From: Escherichia coli
GTDB lineage: Bacteria > Pseudomonadota > Gammaproteobacteria > Enterobacterales > Enterobacteriaceae
Reading direction: 5' to 3' (one strand)
NCBI RefSeq assembly: GCF_041886205.1
Contig: NZ_CP169029.1
Length of the DNA stretch: 64,000 nucleotides
Shown: piece by piece, positions 1-64,000 of the stretch
Layout of the letters: every line of letters begins with the position of its first letter
Numbering within the stretch: position 1 is the stretch's first letter
Notes under the pieces: generated by a model
The model's input: the letters and a program-made list of their open reading frames with translations, nothing else
Database searches by the model: none
Told to the model about the DNA's origin: nothing
Translations under genes and position numbers: made by a program

Positions 1-2
1 AC

Positions 3-269
3 AAGCGCGGTCATGGTGACGAGATTTGGCCCGCGGTGAAACCGGTGTACGAAAAAATGGCGGACATTGTCGCCCGGCATATTGAAGGGCAGGGCATTAC
101 TGATTTATGGCTGGCGGGCGGCTCTTGTATGCAACCGGGCGTGGCGGAACTGTTTCGCAAACAATTCCCGGCGTTAAAGGTGCATTTACCGCAGCACAGT
201 TTGTTTATGACCCCGCTGGCGATCGCCAGTAGTGGGCGAGAGAAAGCGGAGGGGCTATATGCAAAATGA
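3..269 (+). CDS. eutJ: Ethanolamine utilization protein EutJ, C-terminal part (5' end lies outside the window)
   Basis: Open frame from window start with no stop until 269; overlaps eutG start; synteny with eut operon. Confidence 0.75.
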   Translation, partial: KRGHGDEIWPAVKPVYEKMADIVARHIEGQGITDLWLAGGSCMQPGVAELFRKQFPALKVHLPQHSLFMTPLAIASSGREKAEGLYAK

Positions 270-1446
270 ATTGCAGACCGCGCTCTTTCAGGCGTTCGAT
301 ACCCTGAATCTGCAACGGGTAAAAACATTTAGCGTTCCACCGGTGACGCTTTGCGGTCCGGGCGCGGTGAGCAGTTGCGGGCAGCAAGCGCAAACGCGTG
401 GGCTGAAACATCTGTTCGTGATGGCAGACAGCTTTTTGCATCAGGCGGGGATGACCGCCGGGCTGACGCGTAGCCTGGCCGTTAAAGGCATCGCCATGAC
501 GCTCTGGCCGTGTCCGGTGGGCGAACCGTGCATTACTGACGTGTGTGCAGCCGTGGCGCAGTTGCGTGAATCAGGCTGTGACGGGGTGATTGCGTTTGGC
601 GGCGGCTCGGTGCTGGATGCAGCAAAAGCCGTGGCGTTGCTGGTGACGAACCCCGATAGCACGCTGGCGGAAATGTCAGAAACCAGCGTTCTGCAACCGC
701 GCCTGCCGTTGATTGCCATTCCAACGACCGCCGGAACCGGCTCTGAAACCACCAACGTAACGGTGATTATCGACGCGGTGAGCGGGCGCAAGCAGGTGTT
801 AGCCCATGCCTCGCTGATGCCGGATGTGGCGATTCTCGACGCCGCATTGACCGAAGGTGTGCCGTCGCATGTCACGGCGATGACCGGTATTGACGCGTTA
901 ACCCATGCCATTGAAGCGTACAGCGCGCTGAACGCCACACCGTTTACTGACAGTCTGGCGATTGGCGCTATTGCGATGATTGGCAAATCGCTGCCGAAAG
1001 CGGTGGGCTACGGTCATGACCTTGCCGCGCGCGAGAGCATGTTACTGGCTTCATGTATGGCGGGAATGGCGTTTTCCAGTGCGGGGCTTGGGTTGTGCCA
1101 CGCGATGGCGCATCAGCCAGGGGCGGCGCTGCATATTCCACACGGTCTGGCGAACGCCATGTTGCTGCCAACGGTGATGGAATTTAACCGGATGGTTTGT
1201 CGCGAACGGTTTAGTCAGATTGGTCGGGCACTGCGAACTAAAAAATCCGACGATCGTGACGCTATTAACGCGGTAAGTGAGCTGATTGCGGAAGTTGGGA
1301 TTGGTAAACGACTGGGCGATGTTGGCGCGACATCTGCGCATTACGGTGCATGGGCGCAGGCCGCGCAGGAAGATATTTGTCTGCGCAGCAACCCGCGTAC
1401 CGCCAGCCTGGAACAGATTGTCGGACTGTACGCGGCGGCGCAATAA
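259..1446 (+). CDS. eutG: Ethanolamine utilization alcohol dehydrogenase EutG (iron-containing ADH family)
   Basis: ORF track 232..1446; start moved to internal ATG (MQNELQTALFQ) preceded by GAGGGG SD; 395 aa as expected. Confidence 0.9.
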   Translation: MQNELQTALFQAFDTLNLQRVKTFSVPPVTLCGPGAVSSCGQQAQTRGLKHLFVMADSFLHQAGMTAGLTRSLAVKGIAMTLWPCPVGEPCITDVCAAVAQLRESGCDGVIAFGGGSVLDAAKAVALLVTNPDSTLAEMSETSVLQPRLPLIAIPTTAGTGSETTNVTVIIDAVSGRKQVLAHASLMPDVAILDAALTEGVPSHVTAMTGIDALTHAIEAYSALNATPFTDSLAIGAIAMIGKSLPKAVGYGHDLAARESMLLASCMAGMAFSSAGLGLCHAMAHQPGAALHIPHGLANAMLLPTVMEFNRMVCRERFSQIGRALRTKKSDDRDAINAVSELIAEVGIGKRLGDVGATSAHYGAWAQAAQEDICLRSNPRTASLEQIVGLYAAAQ

Positions 1447-1448
1447 AT

Positions 1449-1731
<283 letters not shown>

Positions 1732-1762
1732 AATAAATAACAACTAACAGGGAGTAAAGGCG

Positions 1763-2989
1763 ATGGGAATTAACGAAATCATCATGTACATCATGATGTT
1801 CTTTATGCTGATAGCTGCCGTAGACAGGATCCTGTCGCAGTTCGGCGGTTCTGCTCGTTTCCTCGGTAAGTTCGGTAAAAGTATCGAAGGATCAGGCGGT
1901 CAGTTCGAAGAAGGCTTTATGGCAATGGGCGCTCTGGGTCTGGCGATGGTCGGTATGACCGCGCTGGCACCGGTACTGGCTCACGTACTCGGGCCGGTAA
2001 TTATCCCGGTTTACGAAATGCTCGGCGCAAACCCGTCAATGTTCGCCGGAACGCTGCTGGCGTGCGATATGGGCGGCTTCTTCCTCGCCAAAGAGCTGGC
2101 GGGCGGCGACGTAGCAGCGTGGCTATACTCTGGGTTAATTCTCGGGTCGATGATGGGGCCAACGATTGTGTTTTCCATTCCGGTGGCGCTCGGCATTATC
2201 GAACCTTCTGACCGTCGTTATCTGGCGCTCGGCGTGCTGGCGGGCATTGTGACCATTCCGATTGGCTGTATTGCTGGTGGTCTGGTTGCTATGTACTCCG
2301 GTGTGCAGATCAATGGTCAGCCGGTGGAATTCACCTTTGCGCTGATCCTGATGAACATGATCCCGGTACTTATCGTTGCGGTGCTGGTGGCGCTGGGGCT
2401 GAAATTCATCCCGGAAAAAATGATCAACGGCTTCCAGATCTTCGCCAAATTCCTCGTTGCATTGATCACCCTCGGTCTTGCTGCCGCGGTAGTGAAATTC
2501 CTCCTTGGCTGGGAACTGATCCCCGGTCTGGACCCTATCTTTATGGCTCCTGGCGATAAACCCGGTGAAGTGATGCGCGCCATTGAAGTTATCGGTTCTA
2601 TCTCCTGCGTGCTGTTAGGGGCGTATCCAATGGTGCTGCTGCTGACTCGCTGGTTTGAAAAACCGCTGATGAGCGTCGGTAAACTACTGAATATGAACAA
2701 CATTGCGGCAGCCGGCATGGTGGCAACGCTTGCCAACAACATCCCGATGTTTGGCATGATGAAGCAGATGGATACCCGCGGCAAAGTCATCAACTGCGCC
2801 TTCGCCGTTTCCGCTGCTTTCGCCCTGGGTGACCACTTAGGCTTCGCCGCTGCCAACATGAACGCCATGATCTTCCCGATGATTGTCGGCAAGTTGATCG
2901 GCGGCGTAACGGCGATTGGCGTGGCGATGATGCTGGTGCCAAAAGAAGACGCGACCACGACTAAAACCGAAGCGGAGGCACAATCGTGA
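1763..2989 (+). CDS. eutH: Ethanolamine permease EutH
   Basis: 408-aa hydrophobic multi-pass membrane protein; SD GGAG upstream; synteny. Confidence 0.9.
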   Translation: MGINEIIMYIMMFFMLIAAVDRILSQFGGSARFLGKFGKSIEGSGGQFEEGFMAMGALGLAMVGMTALAPVLAHVLGPVIIPVYEMLGANPSMFAGTLLACDMGGFFLAKELAGGDVAAWLYSGLILGSMMGPTIVFSIPVALGIIEPSDRRYLALGVLAGIVTIPIGCIAGGLVAMYSGVQINGQPVEFTFALILMNMIPVLIVAVLVALGLKFIPEKMINGFQIFAKFLVALITLGLAAAVVKFLLGWELIPGLDPIFMAPGDKPGEVMRAIEVIGSISCVLLGAYPMVLLLTRWFEKPLMSVGKLLNMNNIAAAGMVATLANNIPMFGMMKQMDTRGKVINCAFAVSAAFALGDHLGFAAANMNAMIFPMIVGKLIGGVTAIGVAMMLVPKEDATTTKTEAEAQS

Positions 2990-4389
2990 ACACTCGCCAG
3001 CTATTGAGCGTCGGTATCGATATCGGCACCACCACCACCCAGGTGATTTTCTCCCACCTGGAACTGGTTAACCGTGCGGCGGTGTCGCAGGTGCCGCGCT
3101 ACGAATTCATCAAACGCGAAATTAGCTGGCAAAGCCCGGTGTACTTTACCCCTGTCGATAAACAGGGTGGTTTAAAAGAAGCGGAACTGAAATCGCTGAT
3201 TTTAGAGCAATATCAGGCTGCGGGCATTGCGCCGGAAAGCGTTGATTCTGGTGCCATCATCATCACCGGTGAAAGCGCGAAAACCCGCAATGCTCGCCCG
3301 GCGGTGATGGCGCTCTCTCAATCGCTGGGGGATTTTGTCGTTGCCAGCGCCGGGCCGCACCTCGAATCCGTGATCGCCGGTCACGGAGCCGGGGCACAAA
3401 CCCTTTCTGAACAACGGCTGTGTCGGGTACTGAATATCGACATCGGCGGTGGCACCGCGAACTACGCCCTGTTCGATGCCGGAAAAATCAGCGGCACCGC
3501 CTGCCTCAACGTCGGTGGTCGCCTGCTGGAAACCGACAGCCAGGGGCGCGTGGTTTACGCTCATAAACCGGGGCAGATGATTGTGGATGAGTGCTTCGGT
3601 GCAGGCACTGACGCCCGTTCGCTGACCGGCGCGCAGCTGGTGCAGGTTACCCGGCGGATGGCGGCGCTGATTGTCGAAGTGATTGACGGAACGCTTTCGC
3701 CGCTCGCGCAGGCATTGATGCAAACCGGTTTGCTGCCCGCAGGTGTTACGCCCGAAATCATTACGCTTTCTGGCGGCGTGGGCGAATGTTATCGCCACCA
3801 GCCCGCCGACCCGTTCTGTTTTGCCGATATTGGCCCACTTCTGGCAACGGCGCTGCATGACCATCCGCGCCTGCGTGAGATGAATGTGCAGTTTCCAGCG
3901 CAAACCGTACGCGCCACGGTGATTGGCGCGGGTGCACATACCCTTTCGCTCTCTGGCAGCACAATCTGGCTGGAGGGCGTACAACTGCCGCTGCGCAATT
4001 TGCCGGTGGCGATCCCAATTGATGAAACGGATCTGGTGTGTGCCTGGCAACAGGCGCTGATTCAGCTGGATCTTGATCCTAAAACTGACGCGTACGTGCT
4101 GGCGCTTCCCGCCTCGCTGCCTGTGCGTTACGCCGCGGTACTGACGGTCATCAACGCGCTGGTCGATTTCGTCGCGCGTTTTCCGAATCCGCATCCCCTG
4201 CTGGTGGTGGCCGGGCAGGACTTTGGTAAAGCTCTGGGCATGTTGTTGCGCCCACAGCTACAACAACTCCCGTTGGCAGTCATTGACGAAGTGATTGTCC
4301 GCGCGGGGGACTATATCGACATTGGTACGCCTCTTTTTGGCGGATCGGTTGTGCCGGTGACGGTGAAATCACTCGCATTTCCTTCCTGA
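2986..4389 (+). CDS. eutA: Ethanolamine ammonia-lyase reactivating factor EutA
   Basis: 467 aa; ATGA overlap with eutH stop; synteny. Confidence 0.9.
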   Translation: MNTRQLLSVGIDIGTTTTQVIFSHLELVNRAAVSQVPRYEFIKREISWQSPVYFTPVDKQGGLKEAELKSLILEQYQAAGIAPESVDSGAIIITGESAKTRNARPAVMALSQSLGDFVVASAGPHLESVIAGHGAGAQTLSEQRLCRVLNIDIGGGTANYALFDAGKISGTACLNVGGRLLETDSQGRVVYAHKPGQMIVDECFGAGTDARSLTGAQLVQVTRRMAALIVEVIDGTLSPLAQALMQTGLLPAGVTPEIITLSGGVGECYRHQPADPFCFADIGPLLATALHDHPRLREMNVQFPAQTVRATVIGAGAHTLSLSGSTIWLEGVQLPLRNLPVAIPIDETDLVCAWQQALIQLDLDPKTDAYVLALPASLPVRYAAVLTVINALVDFVARFPNPHPLLVVAGQDFGKALGMLLRPQLQQLPLAVIDEVIVRAGDYIDIGTPLFGGSVVPVTVKSLAFPS

Positions 4390-4400
4390 GGGAACGACTT

Positions 4401-5762
4401 ATGAAACTAAAGACCACATTGTTCGGCAATGTATATCAGTTTAAGGATGTAAAAGAGGTGCTGGCTAAAGCCAACGAACTGCGTTCGGGGGATGTGCTGG
4501 CGGGCGTTGCAGCGGCAAGCTCACAGGAGCGCGTGGCGGCAAAGCAGGTGTTGTCGGAAATGACCGTAGCGGACATCCGCAATAATCCGGTAATTGCCTA
4601 TGAAGATGACTGCGTGACGCGGCTGATTCAGGACGATGTTAACGAAACGGCCTACAACCAGATTAAAAACTGGAGCATCAGCGAACTGCGTGAGTATGTG
4701 CTGAGCGATGAAACCAGCGTGGACGACATTGCCTTTACCCGCAAAGGGCTGACCTCGGAAGTGGTCGCGGCGGTAGCGAAGATTTGCTCCAACGCGGACC
4801 TGATCTACGGCGCGAAGAAAATGCCGGTAATCAAAAAGGCCAATACCACCATCGGTATTCCGGGCACCTTTAGCGCCCGTTTGCAGCCAAATGACACCCG
4901 TGACGACGTGCAAAGTATCGCCGCGCAAATCTACGAAGGGCTTTCCTTCGGGGTGGGTGATGCGGTGATCGGCGTTAACCCGGTGACAGACGACGTGGAA
5001 AACTTAAGCCGCGTGTTGGACACCATTTATGGCGTGATCGACAAATTCAACATCCCAACTCAGGGCTGCGTACTGGCGCACGTCACCACCCAGATCGAAG
5101 CGATTCGTCGCGGCGCACCAGGCGGGCTGATTTTCCAGAGTATCTGTGGCAGCGAAAAAGGGCTGAAAGAGTTTGGCGTGGAACTGGCGATGCTCGATGA
5201 AGCACGCGCAGTGGGCGCGGAGTTCAACCGTATCGCCGGGGAAAACTGCCTCTACTTCGAAACCGGGCAGGGTTCTGCGCTATCCGCTGGCGCTAACTTC
5301 GGCGCAGACCAGGTGACGATGGAAGCACGTAACTATGGGCTGGCGCGTCATTACGATCCGTTTATCGTCAACACCGTGGTCGGCTTTATTGGGCCGGAGT
5401 ATCTCTACAACGATCGCCAGATTATCCGTGCGGGCTTAGAAGATCACTTTATGGGCAAGCTGAGCGGCATCTCTATGGGCTGTGACTGCTGCTACACCAA
5501 CCACGCTGACGCTGACCAGAACCTCAACGAAAACCTGATGATCCTGCTCGCCACCGCAGGCTGCAACTACATCATGGGGATGCCGCTGGGCGATGACATC
5601 ATGCTCAACTATCAGACCACCGCATTCCACGACACTGCCACTGTGCGTCAGTTACTCAACCTGCGCCCGTCACCGGAGTTTGAACGCTGGCTGGAAAGCA
5701 TGGGCATTATGGCAAACGGTCGCCTGACCAAACGGGCGGGCGATCCGTCACTGTTCTTCTGA
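4401..5762 (+). CDS. eutB: Ethanolamine ammonia-lyase large subunit EutB
   Basis: 453 aa; recognised sequence; follows eutA after an 11-bp gap. Confidence 0.93.
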   Translation: MKLKTTLFGNVYQFKDVKEVLAKANELRSGDVLAGVAAASSQERVAAKQVLSEMTVADIRNNPVIAYEDDCVTRLIQDDVNETAYNQIKNWSISELREYVLSDETSVDDIAFTRKGLTSEVVAAVAKICSNADLIYGAKKMPVIKKANTTIGIPGTFSARLQPNDTRDDVQSIAAQIYEGLSFGVGDAVIGVNPVTDDVENLSRVLDTIYGVIDKFNIPTQGCVLAHVTTQIEAIRRGAPGGLIFQSICGSEKGLKEFGVELAMLDEARAVGAEFNRIAGENCLYFETGQGSALSAGANFGADQVTMEARNYGLARHYDPFIVNTVVGFIGPEYLYNDRQIIRAGLEDHFMGKLSGISMGCDCCYTNHADADQNLNENLMILLATAGCNYIMGMPLGDDIMLNYQTTAFHDTATVRQLLNLRPSPEFERWLESMGIMANGRLTKRAGDPSLFF

Positions 5763-5782
5763 TGACGCGGAGATAACACATC

Positions 5783-6667
5783 ATGGATCAAAAACAGATT
5801 GAAGAAATTGTACGCAGCGTGATGGCGTCAATGGGACAAGCGGCCCCCGCGCCGTCAGAAGCAAAGTGCGCCACCACCTGTGCGGCACCGGTGACCTCGG
5901 AAAGCTGCGCGCTGGATTTAGGCTCTGCGGAAGCAAAAGCGTGGATTGGCGTTGAAAACCCGCATCGCGCAGACGTATTAACAGAACTGCGCCGCAGCAC
6001 CGTGGCCCGCGTTTGTACCGGTCGTGCCGGTCCGCGTCCACGTACTCAGGCGCTGCTGCGTTTCCTGGCCGATCACTCTCGTTCGAAAGATACCGTACTG
6101 AAAGAAGTGCCGGAAGAGTGGGTGAAAGCACAAGGCTTGTTGGAAGTCCGCTCCGAAATTAGCGACAAAAATCTCTACCTGACTCGCCCGGATATGGGCC
6201 GCCGCCTGTGTGCAGAAGCTGTTGAAGCGCTGAAAGCACAGTGTGTTGCTAATCCGGACGTACAGGTCGTTATTTCTGATGGCCTGTCAACTGATGCGAT
6301 CACCGTGAACTACGAAGAGATCCTGCCACCGCTGATGGCGGGCCTGAAACAGGCCGGGCTGAAAGTCGGCACGCCATTCTTTGTTCGTTATGGTCGCGTG
6401 AAGATTGAAGATCAGATCGGTGAGATCCTCGGCGCGAAAGTAGTGATCCTGTTAGTGGGCGAACGCCCGGGATTAGGGCAGTCAGAAAGCCTCTCCTGCT
6501 ACGCCGTTTACTCACCGCGTATGGCGACCACCGTTGAGGCCGATCGCACCTGCATCTCAAACATTCACCAGGGCGGCACGCCGCCGGTTGAAGCCGCAGC
6601 GGTAATTGTGGATTTGGCGAAACGAATGCTGGAGCAGAAAGCATCCGGCATCAACATGACCCGATAA
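5783..6667 (+). CDS. eutC: Ethanolamine ammonia-lyase small subunit EutC
   Basis: 294 aa; N-terminus [13 protein letters not shown]; synteny. Confidence 0.9.
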
Positions 6668-6676
6668 GGAGGCATC

Positions 6677-7336
6677 ATGCCAGCTTTAGATTTGATTCGA
6701 CCGTCGGTAACCGCCATGCGGGTGATTGCCTCCGTTAACGCCGAATTTGCGCGTGAACTAAAATTGCCGCCGCATATTCGTAGCCTTGGGCTGATTTCTG
6801 CCGACTCCGATGACGTCACCTACATTGCCGCTGACGAAGCGACCAAACAGGCGATGGTCGAAGTGGTGTATGGCCGCTCGCTGTATGCGGGAGCTGCACA
6901 CGGACCGTCACCGACTGCCGGTGAAGTGCTGATTATACTGGGTGGGCCAAACCCGGCGGAAGTGCGTGCCGGTCTGGATGCGATGGTTGCACATATTGAA
7001 AATGGCGCTGCTTTCCAGTGGGCTAATGACGCAGAAAACACCGCATTCCTGGCACATGTAGTTTCGCGTACCGGTTCTTATCTCTCATCAACCGCCGGGA
7101 TCACGCTTGGCGATCCGATGGCGTATCTGGTGGCACCGCCGCTGGAAGCGACCTACGGCATTGATGCAGCGTTGAAATCTGCCGACGTACAGCTGGTGAC
7201 CTATGTCCCGCCACCGTCTGAAACCAACTACTCGGCAGCATTTTTAACCGGTAGCCAGGCCGCGTGTAAAGCAGCCTGTAACGCCTTTACCGATGCAGTG
7301 CTGGAAATCGCGCGTAATCCAATCCAGCGTGCGTAA
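6677..7336 (+). CDS. eutL: Bacterial microcompartment shell protein EutL
   Basis: 219 aa; synteny within eut operon. Confidence 0.9.
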
Positions 7337-7348
7337 CGGAGGTTGCCG

Positions 7349-7849
7349 ATGATCAATGCACTGGGATTGCTGGAAGTGGACGGCATGGTCGCCGCGATAG
7401 ATGCAGCGGATGCCATGCTCAAAGCAGCTAACGTTCGTCTGCTCAGTCACGAAGTGCTTGACCCTGGTCGCTTAACGCTGGTGGTGGAAGGCGATCTGGC
7501 GGCGTGTCGTGCGGCGCTGGACGCAGGTTGTGCTGCCGCGATGCGTACCGGGCGTGTCATCAGCCGCAAGGAGATCGGTCGGCCAGACGATGACACCCAG
7601 TGGCTGGTTACTGGCTTTAACCGCCAGCCGAAGCAACCCGTAAAGGAACCCGACGCGCCAGTTATCGTCGCCGAATCTGCTGACGAGTTGTTGGCGCTGT
7701 TAACATCAGTACGTCAGGGAATGACGGCAGGAGAAGTGGCTGCCCACTTTGGCTGGCCGCTGGAAAAAGCCAGAAATGCGCTCGAACAGCTCTTTTCTGC
7801 CGGGACGTTACGTAAACGCAGTAGTCGTTATCGTCTCAAGCCCCATTAA
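7349..7849 (+). CDS. eutK: Bacterial microcompartment shell protein EutK (BMC domain plus C-terminal nucleic-acid-binding-like tail)
   Basis: ORF track 7343..7849 (TTG); ATG at 7349 gives 166 aa with ACGGAGG SD. Confidence 0.85.
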   Translation: MINALGLLEVDGMVAAIDAADAMLKAANVRLLSHEVLDPGRLTLVVEGDLAACRAALDAGCAAAMRTGRVISRKEIGRPDDDTQWLVTGFNRQPKQPVKEPDAPVIVAESADELLALLTSVRQGMTAGEVAAHFGWPLEKARNALEQLFSAGTLRKRSSRYRLKPH

Positions 7850-7894
7850 CCTGTCGGAGGTGCCGGGTGTCCTACAACACCCGGCATTAACATC

Positions 7895-8947
7895 ATGAAA
7901 AAGACCCGTACAGCCAATTTGCACCATCTTTATCATGAACCCTTACCCGAAAACCTGAAGCTCACGCCGAAGGTCGAAGTGGATAATGTTCATCAACGAC
8001 AGACAACGGATGTCTATGAACATGCTTTAACGATTACCGCCTGGCAGCAGATTTACGATCAGCTGCATCCGGGCAAGTTTCATGGTGAATTTACGGAAAT
8101 TCTACTCGATGATATTCAGGTTTTTCGTGAATACACCGGTCTGGCGCTGCGTCAGTCGTGCCTGGTCTGGCCGAACTCGTTCTGGTTTGGCATTCCGGCG
8201 ACGCGCGGTGAGCAGGGATTTATCGGTTCGCAATGTCTGGGAAGCGCGGAAATCGCCACCCGCCCTGGTGGCACTGAATTTGAACTGAGCACGCCGGATG
8301 ATTACACGATCCTGAGCGTGGTGCTTTCTGAAGATGTCATCACCCGGCAGGCTAACTTTTTGCATAACCCGGATCGGGTATTACATATGCTGCGTAGCCA
8401 GTCGGCGCTGGAAGTGAAAGAGCAGCATAAAGCCGCGCTGTGGGGCTTTGTCCAACAGGCGCTGGCGACGTTTTGCGAGAACCCGGAAAATCTCCATCAG
8501 CCTGCAGTGCGAAAAGTGCTGGGGGATAATTTGCTAATGGCGATGGGGGCGATGCTGGAAGACGCGCAACCAATGGTGACGGCGGAAAGCATCAGCCATC
8601 AGAGCTACCGTAGATTACTTTCCCGCGCCCGTGAATATGTGCTGGAAAATATGTCTGAGCCGGTGACGGTGCTGGACTTGTGTAATCAACTGCATGTCAG
8701 TCGCCGCACGCTACAAAACGCGTTTCACGCTATTTTAGGCATTGGCCCAAACGCGTGGCTGAAACGCATTCGCCTGAACGCCGTACGCCGCGAACTGATA
8801 AGCCCGTGGTCGCAAAGCACAACGGTAAAAGACGCCGCCATGCAGTGGGGATTCTGGCATCTGGGGCAATTTGCCACGGATTACCAGCAGCTGTTTGCCG
8901 AGAAGCCGTCGTTGACGTTGCATCAGCGGATGCGGGAATGGGGGTGA
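7895..8947 (+). CDS. eutR: AraC-family transcriptional activator of the eut operon, EutR
   Basis: 350 aa; C-terminal AraC-type HTH region; synteny. Confidence 0.9.
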
Positions 8948-8952
8948 GGGAG

Positions 8953-9855
<903 letters not shown>

Positions 9856-10725
9856 TTATCGCTTTTTCGAATGTGCTTTCTGGTTGTCGAACCAGTGGAA
9901 ATAACTGATCACGCCTTCAGCAATCGCTGTGGCGATTTTCTGACGAAACGCCGCCGTGCCTAACAGCCGCTCTTCTTCCGGGTTGGTGATAAACGAGGTT
10001 TCCACCAGCACCGAAGGAACCGACGGCGATTTCAACACCACAAACGCGGCTTGTTCGGTGTTGCGGCTGTGCAGTTTATGCACCGGCTTAATCTTCTTCA
10101 GAATATGCGAGCCAAGCGTCAGGCTGTTTTTAATAGTATCGGTTTGCACCAGATCAAACAGCACTTGCTGCAATAGGTGATCCTTGTCAGTCGCCTTTTT
10201 ACCGGCAACTTCATCGGCGCGGTTTTCGCGTTCAGACAGGTATTTCGCCATTGCGCTACTTGCCCCACGGTTAGAGAGGGCAAATACCGAAGCACCGGCA
10301 GCTTTCGGGTTGGTAAAGCCATCGGCATGAATTGACATAAACAGATCTGCGCCATGTTTATGGGCGATTTCAACGCGATCGTAAAGTGGGATAAACGTAT
10401 CGCCAGAACGCGTTAAACGCGCATCAATCCCATGATTACGCAAAATGGAACGGACGTTTTTAGCAATCGCCAGCACCACATGTTTTTCTTTCGAACCGTT
10501 GCGTCCAATCGCTCCGGTATCAATTCCGCCGTGGCCTGGATCGAGAACAACGACACGTTTGCCGCCAGATTTTTTGGCTTTCGGCTTGCTGTGTCCGTTG
10601 CTGGTTTTTAAAGGTTCGTCTTTGGCGATGGCTTGCGACATTCCTGACAACGTCAGGGCAGCCAAACCGGCTTTCAGCACCTGGCGGCGCGAAGTGAGTG
10701 TTTTTAGTGGTTTAAAAGTGCTCAT
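9856..10725 (-). CDS. amiA: N-acetylmuramoyl-L-alanine amidase AmiA (Tat-signal periplasmic amidase)
   Basis: 289 aa; twin-arginine-like signal (SRRQVLKAGLAAL); amidase_3 motifs. Confidence 0.9.
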   Translation of the reverse strand: MSTFKPLKTLTSRRQVLKAGLAALTLSGMSQAIAKDEPLKTSNGHSKPKAKKSGGKRVVVLDPGHGGIDTGAIGRNGSKEKHVVLAIAKNVRSILRNHGIDARLTRSGDTFIPLYDRVEIAHKHGADLFMSIHADGFTNPKAAGASVFALSNRGASSAMAKYLSERENRADEVAGKKATDKDHLLQQVLFDLVQTDTIKNSLTLGSHILKKIKPVHKLHSRNTEQAAFVVLKSPSVPSVLVETSFITNPEEERLLGTAAFRQKIATAIAEGVISYFHWFDNQKAHSKKR

Positions 10726-10938
10726 ACGGCCTGAGTTGTAATAATAAAGTTCCAGATGTTATATCGTATCGCGTAATCCGTTACGACGGTTTGATGTTGA
10801 GAATTGTTTTACTTTTCATTTCAATAGTTGACAACTCCCCATTATGCCACTTTTTCAACCGATTTTCGTCAGATATTGGCTAATTCGACCGTTCACGCCA
10901 TAATCAGCCTTTTAACCCGCAAAAAGGTAACGAATACC

Positions 10939-11364
10939 ATGGAGATACGCGTATTTCGCCAGGAAGATTTCGAAGAGGTCATCACCCTTTGGGAGCGTTG
11001 CGACTTGCTGCGTCCGTGGAACGATCCGGAAATGGACATCGAGCGTAAGATGATCCATGACGTCAGTTTGTTTCTGGTCGCTGAGGTGAACGGTGAAGTG
11101 GTCGGAACGGTGATGGGTGGTTATGACGGGCATCGCGGGTCTGCTTATTATCTTGGCGTGCATCCTGAGTTTCGTGGGCGTGGGATTGCCAATGCGTTGC
11201 TTAACCGGCTGGAGAAAAAGCTGATTGCTCGCGGCTGTCCGAAAATTCAGATCAATGTGCCGGAAGATAACGACATGGTGCTCGGAATGTATGAACGCCT
11301 GGGATATGAACACGCCGACGTGCTGAGTCTGGGTAAGCGTTTGATTGAAGATGAAGAGTACTGA
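10939..11364 (+). CDS. ypeA: GNAT-family acetyltransferase YpeA
   Basis: ORF track 10828..11364; internal ATG ([14 protein letters not shown]) gives 141 aa; GNAT motif [10 protein letters not shown]. Confidence 0.8.
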
Positions 11365-11800
11365 GTTCCATCCTGTCCATTATGATGCGCACGGTCGCCT
11401 GCGTTTACCCTTGCTCTTCTGGCTTGTGCTATTGCTTCAGGCGCGAACCTGGGTGCTGTTTGTCATTGCCGGTGCGTCGCGCGAGCAGGGTACTGCGCTG
11501 CTAAATCTGTTTTATCCCGATCACGATAATTTCTGGCTGGGGCTGATTCCTGGCATTCCGGCGGTGCTGGCGTTTTTGTTGAGCGGTCGGCGGGCTACGT
11601 TTCCTCGCACCTGGCGTGTACTCTATTTTCTGTTGCTGTTGGCGCAGGTGGTTTTACTTTGCTGGCAACCGTGGCTGTGGCTGAACGGTGAATCCGTTAG
11701 CGGTATCGGTCTGGCGCTGGTAGTGGCGGATATTGTGGCGTTAATCTGGCTGCTGACCAATCGACGTTTACGCGCTTGTTTTAATGAAGAAAAAGAATAA
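11351..11800 (+). CDS. yfeZ: Inner membrane protein YfeZ
   Basis: ORF track 11345..11800; ATG at 11351 gives 149 aa; hydrophobic; overlaps ypeA 3' end. Confidence 0.75.
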
Positions 11801-11860
11801 CGGCACTTTTTGGTGAATTTGCACTCCAAGCAACGTTATTGAATAACCAAAGGAAGTGAC

Positions 11861-12436
11861 ATGAAATCGCTGCGTTTAATGTTATGCGCTATGCCGTTGA
11901 TGCTGACCGGCTGTTCCACGATGTCGTCAGTTAACTGGTCTGCCGCTAATCCGTGGAACTGGTTTGGATCGTCCACCAAAGTGAGCGAGCAGGGCGTTGG
12001 TGAATTAACGGCGTCCACACCACTGCAAGAACAAGCCATTGCCGATGCGCTTGATGGCGATTATCGCCTGCGCAGCGGAATGAAAACCGCGAACGGCAAC
12101 GTGGTGCGCTTTTTTGAAGTGATGAAGGGCGACAACGTGGCGATGGTGATTAACGGCGATCAAGGCACGATCAGTCGCATTGACGTGCTGGATAGCGATA
12201 TTCCTGCTGACACCGGTGTTAAAATCGGTACATCGTTTAGCGACCTTTACAGCAAAGCATTTGGCAATTGCCAAAAAGCTGATGGTGATGATAACCGTGC
12301 CGTCGAATGTAAAGCCGAAGGCAGTCAACATATTAGCTACCAGTTCAGCGGGGAATGGCGTGGTCCTGAAGGGTTAATGCCTTCGGACGATACCCTGAAA
12401 AACTGGAAAGTCAGTAAAATTATCTGGCGGCGTTAA
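11861..12436 (+). CDS. yfeY: Predicted outer-membrane lipoprotein YfeY
   Basis: 191 aa; lipobox LTGC at N-terminus; synteny. Confidence 0.8.
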   Translation: MKSLRLMLCAMPLMLTGCSTMSSVNWSAANPWNWFGSSTKVSEQGVGELTASTPLQEQAIADALDGDYRLRSGMKTANGNVVRFFEVMKGDNVAMVINGDQGTISRIDVLDSDIPADTGVKIGTSFSDLYSKAFGNCQKADGDDNRAVECKAEGSQHISYQFSGEWRGPEGLMPSDDTLKNWKVSKIIWRR

Positions 12437-12447
12437 TTTGCGTCTGA

Positions 12448-13431
<984 letters not shown>

Positions 13432-13449
13432 GCGTTTCTGATTCGATGA

Positions 13450-13490
13450 TGAAAGGCCAGGCAGTAACATTACTGACTGGCCTTTTTATT
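13450..13490. terminator. Bidirectional intrinsic terminator between convergent yfeX and yfeW
   Basis: Hairpin AGGCCAG...CTGGCCT flanked by A- and T-tracts. Confidence 0.6.
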
Positions 13491-14790
13491 ACTGCTTTAA
13501 CGCCGCATACACCTGATCAACCACCCAACCATAAGTTGCAATCGGCAGCTGACCGCTTACGAACATATTGGGATTTTTTTGTGGATCGGCAACTGGCGAA
13601 TGTGGCTTGTTGCTTAACATCACAATCGCCATATGATTCACCGGATCGATAACGGTCACCGTTCCAGTCCAGCCAGTGTGACCGTAGGTTTGCGGGCTTG
13701 CCAGCGTGCCAAACGTCGGCGTCATGGTGGCATTACCATTCACGCGCCAGCCGAGGCCAAAAGTGGCGTCTTCCTTAGAGCTGGTGGTGAACATCTTCAC
13801 CGTTTCCGCACTGAACAACTGCACATCGCCATAGCCGCCGCCGTTCAGCATCGTTTGCATTAACACCGCAATATCGCCGGTATTGGAAAACAAACCTGCG
13901 TGCCCGGAAACACCGCCCATCGAATAAAAGGCTTTTTCATCGTGCACCTGACCCCAGAGAGTTGAGGTGCGGATATTCGGGAAGTGGATCACGCCATCGC
14001 GGGTATTGCCGTTCAGTTCCGTAGCAGCGATTTGCTGCGGTTTAAAGCCTTTCAGCAGCGGATTAAACACCGTATGCGTCAGACCGAGCGGGCGATAAAT
14101 CGACTCTTCAACATAGCGGTCAAGCGGCTGACCGGTGACCGACTCGACGATAAATCCAAGCAGCATATAATCGACATCGCTGTAGATATGCTTGCTGCCG
14201 GGCTGATACTCCAGCGGCGTGCGCTTGATCATCTCCAGCGTCTGGCCTTTATCCTGGGAATATAACGCGCCCGCGACCGCTTTATTCGGATATTGTGGGT
14301 CCGCCGGGAAACCGCCGCTGTGATGCAGCAGGTCAGAAATCCGCAGGGTGTTTTTGCCTTTGATGGTGTCATTTGGACTATCGGCAAATCCCGGAATATA
14401 TTTCGCAATCCGATCGTCAGGATGCAGCTTGCCTTCGCTCATTAGCTTTTGCAGAGCAAAGTTTGTGGCGTACATCTTGGTATTGGAAGCCAGGTCATAC
14501 AGCGTCCCGGTGGTGGCTTTGACAGGCTGTTCCATCAATACGCTGCCATCGTACTTTTTCGCCGCTCCCCAGGCTTTGCGATACACAATCTGATTATCTT
14601 TTATAATCAGCAGGTTTACGCCGGGATAACCGGCGTCCACTTGCTGGCTAATCCAGCGATCCATCTGGTTAAGCCGTTCGACGTTGAACCCTGCTTTCTC
14701 TGGCGAACTTTCTGTCAGAACAGGGAATTTTGCGGCGCTGACGCTACAACTAACAGCCAGCAGAGAAAGATAGAGCATTGTCCGTTTCAT
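13489..14790 (-). CDS. yfeW: Penicillin-binding protein 4B (class C beta-lactamase fold) YfeW
   Basis: ORF track 13489..14877; start moved to the ATG encoding MKRTMLYLSLLAV (signal peptide); SxxK motif present (SNTK). Confidence 0.8.
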   Translation of the reverse strand: MKRTMLYLSLLAVSCSVSAAKFPVLTESSPEKAGFNVERLNQMDRWISQQVDAGYPGVNLLIIKDNQIVYRKAWGAAKKYDGSVLMEQPVKATTGTLYDLASNTKMYATNFALQKLMSEGKLHPDDRIAKYIPGFADSPNDTIKGKNTLRISDLLHHSGGFPADPQYPNKAVAGALYSQDKGQTLEMIKRTPLEYQPGSKHIYSDVDYMLLGFIVESVTGQPLDRYVEESIYRPLGLTHTVFNPLLKGFKPQQIAATELNGNTRDGVIHFPNIRTSTLWGQVHDEKAFYSMGGVSGHAGLFSNTGDIAVLMQTMLNGGGYGDVQLFSAETVKMFTTSSKEDATFGLGWRVNGNATMTPTFGTLASPQTYGHTGWTGTVTVIDPVNHMAIVMLSNKPHSPVADPQKNPNMFVSGQLPIATYGWVVDQVYAALKQ

Positions 14791-14794
14791 GATA

Positions 14795-16219
<1,425 letters not shown>

Positions 16220-16222
16220 GGG

Positions 16223-17119
16223 TTATTCCTTGTCTAAAACCTGACGAATAAAGCCGCCGTGTTGATCCAGGCGTTTTTTAGCTTCTGCGGCATCGAGATT
16301 TTTCAGCACCATCACAATGGCCGTTTTACAGTTGCGCTCGCAGGCAATTAACGCCGCTTCCGCTTGTTCGGCATTACATCCGGTGGCGTTTTTAACGATA
16401 TTGACCTGGCGCACATGCAGTTTTTCGTTGGTGGCGACCACATCGACCATCAGGTTGCCGAACACTTTGCCAGATTTAATCATCAGCCCGGTGGAGAGCA
16501 TATTGAGCACCAGTTTCTGCGCTGTACCTGCTTTCATCCGCGAAGAACCGGTAACCACTTCGGCACCTACAATCGGTGTAATGGCAAACTCTGCGGTGGT
16601 TGAAACGGCGCTCCCCGGATTACAGGAAATTCCCACTGTGCGGCAGCCGAGCTGGCGTGCGTATTCCAGTCCGGCAATTACATACGGCGTGCGACCACTG
16701 GCCGCAATACCAACCACCACATCCTGTGCCGTTAAATTAATATTTTTCAGATCGTTAACACCACCTTCCCGGCTATCTTCAGCGCCTTCCACCGCGTGCT
16801 GAATGGCATATTCGCCTCCAGCAATCAAACCAACCACCAGACCCGGTTTAACGCCGTAGGTGGGCGGACATTCGCTGGCATCCAGAATCCCCAGACGACC
16901 GGATGTTCCCGCACCGAGATAAATCAGACGACCGCCGCCGCTGACCTGGGCGTGGATAACATCGATCGCCGCGGCGATATCCGGCAGGACGCGCTCAACG
17001 GCAAGCGGTACGGTTTTATCTTCATCGTTGATAATCCGGCACATTTCCAGCGTCGATACGCGGTCAATTTCAGCCGAGGCGGTGTTCGAGCCTTCAGTAA
17101 TCATCTTTTCTAGTTGCAT
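16223..17119 (-). CDS. murQ: N-acetylmuramic acid 6-phosphate etherase MurQ (SIS domain)
   Basis: 298 aa; recognised sequence. Confidence 0.9.
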
Positions 17120-17222
17120 CGGTGGTGACCTTACTATTTACGATCAAATAATTGCAGATGTATGGAATCATATATCCCGAATTGACAGACTTAAAGGAAT
17201 CATTGAGTCTACACTCGCAGAG

Positions 17223-17238
17223 TGTGAAGAGCGTCATA
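17223..17238. promoter_or_regulatory. CRP-like site (TGTGA-N6-TCATA) in the murQ/murR divergent control region
   Basis: Match to CRP half-site consensus; murQP is known to be CRP-dependent and MurR-repressed; exact site not verified. Confidence 0.4.
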
Positions 17239-17282
17239 AGAACTTAAGCTGAATTTTTGCTGCCAGCCCAGGAGAGTGGAAG

Positions 17283-18140
17283 ATGTTGTACCTGACGAAA
17301 ATACGCAATGCGGAAAGTGAATTTACCGGGAACGAGCAAAAAATTGCTGACTTTCTGCGGGCCAACGTGAGTGAGCTGAAATCCGTCTCTTCGCGCAAGA
17401 TGGCGAAACAGCTCGGCATCAGTCAGTCGAGCATTGTGAAATTTGCCCAGAAGCTCGGCGCGCAAGGATTTACTGAATTGCGTATGGCGTTAATTGGCGA
17501 ATACAGTGCCAGCCGGGAGAAAACGAATGCCACGGCGCTGCACCTGCACAGTTCGATTACCAGTGATGATTCGCTGGAAGTGATTGCCCGCAAACTGAAT
17601 CGCGAAAAAGAGCTGGCGCTGGAGCAAACCTGTGCGTTGTTCGACTACGCGCGGCTGCAAAAAATCATTGAGGTCATCAGTAAAGCACCGTTTATCCAGA
17701 TAACTGGCCTGGGCGGGTCGGCGCTGGTGGGGCGCGATCTGTCGTTCAAACTGATGAAAATTGGCTATCGCGTGGCCTGCGAAGCCGACACGCACGTACA
17801 AGCCATCGTTTCCCAGGCGTTGAAAAAAGGCGATGTACAAATCGCTATCTCTTACAGCGGCAGTAAAAAAGAGATTGTCTTGTGCGCAGAAGCGGCACGA
17901 AAGCAGGGGGCAACGGTGATTGCCATTACTTCTCTGGCTGACTCTCCGCTGCGGCGGCTGGCGCATTTCACGCTCGATACCGTTTCCGGTGAAACCGAAT
18001 GGCGTAGCTCGTCGATGTCTACCCGCACGGCGCAAAATTCTGTTACCGATTTACTGTTTGTTGGTCTTGTGCAACTCAATGATGTGGAGTCATTGAAAAT
18101 GATTCAGCGCAGCAGTGAGCTAACACAACGCCTGAAATGA
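17283..18140 (+). CDS. murR: RpiR/MurR-family transcriptional repressor MurR (HTH plus SIS domain)
   Basis: 285 aa; divergent from murQ. Confidence 0.88.
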
Positions 18141-18268
18141 TGCATAAAGCAGCGACTGGATTGAGATTTTCCTGAATTAGTGAGCTGATCCGCAGCAATA
18201 TTTTGTTTATCCTGTATTTTCAGAGGGAATGGAGTGTAACGCTCTGTATTAACAAGGAGAGCATTAAA

Positions 18269-19060
18269 ATGGGTAAACTCACGGGCAAGACAGCACTGAT
18301 TACGGGCGCATTGCAGGGAATTGGCGAAGGAATTGCCAGAACTTTTGCGCGTCATGGCGCAAACCTAATCTTGCTGGATATCTCCCCTGAGATCGAAAAG
18401 CTGGCGGATGAACTGTGTGGTCGTGGTCATCGCTGTACGGCGGTTGTCGCCGATGTGCGTGACCCGGCGTCGGTAGCCGCAGCTATTAAGTGCGCGAAGG
18501 AAAAAGAAGGGCGCATTGATATCCTGGTGAATAACGCAGGCGTTTGTCGTCTGGGCAGTTTCCTCGATATGAGCGATGAAGATCGCGATTTCCATATTGA
18601 TATCAATATTAAAGGCGTATGGAACGTCACGAAGGCGGTGCTGCCGGAGATGATTGCGCGCAAAGATGGTCGCATTGTGATGATGTCTTCAGTCACTGGT
18701 GATATGGTGGCCGATCCGGGTGAAACGGCGTACGCCTTAACGAAAGCGGCGATTGTTGGCCTGACAAAATCGCTGGCGGTGGAGTACGCGCAATCCGGTA
18801 TTCGCGTTAACGCCATCTGCCCGGGATACGTCCGCACGCCAATGGCGGAAAGCATTGCCCGCCAGTCGAACCCGGAAGATCCAGAGTCGGTGCTGACTGA
18901 TATGGCAAAAGCAATCCCGCTGCGTCGCCTCGCCGATCCGCTGGAAGTCGGCGAACTGGCGGCCTTCCTCGCATCGGATGAATCCAGCTATTTAACCGGT
19001 ACACAGAATGTGATTGATGGCGGCAGCACACTGCCGGAGACGGTCAGCGTCGGTATCTGA
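18269..19060 (+). CDS. ucpA: Short-chain dehydrogenase/reductase UcpA
   Basis: ORF track 18203..19060; ATG at 18269 with AAGGAGA SD gives 263 aa; TGxxxGxG Rossmann motif. Confidence 0.82.
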   Translation: MGKLTGKTALITGALQGIGEGIARTFARHGANLILLDISPEIEKLADELCGRGHRCTAVVADVRDPASVAAAIKCAKEKEGRIDILVNNAGVCRLGSFLDMSDEDRDFHIDINIKGVWNVTKAVLPEMIARKDGRIVMMSSVTGDMVADPGETAYALTKAAIVGLTKSLAVEYAQSGIRVNAICPGYVRTPMAESIARQSNPEDPESVLTDMAKAIPLRRLADPLEVGELAAFLASDESSYLTGTQNVIDGGSTLPETVSVGI

Positions 19061-19069
19061 TTCACCTCT

Positions 19070-19105
19070 GTTTCCTCCCTGCATGTGTGGGGAGGATTTC
19101 GTCTT
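19070..19105 (+). terminator. Probable intrinsic terminator after ucpA
   Basis: Inverted repeat CCTCCC...GGGAGG followed by a T-rich tract. Confidence 0.45.
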
Positions 19106-19217
19106 ATTCCCTTTTCAACTTCCAAATCACCAAACGGTATATAAAACCGTTACTCCTTTCACGTCCGTTATAAATATGATGGCTATTAGAAAGTCATTAA
19201 ATTTATAAGGGTGCGCA

Positions 19218-20234
19218 ATGGCCGTTAACTTACTGAAAAAGAACTCACTCGCGCTGGTCGCTTCTCTGCTGCTGGCGGGCCATGTACAGGCAACGGAACT
19301 GCTGAACAGTTCTTATGACGTCTCCCGCGAGCTGTTTGCCGCCCTGAACCCGCCGTTTGAACAGCAATGGGCCAAAGATAACGGCGGCGACAAACTGACG
19401 ATAAAACAATCTCATGCCGGGTCATCAAAACAGGCGCTGGCAATTTTGCAGGGCTTAAAAGCCGACGTTGTCACTTATAACCAGGTGACCGACGTACAAA
19501 TTCTGCACGACAAAGGCAAGCTTATCCCGGCTGACTGGCAGTCGCGCCTGCCGAATAATAGCTCGCCGTTCTACTCCACCATGGGCTTCCTGGTGCGTAA
19601 GGGCAACCCGAAGAATATCCACGACTGGAACGACCTGGTGCGCTCCGACGTGAAGCTGATTTTCCCGAACCCGAAAACGTCGGGTAACGCGCGTTACACC
19701 TATTTAGCCGCGTGGGGCGCAGCGGATAAAGCTGACGGTGGCGATAAAGCCAAAACCGAACAGTTTATGACTCAGTTCCTGAAAAACGTTGAAGTGTTCG
19801 ATACCGGCGGTCGTGGCGCGACCACCACTTTTGCCGAGCGCGGCCTGGGCGATGTGCTGATCAGCTTCGAGTCGGAAGTGAACAACATCCGTAAACAGTA
19901 TGAAGCGCAGGGCTTTGAAGTGGTGATTCCGAAAACCAACATTCTGGCGGAATTCCCGGTGGCGTGGGTCGATAAAAACGTGCAGGCCAATGGTACGGAA
20001 AAAGCAGCAAAAGCCTACCTGAACTGGCTCTACAGCCCGCAGGCGCAGACCATCATCACCGACTATTACTACCGCGTAAATAACCCGGAAGTCATGGACA
20101 AACTGAAAGATAAATTCCCGCAGACCGAACTGTTCCGCGTGGAAGACAAATTTGGCTCATGGCCGGAAGTGATGAAAACCCACTTCACCAGCGGCGGCGA
20201 GTTAGACAAGCTGTTAGCAGCGGGGCGTAAGTAA
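19218..20234 (+). CDS. cysP: Thiosulfate/sulfate-binding periplasmic protein CysP
   Basis: 338 aa; signal peptide; first gene of cysPUWA. Confidence 0.92.
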
Positions 20235-21067
20235 TGTTTGCAGTTTCTTCAAGACGCGTGCTGCCGGGCTTTACTTTAAGCCTTGGCACCAGTCTGCTGT
20301 TTGTGTGCCTGATATTGCTGCTGCCGCTCTCTGCGCTGGTGATGCAGCTTTCTGAGATGAGCTGGGCGCAGTACTGGGAGGTGATCACCAACCCGCAGGT
20401 GGTCGCGGCCTACAAAGTGACGCTGCTGTCGGCGTTTGTGGCATCAATTTTTAACGGCGTTTTCGGCCTGCTGATGGCGTGGATTTTAACCCGTTATCGC
20501 TTTCCGGGCCGCACGCTGCTTGATGCGCTGATGGATTTACCCTTTGCGCTGCCAACGGCAGTCGCCGGTTTAACGCTGGCCTCGCTCTTTTCCGTGAACG
20601 GTTTTTACGGTGAATGGCTGGCGAAGTTTGATATCAAAGTCACCTATACCTGGCTTGGTATTGCGGTGGCGATGGCTTTTACCAGTATTCCGTTTGTGGT
20701 GCGTACCGTGCAGCCGGTGCTGGAAGAGTTAGGCCCGGAATATGAAGAAGCGGCAGAAACGCTTGGCGCAACGCGCTGGCAGAGTTTCTGCAAAGTGGTG
20801 CTGCCGGAACTTTCTCCGGCGCTGGTGGCGGGCGTGGCGCTGTCGTTTACCCGTAGTCTTGGTGAGTTTGGCGCGGTGATATTTATCGCCGGGAACATCG
20901 CCTGGAAGACGGAAGTGACGTCGCTGATGATTTTTGTGCGCTTGCAGGAGTTTGATTACCCGGCGGCGAGCGCGATTGCTTCGGTGATCCTCGCGGCATC
21001 ACTGCTGCTGCTGTTCTCAATTAACACTCTGCAAAGTCGCTTTGGTCGGCGTGTGGTAGGTCATTAA
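20234..21067 (+). CDS. cysU: Sulfate/thiosulfate ABC transporter permease CysU (CysT)
   Basis: 277 aa; TAATG overlap with cysP. Confidence 0.92.
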   Translation: MFAVSSRRVLPGFTLSLGTSLLFVCLILLLPLSALVMQLSEMSWAQYWEVITNPQVVAAYKVTLLSAFVASIFNGVFGLLMAWILTRYRFPGRTLLDALMDLPFALPTAVAGLTLASLFSVNGFYGEWLAKFDIKVTYTWLGIAVAMAFTSIPFVVRTVQPVLEELGPEYEEAAETLGATRWQSFCKVVLPELSPALVAGVALSFTRSLGEFGAVIFIAGNIAWKTEVTSLMIFVRLQEFDYPAASAIASVILAASLLLLFSINTLQSRFGRRVVGH

Positions 21068-21942
21068 TGGCGGAAGTTACCCAATTGAAGCGTTATGACG
21101 CGCGCCCGATTAACTGGGGCAAATGGTTTCTGATTGGCACCGGGATGCTGGTTTCGGCGTTCATCCTGCTGGTGCCGATGATTTACATCTTCGTGCAGGC
21201 ATTCAGCAAGGGGCTGATGCCGGTTTTACAGAATCTGGCCGATCCGGACATGCTGCACGCCATCTGGCTGACGGTGATGATCGCGCTGATTGCCGTACCG
21301 GTAAACCTGGTGTTCGGCATTCTGCTGGCCTGGCTGGTGACGCGCTTTAACTTCCCTGGACGCCAGTTACTGCTGACGCTACTGGACATTCCGTTTGCCG
21401 TATCGCCGGTGGTTGCCGGTCTGGTGTATCTGCTGTTCTACGGCTCTAACGGCCCGCTGGGCGGCTGGCTGGATGAACATAATCTGCAAATTATGTTCTC
21501 CTGGCCCGGAATGGTGCTGGTCACCATCTTTGTGACGTGTCCGTTTGTGGTGCGCGAGCTGGTGCCGGTGATGTTAAGCCAGGGCAGCCAGGAAGACGAA
21601 GCGGCGATTTTGCTTGGCGCGTCTGGCTGGCAGATGTTCCGTCGCGTCACATTGCCGAATATTCGCTGGGCGCTGCTTTATGGCGTGGTGCTGACCAACG
21701 CCCGCGCGATTGGCGAGTTTGGTGCAGTGTCGGTGGTTTCCGGCTCGATTCGCGGCGAAACACTTTCGCTGCCGTTACAGATTGAATTGCTGGAGCAGGA
21801 CTACAACACCGTCGGCTCCTTTACCGCCGCCGCGCTGTTGACGCTGATGGCGATTATCACCCTGTTTTTAAAGAGTATGTTGCAGTGGCGCCTGGAGAAT
21901 CAGGAAAAACGCGCGCAGCAGGAGGAGCATCATGAGCATTGA
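21067..21942 (+). CDS. cysW: Sulfate/thiosulfate ABC transporter permease CysW
   Basis: 291 aa; TAATG overlap with cysU. Confidence 0.92.
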
Positions 21943-23029
21943 GATTGCCAATATCAAGAAGTCTTTTGGTCGCACCCAGGTGCTGAATGATATCTCACTG
22001 GATATTCCTTCTGGTCAGATGGTCGCGCTGCTGGGGCCGTCCGGTTCCGGAAAAACCACGCTGCTGCGCATTATTGCCGGGCTGGAGCATCAAACCAGCG
22101 GGCATATTCGCTTCCACGGTACCGACGTGAGCCGCCTGCACGCACGCGATCGTAAAGTCGGTTTCGTGTTCCAGCATTACGCGCTGTTCCGTCATATGAC
22201 GGTGTTCGACAATATCGCTTTTGGCCTGACGGTGCTGCCACGTCGCGAGCGCCCGAATGCCGCAGCCATCAAAGCGAAAGTGACAAAATTGCTGGAGATG
22301 GTCCAGCTTGCCCATCTGGCGGATCGTTATCCGGCACAGCTTTCCGGCGGCCAGAAACAGCGCGTGGCGCTGGCGCGCGCGCTGGCTGTTGAACCGCAAA
22401 TTCTCCTGCTTGATGAACCGTTTGGCGCGCTGGATGCGCAGGTGCGTAAAGAGCTGCGTCGCTGGCTGCGTCAACTGCATGAAGAGCTGAAATTCACCAG
22501 CGTGTTCGTGACCCACGACCAGGAAGAAGCGACCGAAGTAGCTGATCGTGTAGTGGTGATGAGCCAGGGCAATATCGAGCAGGCTGATGCGCCGGACCAG
22601 GTATGGCGCGAACCAGCGACCCGATTTGTGCTCGAATTTATGGGCGAAGTGAACCGCCTGCAGGGAACCATTCGCGGCGGGCAGTTCCATGTTGGCGCAC
22701 ATCGCTGGCCGCTGGGGTATACGCCTGCGTATCAGGGGCCGGTGGATCTCTTCCTGCGCCCGTGGGAAGTGGATATCAGCCGCCGTACCAGTCTCGATTC
22801 GCCGCTGCCGGTACAGGTACTGGAAGCCAGCCCGAAAGGTCATTACACCCAATTAGTCGTGCAGCCGCTGGGGTGGTACAACGAACCGCTGACGGTTGTG
22901 ATGCATGGCGACGATGCCCCGCAGCGTGGCGAGCGTTTATTCGTTGGTCTGCAACATGCGCGGCTGTATAACGGCGACGAGCGTATCGAAACCCGCGATG
23001 AGGAACTTGCTCTCGCACAAAGCGCCTGA
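21932..23029 (+). CDS. cysA: Sulfate/thiosulfate ABC transporter ATP-binding protein CysA
   Basis: 365 aa; Walker [10 protein letters not shown], signature LSGGQKQR; 11-nt overlap with cysW. Confidence 0.93.
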
Positions 23030-23050
23030 TAGGTTGAGTGAATGTTAAAC

Positions 23051-23083
23051 GCCCGGAGGCGCTTCCCGCGATCCGGGCTTTTT
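23051..23083 (+). terminator. Intrinsic terminator after cysA
   Basis: GC-rich hairpin GCCCGG...CCGGGC followed by TTTTT. Confidence 0.55.
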
Positions 23084-23100
23084 AATGGCAAGGTTTGTAA

Positions 23101-23140
23101 CCTGTAGACCTGATAAGACGCGCAAGCGTCGCATCAGGCA
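23101..23140. repeat. REP element between cysA and cysM
   Basis: Palindrome cctgtagacctgataagacgcg...cgtcgcatcaggca, typical REP. Confidence 0.8.
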
Positions 23141-23162
23141 ACACCACGTATGGATAGAGATC

Positions 23163-24074
23163 GTGAGTACATTAGAACAAACAATAGGCAATACGCCTCT
23201 GGTAAAGTTGCAGCGAATGGGGCCGAATAACGGCAGTGAAGTGTGGTTGAAACTGGAAGGCAATAACCCGGCAGGTTCGGTGAAAGATCGTGCGGCACTT
23301 TCGATGATCGTCGAGGCGGAAAAGCGCGGGGAAATTAAACCGGGTAATGTGTTAATCGAAGCCACCAGTGGTAACACCGGCATTGCGCTGGCAATGATTG
23401 CCGCGCTTAAAGGCTATCGCATGAAATTGCTGATGCCCGACAACATGAGCCAGGAACGCCGTGCGGCGATGCGTGCTTATGGTGCGGAACTGATTCTTGT
23501 CACCAAAGAGCAGGGCATGGAAGGTGCGCGCGATCTGGCGCTGGAGATGGCGAATCGTGGTGAAGGAAAGCTGCTCGATCAGTTCAATAATCCCGATAAC
23601 CCTTACGCCCATTACACCACCACCGGGCCGGAAATCTGGCAGCAGACTGGCGGGCGCATTACCCATTTTGTCTCCAGCATGGGAACAACCGGCACTATCA
23701 CCGGCGTGTCACGCTTTATGCGCGAACAATCCAAACCGGTGACCATTGTTGGCCTGCAGCCGGAAGAAGGCAGCAGTATTCCGGGCATTCGCCGCTGGCC
23801 TGCGGAATATCTGCCGGGGATTTTCAATGCTTCTCTGGTGGATGAGGTGCTGGATATTCATCAGCGCGATGCGGAAAACACCATGCGCGAACTGGCTGTG
23901 CGGGAAGGAATATTCTGTGGCGTCAGCTCCGGCGGCGCGGTTGCCGGAGCACTGCGGGTGGCAAAAGCTAACCCTGGTGCGGTGGTGGTAGCGATCATCT
24001 GCGATCGTGGCGATCGCTACCTTTCCACCGGGGTGTTTGGGGAAGAGCATTTTAGTCAGGGGGCGGGGATTTAA
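23163..24074 (+). CDS. cysM: Cysteine synthase B (O-acetylserine sulfhydrylase B) CysM
   Basis: ORF track 23085..24074; GTG at 23163 gives 303 aa starting (V)STLEQTIGNTPLVKL; PLP-enzyme motifs. Confidence 0.9.
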   Translation: MSTLEQTIGNTPLVKLQRMGPNNGSEVWLKLEGNNPAGSVKDRAALSMIVEAEKRGEIKPGNVLIEATSGNTGIALAMIAALKGYRMKLLMPDNMSQERRAAMRAYGAELILVTKEQGMEGARDLALEMANRGEGKLLDQFNNPDNPYAHYTTTGPEIWQQTGGRITHFVSSMGTTGTITGVSRFMREQSKPVTIVGLQPEEGSSIPGIRRWPAEYLPGIFNASLVDEVLDIHQRDAENTMRELAVREGIFCGVSSGGAVAGALRVAKANPGAVVVAIICDRGDRYLSTGVFGEEHFSQGAGI

Positions 24075-24076
24075 GA

Positions 24077-24445
24077 TTATTGCGCAGGCACTGTTTTATC
24101 CGTCTGCGCAATTAACGCATGTAAAAAAAGCTGTGCATTCTCATCGCTCTTACCGGGCATCTTCACGATATACGGCTTCCCGGTAATCGATGATGACGAA
24201 GCAACCTTGTCAATAAACTGCTCGGCAGTGTCAATGCGGTTACGGGTATTGCTGAGCTTCAGACGCAGGTGGGAAACCGCTTCATCGCAGGTATGTTCAT
24301 CGCCGTTGCGCACAAATATCAAATCCTTTTTCTGTGCTAATCCCTCCAGCATGGCGTTGATGCGGGCTTCTTCATGGGCAGTTAACTTCGCGTAAGCGGG
24401 GAGTGTCATTAGTAGTGTAATGACCAGACAAATGATTTTCTTCAT
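24077..24445 (-). CDS. yfeK: Secreted protein of unknown function YfeK
   Basis: 122 aa; N-terminal signal peptide; position between cysM and pdxK. Confidence 0.7.
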
Positions 24446-24470
24446 TGAATTACCTTATCCTTGTTTTGTG

Positions 24471-24536
<66 letters not shown>

Positions 24537-24549
24537 GAGAAAAAATTAA

Positions 24550-25401
24550 ATGAGTAGTTTGTTGTTGTTTAACGATAAGAGCAGGGCACTGCAGGCGGAT
24601 ATCGTCGCCGTGCAGTCGCAGGTAGTGTACGGCAGCGTAGGCAACAGCATTGCCGTGCCTGCTATCAAACAGAACGGCCTGAATGTCTTTGCCGTGCCGA
24701 CGGTATTGCTGAGCAATACGCCGCATTATGACACTTTCTACGGTGGTGCGATTCCGGATGAATGGTTTAGCGGCTATTTGCGTGCACTTCAGGAGCGTGA
24801 TGCGCTGCGCCAACTTCGTGCTGTAACCACGGGCTATATGGGAACGGCATCGCAAATCAAAATCCTTGCCGAGTGGCTGACTGCGCTACGCAAAGACCAT
24901 CCTGACCTATTGATCATGGTCGATCCGGTGATTGGCGATATTGATAGCGGAATTTATGTCAAACCTGACCTTCCCGAGGCGTATCGACAATATTTACTGC
25001 CGCTGGCGCAGGGAATTACCCCCAATATCTTTGAGCTGGAAATCCTGACCGGTAAAAATTGCCGCGATCTCGACAGTGCCATTGCTGCCGCAAAAAGTCT
25101 GCTTTCAGACACATTAAAATGGGTGGTGATTACCAGCGCCTCCGGTAATGAAGAAAATCAGGAGATGCAGGTTGTGGTGGTCACTGCCGACAGCGTGAAT
25201 GTCATTTCCCATTCACGGGTAAAAACCGACCTGAAAGGGACTGGCGACCTGTTTTGTGCTCAGCTTATCAGTGGTTTGCTGAAAGGGAAGGCATTAAACG
25301 ATGCGGTGCACCGCGCGGGGTTGCGCGTACTGGAAGTGATGCGCTACACCCAGCAGCATGAGAGCGATGAATTGATTTTGCCGCTGCTGGCGGAAGCATA
25401 A
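24550..25401 (+). CDS. pdxK: Pyridoxal/pyridoxine/pyridoxamine kinase PdxK
   Basis: 283 aa; recognised sequence. Confidence 0.9.
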
Positions 25402-25430
25402 AAAAATGGCGCCGATGGGCGCCATTTTTC
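25402..25430. terminator. Bidirectional intrinsic terminator between convergent pdxK and crr
   Basis: Perfect hairpin AAATGGCGCC-GATG-GGCGCCATTT flanked by A6 and T5. Confidence 0.75.
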
Positions 25431-25443
25431 ACTGCGGCAAGAA

Positions 25444-25953
25444 TTACTTCTTGATGCGGATAACCGGGGTTTCACCCACAGTCACGCTACCGGACAGTTT
25501 GATCAGTTCTTTGATTTCGTCCATGTTGGAGATAACAACCGGAGTCAGGGTAGACTTGGCTTTCTCTTCCAGCAGCGGCAGATCAAATTCAATGACAGTA
25601 TCGCCAACTTTCACGCGCTGACCTTCTTCAGCAATACGCTTGAAGCCTTCGCCTTTCAGTTCAACGGTGTCGATACCGAAGTGGACGAACAGTTCAACGC
25701 CGCTATCAGATTCGATAGAGAATGCGTGGTTGGTTTCAAAGATTTTACCAATGGTGCCGTCTACAGGCGCGACCATTTTGTTACCCGTTGGTTTGATAGC
25801 AATACCATCACCAACGATTTTTTCCGCAAAAACGACATCCGGCACGTCTTCGATATTGACGATCTCGCCAGAGAGCGGAGCAATGATCTCAATAGTTCCG
25901 GTATCCTTCTTGTCGTCGGAAACCAGAGATTTCAGTTTATCGAACAAACCCAT
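25444..25953 (-). CDS. crr: PTS glucose-specific EIIA component (EIIA-Glc) Crr
   Basis: 169 aa; recognised sequence. Confidence 0.97.
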
Positions 25954-25993
25954 GATCTTCTCCTAAGCAGTAAATTGGGCCGCATCTCGTGGA

Positions 25994-27721
25994 TTAGCAG
26001 ATTGTTTTTTCTTCAATGAACTTGTTAACCAGCGTCATTAACTCGTCCGTTGTCGGTTGAGCAAGAGCCTGCTCTGCTAACACCTTCGCATCTTCGAAGT
26101 TCGTGTTACGGATAATCTTCTTAATGCGCGGGATAGAAATGGCGCTCATAGAGAATTCGTCCAGACCCATCCCCAGCAACAGAAGTGTAGCACGTTCATC
26201 GCCAGCAAGCTCACCACACATGCCAGTCCATTTGCCTTCAGCATGAGAAGCATCAATAACTTGCTTGATCAAGTTCAGCACGGACGGTGACATTGGCTGG
26301 TAAAGGTGTGAAATCATATCATTACCACGGTCAACTGCCAGAGTGTACTGCGTTAAATCATTGGTGCCGATACTAAAGAAATCAACTTCTTTGGCTAAAT
26401 GACGTGCAATTGTTGCGGCAGCCGGTGTTTCCACCATTACGCCGATTTCAATTGACTCGTCAAACGCTTTACCTTCGTCGCGCAGTTCCTGTTTGTAGAT
26501 TTCAATCTCTTTGCGCAGTGTACGCACTTCTTCAACAGAGATGATCATCGGGAACATAATGCGCAATTTACCGAAAGCCGAGGCACGCAGGATAGCGCGG
26601 AGCTGATCGCGCAGGATCTCTTTACGATCCATCGCGATACGGATAGCGCGCCAGCCGAGGAACGGGTTCTCTTCTTTCGGGAAGTTCATGTATGGCAGCT
26701 CTTTGTCGCCGCCGATGTCCATGGTACGAACGATAACCGCCTGCGAGCCACACGCTTCAGCCACTGCTTTGTAAGCAGCAAACTGTTCTTCTTCAGTGGG
26801 CAGCGCGTCGCGGTCCATGAACAGGAACTCAGTACGATACAGACCAACGCCTTCAGCGCCGTTACGCTCTGCACCTTCAACGTCACGAACCGTACCAATG
26901 TTAGCGCACACTTCTACCTGGTGACCGTCCAGCGTAATAGCTGGCAGATCTTTCAGTTTAGCAAGCTCTGCTTTTTCAGAAGCCACTTGCTCCTGAACAG
27001 CGCGCATTTTATCAATAACTTCGTTGGTTGGATTGACGTAAACCTGATTATTTACGGCATCCAGAATCAGATAGTCGTCATTTTTCACCTGAGAGGTGAC
27101 GCTACCGGTACCCACGATAGCAGGCAGTTCCAGAGAACGCGCCATGATAGAGGTGTGGGAAGTACGGCCACCCGCGTCGGTGATGAAACCCAGCACCTTC
27201 TTCAGGTTCAGCTGTGCGGTTTCGGACGGCGTCAGGTCAGCGGCAACCAGAATGACTTCATCCTGAATGGCGCTCAGGTCGATAATCTTCAGGCCCAGGA
27301 TGTTGCGCAGCAGGCGCTTACCGATATCACGTACGTCAGCCGCACGTTCTTTCAGGTATTCATCATCCAGCTCTTCCAGGGCAGAAGCCTGACCTTCGAT
27401 AACTTCATGAGCAGCTGCGTCAGCTGTCATGTGCTTATCTTTAATCAGGGCTATGATTTCCTGCTCCAGCTCCTCATCTTCGAGCAGCATAATATGCCCT
27501 TCAAAGATGGCTTCTTTTTCTTCACCGAACGTTTCACCAGCTTTCGTTTTGATCGTTTCCAGCTGGGCTGATGCCTTGGCACGACCGCTCAGAAAACGTT
27601 CAACTTCCTGATCAACCTGGTCGGCAGAAATTTTTTTCCGGTCAATGACAATTTCGTCTTCTTTCAGAAGCAGAGCTTTACCGAAAGCGATACCCGGGGA
27701 TGCTAAAATGCCTGAAATCAT
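25994..27721 (-). CDS. ptsI: PTS Enzyme I (PEP-protein phosphotransferase) PtsI
   Basis: 575 aa; recognised sequence. Confidence 0.97.
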
Positions 27722-27765
27722 AACCCTACCTTACTTGTGACTGATTTTTAAAAGAACCCGGGAAA

Positions 27766-28023
27766 TTACTCGAGTTCCGCCATCAGTTTAACCAGATGTT
27801 CAACCGCTTTCTGCTCGTCTTCGCCTTCTGCGGAGATAGTCACAACGGTACCTTGAGTCAGGCCCAGAGTCTGCAGTTTAAACAGGCTTTTCGCGCTGGC
27901 GCTTTTGCCGTTGGAAGTCACAGTAATTTCAGAAGTGAAGCCCTTAGCTTCTTTTACAAACTGGGCAGCAGGGCGGGTGTGCAGACCGTTCGGAGCGGTA
28001 ATGGTAACTTCTTGCTGGAACAT
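27766..28023 (-). CDS. ptsH: Phosphocarrier protein HPr
   Basis: 85 aa; sequence [23 protein letters not shown] matches HPr. Confidence 0.97.
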
Positions 28024-28355
28024 TGTATTTCCCCAACTTATAGGTTTAGTGTTGTGGAACTAAAGTCTAGTCTGGCGGTTCGACTTTAGCCTGGATAGTT
28101 AGCGCCAGTTTTTAACAGACGCGACGCACGAAGAGCGCAATACAGTCCATTGCTGGCGGGTGTTGACCGCTGACGTTTCGTACGTCATTAAACATTATGC
28201 CGCTAAAGGAAGAATTGAACCAAATCATAAAATCGATTCAGCTTTGGCTTTTCCTGTAACGATTAATTTCGCGCATCAAAATAATTAGTCTGGTTAAATA
28301 CCAGTTCCGACAGGCTGAATCAATGCCAGGAGGGGCGAAAGTTTGAAGCAGGCCA

Positions 28356-28386
28356 CAAAAAAGCACCTGAAAAGGTGCTTTTTTAC
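28356..28386. terminator. Intrinsic terminator downstream of cysK (hairpin AGCACC...GGTGCT with flanking A/T tracts)
   Basis: Inverted repeat flanked by A6 and T6. Confidence 0.65.
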
Positions 28387-28406
28387 GCATTTTTAACAAG
28401 CTGGCA

Positions 28407-29378
28407 TTACTGTTGCAACTCTTTCTCAGTGAAGAGATCGGCAAACAATGCGGTGCTTAAATAACGCTCACCCGATGATGGTAGAATAACCACAATATTC
28501 TTGTTGGTAAAGCTTTCATCTTCTTGTAGTTTCAACGCTGCGGCAACAGCTGCTCCAGAAGAGATACCTGCAAGAATACCTTCTTCTTCCATTAGACGAC
28601 GGGCGGTAGAAATGGCTTCTTCATTGGTGATGCCAATGACTTTATCGACCAGCTTGAGATCGAGGTTAGCCGGGATAAAACCAGCGCCAATACCCTGAAT
28701 TTTATGCGGGCCAGGTTTAATCTCTTCACCTGCCAGCGCCTGGGCGATAACTGGAGAATCGGTTGGCTCAACGGCGACAGAGATAAGATCGGTCTTGCCT
28801 TTAGTGCCTTTAATGTAGCGGCTAACGCCAGTCAGCGTACCGCCAGTCCCAACGCCAGCAATAAATACATCAACCTGACCGTCGGTATCTTCCCAGATCT
28901 CCGGACCGGTGGTTTTTTCGTGAATTTCAGGGTTTGCCGGATTGCTGAATTGTTGCAGCAGCAGGTATTTATCTGGATTGCTGGCGACAATTTCTTCTGC
29001 TTTTTGGATTGCGCCTTTCATGCCTTTAGCACCTTCGGTCAGCACCAGGTTTGCACCTAACGCTTTCAGCAGCTTGCGGCGTTCAATACTCATGGTTTCT
29101 GGCATGGTCAGGGTAAGTTTGTAACCGCGAGCGGCAGCGACATAGGCCAGTGCAATCCCGGTATTACCGCTGGTTGGTTCAACCAGTTCAACGCCTGGTT
29201 TAAGCACGCCGCGCTTTTCGGCATCCCAAATCATGTTGGCACCGATACGGCACTTAACGCTGAAGCTGGGGTTACGAGATTCCACCTTCGCCAGAATGCG
29301 TCCGTTACCGATGCGATTCAGGCGAACCAGCGGCGTGTGACCGATAGTCAGCGAGTTATCTTCAAAAATCTTACTCAT
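28407..29378 (-). CDS. cysK: Cysteine synthase A (O-acetylserine sulfhydrylase A) CysK
   Basis: 323 aa; recognised sequence. Confidence 0.95.
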
Positions 29379-29562
29379 GGCCTGTCCTTAACTGTATGAA
29401 ATTGGGATACAACAGGTAGCATACCCGCTCAGAGAATATGCGGAAGTAAGGATTTAGCATATCTATATGCAGAAGGGAAATAATGACATGCAAGATGGAA
29501 TAAGGGGCGGCATAAGCCACCCCTGTTTCACACAAGCGGTTTACAAAATAACCGGTAGATTG

Positions 29563-30324
29563 TTACCGCCACATCGCGTGTTTATCGCGATAGCAATCGA
29601 CCCACATCGCCGTCGCGCCACAAACGGCAACGGGCATGATGAACAGATTAAGCAGAGGGATCATCGTAAACAGGCTGGTTAAAGCACCAAACTGCATATT
29701 GGTGATTTTGCGTGTGCGCAGGGCGGTGCGCATCTCTTTAAACGGCACTTTGTGGTTATCGAAGGGGTAATCGCAATACTGGATGGCTAACATCCAGGCG
29801 CTAAACAGGAACCACAGTACCGGCGCGACGGTTTGCCCAATACCAGGGATGAAGTAAAGAATTAGTAATACAATTGCGCGCGGCAGATACCAGGCAAATT
29901 TTTGCCATTCGCGTTTCATGATTCGCGGCACATCTTTCATGATACCGAAAATCCCGGTATCTGGCGGTGTAGCGCCAGTCAATCGTGCTTCCAGTTGTTC
30001 AGCCAATAAACCGTTAAACGGAGCGGCAATCCAGTTAGCAATCGTGGAGAAGAAATAGCCAAACACTAACAGCACAGAGATGACAGCCAGAGGCCACAAC
30101 AGATAGCTCAGCCATTGTAACCAGTCCGGAACATAACTCATGAGAGTCGGGATCCAGACATCGAGTTGCGTAAAGAGCCACCAGAATGCGCCCCCCATCA
30201 ACAAAATATTGACCAGCAGCGGTAAAATAACGAAACGCCGAATCCCAGGTTGCGAGACGAGCTTCCAGCCTTGCGCAAAATAGTAAAAACCGCTGCGTGG
30301 GGCAGATGTGAATGATGAAACCAT
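29563..30324 (-). CDS. cysZ: Sulfate transporter CysZ
   Basis: 253 aa; polytopic membrane protein; synteny. Confidence 0.88.
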
Positions 30325-30553
30325 AATCAGGATGAGCTCCTTTTGACCAATCCCAGGAAAATTCTGCGTATTTTACCGGGTAATTGCGCAATGGACAGTT
30401 AGGATATGTTCGAAAAAACAGCAAAAAGCACGATTTCATCTATCTTTGTGCTGTGAAAGTTAATAGTGCACTTGCACTTGAGGTAATCGGCAAATACTCT
30501 TAGTGAGTAAATGTTTGCCGTGGTGGCAAGGTGTTAGAACAACAGAGAATATA

Positions 30554-31540
30554 ATGATGCAGGATTTGCGTCTGATATTAATCATTGTTGGCGCGATCGC
30601 CATAATCGCTTTACTGGTACATGGTTTCTGGACCAGCCGTAAAGAACGATCTTCTATGTTCCGCGATCGGCCATTAAAACGAATGAAGTCAAAACGTGAC
30701 GACGATTCTTATGACGAGGATGTCGAAGATGATGAGGGCGTTGGTGAGGTTCGAGTTCACCGCGTGAATCATGCCCCGGCTAACGCCCAGGAGCATGAGG
30801 CTGCTCGTCCGTCGCCGCAACACCAGTACCAACCGCCTTATGCGTCTGCCCAGCCGCGTCAACCGGTCCAGCAGCCGCCTGAAGCGCAGGTACCGCCGCA
30901 ACATGCTCCGCGTCCAGCGCAGCCGGTGCAGCAGCCTGCCTATCAGCCGCAGCCTGAACAGCCGTTGCAGCAGCCAGTTTCGCCACAGGTCGCATCAGCG
31001 CCGCAGCCAGTGCATTCAGCACCGCAACCGGCACAACAGGCTTTCCAGCCTGCAGAACCTGTAGCGGCACCACAGCCTGAGCCTGTAGCGGAACCGGCTC
31101 CAGTTATGGATAAACCGAAGCGCAAAGAAGCGGTGGTTATCATGAACGTCGCGGCGCATCACGGTAGCGAGCTAAACGGTGAACTGCTTCTTAACAGCAT
31201 TCAACAAGCGGGCTTCATTTTTGGCGATATGAATATTTACCATCGTCATCTTAGCCCGGATGGCAGCGGCCCGGCGTTATTTAGCCTGGCGAATATGGTG
31301 AAACCGGGAACCTTTGATCCTGAAATGAAGGATTTCACTACTCCGGGTGTCACTATCTTTATGCAGGTACCGTCTTACGGTGACGAGCTGCAGAACTTCA
31401 AGCTGATGCTGCAATCTGCGCAGCATATTGCCGATGAAGTCGGCGGTGTAGTGCTTGACGATCAGCGCCGTATGATGACTCCGCAGAAATTGCGCGAGTA
31501 CCAGGACATCATCCGCGAAGTCAAAGACGCCAACGCCTGA
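30554..31540 (+). CDS. zipA: Cell division protein ZipA (N-terminal TM anchor, P/Q-rich linker, FtsZ-binding domain)
   Basis: ORF track 30503..31540; ATG-ATG at 30554 gives 328 aa ([17 protein letters not shown]); long P/Q-rich linker. Confidence 0.9.
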
Positions 31541-31570
31541 TACACTTAAGGCAAATTAACTCCTCTTCGA

Positions 31571-31593
31571 ACCCCCGCTTGTCGGGGGTTTTT
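31571..31593 (+). terminator. Intrinsic terminator after zipA
   Basis: Hairpin ACCCCCG-CTTGT-CGGGGGT then TTTTT. Confidence 0.65.
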
Positions 31594-31601
31594 AGCATTG
31601 A

Positions 31602-33626
<2,025 letters not shown>

Positions 33627-33627
33627 G

Positions 33628-33846
33628 ATGGAAAAAGAGCAGCTGATTGAAATAGCCAATACGATAATGCCGTTTGGCAAATACAAAGGGCGTCGCTTAA
33701 TCGACCTGCCGGAGGAGTATCTGCTGTGGTTTGCCCGCAAAGATGAGTTCCCGGCAGGGAAGCTCGGTGAGCTAATGCAAATCACGCTGCTGATTAAAAC
33801 CGAGGGGCTGACGCAACTGGTCCAGCCCCTGAAGCGTCCGCTTTAA
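33628..33846 (+). CDS. ypeB: Small protein YpeB (DUF3820-like)
   Basis: ORF track 33535..33846; ATG at 33628 one nt after the ligA stop gives 72 aa. Confidence 0.7.
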   Translation: MEKEQLIEIANTIMPFGKYKGRRLIDLPEEYLLWFARKDEFPAGKLGELMQITLLIKTEGLTQLVQPLKRPL

Positions 33847-34841
33847 GCTTTATCGGCGCTGCTTTCCTGCTGCGCCTGTAACTGTTCGGTCTGGCGTTTA
33901 TATCGACGCGCCAGCACCGCACAGACCATCAATTGGATCTGATGGAAAATCATCAGGGGCAGCACCATCATACCGATCACCGATGTGGGGAACAGAATGT
34001 TTGCCATCGGGATGCCATTTGCCAGACTCTTTTTCGAACCACAAAAGACGATAGTAATTTCATCTGCTTTATTGAAGCCCAGTCGGCGTGCCATAAAGAC
34101 GTTAACTACAATCACGATAGCCAGAAGAACGCAGCTGACCACCACGATAAACAGCAATGATCCCCAGCCAACTTTATGCCAGATACCATTAACGACGGCT
34201 TCGCTGAACGCTGTATAAACCACCAACAGAATGGACGTCTGGTCAGTTTTCGCAATCCATTTTTTATTGCGCGACACCCAGTCACCAATCCACGGCCGGG
34301 AAAGATGCCCCAACACAAACGGCAGCAGCAGTTGCAGCATAATTTTACCGACCTGCTCAAGGCTGCCCCCTGCACCGTGAACATTCATCACCAGACCAAC
34401 CAGCAATGGTGAAAGGAAAATCCCCAGCAGGCTGGATGCTGACGCAGAACAAACCGCCGCCGCGACGTTACCGCCCGCCATTGACGTGAAGGCGATTGCA
34501 GACTGCACGGTAGCCGGGAGAATGCACAAGTAGAGAAAACCGGAGTAGAGCATCGGGTCGACATTTACCGGTTTCCACCAGGCAAACAGTACACCCAGAA
34601 TCGGAAACAGCACGAAGGTGCTGCACATTACCCACAAATGCAGTCGCCAGTGACCACCGCCAGCAATAATCGCCTCACGCGACAACTTCGCGCCGTGCAT
34701 AAAGAACAGCAGGGCAATAGCTGCGGTGGTCAGATTTTCAAAGAAGGGGACGAAATCGCCTCTGGCCGGAAAGAAAGAGGCCAGCAACACCACCGTGATC
34801 AGGGTTAAGGTGAAAGGATCGAGGATACGAAAAAGTTTCAT
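33843..34841 (-). CDS. yfeH: Bile acid:sodium symporter-family membrane transporter YfeH
   Basis: 332 aa; polytopic; 3' end overlaps ypeB by 4 nt (convergent). Confidence 0.8.
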   Translation of the reverse strand: MKLFRILDPFTLTLITVVLLASFFPARGDFVPFFENLTTAAIALLFFMHGAKLSREAIIAGGGHWRLHLWVMCSTFVLFPILGVLFAWWKPVNVDPMLYSGFLYLCILPATVQSAIAFTSMAGGNVAAAVCSASASSLLGIFLSPLLVGLVMNVHGAGGSLEQVGKIMLQLLLPFVLGHLSRPWIGDWVSRNKKWIAKTDQTSILLVVYTAFSEAVVNGIWHKVGWGSLLFIVVVSCVLLAIVIVVNVFMARRLGFNKADEITIVFCGSKKSLANGIPMANILFPTSVIGMMVLPLMIFHQIQLMVCAVLARRYKRQTEQLQAQQESSADKA

Positions 34842-34930
34842 AAAGACTCCAGATGATCGATGGTTCTATTGTGCTTCTTCCAGTTTGAGAAATAAAATTG
34901 ATTTATTGCATCCATTCATGAAGAAAACAG

Positions 34931-35857
34931 ATGAATTATTCTTTAAAACAATTAAAGGTTTTCGTCACAGTAGCGCAGGAGAAAAGTTTTAGTCGTGCAG
35001 GAGAGCGTATCGGCTTGAGCCAGTCGGCAGTAAGTCACAGTGTGAAGGAGCTGGAAAATCATACTGGTGTTCGCCTGCTGGACAGAACCACGCGTGAAGT
35101 GGTGCTTACAGATGCAGGGCAGCAGTTGGCTTTGCGTCTTGAGCGACTGCTGGATGAACTTAACAGCACGTTGCGCGATACCGGGCGTATGGGGCAACAA
35201 CTGAGCGGAAAAGTTCGGGTCGCTGCCAGCCAGACCATTTCCGCGCATCTTATTCCGCAATGCATTGCTGAAAGCCATCGCCGCTATCCAGATATTCAGT
35301 TTGTCCTGCACGATCGTCCGCAGCAGTGGGTGATGGAAAGTATTCGCCAGGGAGATGTCGACTTTGGCATCGTCATCGATCCAGGCCCAGTGGGCGATCT
35401 GCAATGTGAAGCGATTCTTTCCGAGCCTTTCTTTCTGCTTTGCCATCGCGATAGCGCTTTGGCCGTGGAAGATTATGTACCCTGGCAGGCATTGCAGGGA
35501 GCGAAATTGGTGTTGCAGGATTACGCGTCAGGCAGCCGACCGCTGATTGACGCAGCGCTGGCGCGCAATGGTATTCAGGCGAATATTGTGCAGGAGATTG
35601 GACATCCGGCGACGCTGTTCCCGATGGTAGCCGCAGGCATCGGCATCAGTATTCTTCCCGCACTGGCGCTACCATTGCCTGAAGGTAGCCCACTGGTGGT
35701 AAAGCGCATTACGCCGGTTGTTGAACGCCAGTTGATGCTGGTGCGCAGGAAGAACCGTTCACTTTCCACCGCCGCTGAAGCGTTATGGGACGTGGTACGA
35801 GACCAGGGCAATGCGCTAATGGCTGGTCGGGAAGGGGATCCGTTGTATCAGATATAG
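34931..35857 (+). CDS. yfeR: LysR-family transcriptional regulator YfeR
   Basis: 308 aa; N-terminal LysR HTH. Confidence 0.82.
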
Positions 35858-36189
35858 ATATCGATATGAGTCGTTTTTTCAACAGGATTTAGAAGGGATA
35901 CATTCAGAGACAAACGCTGCTCTTTCTCCTGCGCCTTTTCTGCCTGCTGTTTCTGCAACTGCGCCAGTTGTGTTTCCAGTAGGGTGATTTGCTGTTGAAT
36001 CAATTCGGCCTGTTTTTGCTTGTCTTCAGCACTGCCGCTAGTGTCTACAATCTCTTTAATTTGTTGAGTGAGTTTGATGATTTGCTGACTTATCCGCGCG
36101 ATTTGTGAAGCAACATCGCTACCTTGTGATGCCCTGTTACTACTCTGTGTTTGTATGGAAGGAATTGAAGTTGAAGAGATAGTGGCCAT
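35848..36189 (-). CDS. FlxA-like small glutamine-rich coiled-coil protein (hypothetical)
   Basis: 113-aa ORF with GAGGA SD 7 nt upstream of ATG; Q/K/L/I-rich heptad pattern resembling FlxA-family proteins; sigma-28-like promoter upstream; 3' end overlaps yfeR by 10 nt. Confidence 0.55.
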
Positions 36190-36217
36190 TGTTCAGTCCT
36201 CGTCACTGTACGAGGTA

Positions 36218-36244
36218 ATATCGGTAGAAGAACAAGGAACTTGA
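36218..36244 (-). promoter_or_regulatory. Putative sigma-28 (FliA) promoter for the FlxA-like ORF: TCAAGTTC-N11-ACCGATAT
   Basis: 6/8 and 6/8 matches to TAAAGTTT-N11-GCCGATAA with the correct 11-nt spacer, about 30 nt upstream of the ATG. Confidence 0.35.
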
Positions 36245-36269
36245 GAAGAAAAATCAATCTTACAAATCG

Positions 36270-36308
36270 CAGATAGCAAAAAAGCGCCTTTAGGGCGCTT
36301 TTTTACAT
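36270..36308. terminator. Bidirectional intrinsic terminator ending the tRNA operon
   Basis: Hairpin GCGCC-TTTA-GGGCGC flanked by A6 and T6 immediately 3' of tRNA-Lys. Confidence 0.7.
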
Positions 36309-36384
36309 TGGTGGGTCGTGCAGGATTCGAACCTGCGACCAATTGATTAAAAGTCAACTGCTCTACCAACTGAGCTAACGACCC
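36309..36384 (-). tRNA. lysV: tRNA-Lys (anticodon UUU)
   Basis: 76-nt match to the tRNA-Lys sequence, including CCA. Confidence 0.95.
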
Positions 36385-36388
36385 GAAG

Positions 36389-36464
36389 TGGTGGGTGATG
36401 ACGGGATCGAACCGCCGACCCCCTCCTTGTAAGGGAGGTGCTCTCCCAGCTGAGCTAATCACCC
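36389..36464 (-). tRNA. valY: tRNA-Val (anticodon UAC)
   Basis: 76-nt tRNA-Val sequence; one of three identical tandem copies. Confidence 0.93.
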
Positions 36465-36510
36465 ACTTCGGTACTTCACATTTTTACAAGAAATTTAGCT
36501 GGCGAAAAAG

Positions 36511-36586
36511 TGGTGGGTGATGACGGGATCGAACCGCCGACCCCCTCCTTGTAAGGGAGGTGCTCTCCCAGCTGAGCTAATCACCC
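36511..36586 (-). tRNA. valX: tRNA-Val (anticodon UAC)
   Basis: Identical copy. Confidence 0.93.
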
Positions 36587-36630
36587 ACTTCTCAATTTCT
36601 TGCTACACGGCGGAGACTACATAAAGTAGT

Positions 36631-36706
36631 TGGTGGGTGATGACGGGATCGAACCGCCGACCCCCTCCTTGTAAGGGAGGTGCTCTCCCAGCTGAGCTAA
36701 TCACCC
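36631..36706 (-). tRNA. valU: tRNA-Val (anticodon UAC)
   Basis: Identical copy; promoter-proximal. Confidence 0.93.
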
Positions 36707-36723
36707 CCGCTGTGTGGAGTCGC

Positions 36724-36751
36724 ATTATAGGGAGAGTTCAAAATGAGTCAA
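36724..36751 (-). promoter_or_regulatory. Sigma-70 promoter of the valU-valX-valY-lysV operon (TTGACT-N16-TATAAT) with GC-rich discriminator
   Basis: Near-consensus -35 and -10 hexamers about 17 nt upstream of the first tRNA. Confidence 0.6.
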
Positions 36752-36964
36752 CGCATTTTCTAAAGAAATTGTTCGTTCGTCGTAAATTTAAGCAAGATGA
36801 TCGCAAAACAGACCGTGTTGCGCAATTTGTCAACGAAAACAATAATGCGTAAGGTAGAAACCCGAACTACATTGAGGAATCAGGCGGGAGTGATAGAATA
36901 TCGCCCACTCAATTTTTCCAGGATTTGCCGGTTGTCGGCATCTTTCTAAACGTAAGGCCATTTC

Positions 36965-38380
36965 ATGAAAATCAAAACTCGCTTCGCGCCAAGCCCAACA
37001 GGCTATCTGCACGTTGGCGGCGCGCGTACTGCTCTTTACTCCTGGCTTTTTGCACGTAACCACGGCGGTGAGTTCGTGCTGCGTATTGAAGACACCGATC
37101 TTGAGCGTTCCACGCCGGAAGCTATCGAAGCCATTATGGATGGCATGAACTGGCTGAGCCTGGAGTGGGATGAAGGTCCGTACTACCAGACCAAACGTTT
37201 TGATCGCTACAACGCGGTGATCGATCAGATGCTGGAAGAGGGCACTGCTTATAAATGCTATTGCTCTAAAGAGCGCCTGGAAGCGCTGCGCGAAGAGCAA
37301 ATGGCGAAAGGTGAGAAGCCGCGTTATGACGGTCGCTGCCGCCACAGCCATGAGCATCACGCTGATGATGAACCGTGCGTTGTACGTTTTGCTAACCCGC
37401 AGGAAGGTTCTGTTGTTTTTGACGATCAGATCCGTGGTCCGATCGAGTTCAGCAACCAAGAGCTGGACGATCTTATTATCCGCCGTACCGATGGTTCCCC
37501 AACCTATAACTTCTGTGTGGTTGTCGATGACTGGGATATGGAAATCACCCACGTTATCCGTGGCGAAGACCATATCAACAACACGCCACGCCAGATCAAC
37601 ATTCTTAAGGCCCTGAAAGCGCCGGTGCCGGTTTACGCGCACGTTTCTATGATCAACGGCGATGACGGTAAAAAACTGTCCAAACGTCACGGGGCGGTCA
37701 GCGTAATGCAGTATCGTGATGACGGTTATTTGCCAGAAGCACTGCTGAACTATCTGGTGCGTCTGGGCTGGTCCCACGGCGATCAGGAAATCTTCACTCG
37801 TGAAGAGATGATCAAATACTTCACCCTGAATGCCGTCAGCAAATCTGCCAGTGCGTTCAACACCGACAAGCTGCTGTGGCTGAACCATCACTACATTAAC
37901 GCGCTGCCGCCGGAGTATGTTGCTACTCATTTACAGTGGCACATTGAGCAGGAAAATATCGATACCCGTAACGGCCCGCAGCTGGCTGATCTGGTGAAAT
38001 TGCTGGGCGAACGCTGCAAGACGCTGAAAGAGATGGCACAGAGCTGCCGTTATTTCTACGAAGATTTTGCTGAGTTCGATGCCGACGCCGCGAAAAAACA
38101 TCTGCGTCCGGTAGCGCGTCAGCCGCTGGAAGTAGTTCGTGACAAACTGGCCGCGATTACTGACTGGACCGCTGAAAACGTTCATCACGCTATTCAGGCG
38201 ACGGCGGATGAGCTGGAAGTGGGTATGGGTAAAGTTGGTATGCCGCTGCGTGTCGCCGTAACCGGTGCGGGGCAGTCTCCGGCACTGGATGTTACCGTTC
38301 ACGCAATTGGTAGGACCCGCAGTATCGAGCGTATCAACAAAGCGCTGGCTTTTATTGCTGAACGCGAAAATCAGCAGTAA
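36965..38380 (+). CDS. gltX: Glutamate--tRNA ligase (GluRS)
   Basis: 471 aa; class I HIGH motif (HVGGAR) and KMSKS-like KLSKR. Confidence 0.96.
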
Positions 38381-38395
38381 TTAGCGCATAAAAGA

Positions 38396-38430
38396 TAAAC
38401 GGCAGGAGATAATATCCTGCCGTTTTTTAT
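38396..38430. terminator. Bidirectional intrinsic terminator between convergent gltX and yfeD
   Basis: Hairpin CGGCAGGA...TCCTGCCG followed by T6. Confidence 0.7.
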
Positions 38431-38823
38431 TTATGCTGATTCGTCAATATCGAGACGGGCGAGGAAATTGCGAATTCCTTCACGTGACAAAAATTGCGCG
38501 ACTTTTTCCTGCTCAATGTCTGTCATATTATCTATCGCGTTGATGATTTGTCGATACGCCGGGGCGCGTGCTCCAGGAGCGTATTCAGCAATTCTCTCTT
38601 CAGCTTCCATCAACATCGGTGTGTTATGGAAGGCTGGCGTGTTCTGAATAAACTCGCAAACTTGCGTATCGACCAGAATAAGTCTGGCACGACCGCCTTT
38701 CACGCCGGGAAATTTTTCCGTTTTCCAGCCTTTTTCTCTGATCCAACGGTTAACAGTTTGTTTAGCCACACCGAGGCATTCAGCCAGTTCTTCGGTGGTC
38801 ATTTTATTGCGTAATCTTTTCAT
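38431..38823 (-). CDS. yfeD: Putative DNA-binding protein YfeD (DUF1323)
   Basis: 130 aa; paralogous to adjacent yfeC (shared motif QTVNRWIRE / QTINKWVRKEGW). Confidence 0.78.
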   Translation of the reverse strand: MKRLRNKMTTEELAECLGVAKQTVNRWIREKGWKTEKFPGVKGGRARLILVDTQVCEFIQNTPAFHNTPMLMEAEERIAEYAPGARAPAYRQIINAIDNMTDIEQEKVAQFLSREGIRNFLARLDIDESA

Positions 38824-38824
38824 A

Positions 38825-39169
38825 TTATTTGCTATCGCGAATCCCTAAGCGTTGTAACAATCCGATAATCCCTTCCCGCAGAAGCAAGGATGTAAACTGT
38901 TTTTGTTCAACTGGCGTCATCTCTTTCGCCAGTGTCACCAGCAATACTTCAAGCGGCGCATCACCAGAAAGGGCAGGCGCTTCTCCCTGACCTTCTGGAC
39001 GTTCAGCATTACGAATATATTCACGAACCTGTTCATTGACGTGAACCAGTCGGGCTTTGCCACCCTGGACGCCTGGTTTTGGTGACGTCGTCCAGCCTTC
39101 CTTGCGTACCCATTTATTAATGGTCTGGCGGCTATAGCCGGTCAGTCTGGCAAGTTCATCTGGCGTCAT
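38825..39169 (-). CDS. yfeC: Putative DNA-binding protein YfeC (DUF1323)
   Basis: ORF track 38825..39184; internal ATG gives 114 aa (MTPDELARLTGY); start choice uncertain. Confidence 0.72.
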   Translation of the reverse strand: MTPDELARLTGYSRQTINKWVRKEGWTTSPKPGVQGGKARLVHVNEQVREYIRNAERPEGQGEAPALSGDAPLEVLLVTLAKEMTPVEQKQFTSLLLREGIIGLLQRLGIRDSK

Positions 39170-39344
39170 CCTCTCCTTGAACATAACAATTCCCTGAATG
39201 TATGTGGGTCTATTAGTAGTTCATTTTATAACACCACTTTACAGGAAACCGTGACATGAATAACTACTGAATGCGAGCGGTTTTCCAAAATTGTTCATTT
39301 GCCTGATTTTTCAGCGATTGAAACTACACGCTGCAATTTGCCGT

Positions 39345-39373
39345 TGACACATTCGGGCGGAATTCATATGATG
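39345..39373 (+). promoter_or_regulatory. Sigma-70 promoter for tRNA-Ala (TTGACA-N17-TATGAT) with GC-rich discriminator
   Basis: Consensus -35 and near-consensus -10 about 30 nt upstream of the tRNA. Confidence 0.6.
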
Positions 39374-39404
39374 CCGCCCGTCAACTCGACAAGCTTTACG
39401 TGAC

Positions 39405-39480
<76 letters not shown>

Positions 39481-39490
39481 AATTTCCAAC

Positions 39491-39518
39491 CCTCGCTGCA
39501 AAGCGGGGGTTTTTTGTC
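39491..39518 (+). terminator. Intrinsic terminator after tRNA-Ala
   Basis: Hairpin CCCTCGCT-GCAA-AGCGGGGG followed by T6. Confidence 0.65.
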
Positions 39519-39687
39519 TCTGCTTTTTGCCGCTTTTGTAATACAGTCTACGTCCGGGTTAGCGCCGCCTGGTGAAAGCATCATTGGATGAAAAATCGGC
39601 AACAGGCTGGCCCCTGTTTGCTTCGCGATGCGAATAAACTTATTATTTGTGTGCCTGAAAACCCCGATCAGTGAGAGTAGTGTACTC

Positions 39688-41877
39688 ATGTTTGTGGAGC
39701 ATAACCTGATAAAAAATATCAAGATATTCACACTAGCGTTTACGCTCACCGTGGTACTTATTCAGCTATCCCGTTTTATTTCGCCACTTGCCATTATCCA
39801 TTCCAGTTATATCTTTCTGGCGTGGATGCCACTGTGCGTAATGCTGTCAATCTTGTTTATCTTTGGCTGGCGCGGTGTCGTTCCCGTTTTATGCGGGATG
39901 TTTTGCACCAATCTGTGGAACTTTCATCTCTCTTTTTTACAGACTGCGGTCATGCTCGGTAGCCAGACGTTTGTCGTGTTGTGTGCCTGCGCAATATTAC
40001 GCTGGCAGCTGGGGACGCGTTGGCGTTATGGATTGACCAGCCGATATGTCTGGCAACGTCTGTTCTGGCTTGGTTTGGTGACGCCGATCGGCATCAAATG
40101 CAGCATGTATCTTGTGGGGAGCTTCTTTGATTTCCCGCTAAAGATATCCACCTTTTTCGGCGATGCGGATGCCATTTTCACGGTTGTTGATTTACTAAGC
40201 CTTTTCACCGCTGTGCTGATTTACAACATGCTTTTCTACTATCTCACTCGCATGATTGTAAGTCCCCACTTTGCGCAGATATTGTGGCGCAGGGATATCG
40301 CGCCGTCGTTGGGCAAAGAGAAACGCGCATTTACCTTAAGCTGGCTGGCAGCGTTAAGCGTGCTGCTACTTCTGTTGTGCACACCTTATGAAAACGACTT
40401 TATTGCCGGTTACCTGGTACCCGTTTTCTTCATCATCTTTACCCTCGGGGTCGGTAAGCTTCGCTATCCGTTTTTAAATCTCACCTGGGCTGTTTCAACG
40501 CTTTGCCTTCTGAATTACAACCAGAACTTTTTGCAAGGGGTGGAAACCGAATATTCGCTGGCATTTATTCTCGCGGTGCTGATTTCCTTTAGCGTTTGCC
40601 TGCTCTATATGGTGCGCATTTATCATCGCAGTGAATGGCTTAATCGCCGCTGGCATTTGCAGGCGCTGACAGATCCGTTAACGCTCCTACCCAACTTTCG
40701 TGCGTTGGAACAAGCGCCGGAGCAAGAGGCGGGCAAGAGTTTTTGCTGCCTGCGCATTGATAATCTTGAGTTTATGAGTCGTCATTACGGCTTAATGATG
40801 CGCGTTCACTGTATCCGCTCAATTTGCCGTACGCTGCTGCCGTTGATGCAGGAAAACGAAAAGTTATATCAATTGCCTGGTAGTGAACTGCTGTTAGTGC
40901 TGAGCGGGCCGGAAACGGAAGGGCGACTCCAGCATATGGTTAACATCCTGAATAGTCGGCAAATTCACTGGAACAATACCGGGCTGGATATGGGCTATGG
41001 TGCTGCCTGGGGGCGTTTTGATGGAAATCAGGAAACCCTGCAACCCTTGTTGGGGCAGTTAAGCTGGCTGGCGGAGCAATCCTGCGCACAACATCATGTG
41101 CTGGCGCTGGATAGCAGAGAGGAGATGGTTTCCGGGCAGACCACTAAACAAGTGCTATTGCTGAATACCATTCGCGCGGCGTTAGATCAGGGGGATTTGC
41201 TGCTCTACGCCCAGCCCATTCGCAACAAAGAGGGTGAAGGTTATGATGAGATCCTCGCGCGACTGAAATATGACGGCGGCATTATGACCCCGGATAAGTT
41301 TCTGCCCCTTATTGCTCAGTTTAACCTTAGCGCGCGTTTTGATTTGCAAGTGCTGGAATCCCTGTTGAAGTGGCTTGCAACACACCCTTGCGACAAAAAA
41401 GGTCCACGCTTTTCAGTCAATTTAATGCCGCTCACGCTGCTGCAAAAGAATATTGCCGGGCGGATTATTCGTCTATTTAAGCGTTATCACATCTCCCCGC
41501 AGGCGGTCATTCTTGAGATCACCGAGGAGCAGGCGTTTTCTAACGCAGAAAGCAGCATGTACAACATCGAGCAGCTGCATAAGTTTGGTTTCCGGATTGC
41601 GATTGATGACTTTGGCACCGGCTATGCCAACTACGAACGGTTAAAGCGTTTGCAGGCTGATATCATCAAAATTGATGGCGTCTTTGTGAAAGATATCGTC
41701 ACGAACACGCTGGATGCGATGATTGTGAGATCAATTACCGATCTGGCGAAAGCGAAGTCATTGAGTGTGGTCGCGGAGTTTGTCGAGACGCAACAGCAGC
41801 AGGCGCTATTGCATAAGCTCGGGGTGCAATATCTGCAAGGGTATTTGATTGGTCGCCCGCAGCCATTAGCTGATTAA
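39688..41877 (+). CDS. pdeA: Membrane-anchored GGDEF/EAL-domain c-di-GMP phosphodiesterase YfeA/PdeA
   Basis: ORF track 39628..41877; ATG at 39688 gives 729 aa; N-terminal TM segments, C-terminal EAL domain (EVTE ... DDFGTGYA). Confidence 0.82.
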   Translation: MFVEHNLIKNIKIFTLAFTLTVVLIQLSRFISPLAIIHSSYIFLAWMPLCVMLSILFIFGWRGVVPVLCGMFCTNLWNFHLSFLQTAVMLGSQTFVVLCACAILRWQLGTRWRYGLTSRYVWQRLFWLGLVTPIGIKCSMYLVGSFFDFPLKISTFFGDADAIFTVVDLLSLFTAVLIYNMLFYYLTRMIVSPHFAQILWRRDIAPSLGKEKRAFTLSWLAALSVLLLLLCTPYENDFIAGYLVPVFFIIFTLGVGKLRYPFLNLTWAVSTLCLLNYNQNFLQGVETEYSLAFILAVLISFSVCLLYMVRIYHRSEWLNRRWHLQALTDPLTLLPNFRALEQAPEQEAGKSFCCLRIDNLEFMSRHYGLMMRVHCIRSICRTLLPLMQENEKLYQLPGSELLLVLSGPETEGRLQHMVNILNSRQIHWNNTGLDMGYGAAWGRFDGNQETLQPLLGQLSWLAEQSCAQHHVLALDSREEMVSGQTTKQVLLLNTIRAALDQGDLLLYAQPIRNKEGEGYDEILARLKYDGGIMTPDKFLPLIAQFNLSARFDLQVLESLLKWLATHPCDKKGPRFSVNLMPLTLLQKNIAGRIIRLFKRYHISPQAVILEITEEQAFSNAESSMYNIEQLHKFGFRIAIDDFGTGYANYERLKRLQADIIKIDGVFVKDIVTNTLDAMIVRSITDLAKAKSLSVVAEFVETQQQQALLHKLGVQYLQGYLIGRPQPLAD

Positions 41878-41884
41878 CAGGCGT

Positions 41885-41917
41885 AAAAAAGCCGGGGAAT
41901 TATCCCCGGCTTTTTTA
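41885..41917. terminator. Bidirectional intrinsic terminator between convergent pdeA and nupC
   Basis: Hairpin GCCGGGG-AATTATC-CCCGGC flanked by A6 and T6. Confidence 0.75.
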
Positions 41918-41926
41918 TGTATGGTC

Positions 41927-43129
41927 TTACAGCACCAGTGCTGCGATTGACGCCGACAGCACACTCACCAGGGTAGAGCCGTAAACCAGTTTCAGACCGA
42001 AGCGAGAAACCACGTTACCTTGCTCTTCATTCAGGCCTTTAACTGCACCTGCGATAATCCCGATTGAAGAGAAGTTAGCGAAGGAAACCAGGAACACAGA
42101 GATGATGCCTTCAGCACGCGGAGAGAGCGTGGAAGCAATTTTCTGCAGATCCATCATCGCAACGAACTCGTTGGAAACCAGTTTGGTCGCCATGATACTG
42201 CCCACTTGCAGTGCTTCACTGGAAGGAACACCCATCACCCATGCAATCGGATAGAAGATGTAGCCCAGGATGCCCTGGAAGGAGATGCTGTAGCCAAACC
42301 AGCCAGTCACAGTAGCAAACAGTGCGTTCAGTGCGGCGATCAGGGCGATAAAGCCGATCAGCATCGCGGCAACGATAATGGCAACCTTGAAACCTGCCAG
42401 AATGTATTCACCCAGCATTTCGAAGAAGCTCTGACCTTCGTGCAGGTTGGACATCTGAATGTTTTCTTCACTGGCATCAACACGGTAAGGGTTGATCAGC
42501 GACAGCACGATAAAGGTGCTGAACATGTTCAGTACCAGCGCCGCAACGACATATTTCGGCTCCAGCATGGTCATGTATGCACCAACGATGGACATAGATA
42601 CGGTGGACATCGCCGTTGCTGCCATGGTGTACATACGATTGCGGGAGATTTTGCCGAGGATGTCTTTATAGGCAATAAAGTTTTCAGACTGACCCAGAAT
42701 CAGGGAGCTGACGGCGTTAAAGGATTCCAGTTTGCCCATGCCGTTGACTTTGGAGAGCAGGAAACCAATTGCGCGGATAATCACCGGCAACACGCGAATG
42801 TGCTGGAGAATACCGATCAGTGCAGAGATAAAGACGATTGGGCACAGCACTTTCAGGAAGAAGAATGCCAGGCCTTGATCATTCATGCTACCAAAGACGA
42901 AGTTAGTCCCTTCGTTGGCAAATCCGAGCAGTTTTTCGAACATTTCGGAGAAGCCTTTCACGAAGCCTAAACCAACGTCGGAGTTCAGGAAGAACCACGC
43001 CAGTAACACTTCGATAACAAGCAGTTGAATAACATAACGGATACGAATTTTTTTGCGGTCGCTGCTTACCAGCAGTGCGAGAATCGCAACAACGGCAAGT
43101 GCCAGTACAAAATGAAGGACGCGGTCCAT
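41927..43129 (-). CDS. nupC: Nucleoside:H+ symporter NupC (CNT family)
   Basis: ORF track 41927..43168; ATG at 43129 gives 400 aa ([17 protein letters not shown]). Confidence 0.9.
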
Positions 43130-43395
43130 ATTTGCTCCAAATATGAGGCAGGTTAAATTTCCGTGCACATTCTATGTAACATGGTTAAGGAAAACGAGAT
43201 CTGACACACACTATAATGACGTCCTGTGACAAGCTTCAAAAATAGTGATCTGTCATACATTTCTGCTATGTTGTGTATGGGAGCTGAAAGTTATGTAAAT
43301 GTGCTAACATTAAACATAACCATAACATTCAAGTCATCAATCTTTTCGTAGTCATAATCCTGGTCTATCAAAGAAATCACCACAACCCATTTAAA

Positions 43396-43414
43396 TGAAT
43401 TTGATAATCATTCT
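43396..43414. promoter_or_regulatory. Fur box-like site upstream of mntH (TGAATTTGATAATCATTCT)
   Basis: Resembles GATAATGATAATCATTATC consensus; mntH is known to be Fur-regulated. Confidence 0.5.
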
Positions 43415-43430
43415 CGTTTGGCATAGCATG

Positions 43431-43452
43431 AAACATAGCAAAGGCTATGTTT
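43431..43452. promoter_or_regulatory. MntR operator: perfect palindrome AAACATAGC-AAAG-GCTATGTTT overlapping the mntH promoter
   Basis: 9-bp perfect inverted repeat 13 nt upstream of the mntH ATG; matches the MntR box as I recall it. Confidence 0.6.
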
Positions 43453-43455
43453 TAG

Positions 43456-44703
<1,248 letters not shown>

Positions 44704-44730
44704 TTGAATGAGCGTCGCATCTGGCACTAT

Positions 44731-44820
<90 letters not shown>

Positions 44821-44843
44821 TTGTGCTCCATTGGCGAATGTGT

Positions 44844-45170
44844 TTAATGGCGGTGTCCATGTCCGCGGCCTTTTCCGCGATGATCGTCACGATCGCGCCA
44901 GCCTTCACGATAGCCACGCTCATACGTTTTACGCTTATCCCAGCCACGATGGTAGCCATTATCATGACGCCACCAGCGGTTTTTACGCCATTCATAATTG
45001 CGATGCCAGTAATCACGATCTCGCCAGTGACCACCGTCCCAGTAATTACCGTAATGATCGCGATCGCCAATTTGTAATTTGATTGATGGCAGTAGGGTGA
45101 TTTCACCTGCGTTTGCCGCAAGCGGGGTAAATGCCATCAGGGCGGCCGCCAGAAACAGTGACCTGAACAT
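44844..45170 (-). CDS. ypeC: Secreted R/W/H/D/Y-rich low-complexity protein YpeC (DUF2502)
   Basis: 108 aa; signal peptide [21 protein letters not shown], then an unusual Arg/Trp/His/Asp-rich region. Confidence 0.75.
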
Positions 45171-45284
45171 TGTTATTCTCCTTCACGATCGAAGCCGTCA
45201 GCGGCCTGTTAACGCAATATTACGGGGAGGTAAAGCCCCGTATCATCGCCATAACTCTTAAATCATAAAGGAGAGCATTTTTTG

Positions 45285-46541
45285 CTAAACGTTATCGTGG
45301 GGTGGCTGTTGCTTCGGACGATTGACCATCATCATCGGCTTACCTGCTAATAACAGCCATGCCGGAAGCATGACGATACAGAGCAGCGGTAGCAATGTGG
45401 TATTGGGTACAACGACTGCCGCCATAAAAAGACTTAACCAGCCATCGCGTGTTACCACCAGCACGATGCCGAGAATAGCGCAAGAAACGGTTATTGCCGC
45501 TGGTACGGCGGGAACGTGCTCATGCAGCATCAACCCTAATGCCACGCCGACAAACACTGCCGGGAAGATTCGCCCACCGCGAAAGCCACTGGCGGCAGCA
45601 ACGACCAGGGCGGCAAGTTTAATTACCGCCAGCAAAAAGTAATCGCTGGTGCTGAAAGCCTGATTTGCCACCATCTGCTGCATCTCATCCAGCCCTTTAA
45701 ACAGCGAAACCGGCCCACCAATAACCCCCAGAATACCGAGAATAAATCCGCCAATACCCAGCACGAGCACCGGATTTTTCATTTGATGCATCATCGCGTG
45801 CAACCGTGGTAAGCACCATACGGCGACCATCCCTGCTGCGATGGCAATCGCCGCGACAATTGCACCGCTGAGAATATCGGTCATTTGCATCTGTCCGTAA
45901 TGCGCAATGGGCAGTGAAAAATGGGGATGGAAAAATAATCCGGTAGTTAGTGCACCAGCTGCTGCCGCCATTAACGGCGCAAAGAGACGATCCCATAGCG
46001 GAACTTCACTACTGCCATTTAAGGTTTGCGAAAATATCAACGCCGCCGCAACAGGAGTGCCAAACAGTGCGCCGATGGTTCCGGCAGAGGCTAAAATAGT
46101 CCACTCCATTCGGTTGATGCGCGGTAACAGACGAGCGCCAATGGCAACCGCAAGGGCGATATTGACGGTCATGATCGGATGTTCCGGCCCCAGGCTGACG
46201 CCGCCAGCAAGACCGAGAATTAATGCTACGATAAGTCCAGGTAGCGCAGAGGGCGGAACCGGTGCGCCGATCAGCGGTTCACAGGCGGGGTCTGGTCCGG
46301 CATGACCCTGGCTGAAACGGATAACCAACCCCACCGCAATACCCGTTAGCGTTAATACACCGATGATCCAGAGGGGTGAATCCTGGGCTATCCCCAGAGT
46401 TCCCGGCAGTCGTTGCCAGAGCAAATTCTGTAATACCGAGGCGATTTTCATCACCACAATCAGAATAAGACTGGACGCAATCCCAATTGCCACGGCGGGG
46501 AGCGATAATAACAACATGGTTCTGGCTCGCGGATGGAGCAT
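45285..46541 (-). CDS. yfeO: ClC-like ion channel family membrane protein YfeO
   Basis: 418 aa; polytopic; synteny. Confidence 0.8.
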
Positions 46542-46744
46542 GTTCTATTCCTTATGCGGGGTCAGATACTTAGTTTGCCCAGCTTGCAAAAAGGCATCGC
46601 TGCAATTGGTGCTGAAACGATAAAGTAATTGTGTGACCCAGATCGATATTTACAGGGAGCCTGCCTTTCCGGCGTTGTTGTTATGCCCCCAGGTATTTAC
46701 AGTGTGAGAAAGAATTATTTTGACTTTAGCGGAGCAGTTGAAGA

Positions 46745-47710
46745 ATGACAAAGTATGCATTAGTCGGTGATGTGGGCGGCACCAACGCACGTCTTGCTCT
46801 GTGTGATATTGCCAGTGGTGAAATCTCGCAGGCTAAGACCTATTCAGGGCTTGATTACCCCAGCCTCGAAGCGGTCATTCGCGTTTATCTTGAAGAACAT
46901 AAGGTCGAGGTGAAAGACGGCTGTATTGCCATCGCTTGCCCAATTACCGGTGACTGGGTGGCGATGACCAACCATACCTGGGCGTTCTCAATTGCCGAAA
47001 TGAAAAAGAATCTCGGTTTTAGCCATCTGGAAATTATTAACGATTTTACCGCTGTATCGATGGCGATCCCGATGCTGAAAAAAGAGCATCTGATTCAGTT
47101 TGGTGGCGCAGAACCGGTCGAAGGTAAGCCTATTGCGGTTTACGGTGCCGGAACGGGGCTTGGGGTTGCGCATCTGGTCCATGTCGATAAGCGTTGGGTA
47201 AGCTTGCCAGGCGAAGGCGGTCACGTTGATTTTGCGCCGAATAGTGAAGAAGAGGCCATTATCCTCGAAATATTGCGTGCGGAAATTGGTCATGTTTCGG
47301 CGGAGCGCGTGCTTTCTGGCCCTGGGCTGGTGAATTTGTATCGCGCAATTGTGAAAGCTGACAACCGCCTGCCAGAAAATCTCAAGCCAAAAGATATTAC
47401 CGAACGCGCGCTGGCTGACAGCTGCACCGATTGCCGCCGCGCATTGTCGCTGTTTTGCGTCATTATGGGCCGTTTTGGCGGCAATCTGGCGCTCAATCTC
47501 GGGACATTTGGCGGCGTGTTTATTGCGGGCGGTATCGTGCCGCGCTTCCTTGAGTTCTTCAAAGCCTCCGGTTTCCGTGCCGCATTTGAAGATAAAGGGC
47601 GCTTTAAAGAATATGTCCATGATATTCCGGTGTATCTCATCGTCCATGACAATCCGGGCCTTCTCGGTTCCGGTGCACATTTACGCCAGACCTTAGGTCA
47701 CATTCTGTAA
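46745..47710 (+). CDS. glk: Glucokinase Glk
   Basis: 321 aa; N-terminus [21 protein letters not shown] (ROK-like ATP-binding motif). Confidence 0.95.
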
Positions 47711-47721
47711 ATCCTTCCTTT

Positions 47722-47756
47722 TATATCGGGAGGTAACTCTCCCGATAATCTTTTAA
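47722..47756 (+). terminator. Probable intrinsic terminator after glk
   Basis: Hairpin TATCGGGAG-GTAA-CTCTCCCGATA followed by a T-rich tract. Confidence 0.55.
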
Positions 47757-47928
47757 ATCATACAGTTTATTCAATTTTTCTTTGTGTCCCCTCACAAGGC
47801 CGACCTGCGTCACACTTCCGTACAGCGGGATTAATTCTCCAGTAAATGCATTATTTGTCTGGTAACGGCGATTTGTTTTGCACGTTCATAATTTCACTCG
47901 TCAACTATCACTGAACGAGGAATTAACG

Positions 47929-48255
47929 ATGAGTAAGAAACTGATTGCCTTATGTGCCTGCCCGATGGGCCTGGCTCACACCTTTATGGCCGCTCAGGCG
48001 CTGGAAGAAGCGGCGGTAGAAGCCGGTTATGAAGTGAAAATTGAAACCCAGGGCGCGGACGGTATCCAGAATCGCCTGACGGCGCAGGATATCGCCGAAG
48101 CGACCATCATCATCCACTCCGTGGCAGTAACCCCGGAAGATAACGAACGTTTCGAATCACGCGATGTTTATGAAATCACTTTGCAGGACGCAATTAAAAA
48201 CGCTGCGGGCATCATCAAAGAAATCGAAGAGATGATTGCCTCTGAACAACAGTAA
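47929..48255 (+). CDS. fryB: PTS fructose-like EIIB component FryB
   Basis: ORF track 47878..48255; ATG at 47929 gives 108 aa; active-site Cys in LCACPMGLAHT. Confidence 0.82.
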   Translation: MSKKLIALCACPMGLAHTFMAAQALEEAAVEAGYEVKIETQGADGIQNRLTAQDIAEATIIIHSVAVTPEDNERFESRDVYEITLQDAIKNAAGIIKEIEEMIASEQQ

Positions 48256-48276
48256 TATTCGACAGGGATAATTGTT

Positions 48277-49524
48277 ATGGCCATTAAAAAACGCAGTGCA
48301 ACCGTTGTGCCAGGCGCATCCGGTGCGGCAGCGGCAGTTAAGAATCCGCAGGCCTCTAAAACCAGCTTCTGGGGTGAACTCCCGCAGCATGTGATGTCAG
48401 GGATTTCACGCATGGTGCCGACCTTAATTATGGGCGGTGTGATCCTCGCTTTCAGCCAGCTGATTGCTTATAGCTGGCTTAAAATTCCTGCTGATATCGG
48501 CATCATGGATGCTCTTAATAGCGGGAAATTCTCCGGTTTCGACCTCTCCTTACTGAAATTTGCCTGGTTGTCGCAGTCCTTCGGCGGCGTGTTGTTTGGT
48601 TTTGCCATTCCGATGTTTGCTGCTTTTGTGGCGAACTCTATCGGTGGCAAACTGGCGTTCCCGGCTGGTTTTATCGGCGGCTTGATGTCTACCCAGCCGA
48701 CGCAACTGCTGAACTTCGATCCCAGCACTATGCAATGGGCGACCTCTTCGCCGGTGCCGTCCACCTTTATTGGTGCGCTGATTATATCTATCGTTGCTGG
48801 TTACCTTGTGAAATGGATGAACCAGAAAATCCAGTTACCGGATTTCCTGTTAGCGTTCAAAACCACATTTTTGCTACCGATTCTTTCCGCCATTTTTGTC
48901 ATGCTGGCGATGTACTACGTCATCACCCCCTTTGGTGGCTGGATCAACGGCGGTATCCGTACTGTGCTGACTGCCGCAGGTGAGAAGGGCGCGCTGATGT
49001 ACGCAATGGGGATCGCCGCGGCGACAGCAATCGACCTTGGTGGCCCGATCAACAAAGCCGCAGGTTTCGTTGCCTTCAGCTTTACCACTGACCACGTATT
49101 ACCGGTCACCGCTCGTTCTATCGCTATTGTTATTCCGCCGATTGGTCTGGGTCTGGCGACCATTATCGACCGCCGTTTAACCGGCAAACGTCTGTTCAGT
49201 GCTCAGCTTTATCCGCAGGGTAAAACCGCTATGTTCCTGGCGTTTATGGGGATTAGTGAGGGTGCGATTCCGTTTGCACTGGAAAGCCCCATCACCGCCA
49301 TTCCGTCCTATATGGTTGGCGCGATTGTCGGCTCAACCGCAGCTGTCTGGCTGGGCGCAGTGCAATGGTTCCCGGAGTCCGCTATCTGGGCATGGCCACT
49401 GGTCACTAACCTCGGCGTCTACATGGCGGGGATCGCGCTGGGGGCAGTCATTACTGCGCTGATGGTGGTGTTCCTGCGTCTGATGATGTTCCGTAAAGGC
49501 AAATTGTTAATCGATAGCCTGTAA
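48277..49524 (+). CDS. fryC: PTS fructose-like EIIC component FryC
   Basis: 415 aa; polytopic. Confidence 0.82.
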
Positions 49525-49538
49525 GAAGGAAAATCCAG

Positions 49539-50624
49539 ATGACATTACTCGCTTCGCTGCGTGACTGGCTTAAGGCGCAACAACTGGATGCGGTGCTTCT
49601 CTCCTCACGGCAGAACAAACAGCCGCATCTGGGGATCTCCACCGGATCAGGCTATGTGCTGATTAGCCGTGAAAGTGCGCACATTCTGGTGGACTCGCGC
49701 TATTACGCGGATGTAGAAGCCCGCACGCAAGGTTACCAGCTGCATTTGCTTGACGCGACGCACACGCTTACAACCATCGCCAGGCAAATCATTGCCGATG
49801 AGCAGTTGCAAACGCTCGGTTTTGAAGGCCAGCAGGTGAGTTGGGAAATCGCGCACCGCTGGCAGTCTGAACTCAATGCGAAACTGGTTAGCGCCACGCC
49901 GGATGTGCTGCGGCAAATCAAAACGCCAGAGGAGGTGGAGAAAATCCGCCTTGCCTGTGGGATTGCCGATCGCGGTGCAGAGCATATTCGCCGCTTTATT
50001 CAGGCGGGGATGAGCGAGCGCGAGATAGCCGCTGAACTGGAGTGGTTTATGCGCCAGCAGGGCGCAGAAAAAGCCTCTTTTGACACCATTGTTGCCAGTG
50101 GCTGGCGTGGGGCGCTGCCGCACGGCAAAGCCAGCGACAAGATTGTTGCAGCGGGCGAGTTTGTCACTCTCGATTTCGGTGCGCTCTATCAGGGCTACTG
50201 CTCTGATATGACGCGCACCTTGCTGGTGAATGGCGAAGGGGTAAGTGCCGAATCTCACCCGCTGTTTAACGTCTATCAGATTGTTTTGCAGGCACAGCTC
50301 GCGGCAATCTCCGCGATTCGCCCCGGCGTGCGCTGCCAGCAGGTTGACGACGCCGCGCGCCGGGTTATTACCGAGACAGGTTTTAGCGACTATTTTGGTC
50401 ATAACACCGGTCATGCTATCGGCATTGAAGTCCATGAAGATCCGCGTTTTTCACCGCGGGACACCACGACGCTACAGCCAGGCATGTTACTGACCGTGGA
50501 GCCGGGGATTTATTTGCCAGGGCAGGGGGGCGTGCGCATCGAAGATGTTGTGCTGGTTACCCCGCAAGGCGCAGAAGTGCTCTACGCCATGCCGAAAACA
50601 GTGTTGCTCACGGGAGAGGCATAA
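49539..50624 (+). CDS. ypdF: Xaa-Pro aminopeptidase YpdF (M24 family)
   Basis: 361 aa; M24 metal-binding residues. Confidence 0.82.
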
Positions 50625-51661
50625 TGGATTTATCGCTATTAAAAGCGTTGAGCGAGGCAGATGCGATCGCCTCCTCGGAACAGGAAGTGCGGCAGATCCT
50701 GCTGGAAGAAGCGGATCGCCTGCACAAAGAAGTGCGATTTGATGGTCTGGGATCGGTGCTGATCCGCCTCAATGAATCGACAGGTCCGAAAGTGATGATC
50801 TGTGCGCATATGGACGAAGTTGGATTTATGGTGCGCAGCATCTCCCGCGAAGGGGCAATTGATGTGCTGCCGGTTGGCAACGTGCGCATGGCTGCCCGCC
50901 AGCTGCAGCCTGTGCGCATCACCACCCGTGAAGAGTGCAAAATTCCCGGTCTGCTTGATGGCGACCGGCAGGGGAATGATGTCAGCGCCATGCGCGTGGA
51001 TATTGGCGCGCGCTCGTATGACGAAGTGATGCAGGCGGGAATCCGTCCAGGCGATCGCGTCACCTTTGATACTACTTTTCAGGTTCTCCCTCACCAGCGG
51101 GTGATAGGGAAAGCCTTTGATGATCGCCTCGGTTGCTATCTGCTGGTGACGTTACTACGTAAGCTGCACGACGCCGAACTGCCTGCGGAAGTGTGGCTGG
51201 TGGCCAGCTCCAGCGAAGAGGTGGGTTTACGCGGCGGGCAAACTGCCACCCGCGCGGTGTCGCCGGACGTCGCCATTGTGCTTGATACCGCCTGCTGGGC
51301 GAAAAACTTTGATTATGGCGCAGCTAACCATCGCCAGATTGGTAACGGGCCGATGCTGGTGTTAAGCGATAAATCGCTGATTGCGCCGCCAAAACTCACC
51401 GCGTGGATTGAAACCGTGGCGGCAGAAATTGGCGTGCCGTTGCAGGCGGATATGTTCAGCAACGGCGGCACGGACGGCGGAGCGGTGCACTTAACCGGTA
51501 CTGGCATACCAACAGTGGTAATGGGGCCTGCCACCCGCCACGGACATTGCGCCGCATCGATTGCCGATTGCCGTGACATTTTGCAGATGCAGCAACTTTT
51601 ATCTGCCCTTATTCAACGTCTTACGCGTGAGACGGTTGTTCAACTGACGGATTTCAGATGA
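50624..51661 (+). CDS. ypdE: Broad-specificity aminopeptidase YpdE (M42 family)
   Basis: 345 aa; TAATG overlap with ypdF. Confidence 0.82.
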
Positions 51662-51685
51662 TCTCCTGATTAACCCGGAGCGGTT

Positions 51686-54181
51686 ATGTTAACGATTCAA
51701 TTTCTCTGTCCTTTGCCTAACGGTCTACATGCTCGTCCGGCGTGGGAACTTAAAGAGCAGTGCAGCCAGTGGCAAAGCGAAATCACTTTTATTAACCATC
51801 GCCAGAACGCAAAGGCCGATGCCAAAAGCTCGCTGGCGCTGATTGGCACCGGCACCCTATTTAATGACAGTTGCAGCCTGAACATTAGCGGCAGCGATGA
51901 AGAGCAGGCGCGGCGCGTGCTGGAAGAGTATATCCAGGTGCGCTTTATCGACAGCGACAGCGTTCAGCCAACGCAGGCAGAACTGACGGCGCATCCGCTG
52001 CCGCGTTCATTAAGCCGCCTTAACCCGGATTTACTGTACGGCAACGTGCTGGCAAGCGGCGTCGGCGTGGGTACACTGACCCTGTTACAAAGCGACAGCC
52101 TCGACAGTTACCGGGCGATCCCGGCCAGTGCGCAAGACTCTACCCGTCTGGAGCACAGCCTGGCAACGCTTGCCGAGCAACTGAACCAGCAGTTGCGTGA
52201 GCGTGACGGCGAAAGCAAAACTATCCTCAGCGCCCATTTATCGCTGATTCAGGATGATGAGTTCGCGGGCAATATCCGTCGCCTGATGGCAGAACAGCAT
52301 CAGGGGCTGGGGGCGGCGATCATCAGCAATATGGAGCAGGTTTGCGACAAGCTTTCTGCCTCTGCCAGCGATTATCTGCGCGAACGTGTTAGCGACATTC
52401 GCGATATCAGCGAACAGTTGCTGCATATCACCTGGCCGGAACTGAAGCCGCGCAACAAGCTGGTGCTGGAAAAACCGACTATTCTGGTGGCCGAGGATTT
52501 AACCCCAAGCCAGTTTTTGAGCCTCGATTTAAAAAATCTTGCAGGCATGATTCTGGAGAAAACTGGGCGCACCTCGCATACCCTGATTCTGGCCCGTGCC
52601 TCGGCGATCCCGGTACTGAGCGGCCTGCCGCTGGATGCGATTGCCCGTTATGCCGGGCAACCGGCGGTGCTTGACGCCCAGTGCGGCGTGCTGGCGATTA
52701 ACCCGAATGACGCGGTGAGCGGTTATTATCAGGTTGCGCAGACGCTGGCGGATAAACGTCAGCAACAACAGGCGCAGGCCGCCGCGCAGCTGGCCTATTC
52801 CCGTGATAACAAGCGCATTGATATCGCAGCGAATATCGGCACCGCTCTGGAAGCACCAGGCGCGTTTGCCAACGGCGCGGAAGGCGTCGGGCTGTTCCGT
52901 ACCGAAATGCTCTATATGGATCGCGAAAGCGCGCCGGACGAGCAGGAGCAATTTGAAGCCTACCAGCAGGTGCTACTGGCAGCGGGCGACAAGCCGATTA
53001 TCTTCCGCACAATGGACATCGGAGGCGATAAAAGCATTCCTTATCTGAATATTCCCCAGGAAGAGAACCCGTTCCTCGGCTATCGCGCGGTACGTATTTA
53101 CCCGGAATTTGCTGGCCTGTTCCGCACTCAACTGCGGGCCATTTTGCGCGCCGCCAGTTTCGGCAACGCCCAGTTGATGATCCCGATGGTCCACAGCCTC
53201 GATCAGATCTTATGGGTGAAGGGCGAGATCCAAAAAGCGATCGTTGAGCTTAAGCGCGATGGCCTGCGTCATGCAGAGACGATTACTCTGGGTATCATGG
53301 TGGAAGTGCCGTCGGTGTGCTACATCATCGACCACTTCTGCGATGAGGTCGATTTCTTCAGTATCGGTTCTAACGACATGACCCAGTATCTGTATGCGGT
53401 CGATCGTAATAACCCGCGCGTATCGCCGCTATATAACCCGATTACGCCATCGTTCCTGCGCATGTTGCAGCAGATTGTTACCACTGCGCATCAGCGGGGC
53501 AAATGGGTAGGCATTTGCGGTGAACTGGGCGGTGAAAGCCGTTATCTGCCGCTACTGCTTGGGCTGGGCCTGGATGAGCTGAGTATGAGTAGCCCGCGCA
53601 TTCCGGCAGTGAAAAGCCAGCTTCGTCAACTGGATAGCGAGGCGTGTCGGGAACTGGCGCGTCAGGCATGTGAATGCCGCAGTGCGCAGGAAATTGAAGC
53701 GTTACTCACCGCCTTTACGCCGGAAGAAGACGTTCGCCCACTGCTGGCGCTGGAGAATATCTTTGTTGATCAGGATTTTAGCAATAAAGAGCAGGCGATC
53801 CAGTTCCTGTGCGGCAACCTCGGAGTTAACGGGCGTACTGAACATCCGTTTGAGCTGGAAGAAGATGTCTGGCAGCGGGAAGAGATTGTCACTACCGGCG
53901 TTGGTTTTGGCGTGGCGATCCCGCACACCAAATCTCAGTGGATCCGTCATTCCAGTATCAGCATTGCCCGGCTGGTGAAACCGGTTGACTGGCAGTCAGA
54001 GATGGGCGAAGTCGAACTGGTGATCATGCTGACGTTGGGTGCTAACGAAGGGATGAACCATGTGAAAGTCTTCTCGCAGCTGGCGCGTAAACTGGTGAAT
54101 AAACACTTCCGCCAGTCGTTGTTTGCCGCGCAAGATGCACAAAGCATCCTGACGCTGCTGGAAACGGAATTAACCTTCTGA
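51686..54181 (+). CDS. fryA: PTS multiphosphoryl transfer protein FryA (HPr-like, Enzyme I-like and EIIA-like domains)
   Basis: 831 aa; internal region paralogous to PtsI (GLFRTE, GSNDMTQY motifs). Confidence 0.85.
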   Translation: MLTIQFLCPLPNGLHARPAWELKEQCSQWQSEITFINHRQNAKADAKSSLALIGTGTLFNDSCSLNISGSDEEQARRVLEEYIQVRFIDSDSVQPTQAELTAHPLPRSLSRLNPDLLYGNVLASGVGVGTLTLLQSDSLDSYRAIPASAQDSTRLEHSLATLAEQLNQQLRERDGESKTILSAHLSLIQDDEFAGNIRRLMAEQHQGLGAAIISNMEQVCDKLSASASDYLRERVSDIRDISEQLLHITWPELKPRNKLVLEKPTILVAEDLTPSQFLSLDLKNLAGMILEKTGRTSHTLILARASAIPVLSGLPLDAIARYAGQPAVLDAQCGVLAINPNDAVSGYYQVAQTLADKRQQQQAQAAAQLAYSRDNKRIDIAANIGTALEAPGAFANGAEGVGLFRTEMLYMDRESAPDEQEQFEAYQQVLLAAGDKPIIFRTMDIGGDKSIPYLNIPQEENPFLGYRAVRIYPEFAGLFRTQLRAILRAASFGNAQLMIPMVHSLDQILWVKGEIQKAIVELKRDGLRHAETITLGIMVEVPSVCYIIDHFCDEVDFFSIGSNDMTQYLYAVDRNNPRVSPLYNPITPSFLRMLQQIVTTAHQRGKWVGICGELGGESRYLPLLLGLGLDELSMSSPRIPAVKSQLRQLDSEACRELARQACECRSAQEIEALLTAFTPEEDVRPLLALENIFVDQDFSNKEQAIQFLCGNLGVNGRTEHPFELEEDVWQREEIVTTGVGFGVAIPHTKSQWIRHSSISIARLVKPVDWQSEMGEVELVIMLTLGANEGMNHVKVFSQLARKLVNKHFRQSLFAAQDAQSILTLLETELTF

Positions 54182-54183
54182 CG

Positions 54184-55041
54184 TTAGCCCTGAAAACGGG
54201 CGCTGTACTCTCCCGGCGTCAGACCAAACTGACGCCGGAAAACGCGACAAAAATAGTCGCTGTCCGGAAAGCCGCAACGCTGCGCCACTTCATGAATTGA
54301 CAGATGATATTTCTGCAAAATCATCCTCGCCTTCGCCATTCGCACCCAACGCACATACTCGATAAAACGCATCGTTCCATGCTGAGCAAACAGTTTTGAC
54401 AGATGATTGGGCGTGATATTAAAAAACTGTGCCACGCTCTCGCGGGTGAGCGGCTGGGCATAATTATCCTGAACCCAGTTACAAATGCTGTGATAAAGAA
54501 AATCGCCGCGCGGCTGCGAATTACCCGGCGGCATATTCACCACGTTGCGGCAAAGATGCAGCAAACTTAATACCAGCGGCTGAATGATATTCTGCTCCAG
54601 CGGCGAACGGCTAAGATGGGTGAGGGCAGTAAGCATTGCTTCACCTTCGCCGCGTTGCAGGCTGGGAAGTTGGATCTGGCGAGCAGGATGCAACAACGAC
54701 GTGGTGCGGCTATCGTAAAACGATAACCCAAGCCAGGTCGGTGCGAACACCAGACTTAACAGCATCACCGGTTTGTTGTTGATCGGTAAATTAGCCGCGC
54801 GTGCCGGAATAAACAGCATTTCTCCTTCCACCATTCGCTGCTGCTTTGCTTCCAGCAGGTTGCCGTATTCGCCGCGTAGCACGATATCCAGACGGGGAAA
54901 ATCAATACATAAACTGCCCACCGGTAATGAGGCAGGCTGGCTGGCAAACCAGACGCGCCCCAGTAGTTGCGGGTTAAGCACCAGGCCGCTGAACAGATCG
55001 GCGAAAAATTGTTGATCGGCGGGCAAGCCTGGTGCTTTCAT
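54184..55041 (-). CDS. ypdC: AraC-family transcriptional regulator YpdC
   Basis: 285 aa; C-terminal AraC HTH. Confidence 0.8.
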   Translation of the reverse strand: MKAPGLPADQQFFADLFSGLVLNPQLLGRVWFASQPASLPVGSLCIDFPRLDIVLRGEYGNLLEAKQQRMVEGEMLFIPARAANLPINNKPVMLLSLVFAPTWLGLSFYDSRTTSLLHPARQIQLPSLQRGEGEAMLTALTHLSRSPLEQNIIQPLVLSLLHLCRNVVNMPPGNSQPRGDFLYHSICNWVQDNYAQPLTRESVAQFFNITPNHLSKLFAQHGTMRFIEYVRWVRMAKARMILQKYHLSIHEVAQRCGFPDSDYFCRVFRRQFGLTPGEYSARFQG

Positions 55042-55053
55042 GAAAGTTCCCGA

Positions 55054-55788
55054 TTAAAGATGCATTAACTGGCGGAATTCTTTAACTTTGCTGCGGCTGA
55101 CTGGCACTTCAAAATCCAGATCTTTCAGCCGCAGAATATAGGTGTTATTAAACCACGGTTCGATTTCGCGGATTTTGTTCAGATTGACACAAAATGAGCG
55201 ATGGCAGCGGAAAAAATGCGACGGCGGCAGCTTGCTGCAAAACTCGGTAATGTTCATCGGCATTACGTAGGATTCACGCCGCGTATAAACAAAGGTCATT
55301 TTCTCGTGCGCTTCGGCGTAATAGATATCGTTAATTGGCGTGACGATGATTCGCTCATCTTTCACCAGATTAATGGTGTCATTCTCACGCGTTACCGTCG
55401 CGGCAGGCGTACTGCTGGTCTGCTGTTGTTGCCAGGCCGCTTCCAGTTTTTGCAGCATCCCGGTAATGCGTGACTCCTGATACGGTTTGAGAATGTAGTC
55501 AAACGCCTCCAGTTCAAAAGCTTCCACCGCATGTTCTTTCCACGCGGTGATGAACACAATAAACGGTTTATGGGCGAACTGGCTGATGTTTTGCGCCAGC
55601 AACACACCATCCAGCGACGGAATATTGATATCCAGAAAAATGGCGTCGACGCGGTTATGCTGCAAAAACTTCAACACGTCCAGACCGTCGTCAAAGGTGC
55701 CGACAATCTCCATCTGGCTGTGCTCTTTAATTAGCCAGCTCAGTTCCTGTTGTGCCAGGAATTCGTCTTCAACAATGATGACTTTCAC
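55054..55788 (-). CDS. ypdB: LytTR-family response regulator YpdB
   Basis: ORF track 55054..55806 (TTG); GTG at 55788 with GGAGTG SD gives 244 aa; receiver domain with C-terminal LytTR. Confidence 0.8.
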   Translation of the reverse strand: MKVIIVEDEFLAQQELSWLIKEHSQMEIVGTFDDGLDVLKFLQHNRVDAIFLDINIPSLDGVLLAQNISQFAHKPFIVFITAWKEHAVEAFELEAFDYILKPYQESRITGMLQKLEAAWQQQQTSSTPAATVTRENDTINLVKDERIIVTPINDIYYAEAHEKMTFVYTRRESYVMPMNITEFCSKLPPSHFFRCHRSFCVNLNKIREIEPWFNNTYILRLKDLDFEVPVSRSKVKEFRQLMHL

Positions 55789-55802
55789 AATATCACTCCG
55801 GC

Positions 55803-57500
55803 TCAAAGCAATAACGTAGCCTGTGAGGCGACTGGGGTGCGTTGGTTAGGAATGTAAAACGCAATTTCCGTTCCTGGTTCCAGGCGGCGGATATGCAGCC
55901 CCTCGCCATACAATAACTTCACGCGATGATGGACATTCAGCAGGCCAATTTTATTGCCCGGCATTTCATTCGCTTCGACCCGCTCAATCACCTTTGGATC
56001 GATGCCGTGCCCGGTATCTCGCACCGCAATGCGTACCCGATTACCGCACTCTGCAACGCTGATGGTGACAACGCCTTTACCTTTACAAGGCTGAATACCG
56101 TGGACAATGGCGTTCTCCACCAACGGCTGGATCAGCAGGCTGGGAATGCAGCAATTCACCTCTTCATCAATATCATAGATAACCGTCAGCTTGTCGCCAA
56201 AGCGGGCCTGCTCAATGGCAATATAGTCTTTAATTTGATACAGCTCTTTTTTGATATCGATTTGCTCATCGTCTTTTAATTCAATGTTATAGCGCAGATA
56301 ACGCGACAGATTAAAGATCAGCTGGCGAGCGGTATCCGGATTCAGACGGATCGACGATGAAATAGCGTTCAGAGCGTTAAACAGAAAATGGGGATTAATT
56401 TTGCTTTGCAGGGCGCGAAGCTCTGCCTTATTTGCCATTTCACGTAGCTGCTCGGCGCGTGAAACCTCCAGTTGCGTGGAGATGATTTGCGACAGACCGA
56501 CCGCCATTTCCTGTAATGACGAGGTTATCTGATGTGCGTGGCAGTAGTAAATTTTCAGCGTTCCGGTCACGACCCCTTTCTCCCACAATGGGATCACCAG
56601 CATGGAATGAATCTCTGGTGTGCGGTGGGCTTCATCATTGTTTTTAATGATGATTTTTCCGTAATTCATCGCCTGACGGGTAGTCGGGCTAATGAAGTCA
56701 TCGCCATTCTGATAGTTATGTTCACCCACGCCAACATAGGCCAGCACATGATCGGTATTGGTAATCGCCACCGCATCGGCGTGAATGTCATCGCGAATAA
56801 TTTCACAAACTTTGCGTAATGACTCGCTATTGACATGGCGAAACAGAGGTAGCGTTTTGTTGGCGATATCCAGCGCCAGCTTGGCCTGCCGCGCGGCGCT
56901 GGCCTCTTTTTCGCCCTCAACGCTTTGTACCAGCAACACAATAAAGCCGATACAGACGCTGCCGAGGATCATTGGAATGCCGATTTTAGAGACGATATCG
57001 ATCCCCAACGCGGTAGTTGGTGCCCAGACAATCACCAGAATCATGGTCAACGTTTCGCACAACATGCCGCCGAGAATACCGACGCGCCAGCGCTGCGCTT
57101 TGGGGATTTTCAGGTTGATCCAGCCCGATATACAACCCGCCAGAATGCTGGTGATAAAGCAGGGGATCGCCGTCACGCCGCCGATATCAATTAAATAACG
57201 GTGAATACCCGCAATCACGCCGGTAATGATGCCCACCCACGGGCCAAACAGAATCCCGCCTGACATCACCGCGATAATACGAACGTTCACCAGCGAGCCT
57301 TCTACGGGAACGCCGGACCAGGTGCTGAACAGGGCAAACAGCGAGAAAATGGCGGTAACGGCGAGCAGCTCTTTCGGTGAGTGTGCCGACTTGTGCAACA
57401 GTTCGCGAAACAGGCGGATACGGATGAGAAAGAACAGGCAGATAAGCATTAACGCTGCCCGATCGAAGACCGCCAGCAGCATGTTGAATATTTCGTGCAC
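55803..57500 (-). CDS. ypdA: Sensor histidine kinase YpdA (LytS-type: 5TM-Lyt, GAF, HATPase)
   Basis: 565 aa; GTG start per ORF track; partner of ypdB. Confidence 0.82.
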
Positions 57501-57876
57501 GGGTGACTCTGAATAAGGATTAAACCTCTATGATAGGTAACCTGAAGGCTGATGACCAGCAGGCCGTTTTTGAGGAAAAACCACAATTTTAAAAGGGGAT
57601 TGAAAGATAAATGGTGTATTAGCAATGCATCTCTTGATAATGCCCATCTGGTTGGTAAATTTATTGAAATTATAATGTTAATAAAATGAGTGGTTATTTT
57701 CTTGTTGTCGTAGATAAATTTCCTGTTTTTAAAGTGGAGTTCCTCATTTAAAGCCATTGATAAAAATGTTCTAAAACGCTGGACAGACAGAAATTAATCA
57801 GGCTATTTTCAAAACAGCCACCATCGTGGCAGCGTCGCTCGGACGGTCCGGGCGCTAACGTTAATCTGAGGAAATT

Positions 57877-59115
57877 ATGGCTGACACTCGCCCTGAACGT
57901 CGCTTTACGCGCATTGATCGTCTCCCGCCCTACGTTTTTAACATTACCGCTGAACTGAAAATGGCTGCGCGTCGGCGCGGTGAAGATATTATCGATTTCA
58001 GTATGGGTAACCCGGACGGTGCGACTCCGCCGCACATCGTCGAAAAATTATGTACGGTGGCCCAGCGCCCGGACACGCATGGTTACTCCACGTCACGCGG
58101 CATTCCGCGGTTACGTCGCGCCATTTCCCGCTGGTATCAGGAACGCTACGACGTTGAGATCGACCCGGAATCAGAAGCCATCGTCACCATTGGTTCGAAA
58201 GAGGGGCTGGCACACCTGATGCTGGCGACGCTGGATCATGGTGACACGGTGCTGGTGCCGAATCCAAGTTACCCGATCCATATTTATGGCGCGGTGATTG
58301 CCGGGGCGCAGGTACGCTCAGTGCCGCTGGTGGAAGGTGTCGATTTCTTCAACGAACTGGAGCGAGCCATTCGTGAAAGTTATCCGAAACCGAAGATGAT
58401 GATCCTCGGCTTCCCGTCAAACCCAACCGCGCAATGCGTGGAACTGGAGTTCTTCGAAAAAGTAGTGGCGCTGGCGAAACGCTACGATGTGCTGGTGGTC
58501 CATGACCTGGCCTATGCCGATATCGTCTACGATGGCTGGAAAGCGCCGTCAATTATGCAGGTACCGGGTGCACGCGATGTGGCAGTCGAGTTCTTTACGC
58601 TGTCGAAAAGCTACAACATGGCGGGCTGGCGTATCGGCTTTATGGTTGGCAACAAAACGCTGGTCAGCGCCCTGGCTCGTATTAAAAGCTATCACGATTA
58701 CGGCACCTTTACGCCGTTGCAGGTGGCGGCGATTGCGGCGCTGGAGGGCGATCAACAGTGCGTGCGCGACATTGCCGAACAGTACAAACGCCGCCGTGAT
58801 GTATTGGTTAAAGGGCTGCATGAAGCGGGCTGGATGGTTGAAATGCCGAAGGCTTCGATGTATGTCTGGGCGAAAATCCCGGAACCATATGCGGCCATGG
58901 GATCGCTGGAATTTGCCAAGAAGCTCCTTAACGAAGCGAAGGTTTGTGTCTCGCCGGGGATTGGCTTTGGCGACTATGGTGATACGCATGTTCGCTTTGC
59001 ACTGATTGAAAACCGCGACCGTATTCGTCAGGCCATCAGAGGGATTAAAGCGATGTTCCGTGCCGACGGTTTACTACCCGCCAGCAGCAAACATATTCAC
59101 GAAAACGCGGAATAA
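57877..59115 (+). CDS. alaC: Glutamate-pyruvate aminotransferase AlaC (YfdZ)
   Basis: 412 aa; PLP aminotransferase class I motifs ([10 protein letters not shown]). Confidence 0.88.
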
Positions 59116-59133
59116 ACACCGTCGTCAGAAATG

Positions 59134-59163
59134 CAAACAGGAGCCTGATGGCTCCTGTTTTTC
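59134..59163. terminator. Bidirectional intrinsic terminator between alaC and ypdK
   Basis: Hairpin ACAGGAGCC-TGAT-GGCTCCTGT followed by T5. Confidence 0.7.
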
Positions 59164-59179
59164 ATTGCACAGTTTGCTT

Positions 59180-59251
59180 TTAGATCATCAGGGCAAAAGT
59201 ACCGGCCCAAACGATGACCATAAAAGAAATGCCCATAAAGAAATATTTCAC
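59180..59251 (-). CDS. ypdK: Small hydrophobic membrane protein YpdK (23 aa)
   Basis: GTG start with GGAGAG SD 7 nt upstream; peptide (M)KYFFMGISFMVIVWAGTFALMI matches YpdK as I recall it; too short for the ORF track. Confidence 0.5.
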   Translation of the reverse strand: MKYFFMGISFMVIVWAGTFALMI

Positions 59252-59606
59252 TTTACATCTCTCCGCGTAATTACTGTTACGCCTGAATGACTTCATTACA
59301 CCTGATACAGTGAGTTGACACCGGGCAAAGCGACCTTAAAAGCCCTGTATTTTACCGTGGGCATCACCCCAGAATTCTGAGCTAAACTGCTCGAGACGGC
59401 GCTAATGTACGCCTAAAACTGAAACGAGACAAGAGGCATTTTCTTATTTACTTTTAGTAACTTACAAGTGTCTCATATCGGCGACAGTTTAATTTCTGAC
59501 GGTAATAATTAGATATTCAGCGAAGGAAAAAACCTTAAGAAAAAAGCCATAAAAACCATGAGGTTATTATGGCCGATTTGAGGAGGGAAAGAGTAAGAGC
59601 AGTTTG

Positions 59607-60527
59607 TTAAATGTACAACGACGATTCTCCCACCGGGCGCGTTTTAAAGCGACGGTGGATCCAGAGGTACTGCTCCGGTGCGCGCATGATCTCTTTCTCG
59701 ATAATCTTGTTCATATAGGCAGCGGCTTGATTTTCATCTGTCGGGTAGCCTTCCATCTCTGGGGTGATGAACAAACGATATCCGCTGTAATCCGCTTTTC
59801 TTACCATCGTTACGGTCAACATGGCTGCGCCAGAGAGACGGGAGAGAACATAGGTGCCATTGGTTGTGGCGACATTTTCCACCGCAAAGAACGGCGCGAA
59901 GGAGCTGCCTTTACGACCATAATCCTGATCGGGAGCAAACCATACCGCTTCACCTTTCTTCAGTGCACCGACAATGCCGCGCAGATTATTTCTGCCGATC
60001 ATCGCTTTGTTAGAGCGCATGCGCCCACGGGTCTGCACCCATTCCATCAGCTGATTATTATGTGGACGATAGGTAGCCATCATTGGTTGGCACAGTCCCA
60101 TCACGCGGCCGCCCAGTTCCAGCGACATAAAATGGACGCCGACAACCATTACGCCGCGATTTTGCATTTGTGCGCGTTTAAGGTTATCCAACCCTTCAAC
60201 ATCAAACCATTTACGTACGCGACTGTCGGGCCAGAACCATGCCATGCCGGTTTCTACCAGCGCCATGCCGAGTGAACGAAAGTTTTCGGCAATCATCTTC
60301 TCGCGTTCTTCCGCAGAATGCTGCGGGAAACAAAGTTCCAGGTTTTTACGGGCGATAGATTCACGACGTTTCAGGAATGGTCGCGCCATTGCGCCAATAC
60401 GCGTGCCGAGAAAGCAGAGAACAGGATAAGGAAGCTGTACCCAAAGCCAGAGTACACCAAGCCCAAACCATGTGAGCCAGTAGCGAGGATGTAGAAACTC
60501 GCGGGAAAATTTGCATTGTGGAAACAT
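59607..60527 (-). CDS. lpxP: Lipid A biosynthesis palmitoleoyltransferase LpxP (cold-induced)
   Basis: ORF track 59607..60593; ATG at 60527 gives 306 aa (MFPQCKFSREFLHPRYWLTWFG). Confidence 0.85.
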   Translation of the reverse strand: MFPQCKFSREFLHPRYWLTWFGLGVLWLWVQLPYPVLCFLGTRIGAMARPFLKRRESIARKNLELCFPQHSAEEREKMIAENFRSLGMALVETGMAWFWPDSRVRKWFDVEGLDNLKRAQMQNRGVMVVGVHFMSLELGGRVMGLCQPMMATYRPHNNQLMEWVQTRGRMRSNKAMIGRNNLRGIVGALKKGEAVWFAPDQDYGRKGSSFAPFFAVENVATTNGTYVLSRLSGAAMLTVTMVRKADYSGYRLFITPEMEGYPTDENQAAAYMNKIIEKEIMRAPEQYLWIHRRFKTRPVGESSLYI

Positions 60528-60879
60528 AGTTACCTTCTGTAGATACGAATTGTTGTATCGCAGAAGATTCCATGTCGACAGCGGTACACTCAATTGGTTG
60601 GGCCATCATGTACGACAATGGTTCCTGTAAAGAGTGTAAAGACTAGTCAGGACATAACCACGAGGAGCATGAATGCGGTATCTGTACTTTATCACTCGCT
60701 GACTGCTTTCAGCTACTGATTATTAATCGTGCAAAGTAAATATTTTTCCGTACACAACAGTCTTGCATTTAACATGCTGTTTTCATTGATGCTTAGCAAA
60801 AATTGCCAGAGGTTAAGGATTGTCTTACTATTAAAGTGACTGAAGTTACAGGTTTTTTAGCGCGGCAGGAGGTTGAGCT

Positions 60880-61122
60880 ATGATTTATTTATGGATGTTT
60901 CTCGCCCTGTGTATTGTCTGCGTAAGCGGCTACATCGGTCAGGTACTGAACGTGGTATCGGCGGTCTCTTCTTTCTTCGGCATGGTGATCCTCGCTGCAC
61001 TCATTTATTACTTCACCATGTGGTTAACTGGCGGTAATGAACTGGTGACGGGGATATTTATGTTTCTTGCCCCGGCTTGTGGCTTGATGATTCGCTTTAT
61101 GGTGGGGTATGGCAGGCGATAG
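60880..61122 (+). CDS. yfdY: Small inner membrane protein YfdY
   Basis: 80 aa; two hydrophobic segments; synteny. Confidence 0.7.
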   Translation: MIYLWMFLALCIVCVSGYIGQVLNVVSAVSSFFGMVILAALIYYFTMWLTGGNELVTGIFMFLAPACGLMIRFMVGYGRR

Positions 61123-61198
61123 TGGGTCAGGATGGCTCATTTGGGCAGGTGTTCACATCAGCATCAGACATGATTGTTCACCTACCATGTGACAGACG

Positions 61199-61474
61199 CT
61201 ATCGCACAGGATGAATAAAATAATTCGCCTTTGTCGGATAAGTAGGCGTGATTTCTTCTGTGAGGTTTAATGGTGGCGCATCTTCTCTCATCTTAAACAA
61301 AATCGCCTGTGATGGCTGAAGTTTTGTAGAGTGTGTGGTCGTCATCGCTGATGTTTTTTCAGTCTCTTTATAGCTCCTCTCACTTACACCACCAGAAATG
61401 GAAAATGCAAAAACATTGCATGCCATAATAGAGACCAATAAAAATAAGCTGAAAAGTATTAAGTTTACTTTCAT
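61199..61474 (-). CDS. ypdI: Small secreted/lipoprotein-like protein YpdI
   Basis: 91 aa; signal peptide with Cys (SIMAC); synteny. Confidence 0.7.
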   Translation of the reverse strand: MKVNLILFSLFLLVSIMACNVFAFSISGGVSERSYKETEKTSAMTTTHSTKLQPSQAILFKMREDAPPLNLTEEITPTYPTKANYFIHPVR

Positions 61475-61615
61475 AGAAAGTTATCCTGAAAATGGTTCAC
61501 TGAGAACCTACGATGTTATGGCTGTATTTACATATAATTAATCAATATTTACATCGATATAATAAATGACATCTCTTTGTGGTACATAAGAATAGTTCTC
61601 TGCGACAGGAAGCAG

Positions 61616-61633
61616 ATTCCTACAATTGTAAGA
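61616..61633. promoter_or_regulatory. EvgA box-like inverted repeat (TTCCTACA-AT-TGTAAGAC) in the ypdI/yfdX divergent region
   Basis: Near match to the EvgA consensus TTCPyTACA-N2-TGTAPuGAA; yfdX is a known EvgA target. Confidence 0.5.
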
Positions 61634-61769
61634 CTAAAATACTTCTTGCGATAATAACTACAACTGTAAGATAACCCTTTCAAAATGACCGTTGCTCTCT
61701 GATTTCTCATTTCATGCTCACCCAATATGATGGCGGCGTTTTCTAAAACTGTTAAAGAATGAGGTAAGT

Positions 61770-62402
61770 ATGAAACGTTTAATTATGGCTACGATGGTCA
61801 CAGCAATTCTGGCATCTTCAACTGTATGGGCTGCTGATAATGCACCGGTAGCGGCACAACAGCAAACTCAGCAAGTTCAGCAAACCCAGAAAACGGCAGC
61901 AGCAGAGCGTATCTCTGAACAAGGTTTATATGCGATGCGTGACGTGCAGGTAGCGCGCCTGGCTCTGTTTCATGGCGATCCAGAAAAGGCAAAAGAACTG
62001 ACCAATGAAGCTTCCGCTTTGCTGTCAGATGACAGTACCGAATGGGCAAAGTTCGCTAAGCCAGGTAAAAAGACCAATCTCAATGATGACCAATATATTG
62101 TCATTAATGCATCTGTCGGAATTTCTGAGAGTTATGTAGCAACTCCCGAAAAAGAAGCCGCGATAAAAATTGCCAATGAAAAAATGGCGAAAGGGGATAA
62201 AAAGGGCGCAATGGAAGAGCTTCGCCTGGCCGGTGTTGGCGTAATGGAAAACCAATATCTGATGCCACTTAAACAGACTCGTAATGCACTTGCTGATGCG
62301 CAGAAACTGCTTGATAAAAAGCAATACTACGAGGCAAACCTGGCGCTTAAAGGTGCGGAAGATGGAATCATCGTCGATAGCGAAGCACTGTTTGTGAACT
62401 AA
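61770..62402 (+). CDS. yfdX: Periplasmic protein YfdX (EvgA-regulated)
   Basis: 210 aa; signal peptide; Q-rich stretch after signal; synteny. Confidence 0.8.
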
Positions 62403-62454
62403 TGCTGACAGGCAGTATATTGAGGTAAAGGATTTAACTCCCTCCAGCCGACAA

Positions 62455-62495
62455 TTTTTTATGACCACAATACGACAGGTTGTGGTCATAAAATT
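62455..62495 (+). terminator. Probable intrinsic terminator after yfdX
   Basis: 10-bp perfect inverted repeat ATGACCACAA...TTGTGGTCAT flanked by T and A tracts. Confidence 0.5.
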
Positions 62496-62645
62496 ATTTG
62501 GCGCTCGCGGTGCTATAAACTCGCATTTTATATTCCTCAAAGTAAACCGCAATAATCCCGTGTCATCACAAATCATTTATTATGTTATGTTTTATGGTAC
62601 GCTTTAAAAAGCGTAATCATACCCTTGCTTGTAAATCACCGGCGC

Positions 62646-62663
62646 TTCTTACAGTTGTAAGAA
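62646..62663. promoter_or_regulatory. EvgA box, consensus-perfect inverted repeat (TTCTTACA-GT-TGTAAGAA) upstream of frc
   Basis: Exact match to the EvgA consensus about 250 nt upstream of the frc ATG. Confidence 0.6.
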
Positions 62664-62914
62664 TAACATCACAAATGTCGCGACTCTCTCTGATTACCAC
62701 GAATCAATATTTATCATATTCTTCTTTTCGTCCTCACTACTTACCATGCAGAAAGGAATTGGAAGTGGCGATGAAATGATTTTCAGCACTTGATACAGGA
62801 TTTTAAAAATATCTAGTGCAGCTACGACGATATTTTGCGGGTTATTTATAGAAGATATTACGCCTTAAATAAACGCTAAATTAACACATATTTAATTAAC
62901 TAATAGGTATTGCT

Positions 62915-64000
62915 ATGTCAACTCCACTTCAAGGAATTAAAGTTCTCGATTTCACCGGTGTGCAATCTGGCCCATCTTGTACTCAAATGCTGGCCTGGTT
63001 TGGCGCTGACGTTATTAAAATTGAACGTCCCGGCGTTGGTGACGTAACGCGTCACCAGCTGCGAGATATTCCTGATATCGATGCGCTTTACTTCACCATG
63101 CTTAACAGTAACAAACGTTCTATTGAGTTAAATACCAAAACAGCGGAAGGCAAAGAGGTAATGGAAAAGCTGATCCGCGAAGCTGATATCTTAGTCGAGA
63201 ACTTTCATCCAGGGGCCATTGATCACATGGGCTTCACCTGGGAGCATATTCAAGAAATCAATCCACGTCTGATTTTTGGTTCGATCAAAGGGTTTGATGA
63301 GTGTTCGCCTTATGTGAATGTAAAAGCCTATGAAAACGTTGCTCAGGCAGCGGGTGGCGCGGCATCCACTACGGGTTTTTGGGATGGTCCGCCGCTGGTA
63401 AGCGCTGCAGCGTTGGGTGACAGCAACACCGGAATGCATTTGCTGATCGGTTTACTTGCTGCTTTGCTGCATCGCGAAAAAACGGGGCGTGGGCAACGAG
63501 TCACCATGTCAATGCAGGATGCCGTATTGAACCTTTGCCGCGTGAAATTACGTGACCAGCAGCGTCTCGATAAATTGGGTTATCTGGAAGAATACCCGCA
63601 GTATCCGAATGGTATATTTGGTGATGCAGTTCCCCGCGGTGGTAATGCAGGTGGTGGCGGTCAGCCTGGCTGGATCCTGAAATGTAAAGGCTGGGAAACC
63701 GATCCTAACGCCTATATTTATTTCACTATTCAGGAGCAAAACTGGGAAAACACCTGTAAAGCCATCGGCAAACCAGAATGGATTACCGATCCGGCATACA
63801 GTACAGCCCATGCACGACAGCCACATATTTTCGATATTTTTGCTGAAATCGAAAAATACACTGTCACTATTGATAAACATGAAGCGGTGGCCTATTTGAC
63901 TCAGTTTGATATTCCTTGTGCACCGGTTTTAAGTATGAAAGAAATTTCACTTGATCCCTCTTTGCGCCAAAGTGGCAGTGTTGTTGAAGTGGAACAACCG
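62915..64000 (+). CDS. frc: Formyl-CoA:oxalate CoA-transferase Frc (YfdW), N-terminal ~362 codons (3' end outside the window)
   Basis: Open frame to window end; N-terminus [37 protein letters not shown] typical of family III CoA-transferases; start coordinate +/-1. Confidence 0.85.

Follow-up and report, generated by a model that had tools for sequence, protein, structure and literature searches.

It has been known for over two decades how the manganese transporter gene mntH is regulated: import of manganese is on only when iron and manganese are both scarce, and it is boosted by peroxide via OxyR. Patzer and Hantke (2001) are said to have seen DNase I protection by MntR, dependent on Mn2+, across an almost perfect palindrome of the mntH operator, and to have used operator titration in vivo to place the Fur site inside a stretch of 22 nt. 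In Salmonella, Kehres et al. (2002) reportedly put an inverted repeat after the likely -10 and ahead of the ribosome-binding site. These accounts agree with the layout found here, and the mntH promoter of E. coli K-12 and Salmonella (Patzer & Hantke 2001, Kehres et al. 2000/2002) is the same locus with the same elements and the same logic. The E. coli promoter has separate MntR, Fur and OxyR sites, with Fur and MntR repressing independently (PMC8632737). The gene is described as repressed by Fur and MntR and activated by OxyR (PMC8632737, PMC4207228, PMC4361602), the OxyR site being carried by the mntH promoter itself (PMC8632737, PMC4207228), and the promoter is repressed in vivo when Mn2+ plus Fe2+ are added (PMC4191405). 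Besides mntH, the known targets of MntR are mntS and mntP (PMC4207228).

The window, by which we mean the whole stretch of 64,000 nucleotides that was analysed, is E. coli chromosome. In it, 601 bases around the operator region are 100% identical to several complete genomes, and of 5426 complete E. coli genomes, 5424 contain this 601-base segment. According to the list of open reading frames and the RefSeq annotation, the gene order is nupC (minus strand, annotated start ATG at 43129), mntH, ypeC. Compared with K-12, nothing of substance differs: there are a few upstream SNPs, the mntH promoters have two differing bases in an aligned 130 nt, both upstream of the Fur box, and everything from the Fur box through the palindrome is identical. 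The window is also without the IS186 that K-12 has beside nupC, and the source strain is therefore not K-12. The ends of the yfeA and nupC reading frames are only ~50 nt apart here (41877-41927); in K-12 MG1655, IS186C comes immediately after nupC.

Operators and predicted promoter upstream of mntH

Positions 43354-43464 are almost certainly the mntH regulatory region, made up of a sigma-70 promoter flanked by two independent metal-dependent repressor sites, with an OxyR-like site upstream (Table 1). The sequence of the operator region reads ...AATGAATTTGATAATCATTCTCGTTTGGCATAGCATGAAACATAGCAAAGGCTATGTTTTAGAGGCACAAGATG. Conservation was judged from 80 mntH loci of different Enterobacteriaceae species (MntH identity 89-99%), for which the 170 nt upstream of each ATG were aligned.

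Table 1. Features of the mntH upstream region in the window, with identities to the window from the alignment of 80 species
Feature	Positions	Strand	Identity to window	Basis and remarks
Far upstream DNA	43295-43353		31%	
OxyR-like site	43354-43390 (about)	+	63%	Four elements 11 nt apart: ATAA / CTAT / ATCA / CCAT
ypeD small ORF (b4819)	43395-43484	+		29 codons, 29 aa; RefSeq annotation (K-12 and others)
Fur box GAATTTGATAATCATTCTC (Fe2+-Fur operator)	43397-43415	+	92% (mean column identity)	15/19 to consensus, conservation, published prediction and ChIP-exo peak
Predicted -35, TTGATA	43401-43406	+		Promoter scan; inside Fur box; in 80/80 species
Spacer between Fur box and -10			57%	
Predicted -10, TAGCAT	43424-43429	+	93%	Promoter scan, 17-nt spacer; ends 2 nt before palindrome
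Candidate MntR operator (palindrome)	43431-43452	.	95.5%	Perfect palindrome, unique in window, conserved, core common to other MntR targets
Palindrome, left arm AAACATAGC	43431-43439		100%	Kept in 80/80 species
Palindrome, spacer AAAG	43440-43443		99.7%	Kept in 79/80 species
Palindrome, right arm GCTATGTTT	43444-43452		89% (column identity)	
Predicted transcription start	43435-43437 (~43436)	+		Inferred, 6-8 nt downstream of predicted -10; inside left arm
mntH Shine-Dalgarno sequence AGAGG	43454-43458	+		From sequence; largely conserved across species
mntH CDS	43465-44703	+		Nramp-family Mn2+/H+ symporter, 412 aa; ORF list, RefSeq annotation of identical E. coli sequence

The original prediction described a perfect palindrome with an AAAG spacer upstream of mntH, followed by a Shine-Dalgarno sequence, and a perfect 9+4+9 inverted repeat is indeed present there, 1 nt before the Shine-Dalgarno sequence. 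Between it and the ATG of mntH are 12 bases (43453-43464); the distance had been given as 13 nt, which is right within counting convention. The pattern AAACATAGC-N4-GCTATGTTT is matched at 18/18 positions only at mntH, and the next best site in the 64 kb reaches 13/18; Markov-1 random windows contain a mean of 0.4 matches of at least 14/18 per 64 kb. As a class, perfect inverted repeats with 9-nt arms are not rare, as the window has ~13 such sites, mostly GC-rich and terminator-like, and the case for the mntH palindrome therefore rests on its sequence, position and conservation, not on symmetry alone. In K-12 the core ATAGC-N4-GCTAT is found again at the 5' end of rybA/mntS (AGATATAGCACAGGCTATATTA, 14/18) and twice upstream of mntP, ~40 bp apart (GAATTTAGCCAAAGCTATGTTT and AGACATAGCTTAGGCTATATTA, 15/18 each). 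This makes three core matches of at least 14/18 in the 9.5 kb of K-12 examined, against ~0.06 expected from the shuffle rate. The mntH copy is the best of the E. coli MntR-type sites compared and the only perfect one. In addition to this inverted-repeat core common to the MntR regulon, the palindrome has a position compatible with repression, given the predicted start: it begins 2 nt beyond the predicted -10, the predicted +1 falls within it, and a repressor bound there would overlap the core promoter and leader, as was originally proposed. Motif and position together support the palindrome as the putative MntR operator.

Further copies of the half-site were seen upstream, where TGCTATGTT (43264-43272) is a perfect 9-nt match to one arm and AAACATAACC (43312-43321) a 9/10 match. 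Both are probably chance occurrences or relics, since they lie in poorly conserved DNA. The half-site-like CATAGC at 43422-43427 overlaps the -10.

As a check on both sites, the original prediction had suggested motif scans and a comparison with the published footprints of the mntH promoter. Consensus scans return the palindrome pattern at 18/18 and, upstream of it, the Fur-like box that had been predicted: GAATTTGATAATCATTCTC shares 15 of its 19 bases with the 19-bp Fur consensus GATAATGATAATCATTATC, a score tied for best in the window, and there are two matches of at least 15/19 in the window versus none in 20 Markov-shuffled windows. The distance from box to palindrome had been put at about 20 nt, and here the prediction was slightly off, as 15 nt separate the two edges and 35.5 bp the two centres. 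Published data point to the same sequence. Chen et al. (2007) predicted a Fur cluster at mntH (K-12 U00096.2 2510784, -56 from the ATG), consisting of 2 predicted sites over 25 bp with 19.9 bits (PMC2189734), and this position is 43409 in the window, within the Fur box. The mntH Fur ChIP-exo peak P75 of Gao et al. (2023), at U00096.2 2510767-2510798 (PMC10164565 supplement), maps to 43395-43426 when converted with ATG = 2510728, and for Fur the comparison with published binding thus places occupancy directly on the box. That study counts mntH in the core Fur regulon across nine strains and finds it derepressed in their fur deletion mutants (PMC10164565), and Beauchene et al. (2015) have shown that a mntH promoter-lacZ fusion is repressed by Fur (PMC4676285). 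The box is thus close to the consensus and overlaps the core promoter, itself predicted, and published data add occupancy in vivo and Fur-dependent expression (PMC10164565, PMC4676285). The assignment of 43397-43415 as a Fur operator is supported.

The other 15/19 Fur-like match in the window, GATAAAGATATTCATGATG (31659-31677, minus strand), falls in the coding sequence of ligA, in its 5' part, and was set aside as most likely a chance match.

A probable third input, of OxyR type, is located just upstream (~43354-43390) and was missed by the original prediction. The site ends 10 nt before the -35, and its core CTATCAAAGAAATCA (~43365-43379) is conserved, mostly at 90% or more in the 80 species. 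It is the best intergenic match to the OxyR consensus but reaches only 13/20, a score that is not significant by itself, since 24 matches just as good occur in the window.

A consensus scan finds a single plus-strand sigma-70-like promoter in the region. On this model the Fur box would contain the -35 and the palindrome would span the start site, an arrangement that refines the original account. The table of transcription starts of Kim et al. (2012) lists only two weak mntH starts on the plus strand, at window positions 43318 (5 reads) and 43279 (11 reads). They precede the ATG by 147 and 186 nt and also lie upstream of all three regulator sites, and no promoter-like hexamers passed for them in the promoter scan. 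A proximal mntH start is missing from the same table, and it is likely that this is because the regulated promoter was repressed in the media used. The available part of the Cappable-seq supplement has no entry near the mntH locus. In one study a plasmid-borne PmntH-egfp biosensor gave no signal (PMC9806134), a null result that says little about the chromosomal mntH promoter.

Conservation and alternative readings

Across the 80 species the -10 always has the form TAnnnT, as TAGCAT (53), TAGCTT (11), TAATAT (6), TAACAT (5), TAGTTT (3) or TAGCCT (2). The three positions most important for sigma-70 are invariant and the middle bases drift, and the spacer between -35 and -10 is 16 or 17 nt. A related picture is seen within E. 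coli, where identity over the 81 nt surrounding the operators is only 90-95% in 310 complete genomes. When two divergent E. coli strains are aligned, the changes are found in the spacer between Fur box and -10 and in the middle of the -10, and they spare the Fur core and the palindrome.

It is worth adding that, in the two strains aligned, changes cluster between Fur box and palindrome, making 43416-43430 a polymorphic hot spot within E. coli. In strain DCE7, CGTTTGGCATAGCATG has become CAATTAACGTAACATA, so that the -10 differs in its middle (TAACAT instead of TAGCAT) and both operators are untouched.

Conservation of this kind could have other causes. If selection acted on the promoter only, the "Fur box" would amount to a -35 conserved in AT-rich DNA, and the palindrome to a conserved initial transcribed region, with no repressor bound to these exact bases. 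It is true that the box holds the -35 and that the -10 adjoins the palindrome, and in these places promoter and operator constraint overlap. However, conservation extends well beyond the hexamers, to a 13-nt core, TTGATAATCATTC, and to the 22-nt palindrome including its spacer; the ChIP-exo peak P75 maps onto the box; the palindrome motif is common to other MntR targets, which would be unexpected from promoter constraint; and repression dependent on Fur and on MntR has been published. We regard an explanation by the promoter alone as extremely improbable. The palindrome could also act as RNA instead of as protein-binding DNA, its 9-bp leader hairpin serving for attenuation, stabilisation or translational control. 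The isolated 22-mer folds at -9.3 kcal/mol (z = -5.8), as expected for any palindrome; it stands 1 nt before the Shine-Dalgarno sequence, with a U following; and transcripts from the weak starts at 43279 and 43318 would hold the whole hairpin. The main transcript, on the other hand, cannot form the stem if it begins at the predicted start (~43436), which is inside the left arm, and a leader beginning there shows no unusual structure (z = +0.78). There is no covariation in the 80 species: the left arm is identical in all 80, and the right arm has an uncompensated G to A change, giving a C-A mismatch, in 60, and T to C or T to A changes in 16. The scan gave no terminator-like site and no Rfam family was matched, and at mntP the same motif is found upstream of promoters and not in a comparable leader. 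The region does not have the properties of a structured leader RNA (riboswitch, attenuator or terminator), and on fold statistics, covariation and Rfam together the hairpin reading was rejected; we consider it very unlikely to be right.

Another alternative concerns the small protein YpeD, whose reading frame overlaps the Fur box, the -10, the palindrome, the Shine-Dalgarno motif and the initial 20 nt of mntH. Selection on this protein could conserve 43395-43484 and leave the Fur-like and palindromic sequences incidental. The gene is annotated in K-12 and other RefSeq genomes, and YpeD has been picked up by ribosome profiling (Ribo-RET/Ribo-Api), in a report that also calls it conserved in Salmonella and Citrobacter koseri (bioRxiv 10.1101/2021.07.02.450978). 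Yet a reading frame that starts just upstream of the -35 and reads through KHSKGY exists in only 21 of the 80 species, and a stop codon interrupts it even in closely related Escherichia. Every species with a -35/-10 spacer of 16 nt, not 17, has lost it, and all 80 retain the DNA motifs. The conserved peptide core KHSKGY is itself the palindrome translated. Moreover, the ypeD ATG (43395) is upstream of the predicted -35, so that the regulated transcript cannot encode YpeD, which therefore needs a transcript from an upstream start; the weak starts at 43279 and 43318 could supply one. With the frame lost in 59 of 80 species, the coding explanation was rejected and is held to be highly improbable. 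The reported conservation of YpeD is probably better explained by the operators that it overlaps than by selection on the peptide.

A different possibility is that the starts at 43279 and 43318 give a long-leader mntH transcript which escapes occlusion. The hairpin next to the Shine-Dalgarno sequence, or translation of ypeD, whose stop overlaps the mntH start, or both, would then tune translation of mntH, or else Fur and MntR would act as roadblocks to read-through. This may concern those lineages that keep both the ORF and a perfect palindrome (Escherichia, Salmonella, Citrobacter). Nothing was found that supports a post-transcriptional or roadblock role of the mntH operator DNA, and we give the idea only a slim chance. 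The reading as two metal-dependent operators on one promoter is the one we follow below.

Sequence features on the nupC side

Some features of the divergent nupC side of the region may be of use to others. A perfect 8+3+8 palindrome, CATATTTG-GAG-CAAATATG in the minus-strand reading (43127-43145), contains both the nupC Shine-Dalgarno sequence (GGAG) and the start codon. It is identical in 55 of the 80 species and matches at 18/19 or better in 70; the RNA would fold into a weak hairpin (-4.1 kcal/mol by itself) masking the AUG. Another Fur ChIP-exo peak, P76 (U00096.2 2511044-2511073, no assigned target; PMC10164565), maps to ~43120-43149, onto this palindrome, and the best Fur-consensus match there is only 9/19. 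The predicted nupC promoter on the minus strand is TTGAAG-18-TATAGT, from 43239 to 43210, and it is bracketed by a direct repeat, AAAACGAGATCTGACACACA (43191-43210) and AAATAGTGATCTGTCATACA (43240-43259), the copies being 49 nt apart. Read on the minus strand the repeats are TGTGTGTCAGATCTCG and TGTATGACAGATCACT, and they resemble putative CRP-type half-sites. The nupC gene is controlled by CRP and CytR, and CRP-type half-sites might be expected there.

Proposed regulation and comparison with known promoters

The arrangement suggests the following mechanism. Fe2+-Fur, or Mn2+-Fur at high manganese, would bind 43397-43415, and since the Fur box contains the predicted -35, bound Fur would exclude RNA polymerase. 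A dimer of Mn2+-MntR, a member of the DtxR family, would bind 43431-43452, about -6 to +17 on the predicted numbering, and would block polymerase binding or open-complex formation, and promoter escape. Each metal alone would lower transcription, and full expression would require both to be scarce. OxyR at ~43354-43390, placed like a class I activator, would activate the same promoter under H2O2. Repression by Fe2+ would depend on TGATAATCATT, and repression by Mn2+ on ATAGC/GCTAT. The exact start site, and therefore the steric mechanism, is something that we infer, as the proximal start is a predicted one. For expression dependent on Fur, MntR and OxyR we rely on the literature; the sequences themselves, their distinctness and conservation, the motif common to MntR targets and the mapping of Fur occupancy come from this analysis. 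The Fur box, the palindrome motif, the ChIP-exo data and the published repression by Fur and MntR all agree with the iron and manganese co-regulation of mntH that was originally read from the DNA.

The dual operator of mntH is already known, having been published since 2000-2002. The value of the case is mainly as a positive control, in which a reading of raw sequence located and interpreted a real, characterised dual metalloregulator operator. A mildly useful by-product is that the conservation of the recently annotated YpeD can be attributed to the operators.

Among the relatives of the mntH operators, the MntR site of E. coli mntS/rybA shares ATAGC-N4-GCTAT and overlaps the 5' end of its own transcript, which is consistent with repression. 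The two mntP sites, unlike that of mntH, mediate activation according to the literature and are ~400 bp upstream of the ATG. The classical Fur-repressed promoters (fhuA, fepA, entC) resemble mntH, itself in the core Fur regulon, in having a match to the 19-bp Fur box that overlaps the core promoter. The Fur cluster of mntH is single and short, and several other promoters in the table of Chen et al. (2007) have up to 10 sites (PMC2189734). Unlike the classical Fur promoters, mntH combines its Fur box with a second, non-Fur metalloregulator.

Follow-up and report, generated by a model that had tools for sequence, protein, structure and literature searches.

Predicted core-and-tail anatomy and promoter organization of ypeC, an Escherichia coli gene encoding an exported DUF2502 protein

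The periplasmic proteins Asr, Spy/CpxP/ZraP and RcnB and the metal sponges SilE/PcoE are, like YpeC of Escherichia coli, small, charged and Sec-exported, and are induced by envelope or metal stress. Several of them bind metals via His-rich or His/Met-rich disordered segments. However, searches of Pfam, NCBIfam and PDB revealed no sequence or fold relation between YpeC and Asr, Spy/CpxP/ZraP, SilE/PcoE or RcnB, and the Trp-rich core of YpeC, which is predicted to fold, has no counterpart in these proteins. E. coli also encodes a paralogue, YaaX (b0005), which belongs to the same family by HMM and shares 62% identity with YpeC (E=2e-30), limited to residues 2-66 that cover the signal peptide and the core. 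They both possess a signal peptide, a YWDG/WRD core and a His-rich tail, and both genes are monocistronic and reported in the Rcs regulon. In contrast, the two tails are unrelated in sequence, being Pro/His-rich in YaaX and Arg/Gly/Asp/His-rich in YpeC; the loci differ (thrC-yaaX-yaaA compared to yfeO-ypeC-mntH), and a MarA/SoxS site is reported for ypeC only, not for yaaX. As neither protein has a known function, the comparison informs on family membership and not on mechanism. The gene, family and regulation of ypeC are already known; the present analysis adds an anatomy of domain and tail, maps the promoter and removes the association with mntH and manganese, and presents no new kind of system.

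The window analysed here is a 64,000-nucleotide stretch of an E. coli chromosome (contig NZ_CP169029.1), and the features of the ypeC locus within it are collected in Table 1. In RefSeq, identical DNA is annotated as ypeC (K-12 locus tag b2390). The encoded protein is identical to K-12 YpeC at 107 of 108 residues, with the single change A82T, and 11 of the 12 coding differences from K-12 are synonymous; thus, both the RefSeq entry and the near identity to K-12 agree with the gene name given in the initial annotation. The gene order nupC-mntH-ypeC-yfeO-glk is the same as in NC_000913, and ypeC was found in 5423 of 5426 complete E. coli genomes. A Pfam profile search bore out the suggested membership of DUF2502 (PF10697), with an E-value of 4.8e-24 and a score of 84.8 bits against a gathering cutoff of 27, the match spanning positions 1-90 of the 90 in the profile. 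NCBIfam yielded no family match for YpeC, and Rfam none at the ypeC locus. In both RefSeq and UniProt, YpeC is still entered as uncharacterised, in line with the original remark that its function is unknown, and a literature search found no paper that reports a biochemical or genetic function.

Table 1. Features of the ypeC locus, with positions counted from the first nucleotide of the window
Feature	Position	Strand	Basis and remarks
ypeC coding sequence	44844..45170	-	ORF list and translation; ATG to TAA, 108 codons plus stop
Signal peptide, residues 1-21	45108..45170	-	predicted cleavage between ANA and GE, from sequence
Conserved DUF2502 core, residues 22-70	44961..45107	-	alignment and AF2; IGDRDxxGxYWDGxxWRDxxWW motif
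Variable His/Arg/Gly/Asp-rich tail, residues 71-108, predicted disordered	44847..44960	-	AF2 and alignment
Shine-Dalgarno AGGAG	45178..45182	-	7 nt upstream of ATG; invariant in six-species alignment
Putative ypeC TSS, 38-nt 5' UTR	45208	-	homology to mapped Salmonella TSS only
-10-like hexamer TAATAT	45217..45222	-	8 nt upstream of putative TSS
TNRGA half-site TAAGA, then GGCGA	45246..45260	-	candidate activator site; TAAGA at 45256-45260
marbox GCATTTTTTGCTAAA (MarA/SoxS)	45275..45289	+	identical to published sites; overlaps yfeO stop codon
REP element 1, palindrome GGCGGATGCGGCGT/ACGCCTTATCCGCC	44731..44765	+	inverted repeat I3; pattern match
REP element 2, in opposite orientation to REP 1	44784..44819	-	inverted repeat I4; second consensus
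Half-REP remnant, 8 nt after mntH stop	44711..44726	+	94% identical to REP 2 arm (family D2)

Comparison with Citrobacter, Klebsiella, Enterobacter and Cronobacter gave dN/dS values of 0.02-0.11, in the core and the tail alike, with 0.02-0.12 for the core region itself, and purifying selection persists in the aligned part of the tail. These values bear on whether ypeC might be a spurious or decaying frame in a repeat-rich intergenic zone, as could be imagined from the adjoining REP elements and from the low-complexity codon usage, which gives rise to three alternative ORFs (83-122 aa) that overlap it in other frames. The strong purifying selection, the motif and signal peptide conserved family-wide, the strong Shine-Dalgarno sequence, the conserved promoter and the regulated transcription, which reaches up to 60-fold, refute such an origin and leave it a negligible probability. 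Altogether, ypeC is almost certainly a monocistronic E. coli core gene, the product of which is a Sec-exported soluble periplasmic DUF2502 protein.

The N-terminus of YpeC contains one Arg and a hydrophobic stretch, followed by A-N-A ahead of Gly22, as is typical of a Sec signal. It has no twin-Arg, and the absence of Cys from YpeC means that there is no lipobox. In the DUF2502 family, conservation of the Ala at position -1 reaches at least 90%, and the mature N-terminus (G/A)EITL is also kept; the sequence and this conserved Ala together uphold the Sec-type signal peptide called at the outset. The mature protein of 87 residues consists of 18.4% Arg, 14.9% Gly, 11.5% Asp, 10.3% His (nine residues), 9.2% Trp and 8.0% Tyr, and is devoid of Ala, Cys, Phe, Met and Val. 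It has a GRAVY of -2.15, a pI of about 10 and a net charge of +7, with 21 basic and 14 acidic residues. In total, Arg, Trp, His, Asp, Tyr and Gly account for 72% of the mature protein, compared to a mean of 24% (sd 4%) in the 51 long ORFs of the window (z about 12) and a maximum of 45% among 14,246 segments of 87 residues, so the description of a mature region dominated by these six residues holds.

The short degenerate repeats reported along with this composition did not hold. Smith-Waterman self-alignment of YpeC at five split points, compared to 2000 composition-preserving shuffles, gave best scores with p of 0.23-0.56 and z of -0.2 to 0.7, which indicates that the repeat-like look of the protein reflects composition bias. 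A reading of YpeC as a tandem-repeat protein was rejected on this test, as its internal repeats do not go beyond composition. The same composition might also recall an antimicrobial-peptide-like or toxin-like product secreted against competitors, since Arg plus Trp make up 28% of mature YpeC and R/W-rich antimicrobial peptides, such as indolicidin and tritrpticin, resemble it in this content; however, the acidic residues offset the basic ones, no immunity, processing or export gene is adjacent at the loci examined, and there is no obvious outer-membrane route for YpeC in E. coli K-12. In addition, ypeC is a core chromosomal gene, present in nearly every E. coli genome searched, and is induced by damage to the cell's own envelope, which makes a role against competitors highly improbable.

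Further analysis was based on an alignment of 49 relatives, all of which match DUF2502 and none of which has a second Pfam family. Conservation in the family is concentrated in the region corresponding to YpeC residues 22-60. Among the 49 members, Gly35, Gly41 and Trp44 are invariant, and Pro28, Asp38, Tyr43, Asp45, Gly46, Trp49, Arg50 and Trp55 are at least 90% conserved; YpeC has all of them. The core (about residues 30-70) was predicted with a pLDDT of 84-92 in two independent AF2 runs of identical secondary structure, in which β-strands are followed by the motif, a short helix and a β-hairpin. A core-only AF2 model, with a mean pLDDT of 81, adopts the same secondary structure as the full-length model, in which the core has a pLDDT of 84-90. 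By contrast, residues 75-108 have a pLDDT below 50, suggesting that YpeC is only partly disordered. The term low-complexity used in the initial annotation therefore suits the tail, whereas residues 22-70 are conserved and confidently predicted to fold. Sequence and profile searches of the PDB with YpeC found no match even at E-values up to 10, and a PDB fold search with the predicted core revealed no resembling structure; a known enzymatic fold, which would have spoken against the original reading, was not found. We predict that the DUF2502 core is a small β-rich domain without known structural relative.

Across the family, the tail varies in sequence but keeps its composition. Its most conserved feature is the His-rich C-terminus, with at least three His in the last 12 residues of 39 out of 49 members, and over the 49 a mature protein has a median of 10 His. 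Net charge ranges from -15 to +10, with 39 of 49 members cationic and six clearly acidic, so a positive charge is not a family constant. These features of core and tail help to judge whether YpeC could be a disordered, non-specific periplasmic polycation, a chaperone, aggregation modulator or charge shield of the Asr/Spy kind that has neither a folded domain nor a specific ligand. The extreme composition, with five amino-acid types absent and a strongly negative GRAVY, the predicted disorder of a tail that preserves composition and not sequence, and the induction of ypeC alongside the stress chaperone gene spy when Lol is inhibited all fit such a polymer. They are outweighed by residues 22-70, which hold position-specific invariant Gly, Trp, Asp and Pro from Entero- to Betaproteobacteria and are confidently modelled in both AF2 runs; moreover, positional constraint of the kind seen in the core dN/dS is unexpected in a purely compositional polymer, and six members of the family are net acidic. 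We consider this reading unlikely, and favor a folded core joined to a variable tail.

A unit of ~30 residues with the motif GDRDxRGxYWDGxxWRDxxWW is duplicated in some homologues. Such two-module DUF2502 proteins occur in Serratia, Brenneria and some Betaproteobacteria (e.g. P0199, P0202 and P0170), and share with YpeC this unit, the signal peptide and the His-rich ends; however, they carry two tandem units compared to one canonical copy in YpeC, the later YxxGW segments of which are not significantly repeat-like. A profile search with the 45-residue core returned short proteins with DUF2502 only and no informative domain fusions. An apparent fusion of Nramp and DUF2502 (P0135) was discarded as an artefact, as it is located on a contig of 243 nt.

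In Salmonella, the TSS of ypeC was mapped at the junction of ...GCATTAA and CAGGCC (PMC10268841, suppl. Fig. S1), and the counterpart in the window reads ...GCGTTAA and CAGGCC. Placed on this start, ypeC would have its own activator-dependent promoter, comprising a marbox centered at about -73, a TNRGA element around -45, TAATAT as the -10 hexamer and a 38-nt leader. These promoter blocks are conserved in five genera despite a differing upstream gene. The hexamer TAATAT is kept in E. coli, Citrobacter, Enterobacter and Cronobacter, and also in Klebsiella with one change just after it. A simple sigma-70 consensus scan found no promoter around ypeC, as expected for a promoter that depends on an activator. 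A class II model with TATGAT beside the marbox as the -10 element was rejected, because TATGAT is not conserved and transcription in Salmonella was mapped to start at a more downstream position. In E. coli, a MarA ChIP-seq peak at ypeC contains a site identical to GCATTTTTTGCTAAA (PMC5684230); a Salmonella SoxS peak has the identical site, and the promoter was classed as class I (PMC10268841). The marbox present at this ChIP-defined site indicates, at the sequence level, that ypeC belongs to the MarA/SoxS/Rob regulon.

Published data place ypeC under the Rcs phosphorelay as well. It is induced 42-60-fold by a LolCDE inhibitor, together with osmB, bdm and wca genes (PMC5105897), and its level is 23.7-fold lower upon rcsB disruption in O157 (PMC5343319). 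The paralogous yaaX is an RcsB regulon member induced by colicin M (PMC2731931, PMC3599342), and a Serratia DUF2502 promoter serves as an Rcs reporter (PMC8470065). Strong expression under Rcs activation, as these papers report it, also shows that the gene is not silent under every condition, which would have spoken against the initial annotation. The TNRGA half-site is kept as TAAGA, TCGGA or TCAGA in five genera and extends to a perfect TCGGA-N5-TCCGA palindrome in Klebsiella; in the yaaX promoter, TAGGA lies 38 nt from a TAATCT hexamer, the same distance as in ypeC. This conserved half-site is possibly an RcsB site. The strict RcsB box, TN(G/A)GAN4TC(T/C)NA, i.e. TNRGAN4TCYNA (PMC7913699), has no match within one mismatch near 45171-45400, where the half-site alone occurs; thus, Rcs control may be indirect, heterodimer- or partner-dependent, or exerted via a degenerate site.

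Taking composition, regulation and predicted fold together, we tentatively propose that YpeC acts as an envelope-damage response protein. According to the published data, ypeC is strongly induced upon activation of the Rcs phosphorelay and is a direct target of MarA/SoxS in addition. The role of the aromatic/Arg/Asp core would be to bind a ligand in the periplasm, most naturally a glycan or a phosphate-bearing envelope polymer, which is the usual kind of ligand for such surfaces, and that of the His-rich tail to capture divalent metal ions or protons. In this way YpeC would buffer or bridge charge in the stressed periplasm, and would have no part in the Mn uptake system encoded next door. The mechanism itself, with its ligand-binding core and metal- or proton-binding tail, we regard as possible but doubtful; the overall explanation of identity, anatomy, regulation and mechanism is, on balance, probable.

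The metal or nucleic-acid/polyanion binding suggested in the initial annotation is in part compatible with this proposal. Binding of metal or of a polyanion is plausible from composition, the former in view of the His-rich C-terminus in 39 of 49 relatives, the latter in view of the equally large share of net cationic members. Nevertheless, a simple polyanion-binding model is weakened by the lack of conservation of net charge, and binding of nucleic acid is unlikely as YpeC is Sec-exported. Neither sequence nor fold showed homology to known periplasmic metal-binding families such as ZraP/Spy/CpxP, RcnB, SilE/PcoE and ZinT, and metal-responsive regulation of ypeC was not encountered in the papers found.

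A more specific and quite unlikely version would have the DUF2502 core as an unrecognised, Trp-stabilised mini-fold of ~45 residues that can occur in tandem and recognises a specific envelope polymer, for which peptidoglycan, LPS core or lipid A phosphates, OPGs and colanic acid are candidates, with YpeC and YaaX as Rcs effectors. The predicted fold without PDB analogue and the documented family-wide Rcs control are compatible with it. If so, YpeC and YaaX would physically reinforce or charge-shield the envelope, e.g. against cationic antimicrobial peptides or lysozyme, and the His-rich tail would tune binding by metal or pH. In any case, ypeC is among the genes most strongly induced on Rcs activation and is also a direct MarA/SoxS target. 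The Rcs and Mar/Sox responses have a share in antibiotic tolerance, and the role of YpeC, once known, would add a missing piece to the picture of how enteric bacteria mend or protect an envelope that has been damaged.

The initial annotation placed ypeC just downstream of mntH and suggested profiling its expression under Mn/Fe limitation. The position is correct, but the two genes are convergent and lie on opposite strands. A YpeC that partners MntH in the periplasm, for example in metal capture or delivery under Mn/Fe limitation, might be conceived from its His/Asp-rich composition with H-x-H repeats at the C-terminus, and from the adjacency of ypeC and mntH in Klebsiella, Enterobacter and Cronobacter and, with one inserted gene, in Pantoea. 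However, this adjacency belongs to a larger syntenic block, glk-ypeC-mntH-nupC, and is absent at one Citrobacter locus, and the convergent genes have separate promoters with a BIME in between. No Nramp neighbor accompanies yaaX or the homologues in Brenneria, Jeongeupia, Dechloromonas, Cupriavidus and Rhodocyclaceae. Likewise, apart from the enterobacterial glk-mntH-nupC synteny, no gene was found repeatedly beside the homologues at 11 loci, on which ground a functional link to mntH is rejected. The reported regulators of ypeC are Rcs and MarA/SoxS, and control by Fur, MntR or another metal sensor is not reported in the papers found. Furthermore, the coordination chemistry of His-rich tails typically favors Zn, Ni or Cu over Mn. 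The Mn/Fe connection is therefore dropped, and a partnership with MntH is very unlikely.

As originally described, two REP elements separate ypeC from mntH, both within the 140-nt gap between them; the accompanying statement that REPs flank ypeC is correct for its 3' side only, as the 114-nt gap between yfeO and ypeC upstream gave no match. Both elements have zero mismatches to the patterns that we take to be the REP consensus, the first of which was guided by the local sequence, with zero chance matches expected; the pattern of REP 1 has four copies in the window compared to zero expected. The two REPs are in opposite orientations, 18 nt apart, and constitute a BIME in the 3' region common to ypeC and mntH. 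Folding of the pair as RNA gave -55.7 kcal/mol (z of -3.8), and a scan for intrinsic terminators found none in this gap or around ypeC. The ypeC transcript probably ends in this inverted REP pair, held in common with mntH, which would act as a 3' stabiliser or barrier. The REPs are a part of the locus and not of the function of YpeC. The inverted pair, the RNA hairpins and the recurrence of the gap sequence at no fewer than 40 sites in each E. coli genome match REP/BIME elements in convergent 3' regions elsewhere. Compared to other BIMEs, this one presents nothing unusual, and an extra half-REP adjoins the mntH stop.

The ypeC gene spans 44844-45170 on the minus strand, precisely where the initial annotation had placed it, and encodes 108 residues from an ATG start to a TAA stop. 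The anticipated DUF2502 assignment also held, with YpeC scoring 84.8 bits against a Pfam cutoff of 27; NCBIfam has no model for it, and RefSeq labels identical DNA, between yfeO and mntH, as “DUF2502 domain-containing protein YpeC”. The defining features were tested and are present: the protein belongs to DUF2502 and is orthologous to K-12 YpeC. The gene, its family and its regulation are already recorded in databases and papers, and we are nearly certain of both the identity and the regulation described here. Three ORFs in other frames overlap ypeC, which are by-products of its repetitive codon content. That ypeC itself is spurious is hardly conceivable: it is detected in 5423 of 5426 complete E. 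coli genomes, and its dN/dS (Nei-Gojobori) is 0.03-0.11 against the orthologues of Citrobacter, Klebsiella, Enterobacter and Cronobacter, with similar values in residues 22-70 and the aligned portion of the tail. It is thus a genuine protein-coding gene under constraint.

The 3' two-thirds of ypeC (44836-45025) is a rare allele: only 9 of 5424 E. coli genomes carry it at no less than 99% identity, and its identity to K-12-like genomes is 94%. Despite this, A82T is the only amino-acid change among the 12 coding differences from K-12, the other 11 being synonymous. The 130 nt upstream differ at a single position. It looks like either a recombination patch or locally high synonymous diversity beside the REPs.

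Residues 1-21 of YpeC are organised like a Sec signal peptide, as previously proposed, with a single basic residue, ~15 hydrophobic residues in a row and A-N-A preceding G22; position -1 is Ala in at least 90% of 49 aligned DUF2502 members. There is no twin-arginine and no cysteine in the sequence, so YpeC is not a lipoprotein. The mature protein of 87 residues contains 18.4% R, 14.9% G, 11.5% D, 10.3% H, 9.2% W and 8.0% Y, and is devoid of A, C, F, M and V. Together these six residues make up 72% of the chain, compared to a mean of 24% (sd 4%) in the 51 ORFs of at least 200 aa in the window, giving a z of ~12, and no 87-residue segment of those ORFs exceeds 45%; the reported composition bias is therefore real and extreme. 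By contrast, the short degenerate repeats claimed for this region did not survive comparison, since self-alignment at five split points scored no higher than composition-preserving shuffles (p 0.23-0.56). The mature chain is basic (pI ~10, net charge +7), and net charge across the family ranges from -15 to +10, positive in 39 members and negative in six. An antimicrobial-peptide-like product is very improbable.

Exhaustive searching of 1.84 billion representative proteins with phmmer recovered relatives in only 86 clusters, many of which are chimeric or frameshifted assemblies. Named members belong to the Enterobacterales (Escherichia, Citrobacter, Klebsiella, Enterobacter, Cronobacter, Pantoea, Brenneria, Serratia and Chimaeribacter) and to a few Betaproteobacteria (Jeongeupia, Rhodocyclaceae, Dechloromonas and Cupriavidus), and the distant matches align only to residues ~1-60 of YpeC. 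Within the 49 aligned members, G35, G41 and W44 are invariant, and P28, D38, Y43, D45, G46, W49, R50 and W55 are at least 90% conserved. The unit GDRDxRGxYWDGxxWRDxxWW is tandemly duplicated in several homologues. The E. coli paralogue YaaX shares 62% identity with YpeC over residues 2-66, whereas the two are unrelated beyond residue 66. Towards the C-terminus, sequence and length differ between members while the character is kept, with at least three His among the last 12 residues in 39 of the 49 members and a median of 10 His per mature protein.

AlphaFold2 prediction of full-length YpeC with the family alignment gave a pLDDT of 84-90 at residues ~30-70 and below 50 at residues 75-108. For residues 22-76 alone, the strands, a short helix and a hairpin recurred, with a mean pLDDT of 81. 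Sequence and profile searches of the PDB with YpeC returned no match, and Foldseek of the model against the PDB found no resembling structure (best E-value 3). The predicted YpeC thus comprises a signal peptide, a small Trp-rich domain without known analogue and a disordered His-rich tail. YpeC is accordingly not low-complexity along its whole length. That it is disordered throughout and acts non-specifically, as a polycation or chaperone, is rather doubtful given this core. YpeC belongs to no characterised metal-binding or chaperone family, homology having been tested and not found.

Several observations concern the family at large. Three betaproteobacterial members (P0170, P0182 and P0196) carry a conserved C-PPGQAKKG-x-C ending, not captured by Pfam, in place of the His-rich tail. 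UniRef lists a Pantoea member as “zinc ABC transporter substrate-binding protein”, probably a wrong name prompted by its His-rich tail. A large share of the “representative” entries among the retrieved relatives (P0121-P0202) are frameshifted or chimeric products of low-quality assemblies; for example, an apparent Nramp-DUF2502 fusion (P0135) comes from a 243-nt contig and is an artefact.

Features around ypeC
Feature	Position	Strand	Basis or remark
Shine-Dalgarno AGGAG	7 nt upstream of ypeC ATG	-	sequence reading
Leader hairpin GCCG-CTGA-CGGC	45194-45205		5' end of inferred leader
Predicted leader, 38 nt		-	from Salmonella TSS
Position homologous to Salmonella TSS	45208		
Predicted -10 hexamer TAATAT	45222-45217	-	
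Palindrome ACGGGG-N8-CCCCGT	45222-45241		between candidate activator site and -10 hexamer
TNRGA half-site TAAGA, candidate activator site	45260-45256	-	five-genus alignment
Marbox, exact 15-mer copy	45275-45289		centre near -73 from inferred TSS; overlaps yfeO stop codon
yaaX half-site/hexamer region	640-690 of L003 (K-12 yaaX region), upstream of yaaX, against 45217-45260		sequence comparison
REP	44731-44765	+	consensus pattern, 0 mismatches
REP	44784-44819	-	consensus pattern, 0 mismatches
Half-REP	44711-44726		8 nt past mntH stop; 94% identity to one arm of neighbouring REP

The Rcs dependence and MarA/SoxS binding of ypeC are known from the literature. Blocking lipoprotein trafficking raised ypeC 42-fold and 60-fold, among the strongest responses, together with osmB, bdm, wca and spy (PMC5105897), and an E. 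coli O157:H7 isolate with disrupted rcsB had a 23.7-fold lower ypeC level (PMC5343319). The paralogue yaaX is a colicin M-induced member of the RcsB regulon (PMC2731931, PMC3599342), and the promoter of a Serratia DUF2502 gene is used to report Rcs activity (PMC8470065). The site GCATTTTTTGCTAAA at ypeC was identified by ChIP-seq of MarA in E. coli (PMC5684230) and of SoxS in Salmonella, where the promoter is assigned to class I and the TSS marked at ...GCATTAA*CAGGCC (PMC10268841, supplementary figure). Alignment of the upstream regions of five genera revealed conserved blocks at the marbox, the TNRGA half-site, TAATAT and the leader, which are kept despite different upstream genes (yfeO in E. 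coli, an aldo-keto reductase in the other genera). The strict RcsB box, TN(G/A)GAN4TC(T/C)NA (PMC7913699), is absent from the ypeC promoter even with one mismatch, so any direct binding of RcsB there is hypothetical. In the yaaX promoter region, TAGGA lies 38 nt upstream of a TAATCT hexamer, the same distance as between TAAGA and TAATAT in ypeC; this hints at a design that the two paralogues may share and that may be Rcs-responsive. The palindrome in the spacer has a compensatory version in Enterobacter (ACGAG...CTCGT), is absent in Salmonella, and may be either a remnant of the upstream gene's terminator or a site bound by a protein. The leader hairpin is kept in five genera as GGCC...GGCC with variable loops, and may stabilise the mRNA.

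As a tentative mechanism, YpeC would work in the periplasm during envelope damage, with its aromatic/Arg/Asp core binding a ligand and its His-rich tail either binding divalent metals or serving as a cationic segment that titrates with pH. Sugars or phosphorylated polymers are the typical ligands of surfaces in which Trp, Tyr, Arg and Asp abound. YpeC has no homology to His-rich periplasmic metal buffers or Asr, but may work in a similar mode.

The 140-nt gap between the stop codons of ypeC and mntH holds two opposite REP palindromes; their zero-mismatch matches, for which the chance expectation is 0, are to REP consensus patterns, the first having been shaped by the local sequence. REPs adjoin ypeC on its 3' side, but do not flank it as had been described, the 114-nt yfeO-ypeC gap being REP-free. 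Of 5426 complete E. coli genomes, 5425 contain the gap sequence at 40 or more sites each. Folded as RNA, the pair yields two strong hairpins (-55.7 kcal/mol, z -3.8). A scan for intrinsic terminators found none in the gap. The pair is an ordinary BIME between convergent genes. Elsewhere, three REP copies with a 100-nt period lie at 1501-1728. Two units of this array match naRNA4/CssrE, a nucleoid-associated RNA originating from a REP cluster, with scores that reach the Rfam gathering level.

The adjacency of ypeC and mntH belongs to a larger syntenic block, and is kept in Klebsiella, Enterobacter and Cronobacter; one extra gene intervenes in Pantoea, and the adjacency is missing at one Citrobacter locus. 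No recurrent neighbour was found for yaaX and the homologues of Brenneria, Jeongeupia, Cupriavidus, Dechloromonas and one Rhodocyclaceae genome, whose contexts are unrelated. Because the two genes are convergent with separate promoters, contexts vary and our literature search found no report of metal-dependent ypeC regulation, the suggested Mn/Fe link is rejected as unsupported, and a role as MntH partner is unlikely. Both E. coli DUF2502 genes are convergent with a neighbour in K-12, ypeC with mntH (4002-5707 of its region, L001) and yaaX with yaaA (735-1960 of L003). Both neighbours, mntH and yaaA, are peroxide-stress (OxyR) regulated, and this parallel is probably a coincidence.

Near mntH, a 29-codon ORF (43395-43484, plus strand) overlaps the mntH start and encodes the same amino-acid sequence as YpeD, an annotated small protein of K-12. 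For nupC (41927-43168), the ORF lister extends the frame to an upstream GTG (413 aa), ahead of the annotated 1203-nt gene. IS186 lies just past nupC in K-12 (L001), whereas the strain matching the window (L002) has pdeA there and no IS. Rfam further identified four tRNA genes on the minus strand (36312-36706) and one on the plus strand (39405-39477).

Follow-up and report, generated by a model that had tools for sequence, protein, structure and literature searches.

The ATG-TAA hexamer beside the GTG start of ypdK in Escherichia coli: probably a lineage-specific by-product within a conserved spacer

The small gene ypdK of Escherichia coli is, on comparative grounds, translated from an invariant GTG codon, and the ATG-TAA hexamer that lies immediately upstream of this codon is probably not a dedicated regulatory element. 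The ATG is constrained among orthologs and the stop that follows it is not, so that, on this comparative pattern, the start-stop is not conserved as a unit. The hexamer is most likely a lineage-specific by-product within a conserved spacer, and at most a harmless trap for rare mis-initiation or a slight boost to a weak hairpin. The analysis establishes the gene identity, its start codon, the geometry of the Shine-Dalgarno (SD) sequence, the pattern of conservation and a hairpin that abuts the SD; that the ATG goes unused, where transcription begins and whether the T at position -4 has an effect are matters of deduction.

Results

Identity and location of ypdK

Read on the minus strand, the site runs TTACGC, GGAG, AG, ATG, TAA, A, GTG, AAA, TAT, TTC, TTT, ATG, GGC, and later ends with ATG, ATC, TAA (Table 1). 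A preliminary description of the window (the whole 64-kb stretch of E. coli DNA that was analysed) had assigned to this site the peptide VKYFFMGISFMVIVWAGTFALMI, a hydrophobic product of 23 codons named ypdK, and in front of it a start-stop, a kind of element that can modulate downstream initiation. The peptide is right by sequence and translation, the ATG-TAA can be read directly between the SD and the GTG, and the interval given for the element, 59180-59258, extends exactly from the ypdK stop through the ATG of the mini-ORF. The name is that of a RefSeq CDS, and the length agrees both with that CDS (72 nt) and with the NCBIfam profile NF033437 (YpdK, equivalog), which is matched over its full length, positions 1-23 of 23, at 57.5 bits against a cut-off of 30 (E = 9.4e-16). 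In the four E. coli records inspected, RefSeq places this CDS, WP_010723117.1 ('membrane protein YpdK'), at 59180-59251, i.e., with the GTG start, and every inspected record carries it at these coordinates. The hydrophobic, one-helix nature of the peptide was likewise upheld.

Precomputed annotations assign Pfam PF28022 (YpdK) to the E. albertii orthologs, and a Pfam search with the 23-aa peptide itself gave no match. An 801-nt query around the site matched 5422 of 5426 complete E. coli genomes, and the annotation beneath the match names alaC, ypdK and lpxP; ypdK follows alaC and is encoded on the other strand, and lpxP is the upstream neighbour in Escherichia, as annotated in both E. coli and E. 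albertii. The full-length profile match, the conserved position and the translated frame all point to membership of the YpdK family. Compared with YpdK as described (NF033437; PF28022), the sequence, the length of 23 codons and the position between alaC and lpxP are identical, and no difference was found: it is the gene itself, already known and annotated. Hemm et al. 2008 had it among their 18 small membrane proteins, according to the citing passage in PMC3009722, and the literature that could be searched gives no cellular function for it.

Table 1. Features of the ypdK locus, with positions as in the window.
Feature	Position	Strand	Remarks
ypdK CDS	59180..59251	-	GTG start, 23 codons, TAA stop (59182-59180)
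Single-helix peptide (M/V)KYFFMGISFMVIVWAGTFALMI	59180..59251	-	Product of ypdK; from translation
ypdK start codon GTG	59249..59251	-	GTG in 76/76 orthologs
ATG-TAA hexamer	59253..59258	-	In the SD-to-start spacer; ATG 59258-59256, TAA 59255-59253
SD core GGAG	59261..59264	-	9 nt from GTG, 2 nt from ATG; invariant in alignments A2-A4
Predicted weak SD-sequestering hairpin GGAGAGAUGU / AUAUUUCUUU	59237..59264	-	MFE fold; GUG in 8-nt loop
Conserved hairpin GCGTAA-cagtaa-TTACGC	59265..59282	-	3' arm reaches the base immediately 5' of GGAG
Possible 5' leader hairpin UCUCGAGC-aguuua-GCUCAGA	59376..59396	-	MFE fold of full leader
Inferred ypdK promoter	59404..59432	-	-35 TTGTCT (59432-59427), 17-nt spacer, -10 TACATT (59409-59404), then AGCGCC
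A/T-rich tract AAAATTAATAAAAAAAT	59441..59460	-	Upstream of -35; conserved in alignment A4
Hairpin common to convergent alaC and ypdK, AACAGGAGCC-atca-GGCTCCTGTT	59136..59159	.	Follows the ypdK stop; read from sequence

The GTG start codon

Orthologs were collected by a scan anchored on alaC, with one genome per species, which yielded 80 loci from about 30 genera; 77 of these had a ypdK ortholog downstream of alaC, and the counts over 76 given below refer to the non-K-12 orthologs. The first codon was GTG in 76/76 and never ATG, and the second was AAA in 74/76. Entropies at codon positions 1, 2 and 3 were 0.49, 0.16 and 1.08 across the 76 orthologs, with the variation mostly at the third position, which is the signature of a translated frame. 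Klebsiella, Kluyvera and Pseudocitrobacter carry an in-frame TGA two codons 5' of the GTG, so a longer ORF is ruled out in these genera. The distance from GGAG to GTG is 9 nt in 49/77 and 6-10 nt in the others, a variation that breaks any reading frame upstream of the GTG in other genera. Because of the invariant GTG, the codon-position pattern and these upstream stops and indels, the GTG start proposed in the preliminary description can be regarded, on comparative grounds, as secure.

The same description had held that the gene was missed by the ORF track, which is incorrect in that the mechanical ORF list contains the frame as a 38-aa version, 59180-59296, beginning at an in-frame upstream ATG. 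That this 38-residue ORF, starting at 59296, is the true product has that listing in its favour and is scarcely conceivable on the comparative data, which led us to discard it: the ATG at 59296 reads ATA in E. coli SCU-108, stops or indels interrupt the upstream frame in other genera, the NCBIfam model spans just the last 22 residues of the ORF, and its start is not preceded by an SD sequence.

Geometry of the Shine-Dalgarno sequence

The SD had been called strong; the computed duplex of its 4-nt GGAG core with the 16S 3' tail, at -6.6 to -7.0 kcal/mol, is better described as moderate. Its placement relative to the two candidate starts can be expressed by the DtoStart metric of PMC9841429, which is obtained for UAAGGAGG by adding 8 to the spacer length and has its optimum at about 13-14. 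At ypdK the DtoStart is 9 for the ATG and 16 for the GTG. In the reporters from which the spacing rule derives, which carried the strong UAAGGAGG SD on another mRNA than ypdK, a competing AUG was unused at DtoStart 10-11 in vitro, in vivo and by toeprint, and was usable from DtoStart 12, while a GUG reached AUG-like activity at DtoStart 14 and beyond, tested to 16 (PMC9841429). By this rule the spacing of the ypdK GTG, at DtoStart 16, is functional and workable, and the GGAG would serve the GTG rather than the ATG, which would sit where a 30S subunit bound to GGAG cannot put a codon in the P site. No alternative SD was found 5' of the ATG, the stretch upstream of GGAG being a hairpin.

The hexamer has the literal form of a start-stop; its frame differs from that of the GTG (offset 7), and its TAA ends 1 nt before that codon. 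A ribosome-binding context for its ATG was not found, given that the sole SD is only 2 nt away (DtoStart 9) and the sequence upstream of it is a hairpin. Start-stop sites have been described inside E. coli genes by Meydan et al. 2019 (bioRxiv 10.1101/520783), who reported 14 of them, e.g., in yecJ and hslR; these two bind ribosomes, and the one in yecJ cuts the output of its host gene by about 16%. The Meydan sites lie within genes, those of yecJ and hslR are drawn with a preceding SD-like sequence, and they are documented by ribosome density and toeprints. In contrast, the ypdK hexamer was recognised in the sequence, its ATG is 2 nt past the only SD, between that SD and another start codon, and ATG and stop are not kept together among the orthologs.

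Two other systems resemble ypdK in having two candidate starts within one ribosome footprint, a stop adjoining the main GUG and a moderate GGAG core: the GUGUGA start-stop of narQ, where termination-reinitiation occurs (PMC9841429), and a case in S. meliloti, where a closely spaced upstream ribosome-binding site occludes the main one (PMC13285730). In narQ the SD favours the upstream codon (DtoStart 14/16), whereas in ypdK it disfavours it (9/16), so that the adjacency of the stop is shared with narQ and the spacing is not. The upstream sites of S. meliloti have an SD of their own, and the ypdK ATG does not.

Conservation of the hexamer

Within E. coli, the start-stop is practically fixed: 5135/5420 records share an identical 40-nt block spanning the ribosome-binding site, and E. 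albertii has it as well. A single copy of ATGTRA next to a start codon is unremarkable, since 36 copies of this hexamer occur on the two strands of the 64-kb window, and one such copy beside a start is not improbable by itself; by our rough estimate, an ATG-stop would be expected by chance within 15 nt of the start in about 1% of genes.

Among the orthologs with a 9-nt spacer, the three bases of the ATG are strongly preserved (A 47/49, T 47/49, G 46/49; entropy 0.25-0.39), while positions -9, -4 and -3 are free to vary (entropy 1.2-1.5, with 1.2 at -4 and -3). The base at -4, in these 49 orthologs, is T in 14, A in 31 and C in 4. The ATG is kept in about 52/57 Enterobacteriaceae orthologs and absent in Erwiniaceae, Mangrovibacter and some others. 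A TAA or TGA comes straight after it in only 13/76, representing about 4-6 separate lineages: Escherichia, two Pluralibacter-like orthologs, L033, four of the Cedecea type, L056 and four Buttiauxella. In more than 30/76, including Citrobacter, Salmonella, Klebsiella and Enterobacter, the ATG opens an out-of-frame ORF of 25-284 codons, and in 7/76 a spacer shorter by 1 nt brings it in frame with the GTG (ATG-AAC-GTG). One substitution of T for A, or its reversal, is enough to create or abolish the start-stop. No stops occur in the +2 frame (that of the ATG) across ypdK in any of the 76 orthologs, because the hydrophobic codons have T at the second position, which leaves the 4 nt before the GTG as the sole place for a stop.

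These observations bear on whether the hexamer acts as a decoy, at which ribosomes would initiate on the ATG, terminate at the TAA and either occlude the GTG or reinitiate there. In one form, a 30S or 70S ribosome at the ATG would block the GTG 7 nt away and attenuate ypdK; in another, termination followed by reinitiation at the GTG, 1 nt past the stop, would tune YpdK output. The retention of the ATG in the Enterobacteriaceae, the recurrence of the start-stop in several lineages, the closeness of the stop to the GTG, which suits reinitiation, and the precedents of yecJ, hslR, narQ and S. meliloti all speak for such a mechanism. We nonetheless consider it improbable. Its DtoStart of 9 is under the range where AUG initiation was seen, the ATG is without an alternative upstream SD in a stretch taken by the hairpin, and the known examples own a correctly spaced SD-like sequence. 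Most orthologs are without the stop, and the out-of-frame ORFs that their ATG opens are hard to square with its frequent use; that most lineages tolerate an open ATG argues that it is seldom or never used. The regulatory role that the preliminary description implied for the start-stop was thus not supported, the ATG being too near the SD and the unit present in so few of the orthologs.

Pairing of the spacer ATG

Another possibility is that the ATG is kept for its part in RNA structure. The predicted fold places the ATG and the T of the TAA in the 5' strand of a hairpin in which GGAGAGAUGU would pair with codons 2-5 (AUAUUUCUUU), so that the SD would be hidden in a weak stem rich in G-U and A-U pairs with the GUG in the loop, and translation of ypdK would be set by it or made conditional, e.g., on temperature, as in a fourU thermometer. 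This hairpin belongs to the MFE fold whether the short or the full leader is folded (-6.4 kcal/mol), 77% of the cells can pair across 57 orthologs, with the GAUG/UAUU pairs kept in 46-55/57, and the predicted energy for opening the ribosome-binding site falls from 8.1 kcal/mol in the wild type to 5.5 with T(-4)>A and 7.2 with AUG>ACG. However, no covariation was seen and there were no double changes, the observed values equalled those of the shuffles, and slid controls reached 46-66%; the 3' strand is coding sequence and conserved on that account, TAC variants of codon 3 are without compensation in the pairing, and the z-score of the region overall is just -1.26. Such a role for the ATG is conceivable, and we would call it rather unlikely.

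It might also be supposed that the conserved GAU(G) after GGAG-N extends the pairing with the 16S 3' tail (5'-GAUCACCUCCUUA-3') across a bulge, as a split SD. The duplex computed for GGAGUGAU, the Klebsiella type, reaches -9.8 kcal/mol vs -5.8 to -6.6 for GGAG alone, with smaller gains for the E. coli and Citrobacter types. This seems very doubtful to us, as the gain in E. coli is just 0.4 kcal/mol, a bulge or mismatches are required, independent evidence is lacking, and the conserved G of the ATG is not accounted for by pairing of GAU to the GAUC of the 16S tail.

Leader hairpins

The hairpin that abuts the SD was recovered by per-species folds as a helix of 4-7 bp at the same site in most Enterobacteriaceae orthologs, with arms that differ in sequence. 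Across the alignment 85% of cells are paired, and 46 cells carry double changes vs 18±3.6 in shuffled alignments, a value reached in 0/500 shuffles; slid controls gave 8-62% paired. Compensatory changes of this kind in the ypdK leader show that the hairpin at 59265-59282 is a real structure kept in the RNA across species. Its role could be to make the mRNA more stable, to insulate the ribosome-binding site or to provide a stacking partner for the anti-SD helix. Rfam held no relevant family for the ypdK leader, the lone match being a sub-threshold plastid one (E = 0.14) that was taken as chance. An outer helix, TTCAT/ATGAA, around the hairpin and SD was considered and set aside; it is 74% paired with almost no covariation, and just 3 bp of it can form in E. 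coli.

Further upstream, the possible 5' leader hairpin overlaps a conserved palindrome, CAGAATTCTG (59379-59370). With the pairs specified by hand, its cells are 64% paired vs 57% in shuffles, its stems differ between genera, and RNAalifold predicted no pairs in the 5' part of the leader; support for this hairpin and the palindrome is moderate.

Promoter and terminator

The columns most conserved upstream of ypdK, in 34 genera, are those of a promoter-like element in which TTG and T,A,A,T,T show no variation. Of the 77 orthologs scanned, 62 have the pattern TTG[TC]-N17-20-TA[C/G/T]ATTA[G/C] upstream. In E. coli, 152 nt separate the -10 element from the GTG, and in two loci (L064 and L071) the element lies just 66-67 nt from the GTG, with the SD-adjacent hairpin retained, a position that identifies it as the ypdK promoter. 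It is of the sigma70 type, with a predicted transcription start near 59397. A scan for consensus promoters and terminators returned nothing relevant here, as the conserved promoter agrees at 8/12 positions and the threshold was 9. The conserved block upstream of ypdK occurs just once in E. coli and does not represent a repeat.

The A/T-rich tract upstream of the -35 resembles an UP element and may act as one. Promoters of the rrnB P1 type have an UP element, a -35 region CTCTTGTC and the GC-rich discriminator GCGCC; with rrnB P1, whose sequence was verified upstream of a 16S gene, the ypdK promoter shares CCTCTTGTC at -35, the A/T-rich upstream tract and GCGCC after the -10, and it differs in its -10 element (TACATT vs TATAAT) and its spacer (17 vs 16 nt). 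The similarity, as judged from sequence, is a resemblance only.

At the other end of the gene, the hairpin shared with alaC has an A-run before it and a T-run after it, and a block AAAAACAGGAGCC is conserved downstream of ypdK (alignment A2). A pattern scan did not list the hairpin at 59136-59159; it is probably a bidirectional terminator.

Discussion

In the explanation that we favour, the ypdK mRNA probably begins about 150 nt upstream of the gene, at the conserved sigma70-type promoter, and would carry the conserved hairpin that ends exactly at the SD. Translation starts at the GTG, positioned by the moderate GGAG 9 nt upstream (DtoStart 16), and the ATG is simply part of a GGAG-NR-ATG spacer conserved in Enterobacteriaceae. 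In the Escherichia lineage, one substitution of T for A at -4 would have created the TAA, with similar changes in a few others. Such a stop would end rare mis-initiation at once, on what would otherwise be a stop-free, out-of-frame path through ypdK, and the T at -4 would, in the folding model, add one pair to the predicted weak hairpin covering the SD.

Several points count against this explanation. It gives no reason for the constraint on the ATG in Enterobacteriaceae, the spacing rule was derived with the strong UAAGGAGG SD on another mRNA, and SD-independent or 70S initiation may take place at the ATG. The ATG-stop has also appeared in at least four lineages (Escherichia, Pluralibacter-like, Cedecea/Buttiauxella and L033), which could reflect weak selection rather than drift. 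It could be speculated that the entire module, hairpin-GGAG-NR-AUG-4 nt-invariant GUG, conserved in Enterobacteriaceae, is a dedicated translational control device for this small membrane protein, in which the spacer AUG is read non-canonically as a decoy or holding codon, at a spacing considered non-permissive, and the start-stop of lineages such as Escherichia leads to immediate release or to reinitiation at the GUG, a proposal to which we would give little credence.

The start-stop reading itself matters little, given that ypdK is annotated already and that geometry and conservation give it no support. What is newly described is the context: a covarying hairpin that abuts the SD, and a deeply conserved, rrnB P1-like promoter about 150 nt upstream. 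For a gene of 23 codons, ypdK has an unusually well-conserved expression apparatus, with a start codon that is GTG and never ATG across about 30 genera, the hairpin, the constrained ATG and the promoter. The constrained spacer ATG stands where the ribosome should not see it, and ypdK is therefore a compact natural test case both for how near to an SD an ignored AUG can lie and for the neutralisation of out-of-frame upstream AUGs.

Probable promoter and leader of ypdK

Upstream of ypdK, on the same strand, lies a deeply conserved region of the sigma70 promoter type, in which an A/T-rich tract is followed by the -35 element CTCTTGTCT, a 17-nt spacer, the -10 element TACATT and the GC-rich sequence AGCGCC. 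It resembles rrnB P1 in that CCTCTTGTC and GCGCC occur in both, and it was not picked up at this position by a scan for consensus promoters. From the position of the promoter, a leader of about 145–150 nt can be deduced for a gene of only 23 codons.

Features of the ypdK upstream region, in order from lpxP to the ypdK start
Feature	Position	Strand	Sequence or location
Candidate intrinsic terminator	~59540-59573	minus	GCCATAA...TTATGGC, then a T-run; directly after the lpxP stop codon
Inverted repeat	~59468-59487	minus	consensus GTGTCGCCGAATCACGACAC, E. coli form CTGTCGCCGATATGAGACAC; 5' of the promoter
sigma70-type promoter region	59404-59460	minus	
Palindrome and possible hairpin	59370-59396	minus	(T)CAGAATTCTG(A); UCUCGAGC...GCUCAGA; close to the 5' end of the leader
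-10-like block	~59302-59320	minus	CTCTCTATACTCAGT (TATACT or TATAAT); columns ~125-142 of the ortholog alignment (A2)
Hairpin	59265-59282	minus	last base of the 3' arm immediately precedes the Shine-Dalgarno sequence

The hairpin adjoining the Shine-Dalgarno sequence has been retained across the Enterobacteriaceae with many compensatory changes in its arms, and no Rfam family was found for it. Near the other end of the leader the palindrome is conserved, the stems of the possible hairpin vary from genus to genus, and support from covariation is only moderate; this element may be a hairpin in the RNA or else a site at which a protein binds. Between the two, some 50 nt 5' of the GTG, lies the -10-like block. 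Enterobacter, Kosakonia and Salmonella are among those in which it is well conserved; E. coli (CACTGTATCAGG) and E. albertii (CACTGTAGCAGG) have degenerate forms. The block may serve as an additional promoter or as an element of the RNA.

Start-stop hexamer and reading frames

In the window as a whole the motif ATGTRA, an ATG with TAA or TGA directly behind it, is under-represented, with 36 copies on both strands against 58.7±7.5 in dinucleotide-preserving shuffles; all 100 shuffles contained at least 36. The +2 frame, that of the ATG in the spacer, is free of stop codons through ypdK (59180-59251, minus strand) in all 76 orthologs, and the +1 frame is interrupted by a stop in every one of them. 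The open +2 frame probably follows incidentally from the hydrophobic codons, which carry T at the second position. In Candidatus Pantoea haifensis (locus L076) the ypdK frame itself is broken beyond codon 10 (VKYALMGISFSCCFGSAPLC); the gene is a pseudogene there, or the assembly is wrong at this point.

Flanking regions

The intergenic neighbourhood of ypdK has received insertions of mobile elements: two E. albertii genomes carry a Y1 transposase gene (PF01797) between alaC and ypdK (2771-3389 in both alaC-anchored loci, L085 and L087), and in E. coli NCTC9040 (genome match H1) an IS1A element lies inside the matched region. On the lpxP side, the inverted repeat preceding the promoter is conserved in many genera. 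Further upstream, the candidate terminator after lpxP speaks against simple co-transcription of the two genes, lpxP and ypdK.

Follow-up and report, generated by a model that had tools for sequence, protein, structure and literature searches.

Two EvgA-type inverted repeats between the divergent ypdI and yfdX genes of Escherichia coli and their probable assignment to separate promoters

The ypdI-yfdX intergenic region and its inverted repeats

The window analyzed here, a 64,000-nucleotide stretch of Escherichia coli DNA, carries the divergent genes ypdI and yfdX. The ypdI gene (61199–61474, minus strand) encodes a 91-aa putative lipoprotein, and yfdX (61770–62402, plus strand) encodes the periplasmic protein YfdX of 210 aa. 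These gene names, and those of yfdY, frc, and oxc used below, were taken from the RefSeq annotation of near-identical E. coli chromosomes, and the segment from 61100 to 62500 is matched in 5421 of 5426 complete E. coli genomes. The intergenic region between ypdI and yfdX spans 295 bp and has a G+C content of 34%, compared to 52% for the window. A 58-aa open reading frame on the minus strand (61549–61725), which covers both of the repeats described below, was considered and set aside; it is unannotated in every RefSeq record examined.

Within the intergenic region lies the 18-bp inverted repeat TTCCTACAATTGTAAGAC (61617–61634, equivalent to K-12 2494538–2494555), hereafter called box 1, which departs by a single mismatch from the EvgA consensus TTCYTACA-NN-TGTARGAA. 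It is separated by 135 bp from the yfdX ATG (61770) and by 142 bp from the ypdI ATG (61474, minus strand). The first-pass annotation of this DNA had flagged the palindrome at 61616–61633 and had placed it about 135 bp upstream of yfdX. The palindrome is real and the distance agrees with the measured gap, but the coordinates were one base too far to the left. Half-site-like repeats had also been described downstream. These repeats are present, yet the sequence ACAACTGTAAGAT at 61660–61672 is part of a complete second 18-mer, TAACTACAACTGTAAGAT (box 2, 61655–61672), a weaker EvgA-type inverted repeat with three mismatches whose center is 38 bp from that of box 1. Another repeat, the perfect palindrome TTCTTACAGTTGTAAGAA (62646–62663), lies upstream of frc and serves here as a register reference; it is presumably the site that had been counted as the first box when box 1 was called the second.

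A search of the 64 kb with the pattern TTCYTACANNTGTARGAA, allowing up to three mismatches, returns three matches compared to 0.46 expected, and none of 100 shuffled sequences reached three. The matches are the frc box (no mismatches), box 1 (one), and box 2 (three). Furthermore, a weight matrix built only from four K-12 boxes that lie outside the window (emrK/evgA, safA, ydeP, and yegR) gives its top three scores in the 64 kb to the same sites, with 23.0 bits for the frc box, 15.0 bits for box 1, and 12.5 bits for box 2. Both intergenic boxes, which rank second and third by the matrix, are consensus-type 18-bp inverted repeats, and box 1, whose score ranges from 15.0 to 19.7 bits, is the better match. 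When a Markov null with the AT-rich composition of the intergenic region is applied to its 295 bp, 0.0015 matches that score at least as well as box 1 are expected there by chance, and 0.0049 that score at least as well as box 2.

EvgA is a response regulator of the NarL/FixJ family that operates in the acid-sensing EvgS/EvgA phosphorelay. In 2003, Masuda and Church reportedly used AlignACE to identify an inverted repeat of 18 bp, with the half-site TTCPyTACA, in six regions that lie upstream of seven operons; one motif was described per region, and gel shifts reportedly revealed EvgA binding. Our scan of K-12 loci finds one EvgA-pattern 18-mer in each of six upstream regions, which we take to be the same six: emrK/evgA (TTCTTACGCCTGTAGGAT), frc (TTCTTACAACTGTAAGAA), yfdX (GTCTTACAATTGTAGGAA, in the opposite orientation), safA (TTCTTACAGCTGTAGGCA), ydeP (TTCTTACAGGTGTAGGCT), and yegR (TTCCTACATAAGTAGGAA). 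The K-12 EvgA box at yfdX and box 1 are identical 18-mers that agree in pattern, locus, and regulator and show no difference. A passage in PMC3720670 credits the EvgA-bound inverted repeats upstream of yfdX and frc to Masuda and Church (2003). Box 1 is the EvgA binding site already reported upstream of E. coli yfdX, and as such is an ordinary, known feature.

The response of yfdX to this regulator is likewise in print. Roggiani (2017) describes a PyfdX-yfp fusion as "directly activated by phosphorylated EvgA" and uses it as an EvgA reporter, with EvgS-dependent induction that reaches approximately 60-fold at pH 5.7 and follows the EvgS allele. The primers for this construct map to window positions 61195 and 61741, and the cloned fragment (61195–61741) includes both boxes. 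In addition, RNA-seq under acid conditions places yfdX among the most induced genes. The position of the boxes upstream of an EvgA/EvgS-induced gene is computed here, and the induction itself is drawn from the literature. The proposal of the first-pass annotation that box 1 drives yfdX agrees with these reports, and the reporter assay it had suggested has essentially been published for the yfdX direction.

Evidence for ypdI also exists. Sastry et al. (2019; PMC6892915) count ypdI among the genes of the EvgA i-modulon and list a "computationally-detected novel" site for it (Supplementary Table 4); this site, at K-12 2494486, corresponds to the reverse complement of box 2 plus flank. The ypdI mRNA is reported at 0.96–1.25 RPKM at pH 7.6, 9.7–13.1 RPKM at pH 5.8, and 2.0–3.4 RPKM at pH 4.4, which amounts to an induction of about 10-fold at pH 5.8 at a low absolute level (about 11 RPKM). 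EvgS is reported to be active in mild acid at approximately pH 5.5–5.7, and pH 5.8 is close to that range. Upon exposure to glutathione, ypdI rises 5.5-fold together with yfdX, yegR, ydeO, and emrK, such that its co-induction with the EvgA regulon is seen in two independent transcriptomes (acid and glutathione). The earlier suggestion that the box might drive ypdI as well is supported to this extent. The observation and both parts of its interpretation, for yfdX and for ypdI, are therefore already known.

Several other sources contributed less. A literature text search for the EvgA motif string returned no match, and nothing on the ypdI-yfdX promoter region was found in the CsrA-EvgA paper or the Reg-Seq preprint. 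The LHR paper was rejected as a source on this yfdX gene because it concerns a different yfdX copy. No yfdX or ypdI start sites were found in the Cappable-seq supplement, searched by coordinates, or in the Kim 2012 supplement, searched by gene names.

Half-site spacing in EvgA-regulated promoters

When all flanks were anchored on the box edge and 12 flanks were scanned across 100 offsets each for the half-site core NTCYTA, only five occurrences were found, and four of these sit at a gap of exactly 24 bp and face a real gene. These are GTCCTA for safA (K-12 L003:4047–4042), GTCTTA for ydeP (K-12 L003:6706–6701), ATCCTA for yegR (K-12 L004:6389–6384), and TTCTTA on the side of box 1 that faces ypdI (61587–61592, minus strand). 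At the same 24-bp gap, emrK carries the half-site-like sequence GTCCTC (K-12 L002:3489–3484) and frc carries CTCTGA (window 62688–62693), the latter being a one-mismatch copy of the core. Box 2 is followed after 24 bp by the promoter-proximal element CTCTGATT (61697–61704, plus strand), which contains CTCTGA and abuts the putative -35 element. CTCTGA is found identically at the 24-bp gap after box 2, after the frc box, and after the single box of six Buttiauxella yfdX promoters.

The spacing extends to the -10 region. Box 2, the frc box, and the Buttiauxella yfdX box are each followed by 24 bp, CTCTGA, 23 bp, and a -10-like hexamer, and for safA, ydeP, yegR, and the ypdI side of box 1 the order is box, 24 bp, NTCYTA, 22 bp, and a -10-like hexamer. 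These hexamers read TATATT for safA, TAATTT for ydeP, and TATTCT for frc and Buttiauxella yfdX, and they lie 22–23 bp past the half-site in every case listed (safA, ydeP, ypdI, yfdX, frc, and Buttiauxella). Thus, a core or one-mismatch half-site 24 bp from a box on the gene side is found for box 1 in the direction of ypdI (TTCTTA) and for box 2 in the direction of yfdX (CTCTGA). From box 1 toward yfdX, no in-register elements were found, and the 24-bp gap is followed there by TACAAC.

The frc promoter and the box 2 side of yfdX share one layout, in which the box is followed by 22 bp, by the shared 10-mer CTCTCTGATT, and by a -10 element in the same columns. They differ in the match to the consensus, which is perfect for the palindromic frc box and shows three mismatches for box 2, and in that frc is without a second upstream box within 100 bp. 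A hairpin with a 15-bp stem and a T-rich tail is present at 62457–62493, 55 bp past the yfdX stop codon. This structure fits a largely monocistronic yfdX transcript and a frc-oxc-yfdVE operon that relies on its own EvgA box at 62646–62663.

A similar comparison can be made with the emrK-evgA region, which like the ypdI-yfdX region has a palindromic EvgA box between two divergent EvgA-regulated operons. The emrK/evgA box is centered at about -74.5 relative to the predicted emrK start and at -109.5 relative to the published sigma-70 start of evgA. Box 1 would take up mirrored positions, about -73.5 relative to the predicted ypdI start and -112.5 relative to that of yfdX. However, emrK/evgA has only a single 18-mer, whereas the ypdI-yfdX region has a second box that would give yfdX its own site at -74.5. 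A half-site-like hexamer at the 24-bp gap is present in every EvgA-activated promoter examined except that of evgA itself. Because the evgA side of the emrK/evgA box is off register, the rule is not universal.

Two further comparisons with published data bear on this spacing rule. For ydeP, the rule predicts a start at L003 position 6666, and the leader start at -178 reported by Gorelik et al. corresponds to 6665, which is within 1 nt. In addition, the PyfdX and PemrK reporter fragments have 3′ ends at positions compatible with the predicted starts; according to Roggiani et al., who cite Itou (2009) and Eguchi (2003) for the start sites, these sites guided the design of the fragments. The PyfdX-yfp fragment ends at 61741, just past the yfdX start predicted at approximately 61738. 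The register pattern emerged post hoc from a small promoter set, and we found no description of a box-to-half-site grammar in the available literature. Whether EvgA promoters share a fixed grammar, with a box near -74 and a lone half-site 24 bp downstream at the -35 region, is in our estimation an even call. Under such a grammar, ypdI and yfdX would form a symmetric pair, with the published "yfdX box" acting as the proximal site of ypdI.

Conservation and natural alleles of the two boxes

Among E. coli alleles, the ypdI-yfdX intergenic region varies to an unusual degree, its identity falling to 88%, and it is therefore useful for footprinting. Our comparison drew on six E. coli alleles (those of the window and K-12 plus four that are divergent), a divergent lineage of Escherichia (L005), a locus on a contig labelled Yersinia vastinensis (L006), and Buttiauxella. 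All specified half-site positions of both boxes are invariant among the six E. coli alleles. The only substitutions within the boxes affect the central dinucleotide, which changes from AT to AC in box 1 and from AC to GT in box 2, and 7 bp between the boxes (61639–61645) are hypervariable among the same alleles. Furthermore, both boxes are kept with their 38-bp spacing in L005 and in L006, the latter having yfdX-frc-oxc without ypdI. Taking the six alleles, L005, and L006 together, the half-site positions of both boxes exhibit the pattern of purifying selection.

The proximal elements were examined in the same sequences. TTCTTA, on the ypdI side, is unchanged across the E. coli alleles and in L005 and is absent from L006, which is the locus without ypdI. 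CTCTGA, on the yfdX side, is represented in L005 and L006 by two one-base variants, ATCTGA and CTCCGA. The sequence GCGATAAT (61647–61654), directly to the left of box 2, shows no change among the E. coli alleles and persists in L005 and L006, although the adjoining 7 bp upstream are the hypervariable ones. This sequence reads as an extended -10 element (TGnGATAAT) located 18 bp from a TTGTAA within box 1.

The L006 locus resides on a 590-kb contig (NZ_CACVAF010000001.1), and its yfdX-frc-oxc products share 83–96% amino acid identity with those of E. coli, with YfdX at 83%. The occurrence of an E. coli-like yfdX-frc-oxc cluster with both boxes on a contig labelled Yersinia suggests horizontal transfer or mislabelling. 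The cross-species YfdX search yielded nine loci, none of which is from E. albertii, E. fergusonii, Salmonella, or Klebsiella. A 241-bp contig assigned to Limosilactobacillus vaginalis (L013) is 100% identical to the 3′ end of E. coli yfdX and is probably contamination. The ypdI gene is fast-evolving, with 67% identity between the window and L005 (2433–2657), compared to about 99% for YfdX, YfdY, and Frc. Its C-terminus reads EEITPTYPTKANYF in the window and EEMPPPFPTKANYL in K-12.

In Buttiauxella, the region upstream of yfdX (L007–L012, approximately 2860–2990) uses the half-site TCTGACA, as in the perfect palindrome ATCTGACAAGTGTCAGAC, rather than TTCYTACA. This half-site is closer to the proximal CTCTGA element than the E. 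coli box is. An evgS homologue is adjacent to yfdX in these loci, which have one strong proximal box and, about 20 bp upstream of it, perhaps a weak second repeat. The Buttiauxella box hints that the local EvgA-like regulator has a shifted specificity.

A natural rearrangement of the region is also found. In E. coli C311 (L014:843–936), a 38-bp tandem duplication, TTGTAAGACTAAAATACTTCTTGCGATAATAACTACAA, is inserted between window positions 61634 and 61655. The length of the duplication equals the box-to-box period, and the result is a series of three tandem boxes, namely box 1, the hybrid TAACTACAATTGTAAGAC, and box 2. A 94-bp query spanning the three boxes retrieved 426 records at an identity of at least 99%, which, set against 5426 genomes, is about 8%. 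Unequal exchange between the CTACAAyTGTAAGA cores that the boxes share is the probable origin of the duplication, and both of the proposed promoter registers are intact in the three-box allele.

Insertion sequences have altered the locus as well. In E. coli 3359 (L018), IS1B replaces the DNA from 82 bp upstream of ypdI through yfdX-frc-oxc-yfdV to a remnant of yfdE, and both boxes are gone. Other E. coli strains carry IS1A within yfdX or IS903B within ypdI, and the ypdI-yfdX locus is evidently a target of IS activity.

Probable assignment of the boxes to two promoters

We consider it probable, at roughly 0.7, that the ypdI-yfdX intergenic region is an EvgA operator region in which two boxes serve two promoters, with box 2 acting for yfdX and box 1 acting for ypdI. 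From the register described above, the region would contain two back-to-back sigma-70 promoters activated by EvgA, each with its own box near -74. The general layout would consist of the 18-bp box at about -74, a 24-bp gap, a half-site-like hexamer at approximately -41 to -36 that abuts the -35 element, and a -10 element 22–23 bp farther on. For yfdX, a consensus scan identifies the putative core promoter TTCTCA-16-TATGAT (61704–61731, plus strand) with a predicted start at about 61738. Its -10 element TATGAT (61726–61731) lines up in register with TATTCT in the frc and Buttiauxella promoters, and the element CTCTGA, 24 bp after box 2 on the plus strand, would occupy -41 to -36. For ypdI, the putative -10 element TATTAT (61559–61564, minus strand) falls in the same columns as TATATT of safA and TAATTT of ydeP and predicts a start at about 61552. 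The half-site TTCTTA, 24 bp after box 1 on the minus strand, would then occupy -40 to -35, and no -35 hexamer was identified for this predicted promoter.

With these starts, box 2 would be the proximal site for yfdX at about -74.5 and would lie at about -111.5 for ypdI, and box 1 would be the proximal site for ypdI at about -73.5 and would lie at about -112.5 for yfdX. The distal box (at about -112) may add affinity or cooperativity for the opposite promoter. The box flagged in the first-pass annotation thus probably serves ypdI, and the second box described here probably serves yfdX, as judged from the sequence comparisons. This assignment differs from that of Sastry et al. (2019), who link box 2 to ypdI through proximity in a motif search.

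Another reading, which we regard as unlikely, is that only box 1 functions as an EvgA site and that it activates yfdX from a position near -112, that box 2 is an inert, decaying partial copy, and that the induction of ypdI is indirect or reflects spurious divergent transcription. Box 1 is indeed the best match, with one mismatch, and would be a motif finder's likely pick for yfdX. Moreover, the 2003 paper reportedly gives one motif per upstream region, and the sigma-70 promoter of evgA is served by a box at the comparable distance of -109.5. However, substitutions in box 2 are confined to its central NN, although the neighboring spacer is hypervariable, and box 2 is kept in both L005 and L006. 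Its register relative to CTCTGA and the -10 element is the one seen for the frc box and for the sole Buttiauxella yfdX box, whereas box 1 is without in-register elements toward yfdX. The single-box reading leaves the selective conservation of box 2 and its cross-genus register without an explanation.

It is far less probable that box 1 overlaps the -35 element of another promoter directed rightward (TTGTAA-18-TGcGATAAT, start at about 61662), at which EvgA centered near -36.5 would act as a class II activator or as a repressor. Our scan does detect an extended -10 promoter-like site at 61626–61655, and the conservation of GCGATAAT in E. coli, L005, and L006 would be accommodated by such a promoter. 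Yet the number of promoter-like matches, four compared to 2.1 ± 1.7 in shuffles, shows no excess. Box 2 would fall on the start site of this promoter, which has no counterpart in Buttiauxella, and the published reporter, with its 3′ end at 61741, was built to a start site that its authors cite from Itou (2009).

Slightly more remote is the idea that another NarL/FixJ-type regulator, such as RcsB, binds the repeats instead of or in addition to EvgA. The boxes, judged by eye, are unlike the quoted RcsB pattern KMRGAWTMWYCTGS, the 18-mers fit a pattern common to all six directly EvgA-regulated regions of K-12, and PyfdX induction tracks the EvgS allele. In favor of this idea, half-sites within this family look alike, and there is a cited study in which the activity of the K. 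pneumoniae yfdX promoter under acid was RcsB-dependent. Finally, the notion that the boxes are functionless chance palindromes, raised by the abundance of short repeats in AT-rich DNA such as this region of 34% G+C, is effectively refuted by the low local expectations (0.0015 and 0.0049) obtained even under the AT-rich null, by selective conservation of the half-sites and a register kept across genera, and by the use of the yfdX promoter fragment as a working EvgA reporter.

Returning to the two-box, two-promoter arrangement, the closest characterized homologue of EvgA is BvgA of Bordetella. Promoters controlled by BvgA, such as those of fha and ptx, have inverted repeats of TTTCCTA-type half-sites, with strong upstream sites and weaker proximal sites that extend to the -35 region. 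The EvgA region resembles these promoters in its inverted repeats, in the type of half-site, and in the combination of strong upstream and weaker proximal sites. However, BvgA dimers stack at intervals of about 22 bp, whereas the EvgA boxes here are 38 bp apart. Also unlike the BvgA case, the proximal element here is a lone half-site, and 42 bp separate it from the corresponding half of the main box.

As originally stated, the finding holds nothing new, given that the box, its regulator, and the induction of yfdX are published and the yfdX promoter is a routine EvgS/EvgA reporter. What might be new is confined to the question of which box serves which promoter and to the positional grammar, and both are read from sequence. 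Should box 2 prove to be the site proximal to yfdX and box 1 the one proximal to ypdI, regulon databases would be assigning these sites imprecisely. If this refinement is true, ypdI would be a direct target of EvgA, and the search for EvgA-dependent promoters that are inducible by mild acid, or their design, could draw on the simple positional grammar. The three-box allele, which a sizeable minority of strains carry, would likewise become interpretable.

Follow-up and report, generated by a model that had tools for sequence, protein, structure and literature searches.

The inverted repeat upstream of frc

The E. coli DNA analysed here (a single stretch of 64 kb, referred to as the window) raises the question of whether a palindrome in front of the frc gene is an operator for EvgA, an acid-sensing response regulator of the NarL/FixJ family that switches on the oxalate-detoxifying genes frc-oxc. 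Our answer, to which a probability of about 0.93 is assigned, is that the palindrome is a high-affinity operator for an EvgA dimer in the promoter region of frc-oxc-yfdV-yfdE. The match, its significance, its conservation and the genomic context were computed here; EvgA binding and the EvgS/EvgA- and acid-dependent induction were taken from published papers. The features needed at the outset are the following:

62646-62663, no strand assigned: EvgA box in the frc promoter region, 0 mismatches to TTCYTACANNTGTARGAA
61770-62402, plus strand: yfdX, the gene upstream of frc, with its own EvgA boxes
62915-64000, plus strand: frc (formyl-CoA transferase), first 362 codons of a gene that exceeds the window end (RefSeq, A23 and K-12)

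The sequence TTCTTACAGTTGTAAGAA was located at 62646-62663 of the window. It reads TTCTTACA-GT-TGTAAGAA, a perfect 8-2-8 inverted repeat with the central GT outside the symmetry. Since yfdX ends at 62402 and frc starts at 62915 (the RefSeq annotation mapped onto the window), the spacer between them is 512 bp long and the box lies 251 nt before the frc ATG. A preliminary description, made from the letters of the window, had claimed an exact 8-2-8 repeat at this position, about 250 bp upstream of frc; the letters were confirmed in the window and the measured distance agreed with it. In K-12 coordinates the box corresponds to 2493506-2493523 (our own mapping).

The window region is 100% identical to E. 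coli strain A23, and the yfdX-frc spacer differs from that of K-12 MG1655 by a single base, at 62814. According to the RefSeq annotation of A23 and K-12, frc is the first gene of frc-oxc-yfdV-yfdE, and the genes are arranged as ypdA-alaC-ypdK-lpxP-yfdY-ypdI-yfdX-frc-oxc-yfdV-yfdE, with evgS coming next on the opposite strand. The window itself stops inside frc, and the placement of evgS, some 5 kb downstream, was read from the annotation of A23 and K-12. EvgA was also detected in the K-12 locus examined (L003).

Match to the EvgA consensus and matrix analysis

For the EvgAS regulon of E. coli, EvgA boxes were reportedly described by Masuda and Church in 2002/2003 and by Itou and co-workers in 2009. 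The consensus used here, TTCYTACA-N2-TGTARGAA, presumably corresponds to theirs; the string was absent from the results of the literature text search, and it was reproduced by five other sites located before EvgA targets. The frc box matched this consensus with no mismatch, and only 4.6e-5 exact matches were expected per 64 kb. When up to three mismatches were allowed, three matches were seen in the window against 0.46 expected, all of them in the upstream regions of yfdX and frc; with up to two mismatches, about 7e-4 matches were expected per kb. Hence, the agreement of the frc box with the EvgA consensus far exceeds chance.

Since the text search did not return the consensus, it was rebuilt from sequence, as a matrix. 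As training regions, the K-12 upstream regions of genes named in papers as EvgA targets were used, with one near-match taken from each. The matrix was symmetrised and included the sites of safA, ydeP, yegR, emrK/evgA and yfdX, leaving out the frc site. The EvgA-like sites of these regions, with the two found before yfdX in the window, are:

K-12, before safA: TGCCTACAGCTGTAAGAA
K-12, before ydeP: AGCCTACACCTGTAAGAA
K-12, before yegR: TTCCTACTTATGTAGGAA
K-12, between emrK and evgA: ATCCTACAGGCGTAAGAA
61617-61634, no strand assigned: EvgA box of the yfdX promoter, TTCCTACAATTGTAAGAC, 1 mismatch, 22.5 bits
61655-61672, no strand assigned: second, weaker EvgA-like site before yfdX, TAACTACAACTGTAAGAT, 3 mismatches, 15.7 bits

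With this leave-one-out matrix the frc box scored 25.0 of 26.7 bits, ranking first among the 63,983 positions of the window and above every training site of the matrix. The best site of the window outside the yfdX and frc promoters reached 12.4 bits. There is some circularity in this comparison, because the training sites had themselves been located via the consensus. The fit to EvgA recognition asserted in the preliminary description was thus upheld by both the mismatch count and the matrix scan that it had proposed. Of the seven sites compared, at six promoter regions, the frc box was the only one free of mismatches to the consensus.

In kind, the frc box does not differ from the other boxes of the EvgAS regulon (emrK/evgA, ydeP, safA-ydeO, yegR and yfdX), and it is itself one of the described sites. 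All of them show the same 18-bp 8-2-8 palindrome and share the regulator and the acid-induced response, while the frc locus also carries evgS. The distance from box to ATG is 251 nt for frc, close to the 243 nt of ydeP.

Several features of these other boxes were also recorded. The two EvgA-like sites of the yfdX promoter are separated by 38 bp from centre to centre, and at none of the other EvgA promoters examined was a second EvgA-like site detected. The autoregulatory emrK-evgA box is polymorphic within E. coli, unlike the frc box: the K-12 version given above (L003, 19729-19746) has two mismatches to the consensus, and that of strain SCPM-O-B-8794 (L089, 2514-2531), TTCCTACAGGTGTAAGAA, is a perfect match. 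Furthermore, the roughly 40 nt that follow the K-12 safA and ydeP boxes (L090, 4072-4089 and 6731-6748) are clearly related to each other (aatccgc..a.tgaagc.a.agtc.tattt), which suggests that both promoters arose by duplication of a single EvgA-dependent module. This module is absent from the frc and yfdX promoters.

Conservation of the box among E. coli genomes

The yfdX-frc spacer was present in 5410 of 5426 complete E. coli genomes and was quite polymorphic, with 1509 records at least 99% identical and 1062 at 90-95% identity. Nevertheless, the 30-mer at 62645-62674, comprising the box and 11 nt downstream, was identical in 5404 of 5407 complete E. coli records (99.9%), with three variants, whereas the adjacent flanking 30-mers were identical in only 1584 of 5345 (30%) and 2838 of 5406 (52%) records. 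In other words, E. coli keeps the frc box very tightly, next to 30-mers that differ in 48-70% of the records. Near-invariance amid variable flanks points to clear purifying selection acting on the site.

An alignment of seven lineages gave the same picture. Columns 243-280, that is, the box and the next 19 nt, formed one invariant block, and the bases just upstream varied. The additional conserved stretch is:

62664-62682, plus strand: 19 nt right after the box, invariant together with it in the seven-lineage alignment

This stretch is possibly part of the region protected or contacted by EvgA.

The spacer or the box was missing in about 16-20 of the 5426 genomes. In strain 1218KP (NZ_CM173878.1; L088, 2248-3063), a natural variant, yfdX has given way to an IS1 element and hypothetical genes of foreign origin, and the spacer is lost except for its last 63 bp, leaving frc-oxc without an EvgA box.

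Published evidence for EvgA control of frc-oxc

EvgA is stated to activate yfdXWUVE, in which yfdWUVE corresponds to frc-oxc-yfdV-yfdE, and the inverted repeats that precede yfdX and yfdWUVE are given as bound by EvgA in a passage that cites earlier work (PMC3720670, citing Masuda & Church, 2003). A review likewise places frc among the promoters strongly bound by EvgA (PMC8147483). In evgS-constitutive mutants, frc and oxc were among the most strongly induced genes, so expression of the gene behind the frc box is EvgS/EvgA-dependent, and EvgA sites were found solely at the already known direct targets (PMC4283999). The Frc protein increases with EvgA activity (bioRxiv 10.64898/2026.05.06.723403), and ribosome profiling placed yfdX, frc, oxc and yfdV among the most acid-induced genes (PMC10746267). 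A literature search for EvgA ChIP, DAP or SELEX data returned nothing specific to EvgA.

Taken with the motif, the gene context and the conservation, all of which fit, these reports support the frc box as a direct operator of the EvgA regulon, with binding known at second hand through the citing papers. Its assignment to the EvgAS regulon in the preliminary description is borne out by the box shared with five EvgA targets, by evgS about 5 kb away and by the published binding, as cited, and induction. By the same citation, the frc box is a known EvgA operator that has already been described (Masuda & Church, 2003), not a new one; that EvgA controls frc-oxc by way of this repeat has been known from publications since 2002-2003, and biologically nothing new is claimed. 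What is added here is limited to quantities, namely that the box is the sole mismatch-free site of the seven compared and that it is near-invariant in about 5400 genomes. The case also illustrates that a reader of sequence only can correctly spot a genuine operator.

Candidate promoters, a terminator-like hairpin and the transcription units

A hexamer-matrix scan and the search for terminators yielded the following features around the box:

62690-62717, plus strand: candidate weak sigma-70 promoter for frc, CTGATT-16-TATCAT, about 5 bits
62694-62722, plus strand: alternative candidate weak sigma-70 promoter for frc, TTACCA-17-TATTCT, about 5 bits
62457-62493, plus strand: terminator-like hairpin after yfdX, 15-bp stem with a T-rich tail behind it

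In the stretch from the box to frc, a consensus scanner detected nothing promoter-like. Finding no more than weak promoter-like hexamers downstream of the box is what is expected of an activator-dependent promoter. In the seven-lineage alignment, a natural variant changes the candidate -10 from TATCAT to TATTAT and so keeps a good -10. If transcription started from the candidate hexamers at 62690-62722, the box centre would lie at about -70 to -75 relative to the frc start, an upstream, class-I-like position, and the frc leader would be about 190 nt long. A literature search for a mapped frc transcription start, covering Kim et al. (2012), found none.

The single published promoter prediction for this spacer is a different one, TTTATA-18-AATAAT, given as the constitutive frc promoter (PMC3946193). 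It maps to 62527-62556, upstream of the frc box, a location that would not fit simple activation by EvgA from that box. As an EvgA-dependent promoter it was rejected on account of this position, and because it represents the best-hexamer guess inside a low-resolution SELEX peak.

The hairpin at 62457-62493 is stable (-25.4 kcal/mol, z -5.5). In strain GN03551 its stem carries a compensatory change from A-U to G-C, which argues for maintenance of the hairpin and for transcription of yfdX and frc as separate units. With boxes of their own and a strong hairpin between them, the two do look like separate units.

AT-richness and a possible role of H-NS

The GC content over 62400-62999, which covers the yfdX-frc spacer, was 0.36-0.38, against about 0.45-0.59 in the neighbouring coding sequence; that of the ypdI-yfdX spacer was 0.32-0.34. 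In vitro, by genomic SELEX, the frc-yfdX spacer was marked as holding an H-NS site, and it also holds a site for the RpoD holoenzyme (PMC3946193). The preliminary description had called this intergenic region AT-rich, as it proved to be, and typical of H-NS-silenced loci. The second claim stands as far as base composition and the in vitro H-NS site go; on silencing in vivo, the literature search found neither H-NS silencing nor hns-derepression data for frc.

These observations bear on the strongest alternative to the preferred reading, according to which the main effect of EvgA at the frc box would be anti-silencing, through displacement or remodelling of an H-NS filament over the AT-rich spacer, and not contact with RNA polymerase. 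The AT-rich spacer with its H-NS and RpoD-holoenzyme sites is in line with this, as are the position of the box, 251 nt from the ATG and probably at least 65 bp upstream of any start, and the geometry, in which no canonical overlap with a -35 is evident. Anti-silencing by SsrB and PhoP of Salmonella at H-NS-bound, AT-rich loci resembles the frc locus in the AT-rich spacer, the H-NS site and the activator site far upstream of the gene, with the difference that at frc both repression by H-NS and its counteraction by EvgA are putative. Against it, the literature search found no in vivo H-NS data for the spacer, and downstream of the box there is no strong constitutive promoter that silencing alone could explain. 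Moreover, direct activation from an upstream position is the mode of action of NarL/FixJ-family activators such as BvgA and UhpA. Anti-silencing as the main action of EvgA is therefore considered unlikely, although relief of H-NS silencing would contribute to frc activation.

Proposed mechanism of frc activation

Under the preferred reading, a direct EvgA operator, mildly acidic pH would lead EvgS, encoded about 5 kb away, to phosphorylate EvgA, and a dimer of EvgA-P would bind both TTCTTACA half-sites. This binding would turn on the very weak promoter just downstream, probably occluded by H-NS. Formyl-CoA transferase and oxalyl-CoA decarboxylase would then be made, which together constitute a proton-consuming oxalate cycle. 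Immediately upstream, yfdX would be controlled by EvgA as a unit of its own, with a separate box or boxes and a separate terminator.

The classical homologue of EvgAS is BvgAS of Bordetella. By analogy with BvgA and other NarL/FixJ-family sites, at which a response-regulator dimer uses its helix-turn-helix domain to bind an inverted repeat ahead of a weak promoter, the arrangement proposed for frc would be a familiar one. BvgA promoters combine a primary site with cooperative sites of lower affinity, which extend to the -35 region. Whereas BvgA promoters have such secondary sites, the frc box is without a detectable EvgA-like site downstream: in the search for a cooperative second site there, no 18-mer scored above 2 bits with the matrix. 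A candidate of this type, an ACA-NN-TGT core 20 bp downstream of the frc box, was discarded since its 18-mer did not exceed 2 bits. A secondary site common to other EvgA promoters was also looked for, and none was seen.

As the sole mismatch-free site of the seven, and an essentially invariant one, the frc box may be the operator of highest affinity in the regulon. An extended version of the mechanism adds to this that the oxalate cycle would be the first output of the system and that EvgA, from an unusually distal position at about -70 and with a leader of roughly 190 nt, would mainly lift H-NS silencing. Taken as a whole, this extension is doubtful, and quite improbable as it stands. Were it true, at low levels of EvgA-P the oxalate cycle would be switched on before the glutamate system.

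Other explanations of the repeat

A palindrome of this kind could also be used by, or be common to, another regulator of the NarL/LuxR family, such as RcsB, GadE or an RcsB heterodimer. The TAAGAA inside the frc half-site resembles RcsB half-sites. The Klebsiella homologue of yfdX lies beside KvhAS, the homologue of EvgAS, and RcsB binds its promoter (PMC6394985). Nevertheless, the arrangement TTCTTACA-N2-TGTAAGAA is common to the sites of safA, ydeP, yegR, yfdX and emrK/evgA, all of them EvgA targets, and the RcsB element KMRGAWTMWYCTGS differs from it in half-site orientation and spacing (PMC6394985). In addition, EvgS-constitutive alleles alone give maximal induction of frc (PMC4283999). 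A different regulator in place of EvgA is thus regarded as very unlikely, and additional use of the site by one such as RcsB as unlikely.

A palindrome arising by chance in AT-rich DNA, with no regulatory role, deserves mention since a perfect 8-2-8 repeat by itself is not rare. In shuffles keeping the local composition, 0.96 such repeats were expected per window, and two were seen. The second one, apparently meaningless, lies 48 bp upstream of the frc box. What speaks against chance is the exact match at the 16 positions of the consensus (4.6e-5 expected per window), the invariance of the site in all but three of 5407 records with variable flanks, and its location before a known EvgA-dependent gene; the probability left to this explanation is close to nil.

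Equally negligible is the idea that the repeat works as an RNA hairpin, an attenuator or processing site in a read-through or leader transcript: a 7-bp stem is possible, but it is weak (-6 kcal/mol, z -1.6, with 16 of 200 shuffles folding equally well), is not followed by a U-tract and probably lies upstream of the frc start, and Rfam gave only two chance-level matches on the spacer, both to eukaryotic families.

The second repeat, TACGCTTTAAAAAGCGTA at 62598-62615, is, together with that at 62646-62663, one of the sole two perfect 8-2-8 repeats in the 64-kb window. It showed three variable positions across the seven-lineage alignment, and no known motif was recognised in it. Because it is not conserved, this palindrome is probably a chance occurrence.

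frc clusters outside Escherichia

Among the matches listed, the enterobacteria were E. coli, Moellerella and Providencia. The closest non-Escherichia frc clusters among them were those of Moellerella wisconsensis and Providencia stuartii, with Frc proteins 86-87% identical. Both clusters comprise frc-oxc-yfdV and a second frc paralogue. They contain no yfdX, and neither evgA nor evgS was present within 10 kb; an EvgA-like box was sought in the two clusters and none was seen. In this small sample of the matches listed, the EvgA wiring of frc appears to accompany the presence of evgAS next door.

The second frc paralogue of M. wisconsensis and P. stuartii (L004 and L005, 10001-15630) occupies the place at which E. 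coli has yfdE, and in these Morganellaceae its aligned segments share 74-89% identity with Frc. The Providencia copy matches Frc in three separate segments and may therefore be frameshifted or a pseudogene.
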